NCBI GenBank assembly: GCA_964536215.1
Contig: CAZHWT010000001.1
Coordinates: 15,671 to 79,670 of the forward strand
From: an uncultured Candidatus Saccharibacteria bacterium
Lineage (GTDB): Bacteria > Patescibacteriota > CAZHWT01
Reading direction: 5' to 3'
DNA length: 64,000 nt
Part shown: positions 1 to 64,000 of the stretch, piece after piece
Layout of the letters: each line of letters starts with the position of its first letter
Numbering within the stretch: the stretch's first letter is position 1
Notes under the pieces: model-generated
What the model was told of the DNA's origin: nothing
Databases searched by the model: none
What the model saw: only the letters and a program-made list of their open reading frames with translations
Position numbers and translations under genes: made by a program

Positions 1-366
1 GATTTGCAGAGCAGCGCAATCATAGCCGAAGTAAGGCTGACCGATCTATTTACTTTAGCTCAGCCAAAGCAGTTTGTGCCTCTACCAAAATATCCAGCAG
101 TAGAAGAAGATTTATCGCTATTGGTAGATGAAACAAAGCAGCTAGGGCCAGTCCTCGAGCAGATTGCGTCCAGCCAGCCGTTCGTTGAAACTATTGCCGT
201 AGTGGAAGTGTATCGCCACCCATCGCTAGGCGAGCACAAAAAATCTCCGCTCATTCACCTTGCCTACCGCAAGCCAGATGGAACATTATCAGCTAATGAG
301 GTGGCCGAAGTCCGCCAGCACATTATCGCCACATTAACCAAGGAGGATATTCATGTCAGAGAGTAA
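1..366 (+). CDS. pheT: Phenylalanyl-tRNA synthetase beta subunit, C-terminal fragment. Gene starts upstream of the window.
   Basis: C-terminal anticodon-binding (FDX-ACB-like) pattern in ORF 4..366: VEVYRHPSLGEHKKSPLIHLAYRKPDGTLSANEV, typical of PheT C-termini. The ORF has no start inside the window. Confidence 0.55.
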   Translation, partial: DLQSSAIIAEVRLTDLFTLAQPKQFVPLPKYPAVEEDLSLLVDETKQLGPVLEQIASSQPFVETIAVVEVYRHPSLGEHKKSPLIHLAYRKPDGTLSANEVAEVRQHIIATLTKEDIHVRE

Positions 367-1465
367 GTCTCATACCCGCCCGTTAAAAATTGCCATTTTC
401 GTGGGAGGATCTGGTACCCGATTGTGGCCCATGAGCCGAAAATCTTTCCCTAAGCAATTCCAGAAAATTGTAGGAGAGAAGACAATGTTCCAACAGATGA
501 TTGACCACGTTTTAGCTGGCTACTCTCCAGACGACATCTTTATCTCGACCGCTAAAGAATACGTCGACGAAGTAATCCTGCAGGCGCCAATGCTTAACCC
601 GGATCATATCATCGCTGAGCCAATGCTGCGCGACACTACGGCGGCCGTTGGCTATGCGGCTGTTCATATTGCCAAACGCTTCCCGGACAGTCTTATGGCG
701 ACTATATGGGGCGGCGACCACCTGGTTCGTAATCGGGCTAACTTTATAAAATCTTTTGATACGGCCCATACGTTAGTAGAGAAAGAAAACGTGACGGTGC
801 AGATAAACGTCCGGCCCACTTCTCCTAGCACCGCACTTGGCTATGTTGAAGTTGGGACTCCGGCCTTTGCCGAATATGGCAAGAATATCTACCATTTTAT
901 TCGCCAGGTAGAAAAGCCCGATGCAGCTACCGCCCGAACATTTTTGTCATCGGTCAATTATTTATGGCACTCTGGCTATCGGGTTTGGGACCTTCAGACG
1001 CTGATGCAATTGTACAAACAGCATGTGCCCGAGACGTACCAGGCTTTAATGAACATCAAGGCAGCGTTGGATACCGATCACGAGTCGGAAACAGTGGCCG
1101 AAGAGTATAGCAAGATTGTTAAAAAGTCGATTGATTACACTATTTTTGAGCACTTGGATCCAGATGGGCAGGCAGTCATAGCAGCTGACCTGGGCTGGAA
1201 TGATATTGGCACTTGGCAGGTTCTGCATGATGAGCTAGCTGATAAAGTGACCGATAATGTTACGCAGGGCCAAACTGTTTTAATTGATACTGAAGGTAGT
1301 TTGGTCTATGGCCAAGCCAACAAAATAGTCGCCGTGGTTGGCATGGAAGACGTTGTTGTCGTTGACACTGACGACGCTTTGCTGGTTATTCCCAAAGATC
1401 GAGCCAGCGAAGTTAAGCTAGTCATTGAAGAGTTGAAAGAAAAAAAACTGGACAGGTATTTGTAA
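353..1465 (+). CDS. manC: Mannose-1-phosphate guanylyltransferase (GDP-mannose pyrophosphorylase)
   Basis: N-terminal nucleotidyltransferase motif IFVGGSGTRLWPMSR. Length 370 aa. The start overlaps the pheT end. Confidence 0.7.
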   Translation: MSESKSHTRPLKIAIFVGGSGTRLWPMSRKSFPKQFQKIVGEKTMFQQMIDHVLAGYSPDDIFISTAKEYVDEVILQAPMLNPDHIIAEPMLRDTTAAVGYAAVHIAKRFPDSLMATIWGGDHLVRNRANFIKSFDTAHTLVEKENVTVQINVRPTSPSTALGYVEVGTPAFAEYGKNIYHFIRQVEKPDAATARTFLSSVNYLWHSGYRVWDLQTLMQLYKQHVPETYQALMNIKAALDTDHESETVAEEYSKIVKKSIDYTIFEHLDPDGQAVIAADLGWNDIGTWQVLHDELADKVTDNVTQGQTVLIDTEGSLVYGQANKIVAVVGMEDVVVVDTDDALLVIPKDRASEVKLVIEELKEKKLDRYL

Positions 1466-1512
1466 TACTTCCAATATTTTCTGTCTGACTCAATAAGCTC
1501 TGCATCTGCATA

Positions 1513-1540
1513 AATGGCTATTTAAATAGCCATTTATGCC
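1513..1540. terminator. Perfect palindromic hairpin (aaatggctatttaaatagccattt) between the convergent manC and PBP genes. Likely a bidirectional terminator.
   Basis: Perfect inverted repeat flanked by A/T runs, located between convergent gene ends. Confidence 0.45.
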
Positions 1541-1659
1541 AACATTCCCAATAAAGAGGTTGTAGTTAATAAAATTAGACCATCTAGATGGAAGCGGTTG
1601 AATCCATTCACCTAGCAGATGGAAGCAGAAAGTGGTTTTGTCGAGGGCGACTGGATGTT

Positions 1660-4347
1660 CTAACGGGCAGGAAGAGCCTGGATGCGGGGAGCGAGACTGA
1701 TTGGCCAGCTAGTGGGCGCTGGTAGGGCACTCATTGGTTGAGGATTGGCTCCGACACTGCCTTCGCCGCCAAAGTTAATAGTGATAGAAGCGGAGCCTTC
1801 ATTGCCGTTGGAATCAATGGCCTTTACACCCACCGTATGACTACCGCTCGTGCTCTTGGGTAAATTATACGTGTACTCATAGGGTATGGAGGTTGTAGAG
1901 CTGACCGGCACGTCATCTAGCAAGAACGTAACTTTGGTAATGACGCCGGCTGAAGCAACGTTTGCTTTAACGGTAAACTTGGTACCAACCCGCTGCCCGT
2001 TGGTAGGAGAGGTAATAGTAACGGTTGGGACATCGCCGGCCGTGTGGTACAAGGTTGACGTTTCGGTTGGACATCCCCATGGTGCGCCTTGTTTCTGCAT
2101 CCATTCGTTAGTGTACGATTGCCAGGCAGCTACTGGCTCTTCCAGTTGGGTGCAGACGACTGTTTGAGCATTGCCAGTGGCAATTGTGGCAGAGTTGGCT
2201 AGCTTGCCATTATCCTTATCTATCTGAACCTGTTTAGAGAAGGTGTCGACTTGGGTTGGCTCGGTGCCAGCGACAAAGATTTCTTTCTTGGTCTTAGAGT
2301 AGGGGCCAGGTAGCATGCCAGATATAGCGTCAATTGTTACCTCGGTAATGCCTGATGGCCGCTTAAATTGCTCAACCGGAGTCCCATCCAGAGCTCGCTT
2401 CATAAAGCCGTTCCAGATTGGCGTAGCTCCGGTGGAACCTTGAATACCGTTCATAGGCGTACGGTCAAAGTTTCCTACCCATACAGCTGTGGACAGCGAA
2501 GGCGTGTAGCCAATCGTCCAGGCGTCCCAGTTTTCGTCGGTGGTACCAGTTTTGACGGCAGCTGGACGGCCGATTTCCAGCTTGTTATGGGCGCCAAATA
2601 AGCGTTGACGGGCAGCATTATCCGATAAAATATTCGACAGCAAGTAAACATATTTAGAGTCCACAACCTTCTTGCCTTCGCCGGGCTTGTATTCGTCGAG
2701 TACTTTGCCTGACGGATCTTCTACCTTAAGAATAGCAGTTAACGGTTGCTGCACCCCTTGATTGGCAAAGGTGGAGTACACTTGGGCCATGTCAAACGGA
2801 GTGGCTTCGGCTGAACCTAGGGCTAAAGACAACCCGTACGTTTTAGGATCGTTCATTGAAGTGATGCCTAGCTTGTGAGCCAGGTCCAACATGTTATCTA
2901 TACCTACCATGCCCAACATCTTAACGGCCGGAATGTTGCGGGAGTTAGACAGAGCAACTCTGGGTTGCAATGGTCCCCAGAAGTTGTTGGTGGAGTTGCC
3001 CGGACAATACGGTGGTTCGCCGCCAAAACAAGTGGGCACATCGCCCAGATAAGTACCCAAAGTATACCCTTTGGTAAAAGCGGTCAGGTAGGTAATTGGT
3101 TTGATTGATGAGCCGGGTTGACGCGGACGCTGAATGACGTCTACCTGCCCCTGGTGTTCAGTATCGTTAAAATCTTCGGAACCGACGTAGGCTAAAATTT
3201 CGCCAGTTTTGGGGTCAGAGGCGATGAGGCCGGCATTGCTGGCATTAGCCTTAGCTTTAGCCAGATTGGCGATCTGCTTTTTTACTTCTTCCTCGGCGAT
3301 GACCTGTTTATCATAGTCTAACGTGGTGGTAATTTTAAGGCCGCCTTGCTCGACCGTCTTGGTGCCGTACTGAGCCTCGAGTAGCTGGCGGACATACATA
3401 ACAAAGTGCGGCGCCTTTATATTGTTGGTTCGACCATTAACAAAGGCTAACTCCTGCTTCTCAGCTTCTTCTTTTTGTTTAGCCGTAATTTTGCCTTTAT
3501 CTTCCATCTGGTCAAGCACATAGTGCTGGCGACCGTAGGCCGCATCGGGATTAGTGAATGGATTGTAGCGAGTCGGGGACTGCAACATACCAGCCAGCAG
3601 GGCCGCTTCCGGCAGCTTTAACTCTTTGGCCGTCTTTCCAAAGTAATGATGAGCTGCAGCCTCGATGCCATAGGCGGTGCCACCGTAGGGCATTTCGTTG
3701 AGATAGATTTGCAGAATGTCGTCTTTAGAGTACTTGCGCTCAATCTGGATGGCCAGGATAAGTTCTTTTATTTTACGAATGGGCGTCTGCCGAGCGTCTT
3801 CCAAAATAACGTTCTTAACTAGCTGTTGAGTAATCGTCGAACCGCCACCTTCAATAGAGCGGCTGGTAATATCTTTAAACAGGGCCATTAGGATGCCTTT
3901 AACGTCAAAGCCTTGGTGCTGGTAAAAGCTAGCATCCTCTGCGGCAATGGTAGCGTCTTTGACCTCTTTGGGAATATCTTCCAACTTAAGCAGCGTCCGG
4001 TCATGTTCGCCGTCGTAAATATCGTAGAGTAATTTGCCATTACGATCATAAATTTTGGTCGACTGAGCTACTTCGCGCTGCGTCAGTTTGTCTGGCGAAG
4101 GCAGATCTCGAGAAAAATAGGCAAAGACACCAATAACGCCAATGGTCATAGTAATGGCCATTATTAGGGCGACTGTGGCTGTAATTGTGAGAAAGCGGGC
4201 TCGGCGAGTTCGCTGGCGAGACTTAACGGCAGCCGAGCGACGACGCACCGCACCAGTAGTAGACAGGGTACTTAATCGGCGGCGGCGTTTTGGCATAAGA
4301 GAAGTGATAAAAGAGGGGAGAGTCATGCGATAAAGTGAAACAGACAA
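1660..4347 (-). CDS. Class A penicillin-binding protein (bifunctional transglycosylase/transpeptidase, PBP1A-like) with C-terminal Ig-like domain
   Basis: N-terminal basic region plus a TM helix. GT51 motifs (EDASFYQHQG, GGSTITQQLVKN). Transpeptidase SxxK/KTGT region (AVKTGTTDE). C-terminal repeat/Ig-like segment. 895 aa. Confidence 0.85.
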   Translation of the reverse strand: MSVSLYRMTLPSFITSLMPKRRRRLSTLSTTGAVRRRSAAVKSRQRTRRARFLTITATVALIMAITMTIGVIGVFAYFSRDLPSPDKLTQREVAQSTKIYDRNGKLLYDIYDGEHDRTLLKLEDIPKEVKDATIAAEDASFYQHQGFDVKGILMALFKDITSRSIEGGGSTITQQLVKNVILEDARQTPIRKIKELILAIQIERKYSKDDILQIYLNEMPYGGTAYGIEAAAHHYFGKTAKELKLPEAALLAGMLQSPTRYNPFTNPDAAYGRQHYVLDQMEDKGKITAKQKEEAEKQELAFVNGRTNNIKAPHFVMYVRQLLEAQYGTKTVEQGGLKITTTLDYDKQVIAEEEVKKQIANLAKAKANASNAGLIASDPKTGEILAYVGSEDFNDTEHQGQVDVIQRPRQPGSSIKPITYLTAFTKGYTLGTYLGDVPTCFGGEPPYCPGNSTNNFWGPLQPRVALSNSRNIPAVKMLGMVGIDNMLDLAHKLGITSMNDPKTYGLSLALGSAEATPFDMAQVYSTFANQGVQQPLTAILKVEDPSGKVLDEYKPGEGKKVVDSKYVYLLSNILSDNAARQRLFGAHNKLEIGRPAAVKTGTTDENWDAWTIGYTPSLSTAVWVGNFDRTPMNGIQGSTGATPIWNGFMKRALDGTPVEQFKRPSGITEVTIDAISGMLPGPYSKTKKEIFVAGTEPTQVDTFSKQVQIDKDNGKLANSATIATGNAQTVVCTQLEEPVAAWQSYTNEWMQKQGAPWGCPTETSTLYHTAGDVPTVTITSPTNGQRVGTKFTVKANVASAGVITKVTFLLDDVPVSSTTSIPYEYTYNLPKSTSGSHTVGVKAIDSNGNEGSASITINFGGEGSVGANPQPMSALPAPTSWPISLAPRIQALPAR

Positions 4348-4443
4348 TATTATATCATAGTGGTGGGATTATCTGTGATATAATAGAGGAAATTGAATGG
4401 CGAGTACAAAGCTGGACAGCTTTCAAAATGCGGAAATAGAAAT

Positions 4444-4542
4444 TTGAAATACGAAACAAATCCGAAGAGCAAATATCAAAGCAGCACTAATTTTTCTGGT
4501 ATCTGATTTTAAGTTTGTTTCGCATCTCATATTTCGACATTT
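4444..4542. repeat. ~100 nt imperfect palindromic AT-rich element (GAAATACGAAACAA ... TTGTTTCGCATTTC arms) upstream of tyrS
   Basis: Inverted arms ~60 nt apart. A near-identical element is found downstream of tyrS at 5859..5951. Confidence 0.5.
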
Positions 4543-4569
4543 CGTTTTTCGCTTTACCCTCTCCGCTTT

Positions 4570-5799
4570 GTGCTCAGGTTCTATACTATGCCAAATACCA
4601 ATCACCACCAATTAATAACTCGGGCCATTGATACGATTTTACCTACCCCGGCCGCTTTTGAGCAATTGCTGGATAAAGCGGAAGCCGAAGGTCGCCAACT
4701 GCGCGGGTATTACGGGATTGATCCGACATCACCTCATTTACACATTGGCCATACTGTCGGCATGAATGCTTTAGCGCGCTTTCAACAGGCCGGACATAAG
4801 GCTATTTTGCTGATTGGTGATTTTACCGGTAGATTAGGGGATCCGGACAAGCTATCCATCCGCCAGCCATTAACCAAGGAACAGGTTGAGGCTAACATGG
4901 CTACCTACCTAGAGCAGGTTGGAACTATTTTGGATTTTGACGGCGATAACCCAGTGGAGGTGCGTTACAACTCGGAGTGGAGCGACACCATGCGCTTTGA
5001 GGAGATTGTAAAGCTGGCGGCACACTTTACGGTTCAGCAGATGTTAGAGCGGGATATGTTTCAGCGGCGAATTGAGGAGCAGCGGCCAATTTCACTGTCC
5101 GAATTCTTTTATCCGTTAATGCAAGGGTATGACGCAGTGGCTTTAGAGGCCGACGTACAATTTGGGGGTACTGATCAGATTTTTAATATGCTGGCTGGCC
5201 GGACACTTAATCGTGTTTTGGCCGATCGGGAGATGATGGTAGTAGCCGTACCACTGCTAGCGGATGGTAATGGGGTTAAAATTGGCAAAACCATGGGTAA
5301 CGCTATTAATATTGATAATCCGCCTAATGAACTGTACGGCCAGATGATGAGCTTGCCGGACGAAGTAATTGTGCCGGGCCTGACATTACTAACCGAGGCA
5401 CCTGAAGATGAGATCGCTCAAACAGCTACCAGATTAAAGGCTGGCGATAATCCCATGGCGGCCAAAAAGCGGCTGGCCTGGCTGATTATTGAGAAGTATC
5501 ATGGCCAGTCATCGGCGGATAGCGCTCAGTCTCATTTTGAGCATACTGTTCAGGGCGGATCTGCTCCTGAACAAATTGAGGACCGAGTTTTGGATCGGGC
5601 TGATTGGGATATTGTTGATCTACTGGTAGAGCTTGGACTGACTGATAGCAAAGCCCAAGCCCGGCGGTTGTTTGAGCAGGGTGGCATTGAAGTGGACGAG
5701 CAACGCCTAACCGAGCGGCAAGTGCATATTGATGATAAAATTCTGTTGAAGGTAGGGAAGAGGACTTATCTGAATGTGCACGTGTCTAGGGAAGCGTAA
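4570..5799 (+). CDS. tyrS: Tyrosyl-tRNA synthetase. The ORF begins at GTG 4570; ATG 4588 (MPNTN...) is an alternative start.
   Basis: Class I HIGH motif (PHLHIGHTV). KMSKS-like KIGKTMGN. C-terminal S4 RNA-binding domain. Confidence 0.85.
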   Translation: MLRFYTMPNTNHHQLITRAIDTILPTPAAFEQLLDKAEAEGRQLRGYYGIDPTSPHLHIGHTVGMNALARFQQAGHKAILLIGDFTGRLGDPDKLSIRQPLTKEQVEANMATYLEQVGTILDFDGDNPVEVRYNSEWSDTMRFEEIVKLAAHFTVQQMLERDMFQRRIEEQRPISLSEFFYPLMQGYDAVALEADVQFGGTDQIFNMLAGRTLNRVLADREMMVVAVPLLADGNGVKIGKTMGNAINIDNPPNELYGQMMSLPDEVIVPGLTLLTEAPEDEIAQTATRLKAGDNPMAAKKRLAWLIIEKYHGQSSADSAQSHFEHTVQGGSAPEQIEDRVLDRADWDIVDLLVELGLTDSKAQARRLFEQGGIEVDEQRLTERQVHIDDKILLKVGKRTYLNVHVSREA

Positions 5800-5858
5800 A
5801 ACTTAGAGCTGAGAGCGTAAAGCCACAATGCAAAGTAACTAAAATAAGAATTTAGAAA

Positions 5859-5951
5859 ATCGAAATACGAATCAACCTCGAAATCAGAATATTTAAATGA
5901 AAATGTCACATTATACTGTTCGTTTTTCTCATTTGTTTCGTATTTCAATTT
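5859..5951. repeat. Second copy of the GAAATACGAA-CAA / TTGTTTCGTATTTC palindromic element, downstream of tyrS
   Basis: Arms cgaaatacgaatcaacctcgaaatcag and ctgttcgtttttctcatttgtttcgtatttc are reverse complements of each other and match the 4444..4542 element. Confidence 0.5.
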
Positions 5952-6035
5952 TCTAGATGCTATATTTGCCAACTTTTAGCTTTGGATTTGCGCTATACAT
6001 ATTTGCGCTTTTAACTTGCTTGAAAGGATCTTTTT

Positions 6036-6155
6036 ATGCCATCGTCTACACCAAAACATCATCGGGTAATATTCTCAATCGTCCTAGTTATTTCTATTTT
6101 GGCGATTGTTCTCTTTTCATTGTCCCCACTATTTATGGCTCAGAACTATCAATAG
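6036..6155 (+). CDS. Candidate 39-aa small hydrophobic peptide (MPSSTPKHHRVIFSIVLVISILAIVLFSLSPLFMAQNYQ). Basic N-terminus plus a single TM helix, resembling a type I toxin or small membrane protein.
   Basis: ATG preceded by gaaaggatc (SD-like) 8 nt upstream. Uninterrupted 39-codon frame. Below the 60-aa cutoff of the ORF track. Confidence 0.2.
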   Translation: MPSSTPKHHRVIFSIVLVISILAIVLFSLSPLFMAQNYQ

Positions 6156-6292
6156 GTGGTAGCTAGGGGGTGGCAAGAAAACCTCGCTCCTCGTACCCTC
6201 GTGAATGAGTTTGACGCAGGTCAGAACGTCTTTTATACTATGTATATGTCTCTAGTTCGACAGACAGCTTTTTGGTTTTACTTTAACCGGAT

Positions 6293-6376
6293 TCAGTTCG
6301 CGGAGGTAAGAGTGTAGCCTATAAGAAAAGTTAGCAATAAACGGTTTTAACTCTCCCTCCCGGGGGAGTTTTTTAT
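6293..6376 (+). ncRNA. sRNA-like / attenuator-like element E1: conserved 5' motif CGGAGGTAAGAGTGTAGCCTA, AT-rich spacer, GC hairpin (ctccctcccgggggag) plus T-run terminator
   Basis: Paralogous to the element at 7376..7464 (same 5' motif, same spacing, terminator with tccc loop). Sits upstream of the small-ORF cassette. Confidence 0.3.
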
Positions 6377-6656
6377 TGCTACGAACAATGGGGCATCCGC
6401 TTATCCGACATTCCTAACATGCCATTTTCTATGATCACTAGGCACCCCAGGATACCCCGGTATGAGTTAGGAATTATGAATTACGAATTACGAGTTACGA
6501 GGAACGAATAAACGGACGAGTAGGCAAAATTAAAATTGGAATAAGAGCCAAAAACAAAAAACTACTTTTGAGAGGCGGATAGGATGTTGCCCCGTTGAGA
6601 GGCGGGCAACCTCTGTCCAAGGAAGGTTGAGAGAGGAAAGGAAGGGGGAGAGGCGT

Positions 6657-6938
6657 ATGTCATACGCTGAGCTGGCAGAAGTTGGCCTATTATTAGTGGC
6701 AGCAAGCTGGCTAGGCTGGACTTACTGTCGCTGGGAGCCGGGTTGGAGGTGGCATGAGGCGCTGGCCATAGTGATCATAGAGATGCTTCTGGCTCACCGC
6801 ATGGCCCAGTCGCATTCCTGGTCAGACTATCTTACTCGGCTATTCTGGCTAAATACCACACTTTTGTTGGTGTGGCTAACACTCCGCTTGGGCCATCGCA
6901 GTGGTGCACTAGAAGGGGAAGACAATGGGGTTGATTAA
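6657..6938 (+). CDS. Hypothetical small membrane protein (2-3 TM; MSYAELAEVGLLLVAASWLGW...)
   Basis: ATG 6657 is preceded by a purine-rich SD (aggaagggggagagg). Local GC is higher than in surrounding DNA. Stop overlaps the start of the next ORF (ATGGGGTTGATTAA). Confidence 0.35.
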   Translation: MSYAELAEVGLLLVAASWLGWTYCRWEPGWRWHEALAIVIIEMLLAHRMAQSHSWSDYLTRLFWLNTTLLLVWLTLRLGHRSGALEGEDNGVD

Positions 6939-7161
6939 CCAAATAACGTCTAAGGGACGCGAAGCTGAGGTGTTACCGCGACGACCAAGTGACCCAGCTA
7001 ACGTTCAGGCGCTTTGGCGACCAGGGCAGCTTCGCTATCGGGCTATCTGCCCAGATTGCGGACTGACTCAAGCGTCGCCTTCACTCAGATCGTCCGATGC
7101 TGAGGATTGGCTTCAGGCTCACCGTATACAGTGCGGCAGTCTCAGTCCAGCCTGCGACTGA
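6925..7161 (+). CDS. Hypothetical Cys-rich small protein (CPDCG ... HRIQCGSLSPAC), possible zinc ribbon
   Basis: Translationally coupled to the upstream ORF. Four cysteines in a CxxC...C...C arrangement. Confidence 0.3.
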   Translation: MGLINQITSKGREAEVLPRRPSDPANVQALWRPGQLRYRAICPDCGLTQASPSLRSSDAEDWLQAHRIQCGSLSPACD

Positions 7162-7375
7162 GCTATGCCTTATGGCGGAACAGTTTCTGTTCCGCCAACT
7201 TTTATAAAAAAGGATAATGAAGCATAAACATCCCAACCTTACGCCTGCTACCTGGCTACCTTGCAATCTTGCAACCTAAAGTCATTTGACATCTCTCGCT
7301 CAGAGGCGGATAATACGTGCCATGCACCAGCCAGGCATACAAACGATTACCACCATTAAGATTAAGATGACCGGA

Positions 7376-7464
7376 ACGAAAGTTTACGGAGGTAAGAGTT
7401 TAGCCTAGCCATTTTTTAAATTTAGAAATCGACTAAAAGCTCTTCCTCCCGGAAGAGCTTTTTT
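7376..7464 (+). ncRNA. sRNA-like / attenuator-like element E2 (paralog of E1): ACGGAGGTAAGAGTTTAGCCTA ... gctcttcctcccggaagagc plus T6
   Basis: Same conserved motif and the same architecture as 6293..6376. 8-bp stem with tccc loop followed by tttttt. Confidence 0.3.
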
Positions 7465-7602
7465 AATTTGCAGTATGTTGAGGAGGTAGAAATGGGAAGG
7501 TAAGCATAAAGGTAAAAGCGGTTTCAGCTGATGCGCTTTAAGATCTTAGAGCGCATCATTGGCACCGTGGGCACCGAAAGAGACATTCAAAAGGAGACGG
7601 AG

Positions 7603-7914
7603 ATGGCTAGTATTACTGGCCAATCAATTCAAACGTCGCTGCTAGTAGTCAGGACGCAAGCCATGCATCGGATCATTTGCCATTGCCGAGAGAGAGGGCC
7701 GAGAGATGGCCGGCTGAGACCAACTCTGTGTCAGATGCAGCATCGAGACTTGGCTGAAGTCTGCCTTATGCTGCAACAACACTGGCAGGAGAATCATCCC
7801 GAACTGATGATTGAGCCGGTCATGTTTCATAGCATGAGCCGGGCCAAGTTGCTGACATGGCTGAGAGGGTCTGGCTATGACGTCCAGCAGTACCCAGTAG
7901 AGGAGAGAGTCTAG
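7603..7914 (+). CDS. Hypothetical protein (ORF track 7531..7914; probable start at ATG 7603 after aaggagacggag)
   Basis: Good SD before ATG 7603. Followed immediately by a strong hairpin terminator. Confidence 0.35.
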   Translation: MASITGQSIQTSLLVVRTQAMHRIICHCRERGPRDGRLRPTLCQMQHRDLAEVCLMLQQHWQENHPELMIEPVMFHSMSRAKLLTWLRGSGYDVQQYPVEERV

Positions 7915-7915
7915 T

Positions 7916-7943
7916 TGGGGCAAAAACAACGCTGTTTTTGCCC
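7916..7943. terminator. Hairpin ggggcaaaaacaacgctgtttttgcccc (12-bp stem)
   Basis: Perfect inverted repeat directly after the stop codon at 7914. Confidence 0.55.
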
Positions 7944-7974
7944 CTTTCCCTTGACTGGAATGCTACGAATGGGT

Positions 7975-8052
7975 TTTTAGTTTGTGGTTTATAGTTTATA
8001 GTTATACGAATGATACGAATTGCCATAACCCATTAACGATAAACGATAAACG
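7975..8052. repeat. AT-rich short tandem repeats (ggtttttagtttgtggtttatagtttatag ... acgataaacgataaacgaat)
   Basis: Member of the dispersed GGTTTATGG/TAGTTTAT and CGATAAA 7-mer repeat family. Also seen at 32385-32500, 44976-45010, 45575-45620, 47535-47565 and 54634-54720. Confidence 0.6.
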
Positions 8053-8058
8053 AATTAT

Positions 8059-10140
8059 ATGTCTCCAGATACGTCCGTTGCTACTTTGCCATTTGTTGGC
8101 ACTAAATATGAACAGCTTTTAGCCCACTTGGGCATTAAAACAGTGCGCGATTTGCTGTATCACTTGCCGTCACGATATGTGGACTTATCCAAAATGACAC
8201 CAATTGAAGATTTGGTGGAGGGTGAGTTGCAGGTGGTTAAGGCCAAGGTGGAGTCGATTAAAAAGGTTCGACTTAAGGGAGGTGGGCGAGTGATGATTAC
8301 GGCAACGGCTTCGGATGATACTGATCAATTGCAGTTAACTTGGTTTAATCAGCCGTATATGGAAAAGTCGCTCACAGTGGGCCAGGACTACCGCTTTGCT
8401 GGCGAGCCAGAGTTTAAGTTTGGCAAGTTTCAGATGACCAGCCCTACCCATGAACTGGCCAGCAAACCCATGGTCCATACAGGTAGAATTGTGCCTATTT
8501 ACCCACTAACAGCCGGAGTGACATCAAAATGGTTGAGGGCGCGAATTGCTCCGTTATTACCCAAAGTCGAAGTGGTCGTGCCGGAATTTTTACCAGACGC
8601 TATTCTGTCCAAGTATGATTTAGCCTCATTGCCTGAAGCTATTAGACACCTACACGCGCCAGAGACCATGGAGCAGGCTGGCATAGCCAGACGACGACTG
8701 GCATTTAATGAACTGCTTTTATTGCAACTGGCTTCCTTGCAGCGAAAAATGGCCCAGGGTCAGAGTGCCGCAGCGCCAGCACTGAGAGTGGGGAGAAAGG
8801 AGATAAGAGAGTGGGTTATGGGTTTGCCCTTTGACTTAACTGAGGCTCAGCAAAAAGTCATTGATGAAATTACAACTGATTTAGCAAAGAGTCAACCAAT
8901 GAATCGCCTGGTTGAGGGTGATGTTGGTTCGGGTAAAACAGTGGTGGCTGCGGCCGCGGCTTTGGCGGCGGCGTTTAATGGTTACCAGACGGCCGTAATG
9001 GCACCAACATCGGTGTTGGCGCAGCAACACTATCAAACGTTTCAAGCATTACTTGAGGGTGCAAGGGTGCGAGCGGGCGAGGCGGCGAGGAGAGCATCCC
9101 AGACATTGGATGAAGAGACTAAACCTGAGGGCCGAGAGTTGAGACCCGTTAGCGTTGCTTTGCGGACGGCCAAATCCAAGATGCCGCCAGCGGATATTAC
9201 CATTGGTACACACGCCTTGATTGCCAGTGGGGTAGAGTTTGAGGCTTTGGGACTGGTGATTATTGATGAGCAGCACCGATTTGGTGTAGCACAGCGAGCC
9301 GAATTAATGAGCAAGGCTGGGCACGGAGTCCATTTGTTGTCTATGACTGCCACACCAATCCCGCGGACCCTGGCTTTGACAGCTTATGGCGACTTGGATT
9401 TATCGATTATTGATCAGATGCCAGCCAACAGACTGCCTATCAAAACACACGTTGTGCCAGAGCATAAACGAGCCGATATGGAAGACTACCTTGATGCGGC
9501 TATGGCCAGAGGAGAGCAGGTCTTTATTGTCTGTCCGCTTATTGACGAGTCTGACAAGGTTACAGAAGTGCGAGCAGCTACGGCTGAGTTTGAGCGGCTC
9601 CAGCAAGTGTTTGGTCAACGGCGCTTAGCTTTATTGCACGGCCGGATGAAAGCAGCCGACAAAGACCAAATTTTGGCCGAGTTTAAGAATCATCAGTTTG
9701 ACGCTTTGGTGGCTACGCCAGTGGTAGAAGTAGGCATTGACGTACCTAACGCTACAATGCTGGTTATTGAAGGGGCAGAGCGATTTGGTTTGGCTCAGCT
9801 ACACCAGTTACGCGGTCGGGTTGGGCGTGGCGATAAACAATCGTATTGTTTTTTGTTGAGCGACGCTAAAAAGGCTAAGGACATTGCTAGATTGCGCCAT
9901 ATGGAGCATGAGTCAAGCGGCATTGCTCTGGCCGAGCTAGACTTGGCTACGCGCGGTCCCGGTGAAGTCTATGGGCACCGCCAGAGCGGTATTCCAGAGT
10001 TAAAAGCAGCCTCGTTTATGGATGTTGAGCTCACCCAAACTACGCATGAGGCTGCCGAAGGTCTTATTGCTAGCTTGAATAGTTATCCCAACTTAGAGCG
10101 GGAACTGAGTCGCACACAAAAGTTGGTTGAAATGAATTAG
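8059..10140 (+). CDS. recG: ATP-dependent DNA helicase RecG
   Basis: N-terminal wedge/OB region. Helicase motif I (GDVGSGKT), DEQH box (IIDEQHRFG). C-terminal helicase domain. 693 aa. Confidence 0.85.
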   Translation: MSPDTSVATLPFVGTKYEQLLAHLGIKTVRDLLYHLPSRYVDLSKMTPIEDLVEGELQVVKAKVESIKKVRLKGGGRVMITATASDDTDQLQLTWFNQPYMEKSLTVGQDYRFAGEPEFKFGKFQMTSPTHELASKPMVHTGRIVPIYPLTAGVTSKWLRARIAPLLPKVEVVVPEFLPDAILSKYDLASLPEAIRHLHAPETMEQAGIARRRLAFNELLLLQLASLQRKMAQGQSAAAPALRVGRKEIREWVMGLPFDLTEAQQKVIDEITTDLAKSQPMNRLVEGDVGSGKTVVAAAAALAAAFNGYQTAVMAPTSVLAQQHYQTFQALLEGARVRAGEAARRASQTLDEETKPEGRELRPVSVALRTAKSKMPPADITIGTHALIASGVEFEALGLVIIDEQHRFGVAQRAELMSKAGHGVHLLSMTATPIPRTLALTAYGDLDLSIIDQMPANRLPIKTHVVPEHKRADMEDYLDAAMARGEQVFIVCPLIDESDKVTEVRAATAEFERLQQVFGQRRLALLHGRMKAADKDQILAEFKNHQFDALVATPVVEVGIDVPNATMLVIEGAERFGLAQLHQLRGRVGRGDKQSYCFLLSDAKKAKDIARLRHMEHESSGIALAELDLATRGPGEVYGHRQSGIPELKAASFMDVELTQTTHEAAEGLIASLNSYPNLERELSRTQKLVEMN

Positions 10141-10420
10141 TGTCTGTTTTGATACTAATTAAGGAGCTCTCTGAGGGTATGGCCCAATGCGCACATCGCC
10201 CAGTCTGACAACGCCCCTCTTTACAACTGAGAAAAATAGAGTTATAACAAAGGCTCACAGGACTACATTGCCAGCAAGCTGGCTACGCACAGAAGGAGAG
10301 CCTGTCGTGAAAAAGTTCCTGACCGAAGTTTGGGCCAACCTTATTAAGTTGGTTCGGCTCGACGACGATTGTCGGACAACCTCTCGGCGTTCATAATATG
10401 ACGTCGCATGTCCCTATCTT

Positions 10421-10456
10421 AAGCCATCTCTAGCGTCCTAGAGATGGCTTTTTAAT
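10421..10456 (+). terminator. Rho-independent terminator (aagccatctctag cgtc ctagagatggctt plus T-run)
   Basis: 13-bp stem followed by tttttaatt. Confidence 0.55.
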
Positions 10457-10502
10457 TATAGATTTGTCTAACCCCATAATTACCTTAATTGCTTACTATA
10501 GG

Positions 10503-10531
10503 TTGACTTATTATTTAAAGGCGGCTATAAT
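10503..10531 (+). promoter_or_regulatory. Sigma-70-type promoter: TTGACT -N17- TATAAT
   Basis: Consensus -35 and -10 boxes with 17-nt spacing, ~40 nt upstream of ATG 10573, which is preceded by an aagggagggg SD. Confidence 0.5.
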
Positions 10532-10572
10532 AATGATTGTTCGAAATGTTGGCTTTTTAAAGGGAGGGGCAA

Positions 10573-11166
10573 ATGCCTGCTTTCGCATCGCTGTTTTATA
10601 GTCTTGGCGTTGAAATTGGCTGGATCGTCCGTATGCTGACCACCAACAAACGCCATACTTTGGGGTTTGTTTCAGTGGTTGTCACCACCCTAATTATAGC
10701 TTGGAGTGGTTTCATGGATCAGCAATACCCCCAAGCTGAGGTGCACCAAGTCGCTGACGAAACTAGTTTCAGCTTAGCCGGAGTAACTGGATTTCATGTC
10801 GTTTTGAACGATCCTCTGGCGCGATTTAAGATGGATCCAGACGGCTATGAACCGTTTAATCGCTCAGGGGACGGAATATTTCGCAGCCAAGAGCAGTCGG
10901 AGTTGCCCGTCAACTGGGAATCAGTAGTAGTTACTGGCGAAGGCAGCTGGCAAGTCACGCAGCCCTACGCCTTCTGGCAACAAGCTCCTACCACTACGGT
11001 TGAAATGTGGGGACGCGATTCGGGTTTTACATTAACTGTGTACAAAGATAGGGCAGAATATTGGACCCTGCTTTGTGCCGGATATTTCCTGATTCTTTTA
11101 CCTTCCGTAGGCGGATACCTTCTGACCGACCAGAAGCTCCGACGTAGTTGGCACCTGCCATATTAG
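10573..11166 (+). CDS. Hypothetical membrane-anchored protein
   Basis: 197-aa ORF with an N-terminal TM segment, a strong promoter and SD. No recognisable family. Confidence 0.45.
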   Translation: MPAFASLFYSLGVEIGWIVRMLTTNKRHTLGFVSVVVTTLIIAWSGFMDQQYPQAEVHQVADETSFSLAGVTGFHVVLNDPLARFKMDPDGYEPFNRSGDGIFRSQEQSELPVNWESVVVTGEGSWQVTQPYAFWQQAPTTTVEMWGRDSGFTLTVYKDRAEYWTLLCAGYFLILLPSVGGYLLTDQKLRRSWHLPY

Positions 11167-11173
11167 CATTGTG

Positions 11174-11209
11174 CCACAGGAGTAATTTATTGATAAATTA
11201 CTCCTGTGG
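11174..11209. terminator. Perfect 17-bp-stem hairpin (ccacaggagtaatttat tg ataaattactcctgtgg). Bidirectional terminator.
   Basis: Perfect inverted repeat immediately after the stop at 11166. Confidence 0.55.
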
Positions 11210-11359
11210 CAGACCAAATTGCCCAATCCCATCCTGCTCTGTTGCCTCCATTCTTTTCCAAATCTATATCAAAATCGTCCGCACATACCTCGTCGTATAC
11301 ATAGCAATCTACGCATAGTGAGCATATATTTACCGGTAGTTCTCTGATATACTACAGAT

Positions 11360-11944
11360 ATGCGTATAAGCGGTGGTTTTGCGCGGGGGTTACCCTTACG
11401 CGTGCCAAAAATTTCTGATATTCGTCCGGCCCAGGAGATGGTTCGTCAGGCAGTTTTTTCTATATTAGGAGACCGCGTGAAGGATGCTACCGTGCTTGAT
11501 ATTTATGCTGGGTCTGGCGCCTACGGCCTTGAGGCCTTATCTCGAGGAGCGGCTCATGCCACTTTTGTTGATACCAATGTTGAGTCAATTAAGGCTATTA
11601 AAGCCAATCTGGATGTTGGTCGATTTTGGGGCAAGGCGGAAGTCGTACAGCTCGATGCTTTGCGATACCTATCAGAAGAGGCTGGCCAACTACCGTTCGA
11701 CCTTATTTTTGCGGATCCACCATACGAATACGGTCTCCCATCGGGCCTCCTGTTTCACTTAGCCGAAGTCTTGGCTGATGATGGACTAGTTGTTTTTGAC
11801 CACGTTAAGGGTTTGAATTTTGATAGGGGAGAAGACCTAGAGGTAATTGAGACGCGGACATATGGAGGATCAGGAGTAACATTCTTGAGGAAGAATCCAA
11901 GTATCCAAGGACCCAAGCATCCAAAACAAGGTATACGTACTTAA
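11360..11944 (+). CDS. rsmD: 16S rRNA (guanine966-N2)-methyltransferase RsmD
   Basis: SAM-binding motif (DIYAGSGAYGLEAL) and catalytic FADPPY motif. A TATACT -10 box sits 7 nt upstream of the ATG, so the mRNA is possibly leaderless. Confidence 0.7.
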   Translation: MRISGGFARGLPLRVPKISDIRPAQEMVRQAVFSILGDRVKDATVLDIYAGSGAYGLEALSRGAAHATFVDTNVESIKAIKANLDVGRFWGKAEVVQLDALRYLSEEAGQLPFDLIFADPPYEYGLPSGLLFHLAEVLADDGLVVFDHVKGLNFDRGEDLEVIETRTYGGSGVTFLRKNPSIQGPKHPKQGIRT

Positions 11945-12171
11945 ACTATAAAAACACAGAAGTCTTTGACGGTAGATTCTGCTTGCTACGTAATCCTTAT
12001 ATTTTTCCTTGGATTTTTGGGTACTTGGATACTTGAACTTTTAAAGCGCGCTAGCGCTTTATTTGACACTTGTTTACTGATACGCTATACTACGGCCTGC
12101 CTTGGGCACTAGAGTGCATGACTTGCAGTTTAGTCCCACTATTAGTTACACTTATAAAGGATATTTCGATT

Positions 12172-12351
12172 ATGGGAGCACATCCTAAGCGTAAAATTAG
12201 TACCGTGCAACAGAAAACCCGTCGAGCCGCCCAAAAGCTGGTTTTAGAGCGGGTTGGTAGTTGTGACCATTGCGGCGCACCGGTTCGATCACATCGCATG
12301 TGTACAGCCTGCGGATACTACAAAGGTCGTCCCGTAGTAAAAGTAGCCTAA
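12172..12351 (+). CDS. rpmF: 50S ribosomal protein L32. The ORF-track N-terminal extension is rejected.
   Basis: MGAHPKRKIS... N-terminus and a CxxC...CxxC zinc ribbon (CDHCGAP...CTACGYYKGR). ~59 aa. Confidence 0.7.
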   Translation: MGAHPKRKISTVQQKTRRAAQKLVLERVGSCDHCGAPVRSHRMCTACGYYKGRPVVKVA

Positions 12352-12417
12352 CCGCAATATAAGTTTTTCTGACTAGGAGTCAGTAGCACTTTTTTAAGAT
12401 TTAAGCAGGTCGTTTCT

Positions 12418-12849
12418 ATGAAAACACGACACGATCCACGACACGTTGCCCGTCAAATTGCCCTCATGACTCTGTTCGAGTGGAGCTTTCACTCTGACTC
12501 ACTGTCAGAGATTATGGAGCATGTGTTAGAGGCCACTGAGCAGTCTGAGGATGTGGACAGGCAGCTTATCCAAGATCTCACTACGGGCGTGACTGATCAC
12601 CTGGACGAGTTGGATCAGCAAATCACTACCGCTGCTCCAGAGTGGCCACGAGATCAGATTGCCAAGATTGATATCTGCATTTTGCGTTTAGCCGCTTACG
12701 AACTGCGCTACACAGACACCCCGGCTAAGGTGGCAATTGATGAAGCGGTGGAGCTAGCCAAGGAATATGGCGGGGACACCTCCTCAAAGTTTGTAAATGG
12801 GGTATTAGGAACCTTAGTACAATATCAGGCTGAGACAGAGTCAGTTTAG
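12418..12849 (+). CDS. nusB: Transcription antitermination factor NusB
   Basis: 143-aa all-helical NusB pattern ([15 protein letters not shown] ... LRLAAYEL). Confidence 0.7.
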
Positions 12850-12894
12850 TGAACGTTCCGGCAACGATCCGGCGGTTATATATTTGCGCTGCCT

Positions 12895-13140
12895 ATGAAT
12901 GAAATAATCAATCGAATTAATCAACATATTTCCGACTCTTTTGGTGTTGAAGTTGAAGATATTCACCCGGATGACGATCTGCGACAGGATCTTAACGGAT
13001 CAGAGTTAGAGTTAGCTGACTTCATCTCGTTACTAGAGCACGAATTTCATGTCGAGATTAGCGGCGAAGAGATTCGTCAACTTACCACAATATCAGACTT
13101 GTATGATCTACTCCTCGATAAGCTCAATGAAATAGGATAA
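12895..13140 (+). CDS. Acyl carrier protein-like
   Basis: 81 aa. Acidic four-helix pattern with a putative phosphopantetheine Ser in DLNGSELELADFISLLEHEF. Confidence 0.45.
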   Translation: MNEIINRINQHISDSFGVEVEDIHPDDDLRQDLNGSELELADFISLLEHEFHVEISGEEIRQLTTISDLYDLLLDKLNEIG

Positions 13141-13144
13141 ACCC

Positions 13145-13834
13145 ATGGAATTACACACATTAGAAGAACGGTTAGGGGTTACCTTTACTAACCAAGATTT
13201 TCTCCGCACGGCTTTAGTGCACCGCTCATACCTAAACGAAAACCCAGGTTTTAATCTCCCCTCTAATGAGAGAATGGAGTTCTTGGGCGATGCCGTTTTG
13301 GAATTAATCGTATCAGAGCACTTGTACCACACGTACCCGGAATCTCCAGAAGGTGAATTAACCAACTTTCGCTCCAGCTTGGTTAATACTGTCTCACTAG
13401 CGGAAGTATCGGGGCGTCTTGAAGCTGGCGAGTTCCTGTATCTGTCTAAGGGAGAAGAGGGGAGTGGCGGGCGCCATAACCAATACATTCTTGCCAACAC
13501 CTTTGAAGCGTTGCTAGGGGCTATTTACTTAGACCAAGGATTTGAGGCGGCCAGTAAATTTGTTCATGCTCACCTTATGGGTAAATTACCTGAGATTATC
13601 GAGCGACAACTTTACAAGGATGCTAAGAGTAGTTTGCAAGAATTGTCTCAAGAAGAAATTTCGATCACTCCAGTTTATAAGGTTCTGTCTGAGGAAGGAC
13701 CCGATCACAATAAGACATTCACCGTCGGTGTTTATGCGGCCACTAAACAGTTGGCTCGCGGATCTGGCAAGAGCAAACAGCAAGCAGAACAACAGGCGGC
13801 TGCAAACGCACTTGCCAACTGGAAAAAGGCATGA
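13145..13834 (+). CDS. rnc: Ribonuclease III
   Basis: RNase III signature ERMEFLGDAVLEL. C-terminal dsRBD. Confidence 0.85.
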   Translation: MELHTLEERLGVTFTNQDFLRTALVHRSYLNENPGFNLPSNERMEFLGDAVLELIVSEHLYHTYPESPEGELTNFRSSLVNTVSLAEVSGRLEAGEFLYLSKGEEGSGGRHNQYILANTFEALLGAIYLDQGFEAASKFVHAHLMGKLPEIIERQLYKDAKSSLQELSQEEISITPVYKVLSEEGPDHNKTFTVGVYAATKQLARGSGKSKQQAEQQAAANALANWKKA

Positions 13835-13946
13835 TACAATCCCACAAGCCTCTCCAGAGAGAGGATTAAGAGTCAAGCGTCAGTTTTTATGTAACAATTA
13901 CCAACGCTGGTAAGACTACAGTTTATTTTATTCTGAAGGAATTTTT

Positions 13947-14351
13947 ATGACTAAGATTAGATTAGCCAGGACAGGCAGCACTCACCAACCCCACTATCGC
14001 ATTGTTGTGTCTGATAGCCGCAGCCGTCGTGATGGTCGTTTTATTGAAATTTTGGGTTCGTATCACCCGATTCAAGGTGGAGAGGTGGCATTAGACAAGG
14101 AGCGAGCAGCTTATTGGATCTCTGTAGGCGCTCAGCCGAGCAATACAGTCATTGGCCTGCTTAACAAGTCAGGCGTCAAACACGGCTTTAGCGTGCGCCG
14201 CAAGCCTGAGCGTGTTGCAGAAGCACCGGAAGCTACGGAAGCACCAGCTGAAACCGCCGCAGCAGACGTTGTGGCCGAAGCTCCAGTGTCTGATGAAGCA
14301 GCAGAAGCGGCTTCTGAGCAGCCAAGCGATTCAGAAGAAGCGGCTGCCTAA
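13947..14351 (+). CDS. rpsP: 30S ribosomal protein S16 with acidic/Ala-rich C-terminal extension
   Basis: MTKIRLARTGSTHQPHYRIVV... matches the S16 N-terminus. Confidence 0.8.
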   Translation: MTKIRLARTGSTHQPHYRIVVSDSRSRRDGRFIEILGSYHPIQGGEVALDKERAAYWISVGAQPSNTVIGLLNKSGVKHGFSVRRKPERVAEAPEATEAPAETAAADVVAEAPVSDEAAEAASEQPSDSEEAAA

Positions 14352-14394
14352 CCATCACCGCATTTTTATTTATCTATCGGCGGACTGTACCCTT

Positions 14395-14673
14395 ATGGAT
14401 TCTTTGCTCACGTTTATTGTTCAGCACATTGTTACTCACCCAGACGACGTCGCCGTTAGTCAGGTTGAGAGCGAAGACGGCCAGCACCTCACTCTACGCT
14501 TATCAGTTCACCCTGAAGATATGGGCATCGTGATTGGCCGAGAAGGCAATATAGCCCGCAGTCTGCGCAACTTGCTCAAGGTTGCCGCCTTAAAGCGCCA
14601 CCAGCGCGTTTATTTAGATATCTTAGAAGCTGGCTCAGCTGCCAAAGATGTGGTTGACGAAGTCGAAGAGTAA
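14395..14673 (+). CDS. KH-domain RNA-binding protein (YlqC/UPF0109-like)
   Basis: GIVIGREGNIARSLRN KH motif. The ORF-track entry 14152..14673 is an out-of-frame N-terminal extension overlapping rpsP. Confidence 0.6.
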   Translation: MDSLLTFIVQHIVTHPDDVAVSQVESEDGQHLTLRLSVHPEDMGIVIGREGNIARSLRNLLKVAALKRHQRVYLDILEAGSAAKDVVDEVEE

Positions 14674-14799
14674 TATTTTATCTTGTCTTTTTTATAGCCA
14701 GATTGCCCATAATCGCGAATAACTACCAAAACAGCCAGGCTTTTAAATTGCCTGGCTGTTTTTTACGCTAAGGACGGGATTATAATACTCGTTACTAAC

Positions 14800-15501
14800 T
14801 TAGAATGGGTTGTCTTTACCGGTAATAGTTTGAGCCGAGGTTGGAGCGTATGATGCCAAGTGCAATGAATCAATAGCTGTCAATGTTGCTTCTTTAGCTG
14901 ATGTGCGCTGTGGTAGCGGCTCTTCAGCTGGTCCAAGGTCCTCCGGGAACGGCTGGTAAGGGCTAGAAACGTCAAAGGTGGCTACTAATGTCCCATCCTC
15001 GTCGCTCGACGGCACAATATGTAGACTGGTTAACGACACAACCCGAGCCACTGTTTCTGACTGTCGAATAAAGTTAACGATATTGGCATACCCACCCACA
15101 ACTGATAAGTTTGTCTCTACGGTACTGCCTGATTCAGTGTTTTTTACCACGGTTTTGTCCTGACCATATCGTACGCCTTGCGTGGAGGCTCCAGCACCCA
15201 CAGCTACTTGCTCCAGCGTTCCTAATAGACCAGCTGGATCAGCTTGCGAAGGAATGACTGGTTCAACTTTCTCGGTTAGCGTCGCTTTATTTTGTTCTGC
15301 CTGCAATCCTTGCAAAGCGGCCACTTTCTCCTTTAATGCGTCTAGCTTTGTCTGCTTGTCAGACATAGTTTTAAAGCTATCTTGTATATCCCCAACCCAT
15401 GGCAACGCTAAGAGTGGAATAACGGCAATAAGAATGACAGCCGCCGCAACGGGCATAATATATGGCTTAAAGCTATCAACGGTCATTGTAGGCGTGTTCA
15501 T
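14800..15501 (-). CDS. pilO: Type IV pilus assembly protein PilO-like
   Basis: N-terminal TM, then coiled coil, then periplasmic-type domain. Overlaps the pilN stop by 4 nt. Confidence 0.5.
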   Translation of the reverse strand: MNTPTMTVDSFKPYIMPVAAAVILIAVIPLLALPWVGDIQDSFKTMSDKQTKLDALKEKVAALQGLQAEQNKATLTEKVEPVIPSQADPAGLLGTLEQVAVGAGASTQGVRYGQDKTVVKNTESGSTVETNLSVVGGYANIVNFIRQSETVARVVSLTSLHIVPSSDEDGTLVATFDVSSPYQPFPEDLGPAEEPLPQRTSAKEATLTAIDSLHLASYAPTSAQTITGKDNPF

Positions 15502-16127
15502 GATTGGTCTCCGGTAGGGGTAGGGGTTGGTGTAGGTGTAGCACTGGGCAACGCAGCCAACGATTGAGGAGTCAGGCTGAAGGTTACGGTAAAGGCGATA
15601 GTGGAGGACTGGTCATCGCGGCCAATCATGACTAGGGCTGGTTTGGTGAAGTAGGGACTTTCCTCATTGTCTGAGGTAGCTCCTTGGGTGCGCAATTTAT
15701 CGTAGAAGCCGGCCAAGTCAGCATAGGTTGTAACTGTGCCCGAAATGGTGGCTATATCCGAAGCATCGACAGACATATCAGTTAACTGCATAGACGCAGG
15801 CACCGTTTGGCTAAATTGAGTTAGGAAGGTAGAGTAATGCTTTTGTGTCGCAAAAAAATTACTGAGCGATGTTAATTTGGTATCCAAGGCGCGGTAGACG
15901 CCTTCTGCCTCTTTGTACGTCTGCACTTTTTGTGTCTCGGTGTTTATGGAATTATCTATGCTAGTAAGGCTGGCCTGCAGGGCAAGTTTGCCGGCAAATA
16001 AACCGCCAACGGCCACAATCGTTATAATAAGAACGACGACGCTTACTGTAGTGAGCATCTTTTGTTGGCGAACTTTAGGGGTAACTTCGGCAGTTTGACT
16101 TGGTAAAAGGTTAATATCTTGGGCCAT
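15498..16127 (-). CDS. pilN: Type IV pilus assembly protein PilN-like
   Basis: INLLP motif at the N-terminus. Single TM. Sits downstream of pilM. Confidence 0.6.
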   Translation of the reverse strand: MAQDINLLPSQTAEVTPKVRQQKMLTTVSVVVLIITIVAVGGLFAGKLALQASLTSIDNSINTETQKVQTYKEAEGVYRALDTKLTSLSNFFATQKHYSTFLTQFSQTVPASMQLTDMSVDASDIATISGTVTTYADLAGFYDKLRTQGATSDNEESPYFTKPALVMIGRDDQSSTIAFTVTFSLTPQSLAALPSATPTPTPTPTGDQS

Positions 16128-16254
16128 GGACAGAATGGGTTATGTGTCTATTCTAGAGATATGCTTGTCTGCTTGTCAACTACTTAGATTCTGACTTACA
16201 GACTCTACCAGTAGCCTGGTCGCGACGGTGTGTGAATATGCCTCTCGTTATCGT

Positions 16255-17292
16255 TTAGCCTAACTCTTTCATGGCCAAGCCAACGGCAACTGCATATGAC
16301 GTTTCGTCTTCTTTGACCCGCTGCTGCAGCGATGAGGGAATTTCGACGCTTTGCCAAGGGGAGCCGATTTGTACTTCCAAGCCAATTGTCGTGGCCAAAT
16401 AGACCACCATACCGGGGAGATTAGCGGTACCTCCGACCAACACCACCCGCTTGATGGTATCAGAAGGGTGCCGAGTTTGGTAAAACAAAATAGCTCGTTG
16501 AATTTCTGAGGTGATGATGTCGAAGACTGGCTTGATTGCTTGCATAACCTTACCTTCCAGCTGGTCTTCAACTAGGCCATAATTTTTCTTGTATTCTTCG
16601 GCCTGTCCCATTTCAAAGCCTAAATCTTGAGCAATGGCTCTAGCTAGGGCAGACCCACCAGTGGCAATAGAGCGGGTAAAAGAAGTTACGCCACTGGAAA
16701 CGATGGCTAAGTCCGTCGTCGTAGCCCCCACTGAGATAATTAGCGTGGTCGGACCAGCATCCCGTCCATCTACCAGGGCCCGTTTAATGGCGATTGTTTC
16801 TGTTTCAAAAGAAATCGGGTTCAACTTAGCCTGTTTAAGCAGCCCGACATAGCGCTCAATAAGCGTATTGGGAGCGGCTACCAAATAGACGCTCATTTTG
16901 GCTCCAGGCTCTTTAGCCGTCGGCCGACTTAGCACCTGCCAAGAGAGCTTGACATCTTTTAGTGGGAGAGGGATATATTGCTCTGCTTCCCATTGAATGG
17001 CGTTAGCCAGCTCTTTGTCGCCCATGTTGGGGATTTCAATTACACGAGTAAAGATGGCTGACTCAGGAAAAGCCACAGCCACGTTAGTGCTGGTAATTTT
17101 AGCATCTTTGACCAGATTGCGAACCGCTTCGGACAGCGCGCCTTGATCCAATGGGGCATCTGAGGCGAGGGCATTGGGTGGGGTAGTAGCTTTACCAAAC
17201 GCCTGGAGAATAAATCTTTTATTCTCTCGTCGCAATTGGACCACCTTAATACTATGAGAACCGATATCTAAACCAAAATAATCTGAGGGCAT
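16255..17292 (-). CDS. pilM: Type IV pilus assembly protein PilM (actin-like ATPase)
   Basis: GLDIGSHSIKVV actin-fold N-terminus. 345 aa. Operon with pilN/pilO. Confidence 0.8.
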   Translation of the reverse strand: MPSDYFGLDIGSHSIKVVQLRRENKRFILQAFGKATTPPNALASDAPLDQGALSEAVRNLVKDAKITSTNVAVAFPESAIFTRVIEIPNMGDKELANAIQWEAEQYIPLPLKDVKLSWQVLSRPTAKEPGAKMSVYLVAAPNTLIERYVGLLKQAKLNPISFETETIAIKRALVDGRDAGPTTLIISVGATTTDLAIVSSGVTSFTRSIATGGSALARAIAQDLGFEMGQAEEYKKNYGLVEDQLEGKVMQAIKPVFDIITSEIQRAILFYQTRHPSDTIKRVVLVGGTANLPGMVVYLATTIGLEVQIGSPWQSVEIPSSLQQRVKEDETSYAVAVGLAMKELG

Positions 17293-17475
17293 AGGGCAAG
17301 ACGGCCTACTTGCAGGCAGTACTACTGCTACTATACCCGCACCCCGAGCTGAGTGTCAACCGGAGCTGAAGCACAATCGCCTCGAAGGTTGCCTGTGATT
17401 ATCCATTGCATCTACATGAGATGTAGGCGTAGATATATTTCCCTAAACGTCAGGACAGTATTGTATACTAGGAGC

Positions 17476-18165
17476 ATGCCTGATTCTCGCCCGTCATCAA
17501 AGTCGACCAAGAAGACCAGAAAACCAGCCACCCGACGACGAAAGTCCACCGTTGTATCTAAACCAGCTGCTTCACTCCCACCGCTACTAGCCCCGACGCC
17601 AGCGCCGGAACATACCACTGCTACAGCGCCACCACCGTCAGTAGCACCACCTTTACCTCTGGTACGCACTAGCTACAACGCCAACCGCATTAAGCGACTA
17701 AGCTGGGCTGGCGGACTAGCCATTGTCATGCTTATTGGTGCGGTAGGCTGGCTGTATCGAGATCAACTGCTCGCCTTACTGCCAACTACCGACCACTCGC
17801 CAGCGCCAGCGTATCATCTGCAGGTCGAGCCTGAACGTCTTGATGAGGAGAAGCTGTCGCAAGCATTGCAGCAGGCCGGTATTTCGCCCCCTTCGGCTAG
17901 CACTTCGGCTCAAAGTAGTGACTCAGCTACGCCGGCGTATGTGGCCGAATACGCCAACACGACTGACCAGGAGCTGCACGAACGGCTAGAGGCTGGCATT
18001 GCTGCGCTGGATAATACCGAACCATATGTGGGAGTGTTGGCCGCCTACAAGGCCAAGATTAATCAACTTGAATCAACTAATCCGACCAAAGCGCGACAGG
18101 CGTTAATGGAAGCCGTGCAGTTAAGTAAAGAATTTACTGCTCTATATCTCTATGCCAAAGAGTAG
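17476..18165 (+). CDS. Hypothetical membrane protein with basic/Pro-rich N-terminal region (ORF track 17353..18165; probable start ATG 17476)
   Basis: TATACT, then aggagc, then ATG. Single TM (LSWAGGLAIVMLIGAVGWL). No family recognised. Confidence 0.4.
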   Translation: MPDSRPSSKSTKKTRKPATRRRKSTVVSKPAASLPPLLAPTPAPEHTTATAPPPSVAPPLPLVRTSYNANRIKRLSWAGGLAIVMLIGAVGWLYRDQLLALLPTTDHSPAPAYHLQVEPERLDEEKLSQALQQAGISPPSASTSAQSSDSATPAYVAEYANTTDQELHERLEAGIAALDNTEPYVGVLAAYKAKINQLESTNPTKARQALMEAVQLSKEFTALYLYAKE

Positions 18166-18237
18166 AGCGCTACCCCTAGATCACTTTTATCAATAGACCT
18201 CAGGTCTCACTACAGCTAGAGCGATACTGTGTTAGAT

Positions 18238-20187
18238 TTACCACTGCTCCTGCCAGTGGAAATCTGTTCCGCCGCCGCCGTTTAGGAGTCGGGCTAATCC
18301 CTGATTAGCTAGATATTGTGATGGGAACGAAATTACCTCGGCCGGGGTAGTACTGTTATTTGGATTACCCTTGCGACCCAAGTCGCGACCTAAACTTACC
18401 CCTCCTAACCCAATTAACGCGCCAGTGTGAGTGAGGACGGTGCTAGAGGCGCCGGTGTTAATGGTTTTAGCAGCGATAATGATACCGGCGGAAAATTCTA
18501 CTGAAGGCTGGTAGATAACATCGCCAGTAACTAGGAATACAACGGCAGTTTGAGGGTTGAGTGCAAATCTACTATTAATAGCTAAATCGCCGTTAATAAT
18601 AATAACAGCGTTGTAGACACCGGCCTGGAAGCCAGCCGTAAGGGTATTGGAGTCAATGGTAAACTTACCGTCAAAGCCATAAATACCGCTACTACTCGGC
18701 AGGCGACCAGCGGTCAATGGTTGAGCTTTGCGCTGCAGTTTGTCAAGCTGAGGAATGTAGGTTTTAAGCCCGCTAATTGGCGCCATGGGGGCAGGATAAC
18801 GGGTAATGTACCAGGCTTGGGGCGAAACAAGGCCACTAATAGAGTCGCCACTGCCCGTAGCCACGACGCCATCGGCGCTATATTGACCATCTGGAACAAG
18901 GCCGGGAATACTTATGGAGCCGGCCGAATAAACGTCGCCGCCGGTTAAGCGAACCCAAGCACCAAAAATTGCATAATCAGGACTTTTGCTTTCGGAACCG
19001 GCCACGTCGTTGATGCGAAAGTGCACTTCTGGCCGAGTAGCTTTGGCGCTATTGCCGAAGTCGTATGAGTTAATAGTTACTTTGACATACCCGGTATATC
19101 CAGCCGGTGCAGGTTGGCCGTTGTCCAACCTCGTTACCGATGAAACATTTTGCCAACTAGACCAGCAGTCGCATCCGTCCTTATCAAAGGATTGAAATTG
19201 GGCGGTGGTTGGATCAATGCCCGAAGTAACGTCTCTGACGCTTACCCACATTGCGTACGAGTGATTGTTGCCGCTAGTGCTGTAGTCAAAGTTGCGCCAA
19301 TCTTGGGGGGCAACGGTATCAATCTTGACCGGACCGTACGTATGCTGAGGCTCAACGTTACCAGCATTGTCCTCAGAATAATAGTTAAATGAATGAACGC
19401 CGTTATCAACTAAGGAAAACTGGGTGACATTGCCGTTACTCGCATTTAAACTGGCGCCGTCAAAGAAAGCGATACCCAATCCGGCTTTGTCGCCTAATTT
19501 TAAATAAATCTGGTCATACCCACTGGGGACAGTAAACTCAACATTGAGTAGTCGCCAATCCCAGTCTCCTACAACTTTTTCACTAGCTTGGACCAAGATA
19601 TCGGGCAAACTGCTAGAGCTATCGGCCGCCCAAACCTCCATCCAGGCACCCGGACTACCGATGTTTAATGTTTTTACCCAACTGCTGGCAGTATACGTTT
19701 TTCCAGCTTGCACCTGGCTGGCGTAATTAACGTTGGTCCAGTATTGGTATTGTGAAAGAATGGAGAGAACGGCGGCTGAGCCATAATCATATTTTGATGG
19801 GGTACTTGTTTGGTAAAGAAATCCAAAGCCACTGTCAACCCTATCCCAGTTGGTGATGCCAAAAAAGTTGCCGTTTTCGAATGAAGGATTGAGGATGGAA
19901 TTAGTGGTCCCGGTTATTTTTCTCGTAATAGGGGAGAGTGAGTCGATTTGATAGGTGGTCGAAGCTACGCCACTTTCCAAGTCTTTAGCTTGCAAACTCA
20001 CGTCAACCGTGGAGGTATACCAATCATTGTTGCCGACGGTTCCGTCCAGGCGGAGTAGGGTGGTAGCGGGCGGCGTTTTCTCTCCAGCCGCTGCAACCTG
20101 ATGTGGCGCAATTGCGGCTGCTGCGCCAATAATAACAGTAAAAATAAACAGGCGAATCATAGGTATAGCTGCAGCCAAGCCTACCAT
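18238..20187 (-). CDS. Large secreted protein with CBM-like (NPSFENGNF...) and Ig-like domains. Putative pilus-associated adhesin.
   Basis: Signal peptide. GNNDWYTSTVDVSL Ig-like motif. Carbohydrate-binding-module-like segment. Located between the minor pilins and pilM. Confidence 0.4.
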   Translation of the reverse strand: MVGLAAAIPMIRLFIFTVIIGAAAAIAPHQVAAAGEKTPPATTLLRLDGTVGNNDWYTSTVDVSLQAKDLESGVASTTYQIDSLSPITRKITGTTNSILNPSFENGNFFGITNWDRVDSGFGFLYQTSTPSKYDYGSAAVLSILSQYQYWTNVNYASQVQAGKTYTASSWVKTLNIGSPGAWMEVWAADSSSSLPDILVQASEKVVGDWDWRLLNVEFTVPSGYDQIYLKLGDKAGLGIAFFDGASLNASNGNVTQFSLVDNGVHSFNYYSEDNAGNVEPQHTYGPVKIDTVAPQDWRNFDYSTSGNNHSYAMWVSVRDVTSGIDPTTAQFQSFDKDGCDCWSSWQNVSSVTRLDNGQPAPAGYTGYVKVTINSYDFGNSAKATRPEVHFRINDVAGSESKSPDYAIFGAWVRLTGGDVYSAGSISIPGLVPDGQYSADGVVATGSGDSISGLVSPQAWYITRYPAPMAPISGLKTYIPQLDKLQRKAQPLTAGRLPSSSGIYGFDGKFTIDSNTLTAGFQAGVYNAVIIINGDLAINSRFALNPQTAVVFLVTGDVIYQPSVEFSAGIIIAAKTINTGASSTVLTHTGALIGLGGVSLGRDLGRKGNPNNSTTPAEVISFPSQYLANQGLARLLNGGGGTDFHWQEQW

Positions 20188-20197
20188 TCTTGTCAGA

Positions 20198-21169
20198 CTA
20201 CTTAGTCAGTGGGTTAGTGGAGCCGTTAAACAAGGCGTAATCAAAAATGGCTGGCAGAGTAGCATTGGAGCGAACAACTTTGACGGTCCGCTGGTTTTCT
20301 CCAGCTACGGCTGTCGAGGTAATCTCTTGACCCTGCGGAGGGAGAACGTGGCCGCCAACTGGCTGAATGGCAATTTGCTCGGTATCATCGCCGTACATAA
20401 GGCGAATACGGGCCAGCTTTAGGTTGACGCCAGTTGGTAAGTTGATGGTCTTCTTAAACTTATAGTTACCCCGATGGCTACCATCCTGAGTAACCAAATA
20501 AGTGCCGTGTGGATACACGGGTGGGTTATCTATGCCACTGTTGTCGAATCCATTTTGACGGCCAGCATTGGTACATTTATCATAAGCCTGTTTATCCATA
20601 CCATATTTGCCGCTTGAATCGGTATAAATAATACTCACAACAATGGCCGCGGTATGTTGCCCGCTATTGTCGCATGCCCCACCACTATCAAGAGTATCCC
20701 AGAAAATATCTAGTTTATTGCCAGCGTACTTGACTGTATTGCCGTCTGCATCTTGGCTTTCTAGGCTAACTTGAATGACGTCATCGCGCTTAACATCTTG
20801 GAGGCCAAAGGCGTCTGTGGTGCCACCAATAATTTTAGCCGTAACTTTGACAGAATCTACACCGTCAATTTGCAATTTATTGTTATCACTATCAACAAAA
20901 CAACCTTCTGTAGTTTGGCAGGCGGCTGGATCTACATTTAGCTTGCCTAGAGCCACCTCAATGCCCGCCTCAGCAGCGCTAAAAGCCCGGTTGGATTGGT
21001 TAAGGTGGGTAGTATCACGGAGGTTGGAGAGTGTGCGCGAAGCAACAGACAGGCCAATACTCATTCCCACCAGAACAACCAGTAATACGAGAACCAAGAT
21101 CTGTCCGGAGGAAGATGACTGACGTGACATAGTAGTATGATTATGCATGCCTGCTAAAGGCATTGTCAA
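20198..21169 (-). CDS. PilX-like minor pilin (N-terminal hydrophobic helix without Glu5)
   Basis: SSGQILVLVLLVVLVGMSIGLSVASRTL N-terminus typical of PilX_N. 323 aa. Confidence 0.45.
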   Translation of the reverse strand: MTMPLAGMHNHTTMSRQSSSSGQILVLVLLVVLVGMSIGLSVASRTLSNLRDTTHLNQSNRAFSAAEAGIEVALGKLNVDPAACQTTEGCFVDSDNNKLQIDGVDSVKVTAKIIGGTTDAFGLQDVKRDDVIQVSLESQDADGNTVKYAGNKLDIFWDTLDSGGACDNSGQHTAAIVVSIIYTDSSGKYGMDKQAYDKCTNAGRQNGFDNSGIDNPPVYPHGTYLVTQDGSHRGNYKFKKTINLPTGVNLKLARIRLMYGDDTEQIAIQPVGGHVLPPQGQEITSTAVAGENQRTVKVVRSNATLPAIFDYALFNGSTNPLTK

Positions 21170-21181
21170 ACGTGGAGCAGA

Positions 21182-21793
21182 TTACCTGGTGTAGCTGCGC
21201 AATGAAATGCTGGTAATAAACGGTACTTTAATCCGCTTAGCTCGCTGCTGTGCGTCCGCACTCCAGCCGTCAAAGAGATTGAGAGAGACGGTCACATGGT
21301 CGGGTGAAACCTTGGACTCGACAACGTCGAACATGGGCGTGCCAGAAATGGCCTCAACGCTAATACTGCCAGGCCCGTCCGAGGTAAACAGTTCATGCTT
21401 ATCGCCGCAGGAAGTACCGTCATTTCGATACGACTGAACCCAAAGTTTGCCGTTACCGCCATCGGGCTTATTGTAATAATAGTCAACGAGCTGACACCCA
21501 CCATTAGAGTTATATTCAATCGAATCGGTCGGAATAGTTAAATGCAGACAAGCATCGTTAGCTTCCTTACAATTAGTATTTTCGACCACAATAGCGCTGC
21601 GAACACTGCGCTCCAGCCGCTCAAACACAGCCGACCCTTCGGATTGTAGTCTATTAATAGTGTTGGCCTTTACCACCGCTCCGTTAATAATGGCGTAAAG
21701 AGAGATGCCAATTCCAGACATAATACCCAATAGGGCCACGGAGACAAGGATTTCGATGAGGGTAAAGCCAGAGGTTGAGTGTTTTTTATTCAT
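21182..21793 (-). CDS. Type IV pilin-like protein (prepilin motif G|FTLIEILV). Start at ATG 21793 (MNKKHSTSG...).
   Basis: Class III signal peptide with Glu at +5. The ORF-track N-terminal extension is rejected because it overlaps the upstream gene. Confidence 0.6.
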   Translation of the reverse strand: MNKKHSTSGFTLIEILVSVALLGIMSGIGISLYAIINGAVVKANTINRLQSEGSAVFERLERSVRSAIVVENTNCKEANDACLHLTIPTDSIEYNSNGGCQLVDYYYNKPDGGNGKLWVQSYRNDGTSCGDKHELFTSDGPGSISVEAISGTPMFDVVESKVSPDHVTVSLNLFDGWSADAQQRAKRIKVPFITSISLRSYTR

Positions 21794-21794
21794 G

Positions 21795-22352
21795 TTATTG
21801 CCAATCAGAGAGTATAGTTTGGTTGATGAGTCGTCGCGGAGCAGCACTTGTGCCATAGCAAATCACGGCTGAAGCCTCAACTTTGGTGCCATCCGCTAGT
21901 CGGTGCATGACAATTTCGCGGTAAAAATTTGACGAATCTGGGATTTTGTAAGCGCTACTGCTACGAATTTGGCTGCAGCGGTCTTTTCCAGCATCTGAGG
22001 CTGACAGGTTGCCTTTATATTCTAGCGTTGGGTCGCCAGAAGCGTCATTTAAGACATAATGCCGATATGTATCTACCTGCAGCACGGTCGGCGACGCATT
22101 AGACGACTCCAGCAACTTATTCCAGGTATTCTTGTCGCGAATTACTCGCAATGTTTCGATAGCCTGGCGAGAGTATTGGTCGGCAATAGCCTGATTGCGC
22201 GACTCATTAACCGCGTTGAGTGAGGCATTTGTGACTACAACTAATGCCACAATAGCAATACTCACAATAGCAATGGCTAAGACAACCTCTAGCAAGGATA
22301 ATCCTTGCTGGCTAGAAGTACGTGACGTGGACGTTAAGTGTAATTGCTTCAT
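21795..22352 (-). CDS. Type IV minor pilin-like protein (QQG|LSLLEVVLAIAIV)
   Basis: Prepilin-type N-terminal cleavage/methylation motif with Glu5. Confidence 0.55.
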   Translation of the reverse strand: MKQLHLTSTSRTSSQQGLSLLEVVLAIAIVSIAIVALVVVTNASLNAVNESRNQAIADQYSRQAIETLRVIRDKNTWNKLLESSNASPTVLQVDTYRHYVLNDASGDPTLEYKGNLSASDAGKDRCSQIRSSSAYKIPDSSNFYREIVMHRLADGTKVEASAVICYGTSAAPRRLINQTILSDWQ

Positions 22353-22355
22353 ATA

Positions 22356-23102
22356 CTAACAGGCCTGGACTCTCAGGGTGGTTCGAGATATATATAAGCA
22401 TTGGTAAATAGTGGTCCAAAAAGCCTTTGATTGAAATTTTAAAATGGTATGTCCAGCACTTGGAAGATTGGTCCGACCCGTTACTGTATCGTACGTAATA
22501 CCTTCTTCTGCTACTTTAAAGCCAGTGTATGAGCTGTCTTCACCATCTGCCTTCATAATTTTAATTGAGGAGTTAAAATCTCTAGTAATAATTGGATCTG
22601 GAGTAGGATTGGTTTTGCAGGCCGTAACGCCATCAGCGGCGGTGGCGCGCCACTCGGGAACAACCTGGTAGCCAGTATACGCATAGGGGTCGCCAGTGCT
22701 AATGAGGCTAAAGGCGTAGTCATTGATATAGGTAGTGTCACCGTCACAGTCACTGGATAATTCATCTGGGTTTTTACTGGCATCAGCTTGGTCTTGATAG
22801 TTTGAGAGGGCTCTAGCTCTGGCTGTTTTTATGTCGCTAGCCATTTGATTGGCAGCATTGGACAATTGCTGGTGTTGATAGATGCCAAAGAGACTAGGAA
22901 TAGCTATGGCAGCTACGATGCCCATAATGGCAATAGCCACCAATAACTCAAGCAGCGTAAACCCAGCCGGGGGCGAAGTCGAGCAACGATCTGGCTTGCT
23001 TGAACGATGAAGCTTGGCGATTGCTACGATCGACGCAGTTTGCTTCTGATGCTTTTGTATCCGTATCCTGACATTCAATTGATGGGCAGTTAGAATTTTC
23101 AT
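22356..23102 (-). CDS. Type IV pilin-like protein with unusually long basic leader (MKILTAHQLNVRIRIQKHQKQ...PPAG|FTLLELLVAIAIMGI)
   Basis: Canonical G|FTLLEL motif ~46 aa after the first in-frame ATG. ATG 23102 overlaps the pilD stop. The ORF-track extension to 23477 is spurious. Confidence 0.5.
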   Translation of the reverse strand: MKILTAHQLNVRIRIQKHQKQTASIVAIAKLHRSSKPDRCSTSPPAGFTLLELLVAIAIMGIVAAIAIPSLFGIYQHQQLSNAANQMASDIKTARARALSNYQDQADASKNPDELSSDCDGDTTYINDYAFSLISTGDPYAYTGYQVVPEWRATAADGVTACKTNPTPDPIITRDFNSSIKIMKADGEDSSYTGFKVAEEGITYDTVTGRTNLPSAGHTILKFQSKAFWTTIYQCLYISRTTLRVQAC

Positions 23103-23971
23103 AGCAATAGCTGTTGATACCAGGTTGCAATTATGGGCGTTAACCAGAGCGAAAGCAGTGTGCCGACGACCAAAAAGGGGCCAAAGGGGATTGTCTGGCC
23201 GAATGTTTTTTGCTTGGCTGCTAACAGAAGCAATGATAGCACGGCGCCCAAAATAAAGGCAAGATAAATAGCTACAATAATAGCCGGATATCCCAGAAAG
23301 AGGCCCATTAAAAGTGCTAACTTGACATCTCCCAGCCCCATGCCTGGTTTGTGGAGGATTTTTTCCGACCCCCAGACGATGATTAGGAAGAATAGCGCGG
23401 CGGATAGTCCGCTGACCAAAGTAGGCGAGTAGGTGAGTAGGTGAGTAGGTGAGTCCAGGCTGGCTAAGGGTTGCCATGTAAGGGGTTGTTGTAAGATTGC
23501 GGCTAGTATCGCCATGACTAAAGTTAAAGCTGCACCACCTAGGGTCCAGATATCAGGCAAATAGCCCCAGCGAAGGTCGTAGACGAACAGAGCGATGAGT
23601 AACGCAGTCATAACCCAAACGAATACTAGTGTGGCGATTTGCCAAGCGTCTAGCGTGTAGCGTGTAGCGTCTAGTCCATACATATACACAAAGCTAGTCA
23701 CAAAACTAAAGGCAGTTGTTAGCTCGATAGCTATATATTGAGGTGAGATTTTTTTATGACAATACCGGCAGCGGCCGCCTAAGAGAAGGTAGGAAATAAC
23801 CGGAATAAGGTCGAGAGGAGAGAGGGTATGCTGACAATGAGGGCAGACAGAGTGTTTCTCTAGCATGGAGCGGTCATTATAGACTCGCCAAATCCAAGCA
23901 GTTAAGAAACTACCAATCATAGCTCCAAGAATAGCAACAAAAATTATGGTAGCGATGAGGATAAGAAGCAT
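23099..23971 (-). CDS. pilD: Prepilin peptidase (A24 family) PilD, with in-frame tandem-repeat insertions
   Basis: N-terminal CxxC...CxxC zinc-binding domain (CPHCQH...CRYCHKK). Eight TM helices. Repeats GTAGGTGA x4 (23421-23460) and TAGCGTG x3 (23641-23670) are read in frame. Confidence 0.8.
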   Translation of the reverse strand: MLLILIATIIFVAILGAMIGSFLTAWIWRVYNDRSMLEKHSVCPHCQHTLSPLDLIPVISYLLLGGRCRYCHKKISPQYIAIELTTAFSFVTSFVYMYGLDATRYTLDAWQIATLVFVWVMTALLIALFVYDLRWGYLPDIWTLGGAALTLVMAILAAILQQPLTWQPLASLDSPTHLLTYSPTLVSGLSAALFFLIIVWGSEKILHKPGMGLGDVKLALLMGLFLGYPAIIVAIYLAFILGAVLSLLLLAAKQKTFGQTIPFGPFLVVGTLLSLWLTPIIATWYQQLLL

Positions 23972-24170
23972 ATAGTGCTCAGAGTACTGCGATTAATGTT
24001 TTTGCTACTTTACAGAGATAAAAACTGATACGTACGTACACGTATATGTACCTACAATTTTCTATTTTCTATTTTCTATTTTCTATTTTCTATAAATAGC
24101 CTACCAGGCAGGCACTAAAAAAGAAAGCGCCCGAAGGCGCCTTCTTTAAGGTAAAGGACTGCTAAGTCTT

Positions 24171-24683
24171 TTACTTAGGAAGATGGAAAGTTGTACCTTC
24201 CGTAGGAGCATCAGCCGCAGCTGGAGCTGCCCCACACTTGTACCAAGTTTGCCCTAAGCTGGTGTAATACGCAATGTACACATCGCCAGAACATTTAGTC
24301 GAGAACGCGGCTTTAGCGCTCTGAGAGGCCAAGGTGCCGTAGTAGATCAAGTCAGCGCCAGACGAAACTACGATTGGGGTGATGGTCGATCCAGGAGCTT
24401 GCTTGAGGAACCCTCCACCAACGAGACCTGACGTTGAGTCACCAATAGATTGGCAAGATGTTGCATACGTTGTACCACCACCTGTTGAGGTGTAACAAGT
24501 TTCAACAGCAGTTGCTACCTGACCAAGATCACTCTTTACCTTAGAATCGTTGGCCTCGTTTATACGCTCGGCTGGGTTAATGGCGACCAAAACAACAGCG
24601 GCCAAAATACCGATAATGGCGATAACGACCAATAATTCGATAAGGGTGAAACCTTTTTGAATTGATTTATACATGGGTTTCAC
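24171..24683 (-). CDS. pilA: Type IV major pilin PilA
   Basis: MKPMYKSIQKG|FTLIELLVVIAIIGILAAV classic prepilin N-terminus. 170 aa. Confidence 0.8.
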   Translation of the reverse strand: MKPMYKSIQKGFTLIELLVVIAIIGILAAVVLVAINPAERINEANDSKVKSDLGQVATAVETCYTSTGGGTTYATSCQSIGDSTSGLVGGGFLKQAPGSTITPIVVSSGADLIYYGTLASQSAKAAFSTKCSGDVYIAYYTSLGQTWYKCGAAPAAADAPTEGTTFHLPK

Positions 24684-24858
24684 CTCCCTTCACAAAAGCA
24701 AAGATGTATCCGGATGGACATCTTTGCTGGTGTTTTAGATAAGTAAGAGAGAAAAATGCAGGGCAGGGCATAGGTGGTTAGTGGTGGGTAGCGTGTGGTG
24801 AGTAGGTAATAATAGTATTATCTTTTACTATACTGCACCCAATGGAATCGGGCAAGCA

Positions 24859-26064
24859 TTATCCAATACTTCCCAGTACGCCATAGATAGGCAAGAGTAA
24901 GGCGAAGATTAAGAAACCGACACAAACACCCAGCACAATCATAATAATTGGCTCTAGGGCGGTTGATAAGTTTTTCACAGTGTTATTCGTTTCCTCTTCA
25001 AAGGTGTGGCCAACTTTAAGCAAGACCTCGTCCAGCTTACCCGTCTTTTCGCCAATCGAGGTCATTTGGTTAACTAGTCGGGGGAAGATAGGCTGGCGTT
25101 CAAAGGCCGTCGCTAGTGCCGCCCCTTTTTCGACCGATTGAGCAATGCTGGCGGCAGCCTCCTGGAAACGAATATTGGTTAACGTCTCTTTAGAAATATC
25201 CAGAGCATCAAGAATTGGCACACCAGAGCTAATTAGAAGCGCCAGCGTGTCAATAAATTGCGTTAGCTGGACTAAGTGATTTAATTTGCCAAAAATCGGC
25301 ACTTTAGCAAATGTGTCAGAAATGACATACTTACCCTTAAGCGTAGAGGCAAACCAGCGATAGGCCGCAATTACTCCTACAATAAGTAGAATCATAATGT
25401 ACCACTGGCTGGTAAATAGATTTGAAATGCCAACTAAAATGAGGGTGCTTAGGGGTAGATCAACATCCAAACTCTCATAAACCTGCTTCATTTGCGGAAT
25501 AACAAAGACCATCATAACGGCCATAACACCGGCCATGGCAATCAAAATGATAATTGGGTAAATTAGGGCACCTTTAACCTTGGCTCTGAATTCGGCCTGG
25601 CTTTCTAAGGAATCAGCCAGCTTAACTAAAATTTTATCTAGATTACCCGATGCTTCACCGGCCTTAATTAAGCTGATATACAAACGAGGGAAGATTTGCG
25701 GATACTTTTCCAGCGAGCGAGAGAATGACAAGCCACCATCAATATCCCGAACTATTTCTTCAAGGGTTTTTTTGAAAAAGCCAGGCTTTAGCTGAGCGGC
25801 TAACACTTCCAAAGCCTGGGTTAGAGGTAAGCCGGCATTTACCATTGTGGCCAACTGTCGTGTTGTGGTTGACAGCACCTTACCGGACACCTTATTAGCG
25901 CCCAGCATGCCCATTATGTCTGTTTGGCGCTTGAGCTCCAGAGAAGTAATTAACAGTTTGCGATTCCGCAGAATATCGGCAGCTTGGTGCTCATCGGCAG
26001 CCTCGATAAGACCCGATGAAGCGGCGCCGGTTTCACTGAGTGCGGTATAACGATATGTAAGCAT
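24859..26064 (-). CDS. pilC: Type IV pilus platform protein PilC (GspF family)
   Basis: Two T2SSF repeats. Three TM segments. 401 aa. Confidence 0.85.
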   Translation of the reverse strand: MLTYRYTALSETGAASSGLIEAADEHQAADILRNRKLLITSLELKRQTDIMGMLGANKVSGKVLSTTTRQLATMVNAGLPLTQALEVLAAQLKPGFFKKTLEEIVRDIDGGLSFSRSLEKYPQIFPRLYISLIKAGEASGNLDKILVKLADSLESQAEFRAKVKGALIYPIIILIAMAGVMAVMMVFVIPQMKQVYESLDVDLPLSTLILVGISNLFTSQWYIMILLIVGVIAAYRWFASTLKGKYVISDTFAKVPIFGKLNHLVQLTQFIDTLALLISSGVPILDALDISKETLTNIRFQEAAASIAQSVEKGAALATAFERQPIFPRLVNQMTSIGEKTGKLDEVLLKVGHTFEEETNNTVKNLSTALEPIIMIVLGVCVGFLIFALLLPIYGVLGSIG

Positions 26065-26082
26065 AATTTTGTGTACTGCCCC

Positions 26083-27186
26083 TTATGCAGTTGGCGTCTG
26101 AGGCTGAGCAGGTTGATTGCGTAGAATGCGATCCAGCTCGCCAGCTCGCAGAGTGTGCTGCTTAGCTTCTTCTAATGATATTTTGCCGGCTTGAATAAGT
26201 GTGGCCAGTGATCGCTCAAGGCTTACCATGCCCTGGTCGCCACCAGTCATCATTAAGTTATCGATTTGATGAGTCTTGCCTTCGCGAATAACTGATCGAA
26301 TACCAGAGTTGATGGCCAAAATTTCTGTCGCCGCTACCCGCCCACCACCTAATGCTGGGATGAGCCGCTGAGAGACAATACCCTCTAACGAGCCGGCTAA
26401 CTGCGCTCGGACTTGGGCTTGCTGATGCTCTGGGAAAACATCGATAACACGGTCGACGGTCTGAGCGGCTGAGTTGGTGTGAAGTGTGGCAAATACTAAG
26501 TGGCCAGTTTCAGCAATGGTTAGCGCCGCAGAAATTGTTTCATAGTCACGCATTTCGCCAACCAGTACTACGTCAGGATCTTCACGCAAAACAGAGCGTA
26601 GGGCAATGTCCCACGAATGCGTATCTAGATGAAGCTCGCGCTGAGTAATGAGTGAGCGGCGATGCGGGTAAACATACTCGATTGGATCTTCAACGGTAAT
26701 AATGTGGGCGGCGCGCGTTTCGTTTATCTGATTAATCATGGCAGCCAACGTGGTCGACTTACCGTGCCCGGTCGGGCCCGTCACTAGCACAAACCCCTGG
26801 GGAAGAGTAGTGAGGCGCTGCACCGCTTGGGGTAAGCCTAACTCCTCTAAGGTACGGATAGTGGTAGGAATGAGTCGCAGGGCGGCTCCCAAATAGCCTT
26901 TTTGATGGTAAATATTGACGCGGAAACGAGCCACTTCACCAAGAGCAAAAGAGAAGTCAACCTCTTTGTTGGAGATGAGAATATCTTTTTGTTCGTCACT
27001 GGTGAGAGAAAACGATAGGTCTTCCAAATCTTTGGCCGTTAACGGATTTAGCCCCTCGATAGCCACCAACGATCCATCAATTCTGACCATTGGGAGAGCG
27101 CCAACCGTTAAGTGCAGGTCGGATGCCTTACGGCGAATTACCTCTTCGAGCAACTGTTGAATTGTGGGAGTAGCTGTGGTCGGCAT
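26083..27186 (-). CDS. pilT: Twitching motility ATPase PilT
   Basis: Walker A GPTGHGKSTTLAAMI. No N-terminal GSPII_E_N extension. 367 aa. Confidence 0.8.
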   Translation of the reverse strand: MPTTATPTIQQLLEEVIRRKASDLHLTVGALPMVRIDGSLVAIEGLNPLTAKDLEDLSFSLTSDEQKDILISNKEVDFSFALGEVARFRVNIYHQKGYLGAALRLIPTTIRTLEELGLPQAVQRLTTLPQGFVLVTGPTGHGKSTTLAAMINQINETRAAHIITVEDPIEYVYPHRRSLITQRELHLDTHSWDIALRSVLREDPDVVLVGEMRDYETISAALTIAETGHLVFATLHTNSAAQTVDRVIDVFPEHQQAQVRAQLAGSLEGIVSQRLIPALGGGRVAATEILAINSGIRSVIREGKTHQIDNLMMTGGDQGMVSLERSLATLIQAGKISLEEAKQHTLRAGELDRILRNQPAQPQTPTA

Positions 27187-27404
27187 AGTTAAATACTTGT
27201 ATTTCCAGTATTACGTATCAAGCAAGCGATTGCAAGCCCTCAGCTGCTGAGGCAGCCGTTATTGGTTACTTTCCGCCAGAGGCGGACAAGAGCTACTTGG
27301 TGACTTGGTTTAACTGGGTGTCGGGTTTCGACAAAGCTATTCGTAGCATTCGTTGTTTGTGGATTCGAATATACATTCGTAATTTGGACGCTACTTATTT
27401 GTCA

Positions 27405-29123
27405 CTAAGCGATGACTCGGAGCACTTCTTCAAAGGTTGTCAGCCCCTCTAGTACCTTAAGCATACCGTCTTGTTTCATCGTAATCATGCCAGCCGCAAC
27501 GGCTTCGGCCTGAATTTTGTCAGCTGACTCGTGTTGCAATATTAAGCGGCCAATCTTGTCGGTTACTTCCAGCACTTCATAAATACCCGCTCGGCCTTGA
27601 TACCCCAGGTTATTACATTCGGAACACCCTTTTGGCATATACACTACTGGCTGCTTAGAGGCGGCCTCTTTTGGCATAAGCGGGCCAAGAATCTCTTTTA
27701 TCTGCTGCTCAATCTCAGGGGTGATGGGGGTGGGGACACGGCACTTAGGGCAGAGCTGACGAACTAGTCGCTGGGCCATAATGACATTTACCGATGAGGC
27801 TACCAAGAACGGTTCGGCACCCATATCTAGCAAGCGAGGCAGAGAGCCAGCAGCTGAGTTGGTGTGCAGAGTAGAGAGGACCAAGTGACCGGTTAAGGAG
27901 GCTTGGATAGCCAATTCCATAGTTTCACCGTCACGAATCTCACCAACCATTATAACGTTAGGGTCTTGTCGCAAGATAGAACGCAATCCTGAAGCGAAGG
28001 TGAGGCCAGCGGCGGGGTTGATTTGAACCTGATTAACACCGGCTACTTCATATTCGACTGGATCTTCGAGGGTGATTATATTGACCTTGACCGAGTTAAG
28101 CTTGGTAAGAGATGTTCGTAGCGTGGTCGTTTTACCAGACCCAGTTGGTCCGGTTACCAAAATAATACCAGCCGTTTTAGCTAGAGCGGTTTCGAACGTT
28201 TTTAGGGCATTACCTCTAATGCCGAGTTCTGCAAAGGTTGGCACACTGGCATCTTTACGCAATAGTCGCATAACCACCTTTTCGCCCTTAGCGGTGGGCA
28301 AAGTCGAGACACGCAGGTCAATTTGTTGCTCGCCGACCTGAATTTGAAAACGACCATCTTGCGGGACGCGCTTTTCATCAATTTTCATATTGGACAAAAT
28401 CTTAATGCGAGAGACAACCGAGTCGTGGACTTTATTGGGAAGCACCAATCGTTCCTGCAACACACCGTCAATACGATAGCGGACCCGAGTGTTTTCTACG
28501 CCAGGTTCAATGTGCACGTCAGAGGCGCGCGATTTGGCAGCGTATTCGAGCATAGTCGAGACAATGCGGGCCACTGGAGCGTCGCGGATAGCTTCGTCAA
28601 TTTTGCTAATGTCTTTAATTGATTCCTCAATCTTGGTCGTCTCCGTCTGAGCCTCGCGCAAAGCGGCACGGACGTCTTTATCGATTGACTGGGCATAGCT
28701 GGTTTCGATAGCGGCCTGAATTTCTTCCGCCGGGGCCACAAATGGCTTGACTCGCATACCACTCTTGGTTTCGAGGAATTCAATAACCTGCAAATCCAAT
28801 GGATCCGACATGGCTACCTGGATTTGGCCGTTATCAATACCAAAAGGCATGAGCACGTAGTGCTTGGCTACTGCTTCGGGGATTTTTGACAAGACTTCTA
28901 CACTAATAGCCTGTCCTTTTAGAGTAACGTAGGGAATATTGAGGATCTTGGCTTGTGCGCCAAGGATATCTTTTTCGCTAGCCCAGCCTTTGGATAAGAG
29001 AATTTCTCTTACCTGCTTACCAGTGTTAATCTGCTCAACCTTAACTTGAGAGACCTGGTCAGCGGTCAAGACCCCTTGGGCAGCGAGAATATCTTCAATG
29101 GTGTTGGCAGCAACTTCGGGCAT
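27405..29123 (-). CDS. pilB: Type IV pilus assembly ATPase PilB (GspE family)
   Basis: N-terminal GSPII_E_N domain. Walker A GPTGSGKTTTL. Tetracysteine motif CPKC...CSEC. 572 aa. Confidence 0.85.
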   Translation of the reverse strand: MPEVAANTIEDILAAQGVLTADQVSQVKVEQINTGKQVREILLSKGWASEKDILGAQAKILNIPYVTLKGQAISVEVLSKIPEAVAKHYVLMPFGIDNGQIQVAMSDPLDLQVIEFLETKSGMRVKPFVAPAEEIQAAIETSYAQSIDKDVRAALREAQTETTKIEESIKDISKIDEAIRDAPVARIVSTMLEYAAKSRASDVHIEPGVENTRVRYRIDGVLQERLVLPNKVHDSVVSRIKILSNMKIDEKRVPQDGRFQIQVGEQQIDLRVSTLPTAKGEKVVMRLLRKDASVPTFAELGIRGNALKTFETALAKTAGIILVTGPTGSGKTTTLRTSLTKLNSVKVNIITLEDPVEYEVAGVNQVQINPAAGLTFASGLRSILRQDPNVIMVGEIRDGETMELAIQASLTGHLVLSTLHTNSAAGSLPRLLDMGAEPFLVASSVNVIMAQRLVRQLCPKCRVPTPITPEIEQQIKEILGPLMPKEAASKQPVVYMPKGCSECNNLGYQGRAGIYEVLEVTDKIGRLILQHESADKIQAEAVAAGMITMKQDGMLKVLEGLTTFEEVLRVIA

Positions 29124-29242
29124 AAGGCTAGTGTCTGGAATCTAGAAAATAGAAAATAGAATCTTCTAACTTCGCGGATTGACTTGTTTCATTATTCGTT
29201 CTTTGTACGTTATTTAAGGATATAATAGGATTATTCGGAGGA

Positions 29243-29917
29243 TTGTGTCAAATGTTGCAGAGTATAATTTTAATTGATCCAGAGGCGATTTTAGCGGCCA
29301 AGCCAGACAGCAACACGCTGGTCGTTGAGGTGCCGGAGGATAAAAAGGAGATTAGCGTCGATCAAATCCGTTCATTGGTCGCCTGGGCTGGGCAATTTGG
29401 CTTTGCCACGGGAGCCAAACGGGCCATTATCTGCCAAGCACAACATCTGAGTTTGGCTGCTGCCAACACCCTGCTTAAGACGCTCGAGGAACCAACTGAA
29501 CAAACAACCCTCATATTGACGGTCGACACGGCTGGAAGTCTGCTGCCGACTATCCGGTCACGTTGCGCCGTGTATCGAGTAGACGAGCTATCACAGGATC
29601 AACTAGCCGAGTGGGGACTAGAGCGACGACCGCCAACCGAGGCAGAAGTTCCCCTGAGTTGGTCAGACTTTGCCGCTCAACCTGCTTTAGCGCGCTGGCA
29701 AACCGTCGAGGAGTGGCTCAAAGCTAAGCAGGACATGAAGACTGTACTGCGAGCGTGGCAACGGCAACTTCATCAGTCGTTATCCACCGCGGAAGATGAC
29801 ACTTTGGAGCAGGTTATAGCTAGGGCCAGCCTACTAGATAGGTCGCTCCGCGATTTAGAGGCAAATAGCAACCCCAGGCTCGTCTTTGACGAAGTGTTAT
29901 TGGCTATTGAGACATAG
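29243..29917 (+). CDS. holB: DNA polymerase III delta-prime (clamp-loader) -like, lacking the N-terminal P-loop segment
   Basis: ANTLLKTLEEPTEQTTLILT and TIRSRC sensor motifs. Only 224 aa. A stop lies upstream of 29243. Confidence 0.5.
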   Translation: MCQMLQSIILIDPEAILAAKPDSNTLVVEVPEDKKEISVDQIRSLVAWAGQFGFATGAKRAIICQAQHLSLAAANTLLKTLEEPTEQTTLILTVDTAGSLLPTIRSRCAVYRVDELSQDQLAEWGLERRPPTEAEVPLSWSDFAAQPALARWQTVEEWLKAKQDMKTVLRAWQRQLHQSLSTAEDDTLEQVIARASLLDRSLRDLEANSNPRLVFDEVLLAIET

Positions 29918-30017
29918 TTGATTGATGGCTAATCGCTAATCGTTAATCGCTAATCGTTAATCGTATATCGTAAACCCCGATTTAATCGGGGTAAATCGCA
30001 CCTTGCTTTTGAACAAG

Positions 30018-30058
30018 TCAATGTACATACACGTGTACGTACACGTGTATGTACATCG
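30018..30058. repeat. 32-bp perfect palindrome gtacatacacgtgtacgtacacgtgtatgtac (GTAC/ACGT-rich)
   Basis: Self-complementary. Related GTACGTACACGT palindromes occur at 24030-24060, 37205-37240, 44215-44245 and 54855-54890. Confidence 0.6.
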
Positions 30059-30400
30059 GGCATAGGGATTCTCGATCGGGTCGAGAATGACAGGAGGGGG
30101 AAGGTAGAAGTTTGAAGTGCGAGTTACGGGAACGAATAACGAATAGACGAATAACGAAAAAACTAATAGCCAAGTAGCTGATACCTAATCGGAAAGTTTA
30201 AGCGCCAGAGGCAATGGGGGAGACGCTCATTTCGTTACCGAAGAGTGGACGGGAGACCTAGGTTGTGGTACAATACTCTTAAGCGAAATATACCCGAAAC
30301 TATCCCAGATATTCCCTTGTTTTGACTGTCCCCAAAACGGCTTGTGTTTATTGCTTGCTTTACGCATGTGATAAGATTTAATCTGACTTTACTTACTTAA

Positions 30401-32368
<1,968 letters not shown>

Positions 32369-32384
32369 TACGAATGATGATTGG

Positions 32385-32500
32385 TTTATGGTTTTTAGTT
32401 TATAGTTTTTAGTTGCTACGAATAGCCGAAATTACCAATAGCTAATGACCATAAACCATAAACTACGAACTGTAAACCGCAAACCATAACCTAAAAACTA
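32385..32500. repeat. Long imperfect inverted repeat built from GGTTTATGG/TAGTTTAT units between gyrB and gyrA
   Basis: Left arm ggtttatggtttttagtttatag. Right arm aaaccataaactacgaactgtaaaccgcaaaccataacc. Confidence 0.55.
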
Positions 32501-32506
32501 ACCACT

Positions 32507-35218
32507 ATGTCAGAAGAAGCAACTAACAACCAAGACCACATGATTAATAACGCCGGACGAATTGTCGAGGCGCATATTAGCGAGGAAATGAAGAAGGCCT
32601 ATCTCGATTACGCGATGAGCGTTATTGTGGGCCGTTCCTTGCCAGATGTGCGCGACGGACTTAAGCCCGTTCATCGGCGAATTTTGTATGCCATGTTTAA
32701 GGATCTGGGCTTGACCCATGATCATAAATATTCCAAGTGTGCCGGTGTAGTTGGCGAGGTAATGAAAAAATATCACCCGCATGGAGACATGGCTATTTAT
32801 GACACCCTGGTTCGGTTGGCGCAGGACTTTAACATGCGCTATATGTTAGTGGATGGCCAAGGCAACTTTGGCTCAATCGACGGCGACAGCCCAGCGGCCA
32901 TGCGATATACCGAATGCCGCATGCGCGAGATTGCTGAAGAAATGCTGCAAGACATTAATAAGCAGACGGTAGATTTTATGCCTAACTACGACGGCGAGCA
33001 CCAAGAGCCGCTGTATTTGCCGAGCGCGTTGCCAAACTTGCTCCTCAATGGCTCTGACGGCATTGCCGTAGGTATGGCCACCAAAATTCCGCCGCATAAC
33101 CTGGGTGAGGTAGTTGATGCGTTAACGTATACCATTGACCACGGCCGACCAGAGGCGCCCGCTTCCCAAGATCAAGATGATTCAGTCGAAGAATTGCTAG
33201 ATCGCGCTAGTACTAGCGCGGACATGATTGTGGACACAGAAGAAAATAGCGAGACGGGTGGGGTAGAGATTACCAAAGCTAGGGCTCAGTTTACATCGGA
33301 TGTGACCGTTGATGAACTGATGCAGTTTATTCAAGGGCCAGACTTCCCGACCGGCGGGATAATCTATGACCAAAGCGAGATTAAATCGGCCTATGCCACG
33401 GGTAAGGGGCGGATTATTATGCGGGCTATTGCCACTATCGAAGAGGCTAAGAACGGTCGGTTTGCCATTATTGTTACAGCGATTCCTTATCAGCAGAATA
33501 AGGCTCTATTGGTGGCCAAAATTGCTGACTTGGTTAAAGACAAAAAAATTGACGGCATCTCCGACTTGCGCGACGAGTCCGACCGCGAAGGTATGCGGAT
33601 TATGATTGAGCTAAAAGCTTCGGCTAACCCACAAAGTGTTTTGAATAAGCTGTACAAGTACACGCCCATGCAGATGGCCTACAGTGCTAATATGATTGCG
33701 TTGGTTGACGGACAGCCACAGGTTTTAACCCTAAAGACCGCTTTAGAAGAATACATTAAGCACCGTCAGTCAGTGGTGATTCGCCGGACCGAATTTGATT
33801 TGGCGGCCGCTCGCCGTCGCGCTCATATTCTTGAGGGACTCAAGATTGCCCTCGACCACTTGGACGAGGTCATTACCACCATTCGTCAAAGCTCCAGTCA
33901 GGAAGATGCCAAGCAACAATTAATGTCCAAGTTTGGTATGACCGAAGTACAAGCAGTGGCCGTACTTGACCTACAGTTGCGCCGCTTAGCCGCCTTGGAG
34001 CGACAAAAGATTGAAGACGAGCTCAAGGCTACCCTAGCACTCATTGCTGAGCTAGAAGGCATTTTGGCCAGCCCGGAAAAAGTCTTGCAGATTGTTAAGG
34101 ATGAGCTCATCGCCTTGAAAGAAAAGTACATTGACGAGCGTAAGACTAAAGTAATTAAGGGTAAGGTTGGCGAGCTTTCGGATGCTGACCTGGTGGCCGA
34201 CGAAGAAGTGTTAGTAACTCTGACCAAGAGTGGTTACATTAAGCGCTTGCCGCCAGCTACCTATAAATCGCAAAACCGCGGCGGTAGGGGAGTAGCGGGC
34301 ATAAAACTGAAGGAAGAGGATGTTATTTCTCATATTCAAGTTTGTCGGACACATGACGATATTCTGTTCTTTACCAATAAGGGTCGCGTATTTAGTCTAA
34401 AAGTATTCGAGATCCCAGAGAGCTCTCGACAGGCTAAAGGGCAAGCCATTGTTAACCTCATCCAAATTGAACCAGGTGAAAAAGTCACAGCTGTCCTGAC
34501 TCAAACCCAAGAAGGTAAGATTCTGGAAGCCGGTGATGACGCGGCTCAGACGCCGGCGCCAAAATACTTGTTTATGGCGACGTTGCGAGGCACGGTTAAA
34601 AAGACGGCCTTGACCGAGTACAAAAATATTCGCAAGAGTGGCTTGACGGCTATTCGCCTGCTGGGCGACGACGAACTAGCTTGGGTCCGACCAACTTCTG
34701 GCGACGATAATATTATTATGGTTACCCGAGATGGTAAGGCTATCTACTTTAAAGAAAGCGATGTGTCTATTACTGGCCGAGCCACGGTGGGTGTGCGCGG
34801 TATTCGCTTAGCTAGCGGCGATGAGTGTATTGGTATGGATGTGGTGGCAGCCAACACCTCCGGCAAGGAAGCTGCCTTATTGGTAGTATCTGAACATGGT
34901 TACGGCAAGAAAACCTATGTTGGTCAATATTCATTGCAAGGCCGAGGCGGACTCGGTGTCCTCACCTTCCGGATTAGTGATAAAACCGGCAAGCTAACGG
35001 TAGTGCGCTTAATCCAAGCTGATGAAACGGCTGACATCCTGCTAACTTCTGTGCAAGGTGTGGTGATCCGCGAGCCACTCAAGGATATCCCCACCATCAG
35101 CCGCCAAACCAGCGGGGTTAAGATGATTCGACTTGCCGCCGGCGACAGAGTGGCCGCCCTGGCCTATCTGCCCGAAGACCAAGCAGAACAAGTGCCCGTG
35201 CAAGACGTAGTCGAATAA
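32507..35218 (+). CDS. gyrA: DNA gyrase subunit A
   Basis: Active-site region around AMRYTECRM. GyrA box-like C-terminal beta-pinwheel repeats. 903 aa, with an acidic insertion near residue 210. Confidence 0.9.
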   Translation: MSEEATNNQDHMINNAGRIVEAHISEEMKKAYLDYAMSVIVGRSLPDVRDGLKPVHRRILYAMFKDLGLTHDHKYSKCAGVVGEVMKKYHPHGDMAIYDTLVRLAQDFNMRYMLVDGQGNFGSIDGDSPAAMRYTECRMREIAEEMLQDINKQTVDFMPNYDGEHQEPLYLPSALPNLLLNGSDGIAVGMATKIPPHNLGEVVDALTYTIDHGRPEAPASQDQDDSVEELLDRASTSADMIVDTEENSETGGVEITKARAQFTSDVTVDELMQFIQGPDFPTGGIIYDQSEIKSAYATGKGRIIMRAIATIEEAKNGRFAIIVTAIPYQQNKALLVAKIADLVKDKKIDGISDLRDESDREGMRIMIELKASANPQSVLNKLYKYTPMQMAYSANMIALVDGQPQVLTLKTALEEYIKHRQSVVIRRTEFDLAAARRRAHILEGLKIALDHLDEVITTIRQSSSQEDAKQQLMSKFGMTEVQAVAVLDLQLRRLAALERQKIEDELKATLALIAELEGILASPEKVLQIVKDELIALKEKYIDERKTKVIKGKVGELSDADLVADEEVLVTLTKSGYIKRLPPATYKSQNRGGRGVAGIKLKEEDVISHIQVCRTHDDILFFTNKGRVFSLKVFEIPESSRQAKGQAIVNLIQIEPGEKVTAVLTQTQEGKILEAGDDAAQTPAPKYLFMATLRGTVKKTALTEYKNIRKSGLTAIRLLGDDELAWVRPTSGDDNIIMVTRDGKAIYFKESDVSITGRATVGVRGIRLASGDECIGMDVVAANTSGKEAALLVVSEHGYGKKTYVGQYSLQGRGGLGVLTFRISDKTGKLTVVRLIQADETADILLTSVQGVVIREPLKDIPTISRQTSGVKMIRLAAGDRVAALAYLPEDQAEQVPVQDVVE

Positions 35219-35221
35219 ACA

Positions 35222-35989
35222 ATGTCCGTGTGGGGTAGACTACTATTCCGACCTTCCGAAAGCTATCGCTCCTATTTAGGTCCGCTCCTCAAAGCGAGCT
35301 ATTGGCAAGTGCGACTGTGGGCTTATCGGCTGTTAGACTCTTGGCGCTACCGAGCTATTCCAGCCAGGGTTGAAGTTTCTGGCGTTCCGCATTTTGGCCA
35401 GTTTGAATCGGCCAATCTGACTGACCAATTTTTTGACGGCCGCTTACGTGCAGTCGATGATCCTAAATGGGCTACTTCTGGCGCGGCGTCAGCTCAAGAG
35501 TATGCTGACTGGGTGTGGCATATATGCGGCGTAACCTGTTTTAAAATGATTTTAGCTCATGCCACTGGCCAGGTTATTCCGACGATAGCTCTGGCCAAAG
35601 GGTGCCAAGAATTCGGGGGATACGTCAGAAGTAAGTCTGGAGTGATTAATCCCAAAGGATTGCATTACGATGCATTCTGTAGGTTTATTGCTGAACGATT
35701 CGGTTGGACGGGGAGGGTAGTGGCGCCTCTAACCGTTAAACGGATGCAGGCGGAGCTGTCCCAAAGTCATTATGTTATTGCTTCCGTACATCCGTCTATT
35801 CACCAGCCAGCCACTCAGCCACCTGCCCGAGGTGGACATTTAGTCCTAGTTACGGGGTATAATGCTAAGGATAACAGCATAACCTACTCTGATCCTTGTG
35901 GTAGGCCGGGTCGTCAAGACGCTGTTGTGATTAGCCAGGAAGATTTTGGCCGTTTCTTTGCTCACCGGGGCATTGTCTTGTGGCCATAA
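35222..35989 (+). CDS. Peptidase C39-like (C39_2 / papain-fold) domain protein
   Basis: Putative catalytic Cys in WHICGVTCFKMILA and His in GGHLVLVTGYNAKDNSITYSDP, matching the C39_2 arrangement. 255 aa. Confidence 0.4.
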   Translation: MSVWGRLLFRPSESYRSYLGPLLKASYWQVRLWAYRLLDSWRYRAIPARVEVSGVPHFGQFESANLTDQFFDGRLRAVDDPKWATSGAASAQEYADWVWHICGVTCFKMILAHATGQVIPTIALAKGCQEFGGYVRSKSGVINPKGLHYDAFCRFIAERFGWTGRVVAPLTVKRMQAELSQSHYVIASVHPSIHQPATQPPARGGHLVLVTGYNAKDNSITYSDPCGRPGRQDAVVISQEDFGRFFAHRGIVLWP

Positions 35990-36056
35990 GATTTACTATA
36001 GCTGCCCATTTATATACTGGATGCCTCTTTGGCATTGCCAGTCAAAACAGTGTAAG

Positions 36057-37118
36057 ATGAGCACTATGAAGCATATTTCAACCGAAGAAGCTACAAACCA
36101 AGCCACGCCTATCCGACAACTACTAGCGGCATCTAAAGAAGCCGAGCTAGAGGTGGCCGTTGATGACCACATTATTCGCTTGACCGAACTGACCAAGCCT
36201 TTGTGGACCCTGCTAGACGTTCACGAGTCTCGTATTATTACCAAGCGGCAGTTAATTGAATACTATGTGTCCGTGTCGCCTTACCTCTTACCGCTTTTGA
36301 AAGACCGCCCCTTGGCAATTAAACGTTACCCGGATGGGGTGGGGGAGAGTAGCGTGCTGCAGCGGTACTTTGATGAAGTGCCCGAGTTTGTTGAAACAGT
36401 AGAGATTTGTAGCGATGGCGATGGCAACAATCGGCCGCACATCCTAGGGCAGAACTTAGCCACTCTAGTCTGGCTGGCTGACCTGGCGGCGGTCGAACTC
36501 TACCCCTGGAGCTCTCGTGTCGATGCTGCAGGCACTAGCTTGCCGACTATTTTTATCAATTCTATGGGTACGCTAGAAATGAGTGTACTTAACTATCCGG
36601 ACTGGTTAGTTCTTGATGTTGATGCGGCTGAGCCGGATCCAACTAAAGCCTTTGAGCGATCTCAACAGGCAGCTTTATGCTTACATGAACACTTGAGCTC
36701 GTTGAATTTAAGGCATTATGTCAAATTAAATGATCAAGCCAGCTTGCAGGTAATTGTCCCAATTGTCCGGCAATACTCCTACGACCAGGTGCGACAAGCT
36801 GCGAGGCGGATAAGTGAGATAATGGCCGAGCAATATGCAGATATTTTTACCAATGAGTGGCACGTCGAGCGACGCCAGGGTAAAGTCTTACTCGATTGGC
36901 AACAAAACACTCGAGCTAAAACCCTGGCCTCGCCGTATTCAGTACGAGCTACTGAGATAGCCACTGTTTCGCTGCCACTCGACTGGGACGCTTTAGCCAC
37001 AGTTAATCCGACTGAGCTGAGTCTTGACCGTATTCTGGCTAAGCCAGCTTTACTTACACCTCAACCGTGGTCCGACATTTTATCTCATCCCCAACAATTA
37101 CCTGCCGACTTGCTCTGA
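36057..37118 (+). CDS. Stand-alone LigD-type primase-polymerase (AEP superfamily PolDom) domain protein
   Basis: Motif I WLVLDVDAAEP (DxD). Motif III GKVLLDWQQNTRAKTLASPYSVRA. C-terminal ...VSLPLDWDAL..., equivalent to the LigD PolDom C-terminus. No ligase or Ku domain is attached. Confidence 0.55.
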   Translation: MSTMKHISTEEATNQATPIRQLLAASKEAELEVAVDDHIIRLTELTKPLWTLLDVHESRIITKRQLIEYYVSVSPYLLPLLKDRPLAIKRYPDGVGESSVLQRYFDEVPEFVETVEICSDGDGNNRPHILGQNLATLVWLADLAAVELYPWSSRVDAAGTSLPTIFINSMGTLEMSVLNYPDWLVLDVDAAEPDPTKAFERSQQAALCLHEHLSSLNLRHYVKLNDQASLQVIVPIVRQYSYDQVRQAARRISEIMAEQYADIFTNEWHVERRQGKVLLDWQQNTRAKTLASPYSVRATEIATVSLPLDWDALATVNPTELSLDRILAKPALLTPQPWSDILSHPQQLPADLL

Positions 37119-37431
37119 TACTGTTTGTTTTGTCGGGCATATCGCTATCCAGTGCCCTCAAGCAGAATCGACTGCGGCCAATCTGAACATCTCTATCTAC
37201 CAGCATCAACTGAAGTACGTACACATGTACGTACATGTGTACGTACTTGCGCAAATTACAAAACTCCTACTTTCAGTGCTGTCATTCAATACGATGGATT
37301 TTAGTTTATTACTATGATAGCTAAATATTTATCATTCCTTGCCGCTAAAAGTATGTATCGAACGGCTACTTAAGCCGATGTATACACCACTTGCAAAAAC
37401 CATAAAATTTTAGGTCGATTTGAGCAGAAAT

Positions 37432-37461
37432 TTGACAAAATAGGGGAGAGTATTGTATACT
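37432..37461 (+). promoter_or_regulatory. Sigma-70-type promoter TTGACA -N18- TATACT
   Basis: Consensus hexamers. Followed ~15 nt later by an intrinsic terminator at 37476..37497, which would give an RNA only ~30 nt long. Confidence 0.35.
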
Positions 37462-37475
37462 ACTTATATCTTGAT

Positions 37476-37497
37476 GCCGCTAACCAGCGGCTTTTTT
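37476..37497 (+). terminator. Rho-independent terminator gccgctaaccagcggc plus tttttt
   Basis: 6-bp GC stem followed by a T6 run. Confidence 0.5.
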
Positions 37498-37756
37498 CGT
37501 GCCTTTTTGCATCTGCTTATTTTATCTCCTTTCTGACCTTACGCAAATCACAGAATTATAAAACTTCTTCGGAATTGCCTACATTTACAGCCACTAAGAC
37601 TTATCGGTATAGCTAGATTAACCGTCAACCGAGGGGAGGATGATTGAACGGTAAGAAGTGAGCAGGCGTGGTGGCGATGAGCCCGTGTTGTGGTCTGTGG
37701 TGGGACAGGTAGGTGCCGATCAGGAGAATTAGTCAAAGGGGGACATGGGTCATCGC

Positions 37757-40381
37757 CTAGACTTTGACATTGTCTGTGGTTAACTCAATTGTTGCACCTT
37801 TTTTAATCGACTTGGTCAGGAGCTGCTTAGCCAAGGCGTTTTCAATTTTGTCTTGAATTAGGTGGCGCAATGGGCGGGCGCCGTAGAGCGGGTCATAGCC
37901 AGCCTCGGCTAGTTTGCGAATCAAATCGTCTGACACGGTTAGCTGAATGTCTTTCTCAGCCACTTGTGTAATTACTTTAGCCATCATAAGTTTCGCCACT
38001 TGGACCGACTCTTCGACGTTTAGCTGTCTAAATAGCACTATTTCGTCAAATCGATTAAGAAACTCGGGACGGAAATACCGTTGAGCCAGCATTTCTTTAA
38101 CGGCTGGCATCATTTGTTCGGTGGTGTAGCCTTGGCTAATGGCGTCTTGGATCGAGCGCGACCCGGCATTGGAGGTGGCAATGATAATTGTTTGGTTAAA
38201 CTGAACAGTATGTCCGGCAGAGTCTGTTAATCGGCCATCATCAAATACTTGCAAAAAGAGGTCTAGAATTTGTGGATGAGCTTTCTCCAACTCGTCCAAA
38301 AGCAAGACGGTAAAGGGTCGCTCATGAATGGCGGTGGTAAGATACCCGCCGTTGGGATCGCCAGGTGAACCAATTAGTTTATTAATGGCGGCTGGCTCTT
38401 GATATTCGCTCATATCTAGGCGAACCATTGACTCTTCAGAGCCAAAGTAGCTCTCGGCAATTGTTTTAGCTAGCTCGGTCTTACCCGTGCCTGTAGGACC
38501 AATAAATAGGAAAACTGCCATAGGCTTCTGACTGTCGCGTAAGCCGGCTCGGGAACGCCGCAAGGCATTAGCTACGGCGTCAATAGCGGTGTTTTGGCCA
38601 ACTAGCCTTTGGTGAAGCAGGTCTTCTAGGTGGGTTAGCTTTTCGGCTTCATCTTCGGTAACCTGAGTTACAGGTATGCCAGTTTTATCGGCCACCACTT
38701 TGGCGACGTCCTCGGCGGAGACCGTAGAGTGTTTAGCGTGCGCCGCATAAGCAGCGGCCTCATCGAGCAAGTCAATGGCTTTCTCGGGCAGGACACGATC
38801 ATGAATGTATTGTCGCGATAGCTCGACCGCAGCCTGAATAGCAGGCAGGCTAATCGTGACTTTCTGCTGAGCTTCAATTGCAGCAGTAAACTCTTGTAAA
38901 ATACCGATTGCCGTTGGAGTGTCCGGCTCCTGAACTTCGACAGTTTGAAAGTTATTAGTAAAGGTGGCATTAGGCTGCAAAACGCGACGGTACGATGCTG
39001 GATTAGTTGCGCCGATCACCTTAAGCTGGCCAGCCTCAATAAACGGCAGTAGTACAGCAGATACGTCAATTGTGCCAGCGCCGGTTTGGGCCACTAAATG
39101 CTCAATGTTGTCGATAAAGAGGATTGTTTTTCCAGCAATCAACTCTTTAAGCGCTTGGCTAAAGCGTTTTTCAAGTTCCTGCACATTAGCCGAACTTCCC
39201 AGGACCGCTTCTAAGTTAAGCTGAATTACTCGACTATCCGCCAATCCAGGAGAAGTGGTGGCTTGCAAAATGCCTTGAGCAATACCGTCGACAATTGAAC
39301 TTTTGCCCACGCCTGGTTCACCAATAAGTAGAACATTATTCTTAGTTGTGCGCTCCAAGATTCTCACGACCGCTTCAATCTCTGTTTGGCGGCCAATAAT
39401 ATAAGGGGTCTGCCCAGCCGCCACCTGGGCTGTAATATCGGTCGATAAATGTTTCATGGTTGGCGTCCAGCCACTGGTCCAACCGCGATCAACGCCACCA
39501 GATCGGCGGAAGTATTCGTCCTGCCACCAACGCCACTGCTTTTTGGCCAGAGCCTCTGCTTCTACCCAGCCGCTGGCTCGGCGCAAGTCTTCTAAATGAA
39601 TGCCTAACTCCTTTAGGCTATCGGCGACTGCCGGGCTAACGGCAATGAGGCCAAAGAATAGGTCGGTAGAGGTGATAAAGCGATGCCCATTTTGTAAGCT
39701 GGCGGCTACAGCTGCATCTATGAGGGCTTGCTGACTGATGACCTGACTTTGCTTTATTGAAGCCTGCGTTAGTCGGCTGAGTAATTGCTGATCAGACAGC
39801 TCCATTCGCTTAAACAATTGGGTCATACGGCGAGTAACGGCTAACGTCCGCATGAGGCTGGCGGTAGAGAAGGTGGTTGGTAGCTCTCGCAAAATACGGC
39901 GGGCACTTCCGGCCGTAAAATCCCGCAATGTCTCCAAATCTAGCGGCTCCTCTGCCGCCATGGCTTGATACTGGCGGACGTCATATTTGGGCTGCAACAC
40001 GAAGGCTATCCAATAATAGCCTAGACTAGCTATGGTTACGATTACACCCAAAAGGACATTCCAACCGCCGCGATACAGGCCAATAATAAAACCAAAGGGT
40101 GCCGCTAGCCAAAGGCTAAACGCAAAGAGCAAAGCGCCGGCTACAACCGCTAAGACGGTAACACCAAATAGAATCCAGCACAGCCGGAACAGGACGCCTA
40201 ATCCTCGTCCAACGGCAGTACGATCGTTATGATAAGGACTAAAGAGAGATGTAAGTTGGGGGACAATATTGACCTTATCGCCCAACAGGATAATCGTTCG
40301 ACTAGCAAAGGTCCACCACCATTGCAACTTATCAACATACCACCACCAAGGAAAGTGAGCCAGGTAACTAAGGGCAGACAT
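37757..40381 (-). CDS. Membrane-anchored Clp/Hsp100-family AAA+ ATPase (ClpC/ClpB-like, two AAA+ modules) with ~4 N-terminal TM helices
   Basis: Walker A in D1 (GEPGVGKSSIV) and D2 (GPTGTGKTELAKT). Clp_N-like repeat. ClpB D2-small domain. Hydrophobic Trp-rich N-terminal 130 aa. Confidence 0.7.
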   Translation of the reverse strand: MSALSYLAHFPWWWYVDKLQWWWTFASRTIILLGDKVNIVPQLTSLFSPYHNDRTAVGRGLGVLFRLCWILFGVTVLAVVAGALLFAFSLWLAAPFGFIIGLYRGGWNVLLGVIVTIASLGYYWIAFVLQPKYDVRQYQAMAAEEPLDLETLRDFTAGSARRILRELPTTFSTASLMRTLAVTRRMTQLFKRMELSDQQLLSRLTQASIKQSQVISQQALIDAAVAASLQNGHRFITSTDLFFGLIAVSPAVADSLKELGIHLEDLRRASGWVEAEALAKKQWRWWQDEYFRRSGGVDRGWTSGWTPTMKHLSTDITAQVAAGQTPYIIGRQTEIEAVVRILERTTKNNVLLIGEPGVGKSSIVDGIAQGILQATTSPGLADSRVIQLNLEAVLGSSANVQELEKRFSQALKELIAGKTILFIDNIEHLVAQTGAGTIDVSAVLLPFIEAGQLKVIGATNPASYRRVLQPNATFTNNFQTVEVQEPDTPTAIGILQEFTAAIEAQQKVTISLPAIQAAVELSRQYIHDRVLPEKAIDLLDEAAAYAAHAKHSTVSAEDVAKVVADKTGIPVTQVTEDEAEKLTHLEDLLHQRLVGQNTAIDAVANALRRSRAGLRDSQKPMAVFLFIGPTGTGKTELAKTIAESYFGSEESMVRLDMSEYQEPAAINKLIGSPGDPNGGYLTTAIHERPFTVLLLDELEKAHPQILDLFLQVFDDGRLTDSAGHTVQFNQTIIIATSNAGSRSIQDAISQGYTTEQMMPAVKEMLAQRYFRPEFLNRFDEIVLFRQLNVEESVQVAKLMMAKVITQVAEKDIQLTVSDDLIRKLAEAGYDPLYGARPLRHLIQDKIENALAKQLLTKSIKKGATIELTTDNVKV

Positions 40382-40486
40382 GAGTTAAGTATACAGTATG
40401 TAGTAGTGGATAGCGTAGGGCGGGTAGCGGGTTGACGCGGATGCAATCTTAAACGCTAAGCGCTAATCCCTAAGCATACCCCCATT

Positions 40487-41104
40487 CTACAGCAGAAACT
40501 TTAGTTTAAAGCTGGTTCGATGGATGTCGGATAATCCATATTGTTTGATAGCTTGCTGATGCTGCGCCGTGCCATATCCTTTGTGTTGATCAAGGTGGTA
40601 ATTGGGGTATTGGTTAGCTAGCTGCCGCATGAGATTATCGCGAAACTCTTTAGCCACGATCGAAGCGATGGCAATTGATAGACACCTAGCATCTCCTTTA
40701 ACAATGGCCTGCTGAGGTAGCGTAATGCTAGGATGTTGAAAGCCATCGATGAGACAATACTCTGTCATTGGTAACTGCTCTAGCGCTCGGCTCATGGCTA
40801 AAAACGCGGCGGCGGCAATGCCGTTGTGGTTAATTTCTACAACTGAGGCCTGCCCAATGGCGGTAGAAATGCCCGACTGGTCATGAATAAACTGACAGGC
40901 TTGTTGTCGCTGGGATGGCGACATAGTCTTAGAATCCCTAACGACGGCCATACTATTAGACCAGGCAAAATCAGACTTGACGACCGCAGCTCCTGCCACC
41001 ACTGGTCCGGCCCAGCAACCCCGACCGACTTCATCAATACCAGCAATAGACCGATAGCCTTGCTGCCAAAGAGAGTGTTCATAGTCGAGGGTAGGAAGCA
41101 TCAT
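40487..41104 (-). CDS. rnhB: Ribonuclease HII
   Basis: GIDEVGRGCWAGPVV catalytic motif. 205 aa. Start overlaps the PBP stop. Confidence 0.85.
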   Translation of the reverse strand: MMLPTLDYEHSLWQQGYRSIAGIDEVGRGCWAGPVVAGAAVVKSDFAWSNSMAVVRDSKTMSPSQRQQACQFIHDQSGISTAIGQASVVEINHNGIAAAAFLAMSRALEQLPMTEYCLIDGFQHPSITLPQQAIVKGDARCLSIAIASIVAKEFRDNLMRQLANQYPNYHLDQHKGYGTAQHQQAIKQYGLSDIHRTSFKLKFLL

Positions 41105-43035
41105 CTCGGCCGCCGGTCGATGTAGGTGTGGGCACTATCGAGCGTTACATTCTGATATTCTGGGAATTGCTCGATCGGTGTATCCTTGGTCAGATAATCC
41201 ATTAAGTCATGCCATATTGGCGCAGCCACATTAATACCGTCGGCTTTAGTATTCATGCTTTTGCCAGAAGTATTGCCGGTCCAAACAGTGGTTAAGTAGC
41301 TGGGCGTGTAGCCGATTGTCCACGTGTCTTTGGGCCCAGAGGAGGTGCCCGTTTTGGCGGCTACCGGGCGATTATTGGGCAGTGTGTAGTCTTGTAGGTA
41401 TTGGCCGCCATATATACTACGCTTAACTTTCGGGTCGCCAATTATCGCATTAATACCTGCTACTGCATTGGCGTCCAGAATCTGCTTGGACTCTTGTTCT
41501 TTAGTGTTGTCCAGCAAAACTTTGCCATGCCGGTCCACTACCTTGAGCAACGGCGAGACGACAACATCTTTACCACCGCTAGCCAGCGTTGCAAACGCTT
41601 GGGTCATTTGGAGTGGCGTTACTTCAACAGCGCCCAAAGCTAGGGGTAGCGTGTAGTGGTAATCATCGACAATAGGGAACCCCATGCTGGCAAGGTTCTT
41701 GGTTGCGGCCGGAATGCCAACCCCGCGCAATACGCGCACAGCGGGAATGTTAAGAGATGATGCGAGAGCTGTTTTAAGCGACACATACCGGCCACTGGCT
41801 CTGCCGCCATAATCGGTCGGCCGATACCCGCCACCAAAATCTTCAACCGCATCTAATACTCTCGTATTGGGTGAATAACCACTGGCTAGAGCAGTGTAGT
41901 AAATTAACGGCTTTATGGTGCTCCCTGGTTGACGGCGTGAATCTAACATATTTACTTGAGAGGTGCCGAAGTCTAGTCCGCCAACATAGGCTAATATTTG
42001 ACCATTCCGGGGATTGACGGTCAGTAAAGCAGCATTATCGGCTTGCCATTTAGTTGCGTTTTCTTTAGCATGCTGCTGCATTACATTAATAGCATTGTCC
42101 TGCAACGTAGCGTCTAGGCTGGTCAGGACATATAGCCCCTCATCGACTACTTCCTGCCCAAACTGCTGTTGTAATAGTTGCCGAATATAGAATGAGAAGA
42201 ATGGATAGCGTAGTGTAGATTTGCGGGCTAGAAACGCCACCGTATCATCCTTAGCCTCCTGGTACTGCTCTTCAGTCAAAAAGCCAAAGTTGCGCATGCG
42301 CTCTAAGACAAGCTGCTGGCGAGAGGTAAGCCCAGCCAGATTGTAGTATGGGTCTAGGGTTGATGGGGCATTGATAAGGGCGGCAATATAGGCGCCTTGA
42401 GCCGTAGACAACTGCGATACTGGTACGCCAAAGTAGGTTTGGGCGGCTGTAGCTAAACCAATCAGATCGCCACCAACCGGCACTTCGTTTAGATAACGCT
42501 CTAGAATCTGATCTTTGCTATAGCGACGAGTTAAAACCATTGAGACGACCAATTCGCGAGCTTTGCGCCAAATAGTATCATCCTTGCTTACCACAATTAG
42601 CTGAGCTAGCTGCTGAGTGATGGTTGATCCACCTTGCGTCAAGGTGTCGCTGCCAACATCAACATGAGCTGCCCTTATAAGACTTTTTATAGAAAACCCA
42701 GGGTTGGTATAGAACGACTTGTCTTCGGCCGCCAAAAAGGCGTTTTTAACCGACTCTGGAACTTGATCAATGGTGGTAACTTCGCGGTGGACTGACCCTA
42801 TTTCATACAACAAGGTATTATCCCGATCGTAGATTTTGGTGGTTTGAGTTGGCGTTTCCTCTAGGTTTGGGAGCGGTGCCGAAGCTAAGGTAGCATCTCC
42901 AACGGCTTCGACTGCCTTGCCAAGGACAACATAACTAAGCCCCACGCCGAGGCACAACAAGCCAACCAAACAGGCAATAATGATAGGGCGACGAACGTTA
43001 GAGGTCATTTCAGATGCAGGAAGGTTTGGCCACAT
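41101..43035 (-). CDS. Class A penicillin-binding protein (second copy)
   Basis: N-terminal TM. GT51 motifs (EDKSFYTNPG, GGSTITQQLAQ). Transpeptidase KTGT. 644 aa. Confidence 0.8.
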   Translation of the reverse strand: MWPNLPASEMTSNVRRPIIIACLVGLLCLGVGLSYVVLGKAVEAVGDATLASAPLPNLEETPTQTTKIYDRDNTLLYEIGSVHREVTTIDQVPESVKNAFLAAEDKSFYTNPGFSIKSLIRAAHVDVGSDTLTQGGSTITQQLAQLIVVSKDDTIWRKARELVVSMVLTRRYSKDQILERYLNEVPVGGDLIGLATAAQTYFGVPVSQLSTAQGAYIAALINAPSTLDPYYNLAGLTSRQQLVLERMRNFGFLTEEQYQEAKDDTVAFLARKSTLRYPFFSFYIRQLLQQQFGQEVVDEGLYVLTSLDATLQDNAINVMQQHAKENATKWQADNAALLTVNPRNGQILAYVGGLDFGTSQVNMLDSRRQPGSTIKPLIYYTALASGYSPNTRVLDAVEDFGGGYRPTDYGGRASGRYVSLKTALASSLNIPAVRVLRGVGIPAATKNLASMGFPIVDDYHYTLPLALGAVEVTPLQMTQAFATLASGGKDVVVSPLLKVVDRHGKVLLDNTKEQESKQILDANAVAGINAIIGDPKVKRSIYGGQYLQDYTLPNNRPVAAKTGTSSGPKDTWTIGYTPSYLTTVWTGNTSGKSMNTKADGINVAAPIWHDLMDYLTKDTPIEQFPEYQNVTLDSAHTYIDRRPR

Positions 43036-43065
43036 GGCTACAAAATGCCCGCAGTGCTCCTCCGT

Positions 43066-43290
43066 CTAGCTGAATAATGTTGGGAATTTTGAGTAAATAA
43101 TAAACCCAATAAAAGCGAGGAGAAGCAGGAAGGAGATAAGGAAGCCAATAGCAAACCCAACCCCCAGAGCAATCCCAAACCAAACCCCGTGAGTTAGCTT
43201 GACAGTCAGGTGAGAGCTAGGAAATACTGGTGCGCCTGGCCGCTCTTCAGCCAACTCTTGCCAGTGATTGGATTTTTTAGATTCGGGCAT
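43066..43290 (-). CDS. Small membrane protein (74 aa)
   Basis: One long hydrophobic segment. Immediately upstream of the PBP gene on the same strand. Confidence 0.3.
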   Translation of the reverse strand: MPESKKSNHWQELAEERPGAPVFPSSHLTVKLTHGVWFGIALGVGFAIGFLISFLLLLAFIGFIIYSKFPTLFS

Positions 43291-43441
43291 GGGACTATTG
43301 TAGCGACAAACGGCTAGACTAGCAACAGGGGGAGGGGGTGAAGGGTGAAGGATAATAATTTAGCACCCTTCTCTTTCACCTTTAACCTTCAACCTGTAAC
43401 CTTCACCCTTCTCACTGGCGCAATGCTGTATACTGCATCAG

Positions 43442-44071
43442 ATGTCCACTCTTACTATGGCTCAACGTCATCTACAAACCGACCCGGTTATGGCCGACTT
43501 AATCAATCGGTACCACTTATCGCCGCTCAAGCAACCGGATGAGGTGGATGTTTTTGCTCATTTAGTTGGGTCAATTATCAGCCAACAACTATCAGTCAAA
43601 GTGGCAGATGTGATTGAAGCGCGCGTCTACGCGCTATTGCCCCATAAAAAGGTCACTCCTCAAGCTATTTTAGACCTCGATACTGAAGCAGCCCGAGCCT
43701 GTGGTATGTCGTATGCCAAAGTCCGCTATGTTAAATCGGCCGCCGATGCAGCTTTGTCTGGATTAATTGATTTTACTAATTTAAAAAATATTTCTGACCA
43801 GGAGGCTATAGCCGAGCTGGTCCAAATTGCCGGAGTAGGGCAGTGGACCGCCGAAATGCTGCTCATTTTTAGCTTGGGACGTCCAGATGTCTTTTCTATC
43901 GGCGACATGGGCTTGCGTAATGCTGTGGCGGCGTTGTACGGATTAGACAAGAAGGATTTGCCAGCCATAACTAAACTGGCCGAACAATGGTCGCCTTATC
44001 GGTCCCTCGCCTGCCGCTACCTTTGGGCCAGCCTAGAAAATACACCAAAGACTGGACTGGCCGAAGCGTAA
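43442..44071 (+). CDS. alkA: HhH-GPD DNA glycosylase (AlkA / 3-methyladenine DNA glycosylase II-like)
   Basis: Helix-hairpin-helix GPD motif IAGVGQWTAEMLLIFSLGRPDVFSIGDMGLRNA with catalytic Asp. Confidence 0.7.
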   Translation: MSTLTMAQRHLQTDPVMADLINRYHLSPLKQPDEVDVFAHLVGSIISQQLSVKVADVIEARVYALLPHKKVTPQAILDLDTEAARACGMSYAKVRYVKSAADAALSGLIDFTNLKNISDQEAIAELVQIAGVGQWTAEMLLIFSLGRPDVFSIGDMGLRNAVAALYGLDKKDLPAITKLAEQWSPYRSLACRYLWASLENTPKTGLAEA

Positions 44072-44369
44072 TCCATGCCTAGAATGAGTAGCATCGTCAT
44101 GGCTAGCGCATTCTACTCCCGTTCTGAGCCCTATGCTCACTGGCACAGGGCGATGAATCTTTCAGCATATCAAGCATCCTGACCGTAATCCTCCATTAGC
44201 TTTACAGAGATATATTACCGTATGTACGTACACGTATCAGTACATCCATCCCGACCTTCTCTGAGTTACCATGTTCCGAAAGTTTGTCAGAACTGCTGAC
44301 ATTTGCTACAATCCCGAACGAGTAAGCGTTTAAGGCTTGTGCGTCTGCAATTCATAGAAAGGTCTAAGC

Positions 44370-44921
44370 ATGTGCCAGACAGACCAGCCCTCCAACTCCA
44401 CTGAGAGAGACGAGGCAACACTTGCTACGTGGGCATCTTACCGCAGTCAGGTGCAAGTGGTACCTGGGTTAATTTTTGTTGACCCTCTGGGCACCTCTTA
44501 TCGCGTGGCCCGGATTTTTCAGTTAGCTACTTTAACCGATGGCTATGTAGTTAATGCCAGGCTAGAAAAACTGTCCGTCTTAGGCCAAGGGACAAATGCC
44601 GCTACATTTATCGAGATACCTAGTCCCGATGGGGCAGTGGCAGTTGATACCCTGACTCAATCTCTCTGGTGGGGGGCCGTGAAAGTAAAGCATGCACCAA
44701 ACCTGCACGGACTGACTTGTCCAAGACCCGGCGCGCGCTTAATAGAACGAATAGAACTGGCTACGCCGAGATATAGCGTTATACAAACTCAACGCTACGC
44801 AGGCGTGGTGGAAGAAGACATTTTTGTGGAATTGTCGGATCATGTTAACCGTCAACGCTTTAGCCTGACTCTGCGACAATACCACGCGTTTTTGCAGCAA
44901 CATAACCTGTACGAACTATAG
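44370..44921 (+). CDS. Hypothetical protein
   Basis: 183-aa ORF with a TTGTCA-N17-TACAAT promoter upstream (44286-44314) and a terminator downstream. No family recognised. Confidence 0.4.
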   Translation: MCQTDQPSNSTERDEATLATWASYRSQVQVVPGLIFVDPLGTSYRVARIFQLATLTDGYVVNARLEKLSVLGQGTNAATFIEIPSPDGAVAVDTLTQSLWWGAVKVKHAPNLHGLTCPRPGARLIERIELATPRYSVIQTQRYAGVVEEDIFVELSDHVNRQRFSLTLRQYHAFLQQHNLYEL

Positions 44922-44941
44922 AGCTATCGAGCTCACTACCA

Positions 44942-44975
44942 GACGCCACAGCACCGTGGCGTCTTTTTTCATTGC
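44942..44975. terminator. Hairpin agacgccac agcaccg tggcgtct plus T7
   Basis: 9-bp stem followed by ttttttt. Sits between convergent genes. Confidence 0.55.
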
Positions 44976-45012
44976 GTTTATTCAATCAACGATAAACGAT
45001 AAATGATACCCC

Positions 45013-45532
45013 TTAGGCTTCGAATTCAACCAGGATAGGAAGATGATCAGAGACTTGGGTAGATATAATTTGACTATTGATAATTTTCCAGGTCGCGCTG
45101 CGGAGTGGCCATAAACCGATCAGTGTACGAAGCATGAGTAGTGCCAACGCACAACGGCTGGTCAGCCCCGATATTGAGCTCAACTTGGCTATAGGCGCGC
45201 GTTTCGCTAGCAAAATCGCTAGAGCTAGTGGCCGTTTGCGTTTCGACATGTGATGGCGAGGAGAGAGGGTATCGGCTAATAATGGCATTGCCTTGCTCTC
45301 TATCGATGTTGCCCTGCTGATTAATCCATTGCTGAGCAGCAACATAGTACCCCCGATACGGTTTGCCCAGTTTTTGCATCACACTATCTGCGCTTGTTAC
45401 ATACGGGCGGAAGGACGTGGCGACGACTTCCTGCAGGCACATGATGTCCGGCCTGATATCAGCAATACATTCAGCAACCTTTTGCGGATCTTCTTTATAC
45501 CAAATGTTCCATTGCAGTAAGATTATTTTCAT
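45013..45532 (-). pseudogene. Endonuclease/exonuclease/phosphatase (EEP) family gene, split by a frameshift in an A4 homopolymer near 45079-45086
   Basis: N-terminal EEP part (LQWNIWYKEDP...DIMCLQEV) lies in ORF 45074..45532. The C-terminal SDHLPILVEFEA signature is in a different frame (ORF 45013..45345). Deleting one A in ggaaaatt would fuse ...RDLE to IINSQIISTQVSDHLPI. Confidence 0.5.
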
Positions 45533-45615
45533 CTAAAAAGGACGTATCCGTGCTAGCATCGTCTCAAATCTGCCAACTATAAACTACGAACCATAAACCA
45601 TAAACTCATTCGTAT

Positions 45616-46584
45616 CTACTCTTCATCCTGAGTAGAGGAGAGGTCTTTGTTGCCGCTATGGAAGGATGAGTGAATGTCTTTGAGGTGTTTATTGGTGACG
45701 TGAGTATAGATTTGGGTGGTGGCAATATTGGAATGGCCGAGCATTTCCTGGACGCTGCGTAGATCGGCGCCGTTAATTAATAAATCTGTAGCAAAGGAGT
45801 GGCGCAGTGTGTGCGGCGTAGCTTTGACCGATAAGGCTTGTTGCTTAACGTACTTTTCAACCATACGAGCCACCGAGCGGGGAGTGAGACGTAGGTCTTC
45901 CCCATCTTGGTCTTCCGGATTATGTTTTTTGCCGTTGTAGCGGATAAAAAGCGGTTTATGCTTATCTTTTCGTAACTGGAGATATTTGGCCAGCCAATCA
46001 ATGGCTTCATCTGATAAAAAGACTACTCTAGCCTTGCGCCCTTTGCCAATTACGCCAAATTCGCGGCGCTCCAGATTAATTTGATCTCGGTTAAGCGAGG
46101 TTAGCTCGGCCACCCGTAAGCCGGTCGAAAATAACGTTTCTAAGATAGCTCTATCCCTAATTCCCTCGATAGTAGTCGTATCTGGGGCCTCGATAAGCTG
46201 TTCTAGCTGCTGCTGATCTAAAAACTTGACCGTACGGTCCCCTTGTTTACCCAGCTCCACCTGATCTGGCGCCAGGGTGGTATAGCCTTTTAAGATTAAA
46301 TATCTCAAAAAAGCTCGCAGTCCGACCATAAAATAATTCTGATAGGAGCGCTTTAGTTCGTGCTTAGTCACTTCGCTCACCTGTCGGGTTAGGTGGAGGC
46401 GATATTTTTTGACCATCTCATAGGTTAAACCCTGTGGCTCGACTGGGCCGTAATTCTCAGTTAGCCACTGAGCAAAATGCCGCAAATAAAAGTCATAAAT
46501 GCGGACGGTGCCTTGCGACAGGTTCTTCTCTAGCTCGCTGTATTCAATAAAATCGGTTATAAGGTCATTCAATGGCTTGGACAT
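45616..46584 (-). CDS. xerC: Tyrosine recombinase XerC/XerD family
   Basis: N-terminal SAM-like core-binding domain. C-terminal catalytic R...HxxR...Y (HTLRHSFATDLL ... GHSNIATTQIYTHV). 322 aa. Confidence 0.8.
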   Translation of the reverse strand: MSKPLNDLITDFIEYSELEKNLSQGTVRIYDFYLRHFAQWLTENYGPVEPQGLTYEMVKKYRLHLTRQVSEVTKHELKRSYQNYFMVGLRAFLRYLILKGYTTLAPDQVELGKQGDRTVKFLDQQQLEQLIEAPDTTTIEGIRDRAILETLFSTGLRVAELTSLNRDQINLERREFGVIGKGRKARVVFLSDEAIDWLAKYLQLRKDKHKPLFIRYNGKKHNPEDQDGEDLRLTPRSVARMVEKYVKQQALSVKATPHTLRHSFATDLLINGADLRSVQEMLGHSNIATTQIYTHVTNKHLKDIHSSFHSGNKDLSSTQDEE

Positions 46585-46602
46585 GGTTTAAGGGTACAGG
46601 TT

Positions 46603-46672
46603 GAAGGTTGAAGGTTCAAGTGTTTTGAATTGAGCTGCACTCTAACCTTTAATCTTCAACCTACATATACCC
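46603..46672. repeat. Inverted repeat aggttgaaggttgaaggttcaag ... cctttaatcttcaacct immediately upstream of xerC
   Basis: ~17-nt arms built from GTTGAAG heptamer units. A related gtgaagggtgaagg / ccttcaccctt structure sits at 43338-43410. Confidence 0.45.
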
Positions 46673-47930
46673 AATCCTGGCATATCCTCTTGTCGAAAAA
46701 ACGTTTTGAAGGGGTAAACTGTCATCTTTTCCGCGTCCATCGCTTCTAGGGCCCTTGTAGGGCTTCGTATATGTTTTTTGCTTTTGCAGCAATAAATACT
46801 TACTTTTTAGTATCTACCCCCTATCTATAGCGTGGGCGACAGGGGAGTGGTAGGCAGGGAAATTCGACTATATCTGAGTATATTGAGCCATCTAGCATTC
46901 ATTTAGGCGGGAGAGGCTGTGGGGGAGACAATTGGCTGCATTTTTTAAGACATTTTCAACACGATTGTGCGCAAGCATGGCTGAAGGGGAAAATTTTGGC
47001 AAATTATTTGAAATATATTTTAATTGTCTATCAACGCATGGATGGCAGGAGGGGAGAGGAAAAATAATAATACTAGACGTCTTTAAATGTATCTTTAGAG
47101 ACGTCTAAGAGGAGTGAAACAGCCGGGGAAGAGGTGCGAGAGAGGGGCTTAGCTTTGAAGATGTGGTCATATTTTTATTAAATATGGCACTTGTATTGTT
47201 TGTTTTACGCTCAAGTTTGCTGAATTTGGCGAATCTTTCGGCCTGTCTTGGCTGGTTTGACTTAGGCTAACCGATTACCGCTTGTCTTTGAGGTCAGCAA
47301 CGGAGATATCTGAGTAAATCTGTGCTACGTATGCATGAATTAAGGCTTATCCACATAGCTTATTAGCAATCATTGTTAGTTGGTGTTAATTTTGGCATAT
47401 TTTTCAGCAAATTTTCCCTTTATTTTCCCCACAGCTTTGTGATGCTAGTTTGAGCAAGTGAAATTTTTTGAAATTTTGGTGAATTTTTTATGAGACCGGG
47501 GAGATGCTCTACTCTGGGGTGAGTGTGGACTTATGGTTGGTAGTTAATGGTTTATGGTTCGTAGCTTTTTATGACATGTGTGTAGTTGGAGAAAACTGCA
47601 TCAGACTAGATCATACCTTATTTTACTATAGGTCTCTTTATATGCTATAGTTTCCATATCTATGTTTCCATGTATATCCTATAGTTTTTTGTTATCGGTC
47701 TTCCCTCTTCCTTGCTAAGTCTCCCTATCTCACTCCCCTTTCTCTGAGGTCTGACACCAAATTCTTGGGCCAAGGTTTAGGTTAATTGGGCTATTTTGAC
47801 CCTATTTGTTGTGCGCCTGCGCCCAGCATGCAGGTAGTGTTTGATTGTTTTTCAATCTGATGCAGCTACTTGAGCTTCTGCATGCATTATACTACTATAG
47901 GCTTTTTTCTATGCGCCTCTCGCCTACTCT

Positions 47931-48707
47931 TTAGGTCCAGGCGCTTACAAAGTACAACACGACAATAATGATTCCACTGATAAATAAATACTGCTGTTGC
48001 ATGGCGCTTGAGAGCTGGCGGGCCTGTTGGTAATGAATGAGGCCAATGATCATGCTTATGCCTCCAGCTAAGCACAGACTAGTCATAAAACTTACAGGCC
48101 AAAATGCTAGGATGGCGGCTAGTTGAGCCGCTAGCAAGGCAACTAAGAACGACCAACCAATGCTATGGGTACTGCTGCGAGATAGTTTGGCCGCCCATAA
48201 TAACGGCCAACTTACCATCCAAGAAATACCCGCCACGGAGATAATCCACTCTCCTATATTCGGCAGCATGGACAACACGAGGTAAATTAAAGCGAATACA
48301 TATACCATGCCCATTAGGCTCATGACGGTTAAGGCTTGCCGGGCTAATGGGAGCGGCCTAACTGTGGCAACATTGAGAATGTTGAGGGTAAGAATTATAC
48401 CGTAATACCCCAAACTAAAAAGACCTACACTGGTCCAAACTAACCATGACGGTACGTGAAGCCAGTGCAGCCCCCAGTAGGCGGTTAGACTGAGTAACAG
48501 AGCATACAACGGAACAATGGCCCACTCCTCTGCTCTAAGGTCAAAGTCTAGCACCCAGACGGTAGCCAGGTACGTTATGATGAGGAAAGGGATGAGACTC
48601 CAGCCACCTAAAGGCCACATAATAGTGGCAGCGAGACAAGCACTCAAGCCAATAGCGCTGATAACAAATTTTTGTCTTTTAACGGAACGTAGGTCGAATG
48701 AGGACAT
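47931..48707 (-). CDS. Hypothetical polytopic membrane protein (~8 TM)
   Basis: 258 aa, Trp-rich hydrophobic helices. No family recognised. Confidence 0.45.
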   Translation of the reverse strand: MSSFDLRSVKRQKFVISAIGLSACLAATIMWPLGGWSLIPFLIITYLATVWVLDFDLRAEEWAIVPLYALLLSLTAYWGLHWLHVPSWLVWTSVGLFSLGYYGIILTLNILNVATVRPLPLARQALTVMSLMGMVYVFALIYLVLSMLPNIGEWIISVAGISWMVSWPLLWAAKLSRSSTHSIGWSFLVALLAAQLAAILAFWPVSFMTSLCLAGGISMIIGLIHYQQARQLSSAMQQQYLFISGIIIVVLYFVSAWT

Positions 48708-48775
48708 GATGCTGTATAGTAGCGCCTGGCGCGAAGAGTGCTATTGTATTCGACTACCGGAACTGCGGTCGATCG

Positions 48776-49501
48776 TTACTCTTCGGGTAGCGTAGCGTTG
48801 GTGTATACGCGTTGAATATCGTCGTGATCGTCCAAGGTCTCAATCAACTTGAGGACTTTTTGACTGGTTTCTGTATCCACAACTAGGGAGTTTGCGGCGA
48901 TCATGTGCATTTGCGCCTCTATCTGGCCATATGGCTGCAAGGCTTGAGTTACGGCCGACTGGGTCGCTGGGTCGGTAATGACGGTCAGGACATGATTATC
49001 AGGATCGGCATCCAGGTCAATGGCTCCTGCTTCTATGGCAGCCAGAGAGGCTTCATCGGCGTCACTCCCCCCTAGCGAAACCTCCAGAACCACCTGCGGA
49101 GTAAACATCCAAGCAACTGAACCAGCTTCGCTCATAGAGCCACCCAGTTTATTAAAAATGCTGCGAAGTTCGGCGATAGTCCGATTACGATTATCGGTCA
49201 TAGCCTCGATTAGCAAAGCTGCTCCACCTGGACCATACCCTTCGTAGGTGATTTCTTCAATGTTTTCAGCGCCTGGGCCATTAACTTTGTCGATGGCCCG
49301 ATTAATATTATCTTTAGGCATGCTGGCTGCACGAGCGGCTTCGATAGCCATCTTAAGCCGTGGGTTGCCTTCTGGGTCTGGACCGCCTAGTTTAGCTGCT
49401 ACGGTAATAGCTTTGGATAGCTTGGAAAACTGCTGGCCTCGCTTGGCATCAGCAGCTCCCTTGGCGCGTTTAATTGTAGACCATTTACTGTGACCGGACA
49501 T
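48776..49501 (-). CDS. yebC: YebC/PmpR family transcriptional regulator
   Basis: MSGHSKWSTIKRAKGAADAKRG N-terminus is diagnostic. 241 aa. Confidence 0.85.
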   Translation of the reverse strand: MSGHSKWSTIKRAKGAADAKRGQQFSKLSKAITVAAKLGGPDPEGNPRLKMAIEAARAASMPKDNINRAIDKVNGPGAENIEEITYEGYGPGGAALLIEAMTDNRNRTIAELRSIFNKLGGSMSEAGSVAWMFTPQVVLEVSLGGSDADEASLAAIEAGAIDLDADPDNHVLTVITDPATQSAVTQALQPYGQIEAQMHMIAANSLVVDTETSQKVLKLIETLDDHDDIQRVYTNATLPEE

Positions 49502-49597
49502 ACTTTATTATAATTCAAATTTCAAAAGTCAAAATTGAGTATTTGAGCAGATGCCTTTGTTGTCTTTGATGGCAAGGTGATTGTACCTAGCTTGTTA

Positions 49598-49626
49598 TTG
49601 ACAAGCGGATGGGCGGCCCTTATTAT
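49598..49626 (+). promoter_or_regulatory. Sigma-70-type promoter TTGACA -N17- TATTAT
   Basis: Consensus hexamers ~115 nt upstream of ATG 49743. Confidence 0.45.
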
Positions 49627-49742
49627 AGCAAAGATTGTCTGAGTCAGCCAGTCGGGTCATATATCGAACCCCCTATGAATCATTTCCCGTACATATTTTG
49701 ACGGTTGATACCCATTAGTAGCACAAGGAGCGTTATAGAATT

Positions 49743-50567
49743 ATGAAAACTGTTCTTGAATTAGAGGATTTGGCTGCTAGAGCAGTTAAGGCTGCCTTAG
49801 CCCAGCAATGGCAAGAAGCCGAGGACTTAAACCAGCAGATTCTGGACGAAGACGCCAGCAATATTGAGGCAACTAACCGCTTGGCTCGAGCTTACACCGA
49901 GCAAGGTCAGGTAGATAAGGCTAAGCAGACGTATCAGCGCGTGCTTAGCCTTGATCCTTATAATGCCATTGCCCAGAAAAATCTGACTAAATTGGAACAA
50001 GGCGGTGGTCAGAGCGCTCGCCAAGTGAGCCAAGAAGCTTTCCTAGAAGAGCCCGGCAAGACTCGTAGCGCGCCACTAGTTGGTTCGCAAAAGAAACGAC
50101 TAGAGCAGCTTTCTTCGGGTGAGAAGCTAGACCTAGAAGCTCGTCACGGTCGCCTGGCTGTTATTACTGGCCAGGGAGCGCTGGTGGGCTATTTGGAAGA
50201 TGATCTTTCTACCCATCTGCTTAATCTGATCCATTTGGGCAATACTTATTCTGCCCACCTCATGTCAACGTCTGATACTCCACAGGTATTCCTGCGCGAA
50301 GTTAGTCAGTCGCCGCAGGCGGCCAAGTATGTGTCTTTTAGCCGAAGCCACTCTCTCCCATCGCCCGCTTCGGTTAAGTCAGGTCTGAATGACGACGTAT
50401 TTGAAACAACTTCCGACGAGACCGATGCCTGGGATAATGATGGCCTCAATGACGAATCGGCTGATGCTGACAGCGATGATGAATTTAATTCTATGTCGCT
50501 AGAGTCTATGCGCGATGAAGAAGAGAACGACTATGACTCCTCGTCTCGATCCCGAGGAGACTATTAA
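49743..50567 (+). CDS. TPR-repeat protein with acidic C-terminal tail
   Basis: TPR-like helical repeats (ARAYTEQGQVDKAKQTYQRVLSLDPYNAIAQKNL). DDE-rich C-terminus. Confidence 0.45.
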   Translation: MKTVLELEDLAARAVKAALAQQWQEAEDLNQQILDEDASNIEATNRLARAYTEQGQVDKAKQTYQRVLSLDPYNAIAQKNLTKLEQGGGQSARQVSQEAFLEEPGKTRSAPLVGSQKKRLEQLSSGEKLDLEARHGRLAVITGQGALVGYLEDDLSTHLLNLIHLGNTYSAHLMSTSDTPQVFLREVSQSPQAAKYVSFSRSHSLPSPASVKSGLNDDVFETTSDETDAWDNDGLNDESADADSDDEFNSMSLESMRDEEENDYDSSSRSRGDY

Positions 50568-50695
50568 GTAAATTGTACCGTGATTGTTTCAAGAGAGCGG
50601 ATACGGCCATGTCGTATCCGCTCTCTTTCGTTACAATTCCCGCATAATTCCCGCACCCAAGCTGGGTAGCTACCATAGAGGCCAGCTAGTCGCTT

Positions 50696-51613
50696 CTAGG
50701 TTAGGTCGTCATCATCCATGGCAGCTGGGATAGAAATTTCGCCTTGTGTAGGCGGCAGGTCGGCTGGCGCCGGCTGCGGCGCGGGAGTAGCTTTAGCTGC
50801 TGGGCTGCTTGGCTGGCTAGCCGTGCGTGTGGGCGTGGTTGAGGACTTTGATTTATTCCGTGATGAACTAGCCGGCTTTTTGGTTCTGGCCTTATTGGTA
50901 TCTGGCCGATGAGACTGACGTGGCTTATTGGACTCGGTCTCTGTGGCTGCGGCTGGCTGAGCTGTGGCGGCGACTAATGGCTCAGGCTTAAGATCTACCG
51001 CGGGGGCAGGAGCTGGAGTTGAGGTAGTCGCTAGGGTGGGTTGTGGCTCAGGTATGGGCTGTGGGGCGTGCGAAATGACGGCTGGGCCAGTCGATAGGCT
51101 GGATGGCTGAGCTGCTGGAGTCGGGGCCGCGACGGTCGATTGGTCGGCGGCTTTAATAACCTTCTCGACAGCCGCCCAACTGCCCTTAACATGATTCTTA
51201 GCAAACTGGATGGTAGCTTGGTCGCCAGGCTCACCCTCGTAGTGCTTAACCGCAGCCGTGAGCACCTTAAAGGATCCTTCTTCGCAGATTACTTCAAACT
51301 TACCATCTTTACGAGTCAACAGCCCAGTTGACTTGGCTCGCTCGACCTTAGCAATTTGCTTAAATCGGGGCTGGTCCCCACCTTTAGGATCATCGGTCAT
51401 CCGTAAGGTGTCGCCGGCTACTAGCATGGATTTAGAAGCATAGTTGGGAGGGACGATATAGCGCTGACCGTCTTCTGTCACCATTGCTTCTCCATCAAAC
51501 AGACCGACTGTCCCCTCTTCTTTTATGCCTAAGGCATTAAGTTCTCGTTTAACGATTTCTAACTGCGCCTCCATAACTTGAACGGCTTTTAGTAATTGCT
51601 CTGCTGATGCCAT
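50696..51613 (-). CDS. Hypothetical protein: ~170-aa folded N-domain plus Pro/Ala/Thr-rich basic C-terminal tail. Co-operonic with the T4CP-like ATPase.
   Basis: Start 4 nt after the stop of the upstream ATPase gene. Low-complexity C-terminal 130 aa. Confidence 0.4.
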   Translation of the reverse strand: MASAEQLLKAVQVMEAQLEIVKRELNALGIKEEGTVGLFDGEAMVTEDGQRYIVPPNYASKSMLVAGDTLRMTDDPKGGDQPRFKQIAKVERAKSTGLLTRKDGKFEVICEEGSFKVLTAAVKHYEGEPGDQATIQFAKNHVKGSWAAVEKVIKAADQSTVAAPTPAAQPSSLSTGPAVISHAPQPIPEPQPTLATTSTPAPAPAVDLKPEPLVAATAQPAAATETESNKPRQSHRPDTNKARTKKPASSSRNKSKSSTTPTRTASQPSSPAAKATPAPQPAPADLPPTQGEISIPAAMDDDDLT

Positions 51614-51616
51614 TAT

Positions 51617-54532
51617 TTATTGTCCTCCTTTAGGTATCGGTTTATCTTGGCTGGTTAAAATAATCTCTCCACTAGATTGCGAAGTAGCTATGTGGCGAAT
51701 CGGCGTGTGGCCAATGCCGCCTGGTATGCCATGGATGGTCGTGGGGGAAGGGTGAGCTACGCGGCGAGGCTTCGGCTTGGGGTTAGCTTGGGAGTTACTG
51801 TCTGATTTGTGGTTATCCGACTGTACCGAAGCGTCAAAGGTTGGAATGACTCGAGTATGCGCTGGTTGGACGATTGGACGCGATTGATGGTCAGGGTGGC
51901 CAGCAGGCTGATCTGGCGCATGAACCTCTGCCCTACTCTGGCTACCAGTAGCGCTTTGTCCCTGACGTTGTGTCGGTGATTGGGATGAGGCAAGCTGCTG
52001 CTCTGCTACTACAGTTGACTCTGTACTACTCTGCTGTTTGGCTTGAGTACCTTCGAGGTAGGAAGCGTCGCGCTGTTGATCGCGTAGGCGCTGGATGGCA
52101 ACGTCGTCGACGCCAAGCTGAAACTTTTTGAGCGTCCATTTAGCAATTTTCTCTTCGACTTGGGCTTTTGTTTTAGGCGCGTATTGACGTCGTGAGGCTT
52201 CTATAATGGCAGCGCGATGCCCCTCGTGCCGGGCAATTGGTGGTAGGGTGGCGGCGCTAAATGGTCGCGATTCCATGCCGTCAATCATTAGTTTAAGGTA
52301 AATGTGATGTTTTTCCAAAGCGACCATATCTTCGGCGCTTAAGGCAGGCGCGAATTGCTGGGCCAAGATGGAAGCATCATTGGGTCCAACAGTAAAACTA
52401 ACGGTCGTGCCAACGTTACCAAATACAGCCGTCCTGACTTCCTCTGGTAGTTGGTCAATATACTGGTGAGTAATAATTAAATTGAGACGGTATTTACGAG
52501 CTTCGGACAGAATAGTGGCAAATGAGCTGGTGGCAAAGTTCTGGAACTCATCGGCATAGACATAAAAGTCCCGACGTTGCTCTTCCGGCATGCGCACCCG
52601 GGTCATGGCAGCGTTTTGCATCCGAGAGATAATCATAGCTCCCAGCAAGGACGAGTTATCCTCTCCTAGCTTACCTTTGGATAAGTTAATGAGGAAGATC
52701 TTGCCATTATCCATTATCTGGTCAATGCGGATTGTCGATTTAGCTTGGCCCACAATATTACGGATGGTCGATGTTTGTAAAAATTGACCGACTTTGTTCT
52801 GAATTGGCGCTACGGCTTCGGTAATTAATCGATCATTGGAGGCCATAGCGGCGTATTCTTTGTTCCAGAAGTTGCGCAGTTGCTCATCCTCAATAGTGTT
52901 CACAATCACTTTGCGATACTCTTTGTCGGTCAGTAGCCGGTTGACACCGAGTAGCGTAGAGTTAGGTACTTCAACTAAGGTTAAGAAGCAATTGCGTAGA
53001 ATGTACTCCAACCGGGGACCCCAGGAATCAAACCGTCGCTTGAACACGTCCACTAGAGCCGAGGCAGTCAGATTGCCTTGGGTGGGATCGAACAGTTCGA
53101 GCATGTTTAAGCTAACTGGATTATTAGCATCGGCCGGGTCAAACAATACAACATCATCAATGCGGCTTTCGGGGATGTTGTCCAAAAGCCGGTCGATGGT
53201 ATCGCCGTGCGGGTCCATAATGGCTAAGCCTTGGCCAGCCAAAATGTCTTTCATGATCATATTTTCCATTAAGGTGGACTTACCCGTACCCGTCTTTCCA
53301 ATCATATACATGTGCCGGCGGCGGTCTTCTGGCTTAATGCCAAAATAGACATTGCGACTGCGGAAGGCTGTCTTGCCAAACACAGTATCCACGTCGGTCG
53401 GCAGGTTGAGCGGCGGCTCCAATTGCTTGGCTTTACTCCAGGCAATGGTCGGCGTTTCGACGGTCAGGTTGGGGAGGTGGTAAATAGAAGCCAATTCTTC
53501 GGCATTGAGCACAAAGTAGCTCTCATCCTCGACTGGAAATGCCCGCAGCTGGTAATCGTGAAAAATGTCCTCGGCTTTACGCTCGACTGGCGAGATGGCA
53601 AAGCTGTTCAGATGAGTCATGGAAAACTGCTTAAACGAAGCTATAATTGAGGCCAGGGCCTGCTGCGATGACTGCTCTGATTGACCAATAGACACAATAC
53701 GGAGGGCTGTTTCGAAGCCAGGCTTGTTCATCTTATTCTCGATAGCCTTAAGTTCCAGATCCTGTCCGGCGGTTAGCTCCACCTTCTCCTCTTTTTTGGC
53801 TTTTTCTGGTGGTGCAGTAGCTGGGAAAACTGACTGAATCATAAAAGCTGGCAAGGAGGTAAACTCTTTTATGACATCATTAACCATTTGGACGATAAAA
53901 TTTGTCTGTTCGGGCTTGGATAATTCACCCTTTCTCACTTTGCTGACGTATTCATAGCCAGCATCCTGCCAAATGTCTTCTAACGGCCGGACTATTAACT
54001 GCATCCAGACCTGCTCCTCATGGTTTAGGCGTTCCACGGAACCAGTGATGGCTGCCAAAGGGTCGACTTGGAAATCAACAAAGGTTTTAATGGGGTGGTA
54101 ATATTCGCGGGTCAGAGCCATTTCAGCGGCCGTAACAACGGTGTGTCCGGCTGGCAGCTGATTGATATAATCTGTATCTACTTCGGAGATATTGGCGTTG
54201 GGATATTGGGCGTAAATTTGACCCTCGACGAAAGTGCGGAAATAGGTTGGAACGTGAACAAAGAAACGAATACCTTCGTGCGTAGCGACGAGCTCAAAGC
54301 TTAAGTGCTCTTGCAATCCGGGCGTTTTGGATAGCATGCCGTGCAAGGCCGTAAACATAATCTCGGCCGAGAGCGACGTTTTGTCGTTCATTTTGGGGAC
54401 TAAAATAGACAATAGTGTCCCCGCCTCCGGTTGCTGAGGCTCAGGGGGTGTTTCTTCTAATCCTTTTCCAGCGATTGTCCAGCCTAGCACCAAGGTTCCA
54501 GTAATAAACAGGACAATAATGAGCAACAGCAT
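51617..54532 (-). CDS. TraG/TraD/VirD4-like P-loop ATPase (type IV secretion coupling-protein-like) with N-terminal TM and Q/S/P-rich C-terminal tail
   Basis: Walker A MIGKTGTGKST followed by DPHGD. Walker B YVYADEFQNF. ITHQ sensor motif, typical of TrwB/TraG-family AAD. 971 aa. Confidence 0.55.
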   Translation of the reverse strand: MLLLIIVLFITGTLVLGWTIAGKGLEETPPEPQQPEAGTLLSILVPKMNDKTSLSAEIMFTALHGMLSKTPGLQEHLSFELVATHEGIRFFVHVPTYFRTFVEGQIYAQYPNANISEVDTDYINQLPAGHTVVTAAEMALTREYYHPIKTFVDFQVDPLAAITGSVERLNHEEQVWMQLIVRPLEDIWQDAGYEYVSKVRKGELSKPEQTNFIVQMVNDVIKEFTSLPAFMIQSVFPATAPPEKAKKEEKVELTAGQDLELKAIENKMNKPGFETALRIVSIGQSEQSSQQALASIIASFKQFSMTHLNSFAISPVERKAEDIFHDYQLRAFPVEDESYFVLNAEELASIYHLPNLTVETPTIAWSKAKQLEPPLNLPTDVDTVFGKTAFRSRNVYFGIKPEDRRRHMYMIGKTGTGKSTLMENMIMKDILAGQGLAIMDPHGDTIDRLLDNIPESRIDDVVLFDPADANNPVSLNMLELFDPTQGNLTASALVDVFKRRFDSWGPRLEYILRNCFLTLVEVPNSTLLGVNRLLTDKEYRKVIVNTIEDEQLRNFWNKEYAAMASNDRLITEAVAPIQNKVGQFLQTSTIRNIVGQAKSTIRIDQIMDNGKIFLINLSKGKLGEDNSSLLGAMIISRMQNAAMTRVRMPEEQRRDFYVYADEFQNFATSSFATILSEARKYRLNLIITHQYIDQLPEEVRTAVFGNVGTTVSFTVGPNDASILAQQFAPALSAEDMVALEKHHIYLKLMIDGMESRPFSAATLPPIARHEGHRAAIIEASRRQYAPKTKAQVEEKIAKWTLKKFQLGVDDVAIQRLRDQQRDASYLEGTQAKQQSSTESTVVAEQQLASSQSPTQRQGQSATGSQSRAEVHAPDQPAGHPDHQSRPIVQPAHTRVIPTFDASVQSDNHKSDSNSQANPKPKPRRVAHPSPTTIHGIPGGIGHTPIRHIATSQSSGEIILTSQDKPIPKGGQ

Positions 54533-54633
54533 GCTCGTCTCCTTATGAGGGGTTCAAAAGCAGTCAGGTATTTTTATCGGCCGCTCTTGGTTTATGTGCG
54601 TATTGTATCACATATAGGGAGAAGGTGGAGATT

Positions 54634-54720
54634 TTGTTAAACGTTAAACGTTAAACGTTAAACGTTAATCGTTTATGATTAGCGATTAGCGATTAGCGAT
54701 TAGCGATTAGCGATTAGCGA
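54634..54720. repeat. Two adjacent heptamer microsatellites: (TAAACGT)x4-5 then (GATTAGC)x6
   Basis: Perfect tandem copies in an intergenic region. Confidence 0.7.
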
Positions 54721-54904
54721 TTAAGGGGATTTTAGCACGAGGTGGTATTTGTTTATTTTGCGTCTTGTGACTTGGTTTGGCATTTGGATTCTTGTGCCTT
54801 GGCATTTACCGGTGAGTTTGAATATTTCATAGTCGCCTGATTCCATTCCTTTAGCCCGATTATACGTATATGTATATGTATACGTATACCTTAGGATACA
54901 AAAA

Positions 54905-54930
54905 TACCGCCTAATTTGGGGCGGTACTTT
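54905..54930. terminator. Hairpin taccgcc taatttgg ggcggta flanked by A-run/T-run. Bidirectional terminator.
   Basis: 7-bp GC-rich stem with aaaa upstream and tttt downstream. Confidence 0.45.
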
Positions 54931-55083
54931 TGCATCCTGAATAAATTCAGGATAGAAAGGAGAGAGACATGGTTATTATAGTATATGCCGCACGGTTTGT
55001 CAAGCTTTGTGGTAAGTGATGGGTGATGAGTAGCAAATAGGGAAAAAACACTACCTCCTCTCCCCTGTTCCGCTACTCAGTAG

Positions 55084-56112
55084 CTAACGTGGTTGTCCCA
55101 GCCGGTTAAGGACGTCTACACCGACTACCAATTCAACATCAGCCCTTTCTCGGCCGGTTTTGGCGGCTACGGTTAAGGGGACGCCCAGCAAATTAGTAAG
55201 TCCGGCGGTTAGCCGGGTACTTTTTTCGGCAGTCATAGTGGTGTTAGCCTGTCCGGAGTCGGCTGGCTCTACAGCGACCACTTCCCCACCTAGATGGTGA
55301 GCGTATCTGGCAGTTAAAGCGGCAAGCCCCGGTACATCGGTAGCGTTCTTAACCACAATGCTCACCCCTTGGTTGACTGCCTGCTGGTCAACGAGTGTTC
55401 GTTCGACGAGCGGATCGAGTTGGTCAGTTTGACCTACCGTCATCCCCTTGTCGGTGCGACTAAAGGCCGCAGCGTCGATAGACTGAATGGTGATGCGACT
55501 ATCGTCGGCATCTCGGACTAGCCATACCGTTTGAATAAATTGCCAAGGTGACAGATTGGTACGAACCTCTGGCTGGTTTAAGAGCCACCACGGGGCCGAA
55601 GCGGTTGTCTGCCACCAGCTAGGCTTGGGCTGGCGGAGGAACAAGGCCGACCAGCTCTGTGCTTCTGGCAATACTGCCCCCGATGGTTGAATAATATACC
55701 CATTTATAGGTAGAGCTAGCGTTTGCTCGACTAATTGCTGCAGTTCTTTATAGTAGCCATTTTGCAAATAGTCGGCTGCTGTAGTCTGACCGTCTGATAG
55801 GTCGGTTGGCAATTGCAGAATTGAGAAGCCACGGTCTTCGGTCCAGACCCTCATAATGGCTAGCGATTGGAGCTGAGCGGCGTCGGAAGCAGATTGCTGG
55901 GCAATCAGGTAGACTGGGTTATCCATTGTGGAAGTAATGAAAGAATGAGGAGTGCTAGTAGGATAGGTCTTGACCGCATGACTAACCGCCAGAGCAGCGG
56001 TCACCCCCCACCAGCCGAACAAGCCAATACAGGCTATGCCAACGAGGCGGAATAGCCAGACTTTTAGACTCGACCTAGAGCGACTATGCCGCTTAGTGTG
56101 ACGGCGCTTCAT
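55084..56112 (-). CDS. Hypothetical membrane-anchored extracytoplasmic protein (possibly LytR/LCP-like)
   Basis: Basic N-terminus. Single TM (LFRLVGIACIGLFGWWGV). 342 aa. Family assignment is weak. Confidence 0.35.
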   Translation of the reverse strand: MKRRHTKRHSRSRSSLKVWLFRLVGIACIGLFGWWGVTAALAVSHAVKTYPTSTPHSFITSTMDNPVYLIAQQSASDAAQLQSLAIMRVWTEDRGFSILQLPTDLSDGQTTAADYLQNGYYKELQQLVEQTLALPINGYIIQPSGAVLPEAQSWSALFLRQPKPSWWQTTASAPWWLLNQPEVRTNLSPWQFIQTVWLVRDADDSRITIQSIDAAAFSRTDKGMTVGQTDQLDPLVERTLVDQQAVNQGVSIVVKNATDVPGLAALTARYAHHLGGEVVAVEPADSGQANTTMTAEKSTRLTAGLTNLLGVPLTVAAKTGRERADVELVVGVDVLNRLGQPR

Positions 56113-57359
56113 GGTACATACTCCTGTTTTAAGGCTTGAAAAGCAGCTGGACCATCTTCTAACGCGGTTCGAACTTTTTGCATGAGACCAAGCATGGTAT
56201 AGACATTATGGTACGAGGCTAAGCGAGCGCCGAGGATTTCACCAGCCCGGCAGAGGTGGTTAAGGTAGGCACGGGTATACGTAGTGCAGACCCAGCAGCG
56301 ACAGGTCGGATCCGGTGGTGAAAAATCCTGGCGATATTTGCCATTGGTAATAATTAAACGATAGGGGTTGGCTGAGCCTTCAGCTTTGGCTGTTTGCGGA
56401 TGAACGATAAGGGTGCCGTTGCGAGCCCAGCGGGTGGGAGTAACACAGTCGAACGTGTCTATACCCCGCTCTACGCCCATAAAAATGTCATCTATATCCC
56501 CTACTCCCAGCAAATGGCGTGGCTTGGCTGGATTGAGATGAGGCGTGCTCCATTCAACGGCTTGGCGCATTTGGTCCTTGCTCTCCCCCACCGAGACGCC
56601 GCCGACGCAATACCCGTCAAAATCGAGCGTATCAATATATTTGGCAGATTGTTGGCGTAAATCCTGATAAACGCCGCCCTGAGTAATGCCGAATAGATGT
56701 TGATGCGATTGGCCGTGCTGCTGATGATAGTCTAGGCCCCGCTTGGCCCAGGCGTGAGTACGCTGCATAGCCTCCTGAGTGTATTCATGGGTGGCTGGAT
56801 GTGGGGCACATTCATCAAAGGACAGAATAATGTCAGCGCCGATTTTGTGCTGAGTGGCTAAGGAGATTTCGGGAGTAAAACGATGAATAGAGCCGTCCAA
56901 GTGAGAGTGGAAGGTGACGCCGTCATCGTCAATGCGGGCCAGGAGGGGTGAGTTTCGAGTTTCGAGTTTCGAGTTTCGAGTTTGGGATTGGAGGGCGAGG
57001 GACGAGTCTCTTGCTGCCTTGCTGCCTTGCTGTCTTGCTGCTTTACCTAATCCAAGACTAAAAACCTGAAAACCACCGGAATCCGTAAATAAGGCGCCGG
57101 GCCAGGATTGAAATTGATGCAGCCCGCCAGCCGCGGCGATAGTGTCGGCACCCGGACGCATGTATAGGTGATAGGTGTTGCCGAGAATGAGGCGGGCACC
57201 CATATCCCATAATTCTTGCTGGGACAAGGTTTTAACCGTAGCTTGAGTGCCGACTGGAAAAAAGGCTGGCGTTTCAATGGAGCCATGGCTGGTGTTAATG
57301 CGACCACGACGAGCAGCGGTACCCGGCAGCGTTTGCAGTTGTTCAAAAAACGGCGTCAT
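56109..57359 (-). CDS. tgt: Queuine tRNA-ribosyltransferase (tRNA-guanine transglycosylase) carrying an in-frame microsatellite insertion
   Basis: Tgt motifs (LILGNTYHLYMRPG; zinc site CRCWVC...H). 416 aa. Extra ~40 aa (KAARQQGSKAARDSS...TRNSKLETRNSKLETRNSPL) are encoded by the repeats at 56950-57041. Confidence 0.85.
   Translation of the reverse strand: MTPFFEQLQTLPGTAARRGRINTSHGSIETPAFFPVGTQATVKTLSQQELWDMGARLILGNTYHLYMRPGADTIAAAGGLHQFQSWPGALFTDSGGFQVFSLGLGKAARQQGSKAARDSSLALQSQTRNSKLETRNSPLLARIDDDGVTFHSHLDGSIHRFTPEISLATQHKIGADIILSFDECAPHPATHEYTQEAMQRTHAWAKRGLDYHQQHGQSHQHLFGITQGGVYQDLRQQSAKYIDTLDFDGYCVGGVSVGESKDQMRQAVEWSTPHLNPAKPRHLLGVGDIDDIFMGVERGIDTFDCVTPTRWARNGTLIVHPQTAKAEGSANPYRLIITNGKYRQDFSPPDPTCRCWVCTTYTRAYLNHLCRAGEILGARLASYHNVYTMLGLMQKVRTALEDGPAAFQALKQEYVP
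56950..57041. repeat. Intragenic microsatellites inside tgt: (GAGTTTC)x5 at 56950-56984 and (CTTGCTGC)x4 at 57010-57041
   Basis: Perfect or near-perfect tandem heptamer and octamer copies, translated in frame as KLETRNS repeats and AARQ/GSKAAR. Confidence 0.8.
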
Positions 57360-59047
57360 TGATACCCCCTGGCGGCCAGATGTTGTAAGTGGTGCAGCTT
57401 AGCTTCGGACAATTCTTGTAAGTTTTGCCAATGATCTTTGACTACTTGGGCAATCGCATGGTTACCCAATAGATATGGCAGGATAACATAACTAGCCCCC
57501 TGGCGGTAATAGATGAGGGCATCTTCAACATTAGTAGCGGTTAAAACTAGTGGAGTGTTGGGGGCTAGTTGATTGCGTAAATGCATAATCTGTAGGTTAG
57601 CATGGTGCTGATCTATGGAGGAGACGATCAATTTAGCCCGACTAATACTAGCCTCTTCTAAGACTGTTTCGTCGGTGGCATCGCCAAAAATAGTTGGATA
57701 TCGATCGCCATCCAAATCCACTACTCGCTGCGGATTGTATTCAACCACGACTAGGGGTACGGAAAGTTGCTTGAGGAGGTGCAAAATGTCTTCGCCCAAA
57801 CTACTAGCGCCAAGGATGACTACGTGATCCTGCAATGAATGAGTCTTAATCTTATCACGACGCGATGAAGTTTTTTCCAAACGATTAAAGAGGGGTCGCA
57901 GCCAACGATAGACGGCCTGTTGGTGCTTTAGAACATAGCTCTGGCCTAGAATGGTGACTAGCACTACGGCCGTGATTAAAGAGGCAACCCGAGGATCTAA
58001 CTGATGTAAATTAAGGCCTAGCGACACCACTAGTAGGGAGAATTCACCGATTTGGCCGAATAATTGTGAGGTAAAGAAGATAGTATGCCGCTTGTACCCC
58101 AGGCGACCCAAAACAAAGGCAACACAGAACTGATTAAGAACGATAACTAATAGGCTTAGGATGACAATTGGTATGAGTAGCGAACCGATGGCTGTCAGGG
58201 ATAGTTGTAGGCCAATGACGATAAAGAACAGGGCGATAAAAAAATCCCGAAGGGGCTTAATACTAGCTACGATCTGGTAGCGATAGGCTGAAGCGGAGAG
58301 ACATAGTCCAGCCAAGAAGGCGCCAATCTCCAGAGAAAAGCCGGTCCATTGAGCAATGGCGGCCATAAAGACGCATAGTCCAATACTGCCTAAGAATAGT
58401 AGTTCGGCCGACGAAGCGAGAGCAAAGAAAAGCTTGGGAACGACGTAGCGGCTAAAGGCGAAACTACCAACTAGTAAGGCTGCACCTTTCGTGAGCATTA
58501 GCGCTGTTTCGATCACCCCTAATTGGCCGGCAGCTCCAGAGCTAATACTAGTGAGGAAAATGAGCGCTCCAACGGCTAAAAGGTCCTGGACGAGTAAAAT
58601 ACCTAAGCCTAAGCGACCATGAAGGGAGAAGACGGCATTTTGGTCGTTTAGCCATTTGACGGCAATAATGGTGGAGGTAAGCGGCAGAGAAAGAGCAATA
58701 AATAGAGAAACGGTCGGGCTAAATCCTAAAAGCTGGCTGGCTAGCCAACCGGCCGAACCAACTACGGCGACTTGAGTAATGGCTACAATAGTAGCGGTTT
58801 TACCCATTTTTTTAATTTCGGTCAGGCTCAACTCTAGGCCAACCAAAAACAATAAGAAGGCAATACCAAGTTCGCCTAAAAAGGCCAGCGTTTGTGGCGA
58901 AGTTATATGAACGGCGCCGGCGTTAGCGACTACCATACCGGTAATCAAGTAGGCGAAAAATAGTGGTTGTTTAAGACGGTAGCAGATGAGGCCTAATAGT
59001 GTGGCCAGAGTCAGAATACCGCCCAGCTCGAAGAATAGTTGATCCAT
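57356..59047 (-). CDS. kefB: CPA2-family cation:proton antiporter with C-terminal RCK/TrkA-N domain (KefB/KefC-like)
   Basis: 12-13 TM Na_H_Exchanger domain. Rossmann-fold RCK domain (HVVILGASSLGEDI). 563 aa. Confidence 0.75.
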   Translation of the reverse strand: MDQLFFELGGILTLATLLGLICYRLKQPLFFAYLITGMVVANAGAVHITSPQTLAFLGELGIAFLLFLVGLELSLTEIKKMGKTATIVAITQVAVVGSAGWLASQLLGFSPTVSLFIALSLPLTSTIIAVKWLNDQNAVFSLHGRLGLGILLVQDLLAVGALIFLTSISSGAAGQLGVIETALMLTKGAALLVGSFAFSRYVVPKLFFALASSAELLFLGSIGLCVFMAAIAQWTGFSLEIGAFLAGLCLSASAYRYQIVASIKPLRDFFIALFFIVIGLQLSLTAIGSLLIPIVILSLLVIVLNQFCVAFVLGRLGYKRHTIFFTSQLFGQIGEFSLLVVSLGLNLHQLDPRVASLITAVVLVTILGQSYVLKHQQAVYRWLRPLFNRLEKTSSRRDKIKTHSLQDHVVILGASSLGEDILHLLKQLSVPLVVVEYNPQRVVDLDGDRYPTIFGDATDETVLEEASISRAKLIVSSIDQHHANLQIMHLRNQLAPNTPLVLTATNVEDALIYYRQGASYVILPYLLGNHAIAQVVKDHWQNLQELSEAKLHHLQHLAARGYQ

Positions 59048-59253
59048 GGCAGTGTAGCCCCAGGAAGGGCTTATATTATACTACCTGATTTATGATGATA
59101 TGAAAAGAAAAACGACAGGCAAGGGAGAGATGGGTCGTTCGTTATTCGCTTTTGGTGTTAGTTGATGGAGGGAAGGGGCGGCGAGTTACGCTTTCTTTTG
59201 GACTTCTCTCCTCCGCCAGCGGCTGACCAGTCTTGGTCGAGGCTCGGGGTAGA

Positions 59254-59943
59254 CTAGCCTTCTTCTTTGAGGCTGGCGAGAAAATTAGACAGGTCTTGCG
59301 GGAGGTCGGCGTGAAACTGGACGGGTTGACCAGTGGTGGGGTGAGTAAATTGTAAGGTTTCGGCGTGGAGAAATTGGCGGATATTGGAACTGTCTTTGCG
59401 GCGGCCGTAAATTTTATCGCCAATAATAGGCAGTCTAAGGGCGGCTAGGTGAACGCGTATCTGATGAGTGCGACCGGTGTGGGGCGCAACTTTGAGTAAG
59501 GTGACGTGCTGGTCTTGAAAGCGGTAGGTTTGGCGCTGCCAGAATTCGGTTTGGGCCTCTCTTCCACCTTCGGTAACGACATATTTGTAACCATAGACCG
59601 GATGCCGAGCAATGGGAGCGTCGATAATGGCGTGCTGGTCAGGACAATTGCCCCAGACCAACGCGGCGTAGTGTTTGTGGACGTGGCGAGTTTTAAATTG
59701 ATCCTGGAGGTTGGCTTGAGCCTGAGGAGTTTTGGCAATAACCATTAGGCCAGAGGTGTCTTTGTCGAGACGGTGGACGATACCTTTGCGCTCTACCCCA
59801 TCGTGGTCTGGCAAGGCTTGCTCAAGCGTTTGTTGGCTATGGGTATGGGAATCCTGAACAATGAGGCCGGCCGGTTTGTCGATAACCATTATAGCCTCAT
59901 CCTCAAAGAGGATGGGTGGGAGTTGCGGAGATTGACTGGACAT
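59254..59943 (-). CDS. RluA-family pseudouridine synthase
   Basis: Catalytic motif HRLDKDTSGLMVIAKT. 229 aa, no S4 domain. Confidence 0.8.
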   Translation of the reverse strand: MSSQSPQLPPILFEDEAIMVIDKPAGLIVQDSHTHSQQTLEQALPDHDGVERKGIVHRLDKDTSGLMVIAKTPQAQANLQDQFKTRHVHKHYAALVWGNCPDQHAIIDAPIARHPVYGYKYVVTEGGREAQTEFWQRQTYRFQDQHVTLLKVAPHTGRTHQIRVHLAALRLPIIGDKIYGRRKDSSNIRQFLHAETLQFTHPTTGQPVQFHADLPQDLSNFLASLKEEG

Positions 59944-59948
59944 TAGAT

Positions 59949-60326
59949 TTAGGCGTGATTGGCAGCTAGGAAGTTGCGAACTTCGTTGAGGACTTGGTCG
60001 GGGGCCATGGCAGATTTTATAAGATAGCCGACGGCTCCAGATTCGGAGGCTTCTTTAATTAAGGCCTCTTGTCCCAAGTTGGTCAACATGACAATTTGAC
60101 CAGCTCGCTTTTTGTCATCTGGAGACAGCTCCTTTAATACAGCTATGCCGTCTTTTTTGGGCATCATAATGTCCAATAGCACCAGGTCAAATTTGCCGTT
60201 GCGAATAGCGGCGATGGCCTCCTCCCCATCCACTACCGTGGTAATCTGATAATCTTCTTGGGAGAGGATATCTTGATATAGGTCGCGTAAAAATTGATCG
60301 TCTTCAACAACTAGAATGTGAGCCAT
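59949..60326 (-). CDS. Stand-alone response-regulator receiver domain (CheY-like). Start at ATG 60326 (MAHILVVEDD).
   Basis: Phospho-acceptor Asp in LVLLDIMMP plus the conserved K. No output domain. The ORF-track N-terminal extension is rejected. Confidence 0.7.
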   Translation of the reverse strand: MAHILVVEDDQFLRDLYQDILSQEDYQITTVVDGEEAIAAIRNGKFDLVLLDIMMPKKDGIAVLKELSPDDKKRAGQIVMLTNLGQEALIKEASESGAVGYLIKSAMAPDQVLNEVRNFLAANHA

Positions 60327-60387
60327 GACTATAGTGTAGCATATCACTGTAAAGATTATAAGACCCGAGGAGAAAGGTGCAAGGTTC

Positions 60388-60545
60388 AGGTGTCCAAATG
60401 CCAAGTTAGGTAAGCGTCAAGATTCAAGAGTTCAAATGTCAAAGGAAGGTAGAAGAAGTAAGGTATACGTAATTTTTACGACTTGAAGCTTACGTCTTTG
60501 TTTGGTATTTGGACTCTTGAATCTTGGCATTTGGATTCTGGTGGC
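60388..60545. repeat. ~160-bp imperfect palindrome built from TCTTGGCATTTGGA(C/T)TCT-type units between the kinase and regulator genes
   Basis: Left arm gtccaaatgccaag...gattcaagagttcaaatgtcaaagg. Right arm tttggtatttggactcttgaatcttggcatttggattct. The same ttggcatttggattcttg motif occurs at 54770-54800. Confidence 0.5.
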
Positions 60546-60555
60546 TTACGTCTTT

Positions 60556-62742
60556 TTATATTGGATGGTAAATGTGAGGCTTGGTGGATGATGGAGCGGT
60601 TTTGGCTTCGGTAATGGGTAGGCTAAAGAAAAAGGTGGAGCCCTCCCCTACTTGGCTGTCGACCCAAATCTTACCTTTGGATAGGCTGATAAATTGCTGA
60701 CAGAGGTATAGGCCAAGGCCAGTGCCCGGGATGCCAGCGGTGCTGGCTAAGCGGCTGAATTTTTGGAAGAGGCGCTTTTGGTCTTCTGGGCTTATGCCAG
60801 GCCCGGTGTCAGTGATAGCGGTGACGAGGTGTTTTTTATCTGAGTAAAACTGAATGGTGATGCTACCGCCGGGTGGGGTAAATTTGAGGGCGTTGCCAAT
60901 AAGGTTGGTGAGGACTTGGTGAATCTTGTCTGGGTCGCACATGACTTGAGGGAGACGGCTGGCGGCTTTAATGGTTAATTTCTGTTGGTTTTCTAGGGCT
61001 TTGGGGGTTAACTCCTCTACTACTTGTTTAGTTAAGGCTGGCAATTTGGTTGGCTCGGGGTTGAGCTGTACTCTCCCCGATTCGATGCGAGAGATGTCGA
61101 GCGTATCATTGACCAGGCCAATCAATCGCTCCGAGGATATATAGGCGCGGTCCATGTACTGCTTAAAGTTCTCATCTCGGCGCTTGGCGTGCATGGCCAT
61201 CCACAAATAGCCTCTGATGGCAGTTAGTGGAGTGCGCAATTCATGAGAAGTGACCGAAATAAACTCATCTTTCAGCTTGTCCAGCTGCTCTAGCTGATGA
61301 TTCTTGCGCGTTAATTGCTCGTTAGCCGCCTGCAACTCCTTAGTCGCCTTATTTACTTCACTACGCAACGTCTCGTTAAACTGACTTACTTGCTGGTAAC
61401 TAAGCGCATTTTCAATTGCAACAGCTAACTCAGGGCCAAGTATCTCCAGAACTTCAAGATCTTGGGTAGTGTATACGTCGCCAGATTGCTTATTGCCTAA
61501 CACAATCAAACCGCTGACGGTTTGATTATTAGCAAAGGGCACAATGACGGCTATTTCTTTCTGTTTCATTAGTTCAGACAGCTCACCATCTTCAGCGTCT
61601 GATGCATACGTATCTCGGGCAGTTAGAAACTGTGCCATCGTCTTGGTGTCAAGTTGACTAATCTCCTGATAATCCTGTTGGGCTAATAGTTGAAGCTTTC
61701 CTTCGCTGGTTATAAAGATGGCGGCTTTTTGAATATGAACTGTCGTAATGAGTTCATTTAAAACTGATTGAGTCAGGGTGCGGATATTTAATGTGCTCGA
61801 TATTAGTCGGGACAAGTTAGCCAGTAGGGCGCTAGAGCTGTAGTGATCTTTAAAAAATATCCTCTCGGTAACATGATCAAAAAAGTGTTTGACTGGCTGG
61901 AAAGTAAAGGCCATAAAAACAGCCATAATTGTATAAGCTACTTGCTGTGGTATTGTGCTCTGAGCATGCGGAAAGAAGCTGTCAACTACGCGAAAAACAA
62001 TTAAGCCATACGCTAGCCCCATAGATGTAATAACTAGTACATAGGCTAGTAATCTTGCAACTACCAATCTTATATCAAATAGACCATGTTTTATGATGGC
62101 ATAGGCAACTGATCCTGTAAAAAACACCGTTACTAGAGGACCCAGTTTGGCAATTTGCCAATCATTAATAGCTACGGGGATAATAACATTTGTCAACAGG
62201 GCGATACCTACGCTGGCGATAATACCCAGAGAGATAAGCTTAGCTTGTGTAGATATAATTGGACTGGATGCTTTTCTTAATTTGTTTAAATTATAGGTGA
62301 TTAAAACTAAAGAGCCGCCCAATAGTGCCACATATAAATAGTATAAAGGTCCGACCAAAATATTAGTTATGCTCCCTTGTATACTTACTCCCTCTGTTAC
62401 TAGCGAACTGGCGGAAAAAATGGACCCAATGAACCACAAGGCAATATAGGAAACTTTTTCCCGTAGAGTACTTGTTTTTCTTGTCTCGAAATACCGTGTA
62501 AATATAGCCAGCCAGTATAGAATGTTAAATCCTGCAAGCAAGGTTACCTTGGTCGACGCAAGCCTTAAATTGGGGGTGGCTGCGTGGTCGATAAGATAAT
62601 TAAATAGCGACCATACGACTATCGAGATACACGCTGCAAAGAAAATCTTTGTCGTAGATACTTTTGTGTTACGCAAAAAAACAATCAGACCCAAGCTGAG
62701 GTTAATACTTATAGCTATTGCAAGTATAGCGATATCTATCAT
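60556..62742 (-). CDS. Sensor histidine kinase with polytopic N-terminal membrane domain, GAF-like domain, HisKA and HATPase_c
   Basis: H-box SHELRTPLTAIRGY. G-boxes (DTGPGISPED, GTGLGLYLCQ). ~8 N-terminal TM helices. 728 aa. Confidence 0.8.
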   Translation of the reverse strand: MIDIAILAIAISINLSLGLIVFLRNTKVSTTKIFFAACISIVVWSLFNYLIDHAATPNLRLASTKVTLLAGFNILYWLAIFTRYFETRKTSTLREKVSYIALWFIGSIFSASSLVTEGVSIQGSITNILVGPLYYLYVALLGGSLVLITYNLNKLRKASSPIISTQAKLISLGIIASVGIALLTNVIIPVAINDWQIAKLGPLVTVFFTGSVAYAIIKHGLFDIRLVVARLLAYVLVITSMGLAYGLIVFRVVDSFFPHAQSTIPQQVAYTIMAVFMAFTFQPVKHFFDHVTERIFFKDHYSSSALLANLSRLISSTLNIRTLTQSVLNELITTVHIQKAAIFITSEGKLQLLAQQDYQEISQLDTKTMAQFLTARDTYASDAEDGELSELMKQKEIAVIVPFANNQTVSGLIVLGNKQSGDVYTTQDLEVLEILGPELAVAIENALSYQQVSQFNETLRSEVNKATKELQAANEQLTRKNHQLEQLDKLKDEFISVTSHELRTPLTAIRGYLWMAMHAKRRDENFKQYMDRAYISSERLIGLVNDTLDISRIESGRVQLNPEPTKLPALTKQVVEELTPKALENQQKLTIKAASRLPQVMCDPDKIHQVLTNLIGNALKFTPPGGSITIQFYSDKKHLVTAITDTGPGISPEDQKRLFQKFSRLASTAGIPGTGLGLYLCQQFISLSKGKIWVDSQVGEGSTFFFSLPITEAKTAPSSTKPHIYHPI

Positions 62743-63593
62743 GATTGAGGTTTCATATCAGGACTAAAATCAACCACCTGGTCTAGATCTTTACCGTTAA
62801 TGATTTTCTGGAAGTAATATTCGCTTTTTTCTTTAAATGAATCTTTTAAGCGTGTAACATCCACAATAATGGGAGTACTGGCATCCGACCCTAAATAATA
62901 TTTAGATTCGGCTATTGGATGGTAGTCAAATCCGATATGCTTAAGATATCTCAATACAGTGTCATCAATGACTGCTACCCAGTTTTTTATATCATTGTTC
63001 ACAGAGTGTTTGCAAAGACTATAATACAGTGATAGAGAGGTCTTACGATGTTCTTTAGTGCCTCTATATTCAGGAGCCACTGCTAACGCGCCGATATCCC
63101 AAGTCCGATCCAAATCTAAGCCATATGTACCACAGATTTTATCAATAGGTATATTCCATTCATTTTCTATATCCACAAGCGATTTTAGGCCTACTTCTGA
63201 ATTTTTGATAACTCTAACAACACCTTCGGGGAGTTTTTCCTGCTGATCTATAGCAGTAATAAACTGACTAGAATTCTCATACGCTCCATACTCTTCATCG
63301 AGCTGATTGGCTGTATTTTCAAACTTCTCATAGAATACACTGCTTTCTACAGAGCGCGATAGGTTGGAATATTTACTTTGACCGTCGATCAGATATATGC
63401 CTGAAGGCTTAGGGTTAGCTGGATTAATGCTGTGCCGCTCTAGGAATTGAGAGACTTCTTTCTGAATATCACTCTTCTCACGTATTTCATAGCTTGGCAA
63501 AAACTTTTGGTCGGAGCGATCTTCGCCTTTTTCCTCTCCCCGACCGGGAATATTAAAGTCTGAGCCCATGAAGCCTGATTCACCGAACGGCAT
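62739..63593 (-). CDS. Hypothetical protein with GNAT-like motif (ALAVAPEYRG). Possible acyltransferase.
   Basis: 284 aa. AT-rich coding sequence. Only a motif-A-like V-x-P-E-Y-R-G segment is recognisable. Confidence 0.3.
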   Translation of the reverse strand: MPFGESGFMGSDFNIPGRGEEKGEDRSDQKFLPSYEIREKSDIQKEVSQFLERHSINPANPKPSGIYLIDGQSKYSNLSRSVESSVFYEKFENTANQLDEEYGAYENSSQFITAIDQQEKLPEGVVRVIKNSEVGLKSLVDIENEWNIPIDKICGTYGLDLDRTWDIGALAVAPEYRGTKEHRKTSLSLYYSLCKHSVNNDIKNWVAVIDDTVLRYLKHIGFDYHPIAESKYYLGSDASTPIIVDVTRLKDSFKEKSEYYFQKIINGKDLDQVVDFSPDMKPQS

Positions 63594-63595
63594 GG

Positions 63596-63970
63596 CTAAA
63601 AGTCCTTAAACGCAATATCGGTTGTGTTAAAAAACTCTTGCGTAAAACTGACCGCGTCTTGGCTGGAAAATTCTTTGCAAGTATAAATGTCTACACTGAA
63701 GAATACAAAAGGTTCATCCCAGGCGTAGAAATGAGCTCCAGATGTCTCCCAATGTATCCATCCCGCCCATCCGAAGCGGTCAGAACGATGGGTGATTGGC
63801 TCAATAAGAGTTTTCATCTTTAAAACACTCGACAACTCAGAAAGATATCTCTTTATATCACTATCTTCAATACGCTTATTACAGGTACCTTCTACTACCA
63901 TGCGTTGACGGTAAATGCTGGGCGCTAAATCTCTCATGTTTATGGTCTGATTATGACCAGAATTGGTCAA
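63596..63970 (-). CDS. S-adenosylmethionine decarboxylase (SpeH/AdoMet_dc family)-like small protein, divergent
   Basis: Alignable core WETSGAHFYAWDEPFVFFSVDIYTCK versus SpeH [24 protein letters not shown]. The processing Ser is conserved but the preceding Glu is replaced by Thr. 124 aa. Confidence 0.35.
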   Translation of the reverse strand: MTNSGHNQTINMRDLAPSIYRQRMVVEGTCNKRIEDSDIKRYLSELSSVLKMKTLIEPITHRSDRFGWAGWIHWETSGAHFYAWDEPFVFFSVDIYTCKEFSSQDAVSFTQEFFNTTDIAFKDF

Positions 63971-64000
63971 TTCAAGATTATTTTTTTGTTTGTTATTTTT

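Follow-up and report, generated by a model that had tools for sequence, protein, structure and literature searches.

Repetitive DNA that is translated as part of a conserved protein is reportedly known from Rickettsia, where Ogata and colleagues are said to have described, in 2000, palindromic elements of some 100-150 bp that are dispersed, lie in frame in protein genes and lengthen the products relative to their orthologs. Simple sequence repeats (SSRs) inside open reading frames (ORFs) are known from the contingency loci of Haemophilus and Neisseria, in which the repeat unit is not a triplet and a one-unit change shifts the reading frame (PMC2651432). What defines these loci is that strains differ in copy number; their tracts are long and their products have surface or restriction-modification functions. 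The repeat of hmw1A, for example, is an in-ORF (AATTTTG)14, and hmw arrays extend over 13-38 copies (PMC2651432). A heptanucleotide is also found in neuO of E. coli K1, carried by the CUS-3 prophage, with a variable-number tandem repeat of 5'-AAGACTC-3' in its 5' coding region that is read as a seven-residue heptad and gives the ON state only if the copy number is divisible by three. Alleles of 3-53 copies occur, with 20 the most frequent number; the gene is OFF in about 66% of genomes, and switching has been measured within cultures (PMC13001214). A different pattern is seen in Xanthomonas and Nostoc (cyanobacterial STRR-type repeats), whose genomes show an overall excess of period-7 repeats of about four units, intergenic and rare in coding DNA, with G-rich units capable of forming G-quadruplexes (PMC4692102).

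Here we describe two adjacent arrays, one of a heptamer and one of an octamer, within the tgt gene of a Saccharibacteria-like host, as found in a 64-kb window (the whole stretch of DNA analysed, 64,000 nucleotides). The gene (56109..57359, minus strand) encodes an intact tRNA guanosine(34) transglycosylase of 416 aa. Bacterial Tgt catalyses base exchange on the tRNAs for Asn, Asp, His and Tyr. Our assignment draws on a profile, a structural match, a model and individual residues: the protein scores 462.6 bits against TIGR00430, above the curated equivalog cutoff of 306.75, and matches Z. mobilis Tgt in the PDB with E=3e-100. Its AF2 model (overall pLDDT 87.6) adopts the TIM-barrel Tgt fold and superposes on the Z. 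mobilis enzyme in Foldseek with a target-normalised TM-score of 0.92-0.93 (E ~1e-43). With Z. mobilis D102, D156 and D280 as the catalytic reference and CxCxxC...H as the zinc site, alignments show that the catalytic and zinc residues are kept (D93, D182, C184, the DTFDC motif at 301 with D304, CRCWVC at 353-358, and H384). Outside the repeat-bearing loop the enzyme looks intact.

The gene is embedded in an operon, preceded by a CPA2 cation:proton antiporter with a TrkA_N domain (57356..59047, minus strand; NCBIfam matches) and followed by a LytR_C-like protein (55084..56112, minus strand; recognised through an ortholog with a weak LytR_C Pfam match). The sequence has an ATGA overlap at each junction, formed by the antiporter stop with the tgt start and by the tgt stop with the start of the LytR_C-like gene. 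The order antiporter, tgt, LytR_C-like is retained at the orthologous loci L001-L005, which argues for orthology of the loci compared. Searches for RNA genes returned no Rfam or tRNA matches in the window.

TRF and ORF mapping bear out the initial annotation in that the 7- and 8-nt repeats in tgt are real and translated in frame. The octamer array (57010..57041, minus strand) consists of four units of CTTGCTGC on the plus strand, or GCAGCAAG on the coding strand (TRF: 4.0 copies, 91% matches), the third unit reading CTTGCTGT. When its coordinates are mapped onto the ORF it translates as A107-R117, AARQQGSKAAR, exactly the peptide first reported. The heptamer array (56950..56983, minus strand) comprises 4.9 copies of GAGTTTC on the plus strand, GAAACTC on the coding strand, with 100% matches (TRF). 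Its translation, described earlier as a run of KLETRNS heptads, is in fact QTRNSKLETRNS (Q126-S137), about 1.6 heptads, and it ends two codons short of L140, the equivalent of E. coli I101. Between the arrays lies a non-repetitive spacer of 26 nt (56984..57009, minus strand, by ORF mapping) that specifies D118-S125 (DSSLALQS) and contains no stop in any of the three frames. Both units are stop-free on either strand, and the arrays together encode roughly two thirds of the Tgt loop.

Such arrays are far beyond chance expectation, the tgt heptamer being one of only five perfect arrays of at least three copies in the 64 kb, and 50 shuffles of the window producing none at periods 7-8. The perfection of the heptamer array suggests that it is recent, or that slippage is still homogenising it, and it should thus be mutable to some degree. 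We also considered whether structure-prone DNA drives slippage and dropped the idea: the only structures formed by the heptamer are weak TCGA mini-hairpins (z -1.7 and -2.2), and the octamer array and the segment as a whole (z-score +0.51) show no better folding than shuffled sequence.

Alignment with E. coli K-12 Tgt assigns both arrays to a variable segment of 36 aa (L104-L139; 56943..57050, minus strand) that falls between the equivalents of E. coli D100 and I101, in the tRNA-recognition loop. In E. coli this dynamic loop spans L98-I104, and its residues L98 and I101 stack on tRNA base A37 (PMC13416341). The window Tgt residues L102, G103 and L140-I143 align with E. coli L98, G99 and I101-I104, and the flanking stacking residues are conserved. 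What differs is the distance between the two stackers, which is two residues in E. coli (G99, D100), 37 in the window protein and 11-46 in its relatives. The segment has a pLDDT of 38-57, against 87.6 for the whole protein, and in the model is a low-confidence surface excursion, in agreement with the surface-loop placement anticipated in the initial annotation; the excursion is basic and probably disordered. Its net charge is +5, compared with +3 to +8 in the 15 relatives of comparable loop length, and the seven-residue loop of P0017 has a charge of +1. Relative to the E. coli and Z. mobilis enzymes the segment adds about 35 aa, not the ~40 originally estimated; further length comes from a second insertion, about 11 aa long and conserved in the clade, around residues 316-333.

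The segment had initially been seen as an insertion into an otherwise canonical Tgt, one that related genomes might lack. Comparison with the 16 nearest orthologs, which share 67-76% identity and the gene order and include two labelled Candidatus Saccharibacteria, does not support this view, as all 16 carry 10-45 aa at the same site and none is without it. Many other Patescibacteria and Chloroflexi-type Tgt proteins also have a hypervariable segment here: the spacer between the DSGGFQ and GVTF motifs is 21-88 aa long in 110 of the 120 top homologs, versus 13 aa in Z. mobilis. In the loop the 17 closest sequences are 23% identical, versus 78% elsewhere. These comparisons show an excursion that is ancestral in the Saccharibacteria-like clade; literature searches returned no earlier description of it. 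Six orthologous loops read as DNA contain no tandem arrays, and among 110 homolog loops peptide periodicity is confined to that of the window. The initial annotation named, as evidence that would refute its proposal, homologs from unrelated taxa bearing the same segment in non-repetitive DNA; this holds in part, since homologs do have a segment at the site and their DNA is non-repetitive, but its amino acid sequence differs.

Possible precursors of the octamer array can be recognised in two relatives. The unit AGCAAGGCA is present once in the loop of ortholog L003, a match that was reached in 12 of 2000 shuffles and is modest when the six loops are allowed for (roughly P=0.04), and the protein of ortholog P0004 reads GKAAKQ...RQGAKAA where that of the window has GKAARQQGSKAAR. 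For the heptamer unit no recognisable seed is present in any ortholog loop. The ancestral loop sequence is beyond reconstruction because even the closest relative is only 76% identical.

Repeats of this size are not peculiar to tgt. Perfect arrays of at least three copies number four at period 7 and one at period 8 in the window, and zero at periods 5, 6, 9, 10 and 11. Non-coding DNA, about 15% of the window, holds 19 of 25 arrays (17-fold intergenic bias, P=2.5e-11), and the other array matches in coding DNA are confined to protein tails. The density of period-7/8 TRF rows is 5.2 per 10 kb in the window versus 0-2 at the relatives' loci, and heptamer arrays, which are rare in the relatives, are located there at an N-terminal extension and within a tail of low complexity. 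Of 27 arrays, only 5 are built from units that are stop-free on both strands; four of these touch ORFs, the two in tgt among them. Within the window, six unit families are seen at 2-3 loci each, and the regions 7915-8058 and 32369-32506 are homologous, representing a dispersed composite element with intergenic heptamer arrays. The tgt units, AAACTCG and AAGGCAGC, form no array elsewhere in the window; the proposal that they belong to the same families as the intergenic repeats thus holds for the shared period (7/8) and not for the units themselves. The period-7 excess, the intergenic bias, the rarity in coding DNA and the number of units recall Xanthomonas and Nostoc, whereas the window units are diverse, mostly AT-rich and include octamers, and their host is Saccharibacteria-like. 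In the literature searched, repeats of this type were not reported for this group.

Neither unit length is a multiple of three, and frame simulation agrees with the consequences first drawn from this. A change of one unit up or down in either array cuts Tgt to 138-169 aa, a product without D182, the Asp nucleophile and the zinc site, whereas a change of three units leaves the protein full length. As the spacer can be read through in every frame, one third of copy-number combinations retain full-length Tgt, namely those in which the heptamer change equals the octamer change (mod 3). The arithmetic is that of a contingency gene, in which one-unit slippage would flip Tgt, and hence queuosine-34 (Q34) modification of tRNA, between OFF and ON within a population. 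We consider phase variation of tgt unlikely, although several features accord with it: both arrays lie within the ORF, their 4-5 units exceed the permissive threshold, at least three units, that was applied in H. influenzae to SSRs of hepta- and octanucleotides (PMC2651432), and neuO provides a precedent for an in-ORF heptanucleotide read as a heptad with one full-length copy class (mod 3) (PMC13001214). In register, the neuO unit agrees with that of tgt (GAAACTC) at 5 of 7 positions, and the heptads RLKTQDS and KLETRNS are both hydrophilic, a resemblance that we take as coincidence. The tgt heptamer differs from that of neuO in having a second array of another period 26 nt away and in lying mid-gene in a conserved enzyme. 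An OFF state would moreover be viable because Q34 is not essential, one study (PMC13326639) describing the modification as dispensable for viability, at odds with the essential role initially ascribed to Tgt; neither tgt nor queuosine is named in the main text of the Cell 2023 Saccharibacteria Tn-seq paper. Against phase variation, the tracts are short (4.9 and 4.0 units) beside the ranges given above for neuO and hmw. A cytoplasmic tRNA enzyme is an atypical class of gene for such control, being neither a surface nor a restriction-modification function. As tgt is translationally coupled on both sides, a frameshifted OFF allele would probably be polar, the ATGA overlap with the LytR_C-like start implying lowered expression of that gene too. 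A non-adaptive origin is also sufficient, because the arrays occupy a site that accepts any sequence, and the non-coding DNA is full of similar ones. Finally, no truncated tgt allele or close strain was present in the 5.8 billion protein clusters or the metagenomes scanned. A protein search with the window Tgt gave only the identical sequence and then a next match at 76%; in the metagenome scan a 24-mer across the junction of flank and repeat had zero matches and a flank 20-mer had 10, all unrelated to tgt by BLAST; and a scan of a genome collection, in which the source genome itself did not come up, retrieved only two relatives, at 70-71%. If phase variation did operate, it would make Tgt the first tRNA-modification enzyme of this kind that can be switched, a reading for which the support is purely architectural.

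The one third of copy-number combinations that give full-length protein leave room for a subtler effect, in which frame-preserving copy changes would vary the tRNA-facing basic loop from one ON state to another and so adjust Tgt activity or tRNA preference. The location of the segment between the equivalents of both A37-stacking residues and a loop charge matching that of the relatives are consistent with such tuning, and neuO repeat length raises NeuO activity according to earlier work cited in PMC13001214. We nonetheless think it improbable, as close relatives tolerate 10-45 aa of nearly unrelated sequence, which favours weak constraint, variant alleles are not known, and contact between excursion and tRNA is putative. 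Very unlikely, in our estimation, is a combination of both effects, a two-dial switch in an epibiotic Saccharibacterium whereby one-unit slippage turns Q34 OFF and reprogrammes Asn/Asp/His/Tyr decoding while matched changes restore the ON state with a different tRNA-facing loop; if true, phase-variable tRNA modification would do for translation what phase-variable methyltransferase regulons do for transcription. The remaining readings concern the provenance of the repeats. One is an in-frame insertion of a small mobile or dispersed element, like a Rickettsia palindromic element or a MITE; in its favour, some intergenic heptamer arrays of the window belong to the dispersed composite element, and six unit families recur. 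The segment resembles the Rickettsia elements as repetitive DNA translated into an extra surface segment of a conserved housekeeping protein. The tgt segment, however, is neither dispersed nor palindromic nor longer than in its orthologs (36 aa, against 10-45 aa, n=16); its units are unique and it has no second copy in the 64-kb window searched; and it has no inverted repeats or target-site duplication, with a fold z-score at shuffle level. The sole flanking direct repeat, the 10-nt CGGGCCAGGA at 56935 and 57098, was ruled out as a target-site duplication, both copies being in conserved native coding sequence. With no further copy in the window and no inverted repeats, we rejected a mobile-element origin, which we regard as extremely unlikely. 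We give just as little credence to an artefact of assembly or consensus in a metagenome-assembled genome, even though the source is a metagenomic contig and the protein has a single record, from NCBI, on a contig of 95 kb: at 32-34 nt each, the arrays are below typical read length and assembler k-mers, and their copy number should therefore be resolved; the frame is kept through both arrays, with conserved protein on either side; and dozens of like arrays in the window show the same period preference.

The reading that we favour, and hold to be probable, is that the repeats remodelled an ancestral, tolerant loop and are a tolerated by-product of genome-wide repeat growth. According to this model, Tgt of the clade has an ancestral, poorly conserved, basic and probably disordered excursion within the loop that recognises the tRNA anticodon loop, and the genome of the window is unusually prone to forming and expanding tandem arrays of 7 and 8 nt. 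Selection would purge nearly all such arrays from coding DNA, and the two in tgt would have arisen in the one part of the gene that accepts nearly any sequence at nearly any length. Native K-A-A-K/R-Q coding sequence is the probable starting point from which the octamer array grew in place, as the ortholog sequences suggest, and we propose that both units have persisted only because they are stop-free in every frame. What results is an intact enzyme whose loop is ordinary both in length (36 aa) and in charge (+5). We infer that the arrays originated by slippage in place and are near-neutral, and that a programmed switch is absent; near-neutrality is assumed, as is the stability of the arrays. 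The preserved charge and length of the loop could alternatively reflect selection on the repeat-encoded peptide, instead of neutrality.

The lineage thus carries a load of heptamer and octamer SSRs like that of Xanthomonas and Nostoc. If remodelling of a tolerant loop is the correct explanation, tgt would be a clear natural case of non-triplet microsatellites writing protein sequence into a tolerant enzyme loop, and the filter for entry of repeats into genes would be a stop-free unit combined with a length-unconstrained site. For the enzyme family, our comparison indicates that Tgt of Saccharibacteria and many other Patescibacteria bears a basic, hypervariable excursion of 10-45 aa (up to ~75 aa), which sits exactly within the loop by which E. 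coli Tgt clamps tRNA base A37.

The 416-aa open reading frame (ORF) at 56109–57359 on the minus strand is, judged by its sequence, a bona fide tRNA guanosine(34) transglycosylase (Tgt). It scores 462.6 bits against TIGR00430 (cutoff 306.75), matches Z. mobilis Tgt with an E of about 1e-100 and carries the complete set of catalytic and zinc-site residues. Its AlphaFold model (overall pLDDT 87.6) gives a target-normalised TM-score of 0.92–0.93 against Z. mobilis Tgt, with pLDDT down to 38–57 at residues 99–140. TRF recovered within this ORF both repeats reported by the initial annotation at 56950–57041, namely a heptamer array (GAGTTTC; 56950–56983, 4.9 copies, 100% matches) and an octamer array (CTTGCTGC; 57010–57041, 4.0 copies, 91% matches). 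In the coding direction the ORF passes through the octamer array, which encodes A107–R117 (AARQQGSKAAR), then through a unique 26-nt spacer encoding DSSLALQS and finally through the heptamer array, whose product Q126–S137 (QTRNSKLETRNS) spans ~1.6 heptads. Perfect arrays of at least three copies number four at period 7 and one at period 8 in the whole window, with none at periods 5, 6, 9, 10 or 11; none at periods 7–8 arose across 50 shuffles, and the tgt arrays are not chance. DNA folding revealed nothing notable in the hairpin potential of either array.

The repeats had been regarded as an insertion into a canonical Tgt, and the window protein does have ~35 extra residues at this site relative to the Z. 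mobilis and E. coli enzymes. The nearest homologs, two of them labelled uncultured Candidatus Saccharibacteria, are 67–76% identical to it (nothing closer than 76% was present in the collections searched). All 16 closest homologs have a segment of 10–45 aa at the identical site, so the window Tgt, with 36 aa (L104–L139), is not a canonical enzyme plus an insertion. Across the 17 closest sequences identity is 23% in the segment and 78% in the remaining protein. Of the top 120 homologs, 110 have a DSGGFQ-to-GVTF spacer of 21–88 aa, where Z. mobilis has 13 aa; long spacers also occur in other Patescibacteria and in sequences labelled Chloroflexi and Vulcanimicrobiota. By this comparison, the loop is the clade's usual hypervariable loop, at its usual length. 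The order antiporter–tgt–LytR_C-like is kept in all six related loci read, wherever the contig reaches far enough. Tandem repeats are absent from all six orthologous loops readable as DNA, and the window loop is the only one among 110 homolog loops with peptide periodicity.

Two further features of the family were observed. A second clade-specific insertion of ~11 aa (residues about 316–333, window 56361–56414) reads HPQTAKAEGSANPYRLII, the E. coli counterpart being FVTDGVVKI; Saccharibacteria-like orthologs conserve this insertion well (motif EGSANPYRLIITN), in contrast to the variable loop. In two orthologous Tgt proteins, P0010 (related locus L007, about 10001–11224) and P0017, the zinc-binding CxCxxC is replaced by S-D-N-W-A-S (DPRSDNWASRTY...) with the remaining enzyme kept; these Tgt variants of related Saccharibacteria may lack zinc or be inactive.

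When the window protein is aligned with E. coli K-12 Tgt, L98 and G99 are invariant, window L140 and I143 (part of the clade motif LLA[KR][VI]D) pair with E. coli I101 and I104, and the entire variable segment sits between E. coli D100 and I101. In a 2026 cryo-EM study, the E. coli loop L98–I104 was disordered without tRNA and ordered in the covalent tRNA intermediate, where L98 and I101 stack on the flipped-out base A37 (PMC13416341). The root of the excursion therefore falls between the equivalents of these two residues. By alignment and by analogy with the E. coli complex, the saccharibacterial excursion is placed adjoining the bound anticodon loop, and we infer that it contacts the tRNA. 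It is Lys/Arg-rich, with a net charge of +3 to +8, in all relatives of comparable loop length; the repeat-encoded loop of the window Tgt carries +5.

Since neither 7 nor 8 is a multiple of 3, arrays of at least three units are read in every unit frame, and an array within an ORF therefore needs a unit that is stop-free in any frame. Just 5 of the 27 arrays have a unit without a stop on either strand, and four of these five arrays, including both in tgt, touch ORFs; the common intergenic units GTTTATA, GCTAATC and GTTAAAC contain stops on both strands. The ortholog at locus L003 has a single copy of the octamer unit, AGCAAGGCA, at a similar loop position (an equal match in 12 of 2000 shuffles), and the homolog P0004 reads GKAAKQ...RQGAKAA where the window protein has GKAARQQGSKAAR. 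These sequences suggest that the octamer array grew where it stands, out of native sequence coding for K-A-A-K/R-Q. Among the six ortholog loops no heptamer seed was found. A mobile-element origin of the segment is unlikely, because the window holds no further copy and neither inverted repeats nor a credible target-site duplication were found.

TRF reports 49 arrays in the window; period-7/8 rows number 5.2 per 10 kb here and 0–2 in the relatives' loci, a load like the heptamer proliferation in Xanthomonas and Nostoc (PMC4692102). Non-coding DNA (~15% of the window) holds 19 of 25 merged period-7/8 arrays (17-fold bias, P=2.5e-11). Apart from the tgt pair, no strong 7/8-nt array lies deep within a gene; the window's other coding hits fall at protein ends, two of them being arrays translated at such tolerant ends. 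One, (AAGAATCC)x4.2 at 11891–11924, codes for the C-terminal tail by which an RsmD-like methyltransferase (ORF 11360–11944, plus strand) extends past its Pfam domain end (aa 176 of 194), and a period-6 array, (GGTAGG)x4.8 at 15513–15541, encodes the very end of the C-terminus in a PilN-like protein (ORF 15498–16127, minus strand). A third, (AGTAGGTG)x4.4 at 23420–23454, falls within an over-extended 373-aa ORF (22356–23477, minus strand) whose prepilin N-methylation motif is at aa 171–193; the true start is therefore probably far downstream and the array probably non-coding. This ORF belongs to a type IV pilus cluster (PilN-like, T2SSF, T2SSE) at about 15.5–27.2 kb. To a lesser extent the relatives obey the same tolerant-site rule: heptamer arrays are rare there, and two loci each have one perfect array within an ORF, (ACCAGCC)x3.3 in a low-complexity Pro/Ala/Gln-rich C-terminal tail (L003, 9846–9868) and (GCGACGA)x3.9 where a pseudouridine-synthase-like ORF has an N-terminal extension (L007, 6549–6575).

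The tgt units had also been assigned to the intergenic repeat families, which does not hold: the window has no second array of AAACTCG or of AAGGCAGC. Six other unit families each recur at 2–3 intergenic loci, some as parts of a dispersed composite element. Its homologous copies (7915–8058 and 32369–32506; also 44934–45073 and 45533–45615 on the minus strand) are intergenic, directly upstream of plus-strand genes. In each, a (GGTTTAT/GGTTTTTA)n array precedes the conserved core TACGAATGA...AAATTGCCA; the CCATAAA/CGATAAA array behind the core approximates the reverse complement of the first, which makes the whole an imperfect palindrome of heptamer arrays (folding z of -2.6 and -0.75 in two copies). 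The longest, cleanest arrays are non-coding, with stop codons in their units on both strands. Adjoining perfect (GTTAAAC)x5.4 and (GATTAGC)x6.7 arrays lie downstream of the tgt operon (54636–54723), and (GCTAATC)x5, the reverse complement of the latter unit, at 29928–29963. A distinct class is a 12-nt self-complementary unit (TGTACGTACACG / GTACGTACACAT) with ~2.7 copies at each of two intergenic sites (30022–30055, 37215–37246). A 1.35-kb stretch (46585–47930) holds six weak arrays and no ORF of at least 70 aa. No Rfam family or tRNA was matched anywhere in the window.

The architecture proposed for tgt, that of contingency loci, a class defined by copy-number polymorphism, is formally present. 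In simulation, a one-unit change in either array gives products of 138–169 aa missing most of the active site. Because none of the three spacer frames contains a stop, full-length Tgt results whenever the heptamer and octamer changes are equal modulo 3; a +1/+1 change keeps full length since 7+8=15. The premise of an essential enzyme was wrong, Q34 modification being described as non-essential for viability (PMC13326639); the paradox is thereby gone, and an OFF state would be viable. The closest precedent is neuO, whose coding, non-triplet heptanucleotide repeat (AAGACTC) has 3–53 copies and gives the ON state only at multiples of 3; about 66% of genomes are OFF, and variation within cultures is measurable (PMC13001214). 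H. influenzae has an in-ORF (AATTTTG)14 (PMC2651432). Nevertheless, we find it improbable that the arrays act as an ON/OFF switch of the enzyme. Architecture is the whole of the case for it, whereas the tracts are short (4–5 units), the gene class is atypical and OFF alleles would probably be polar, given the ATGA overlaps with neighbour genes at both tgt ends. Tuning of the putative tRNA-contacting loop by copy number likewise fits the architecture and nothing further, and seems just as improbable to us. For the switch, moreover, a non-adaptive explanation already covers everything seen.

That explanation, taken as a whole, we consider likely. In this genome, 7/8-nt tandem arrays would have multiplied in a lineage-specific burst, selection would have purged them from coding DNA, and arrays would have rewritten ~2/3 of an ancestral, hypervariable, tRNA-facing Tgt loop while leaving loop length, loop charge and the remaining enzyme unchanged.
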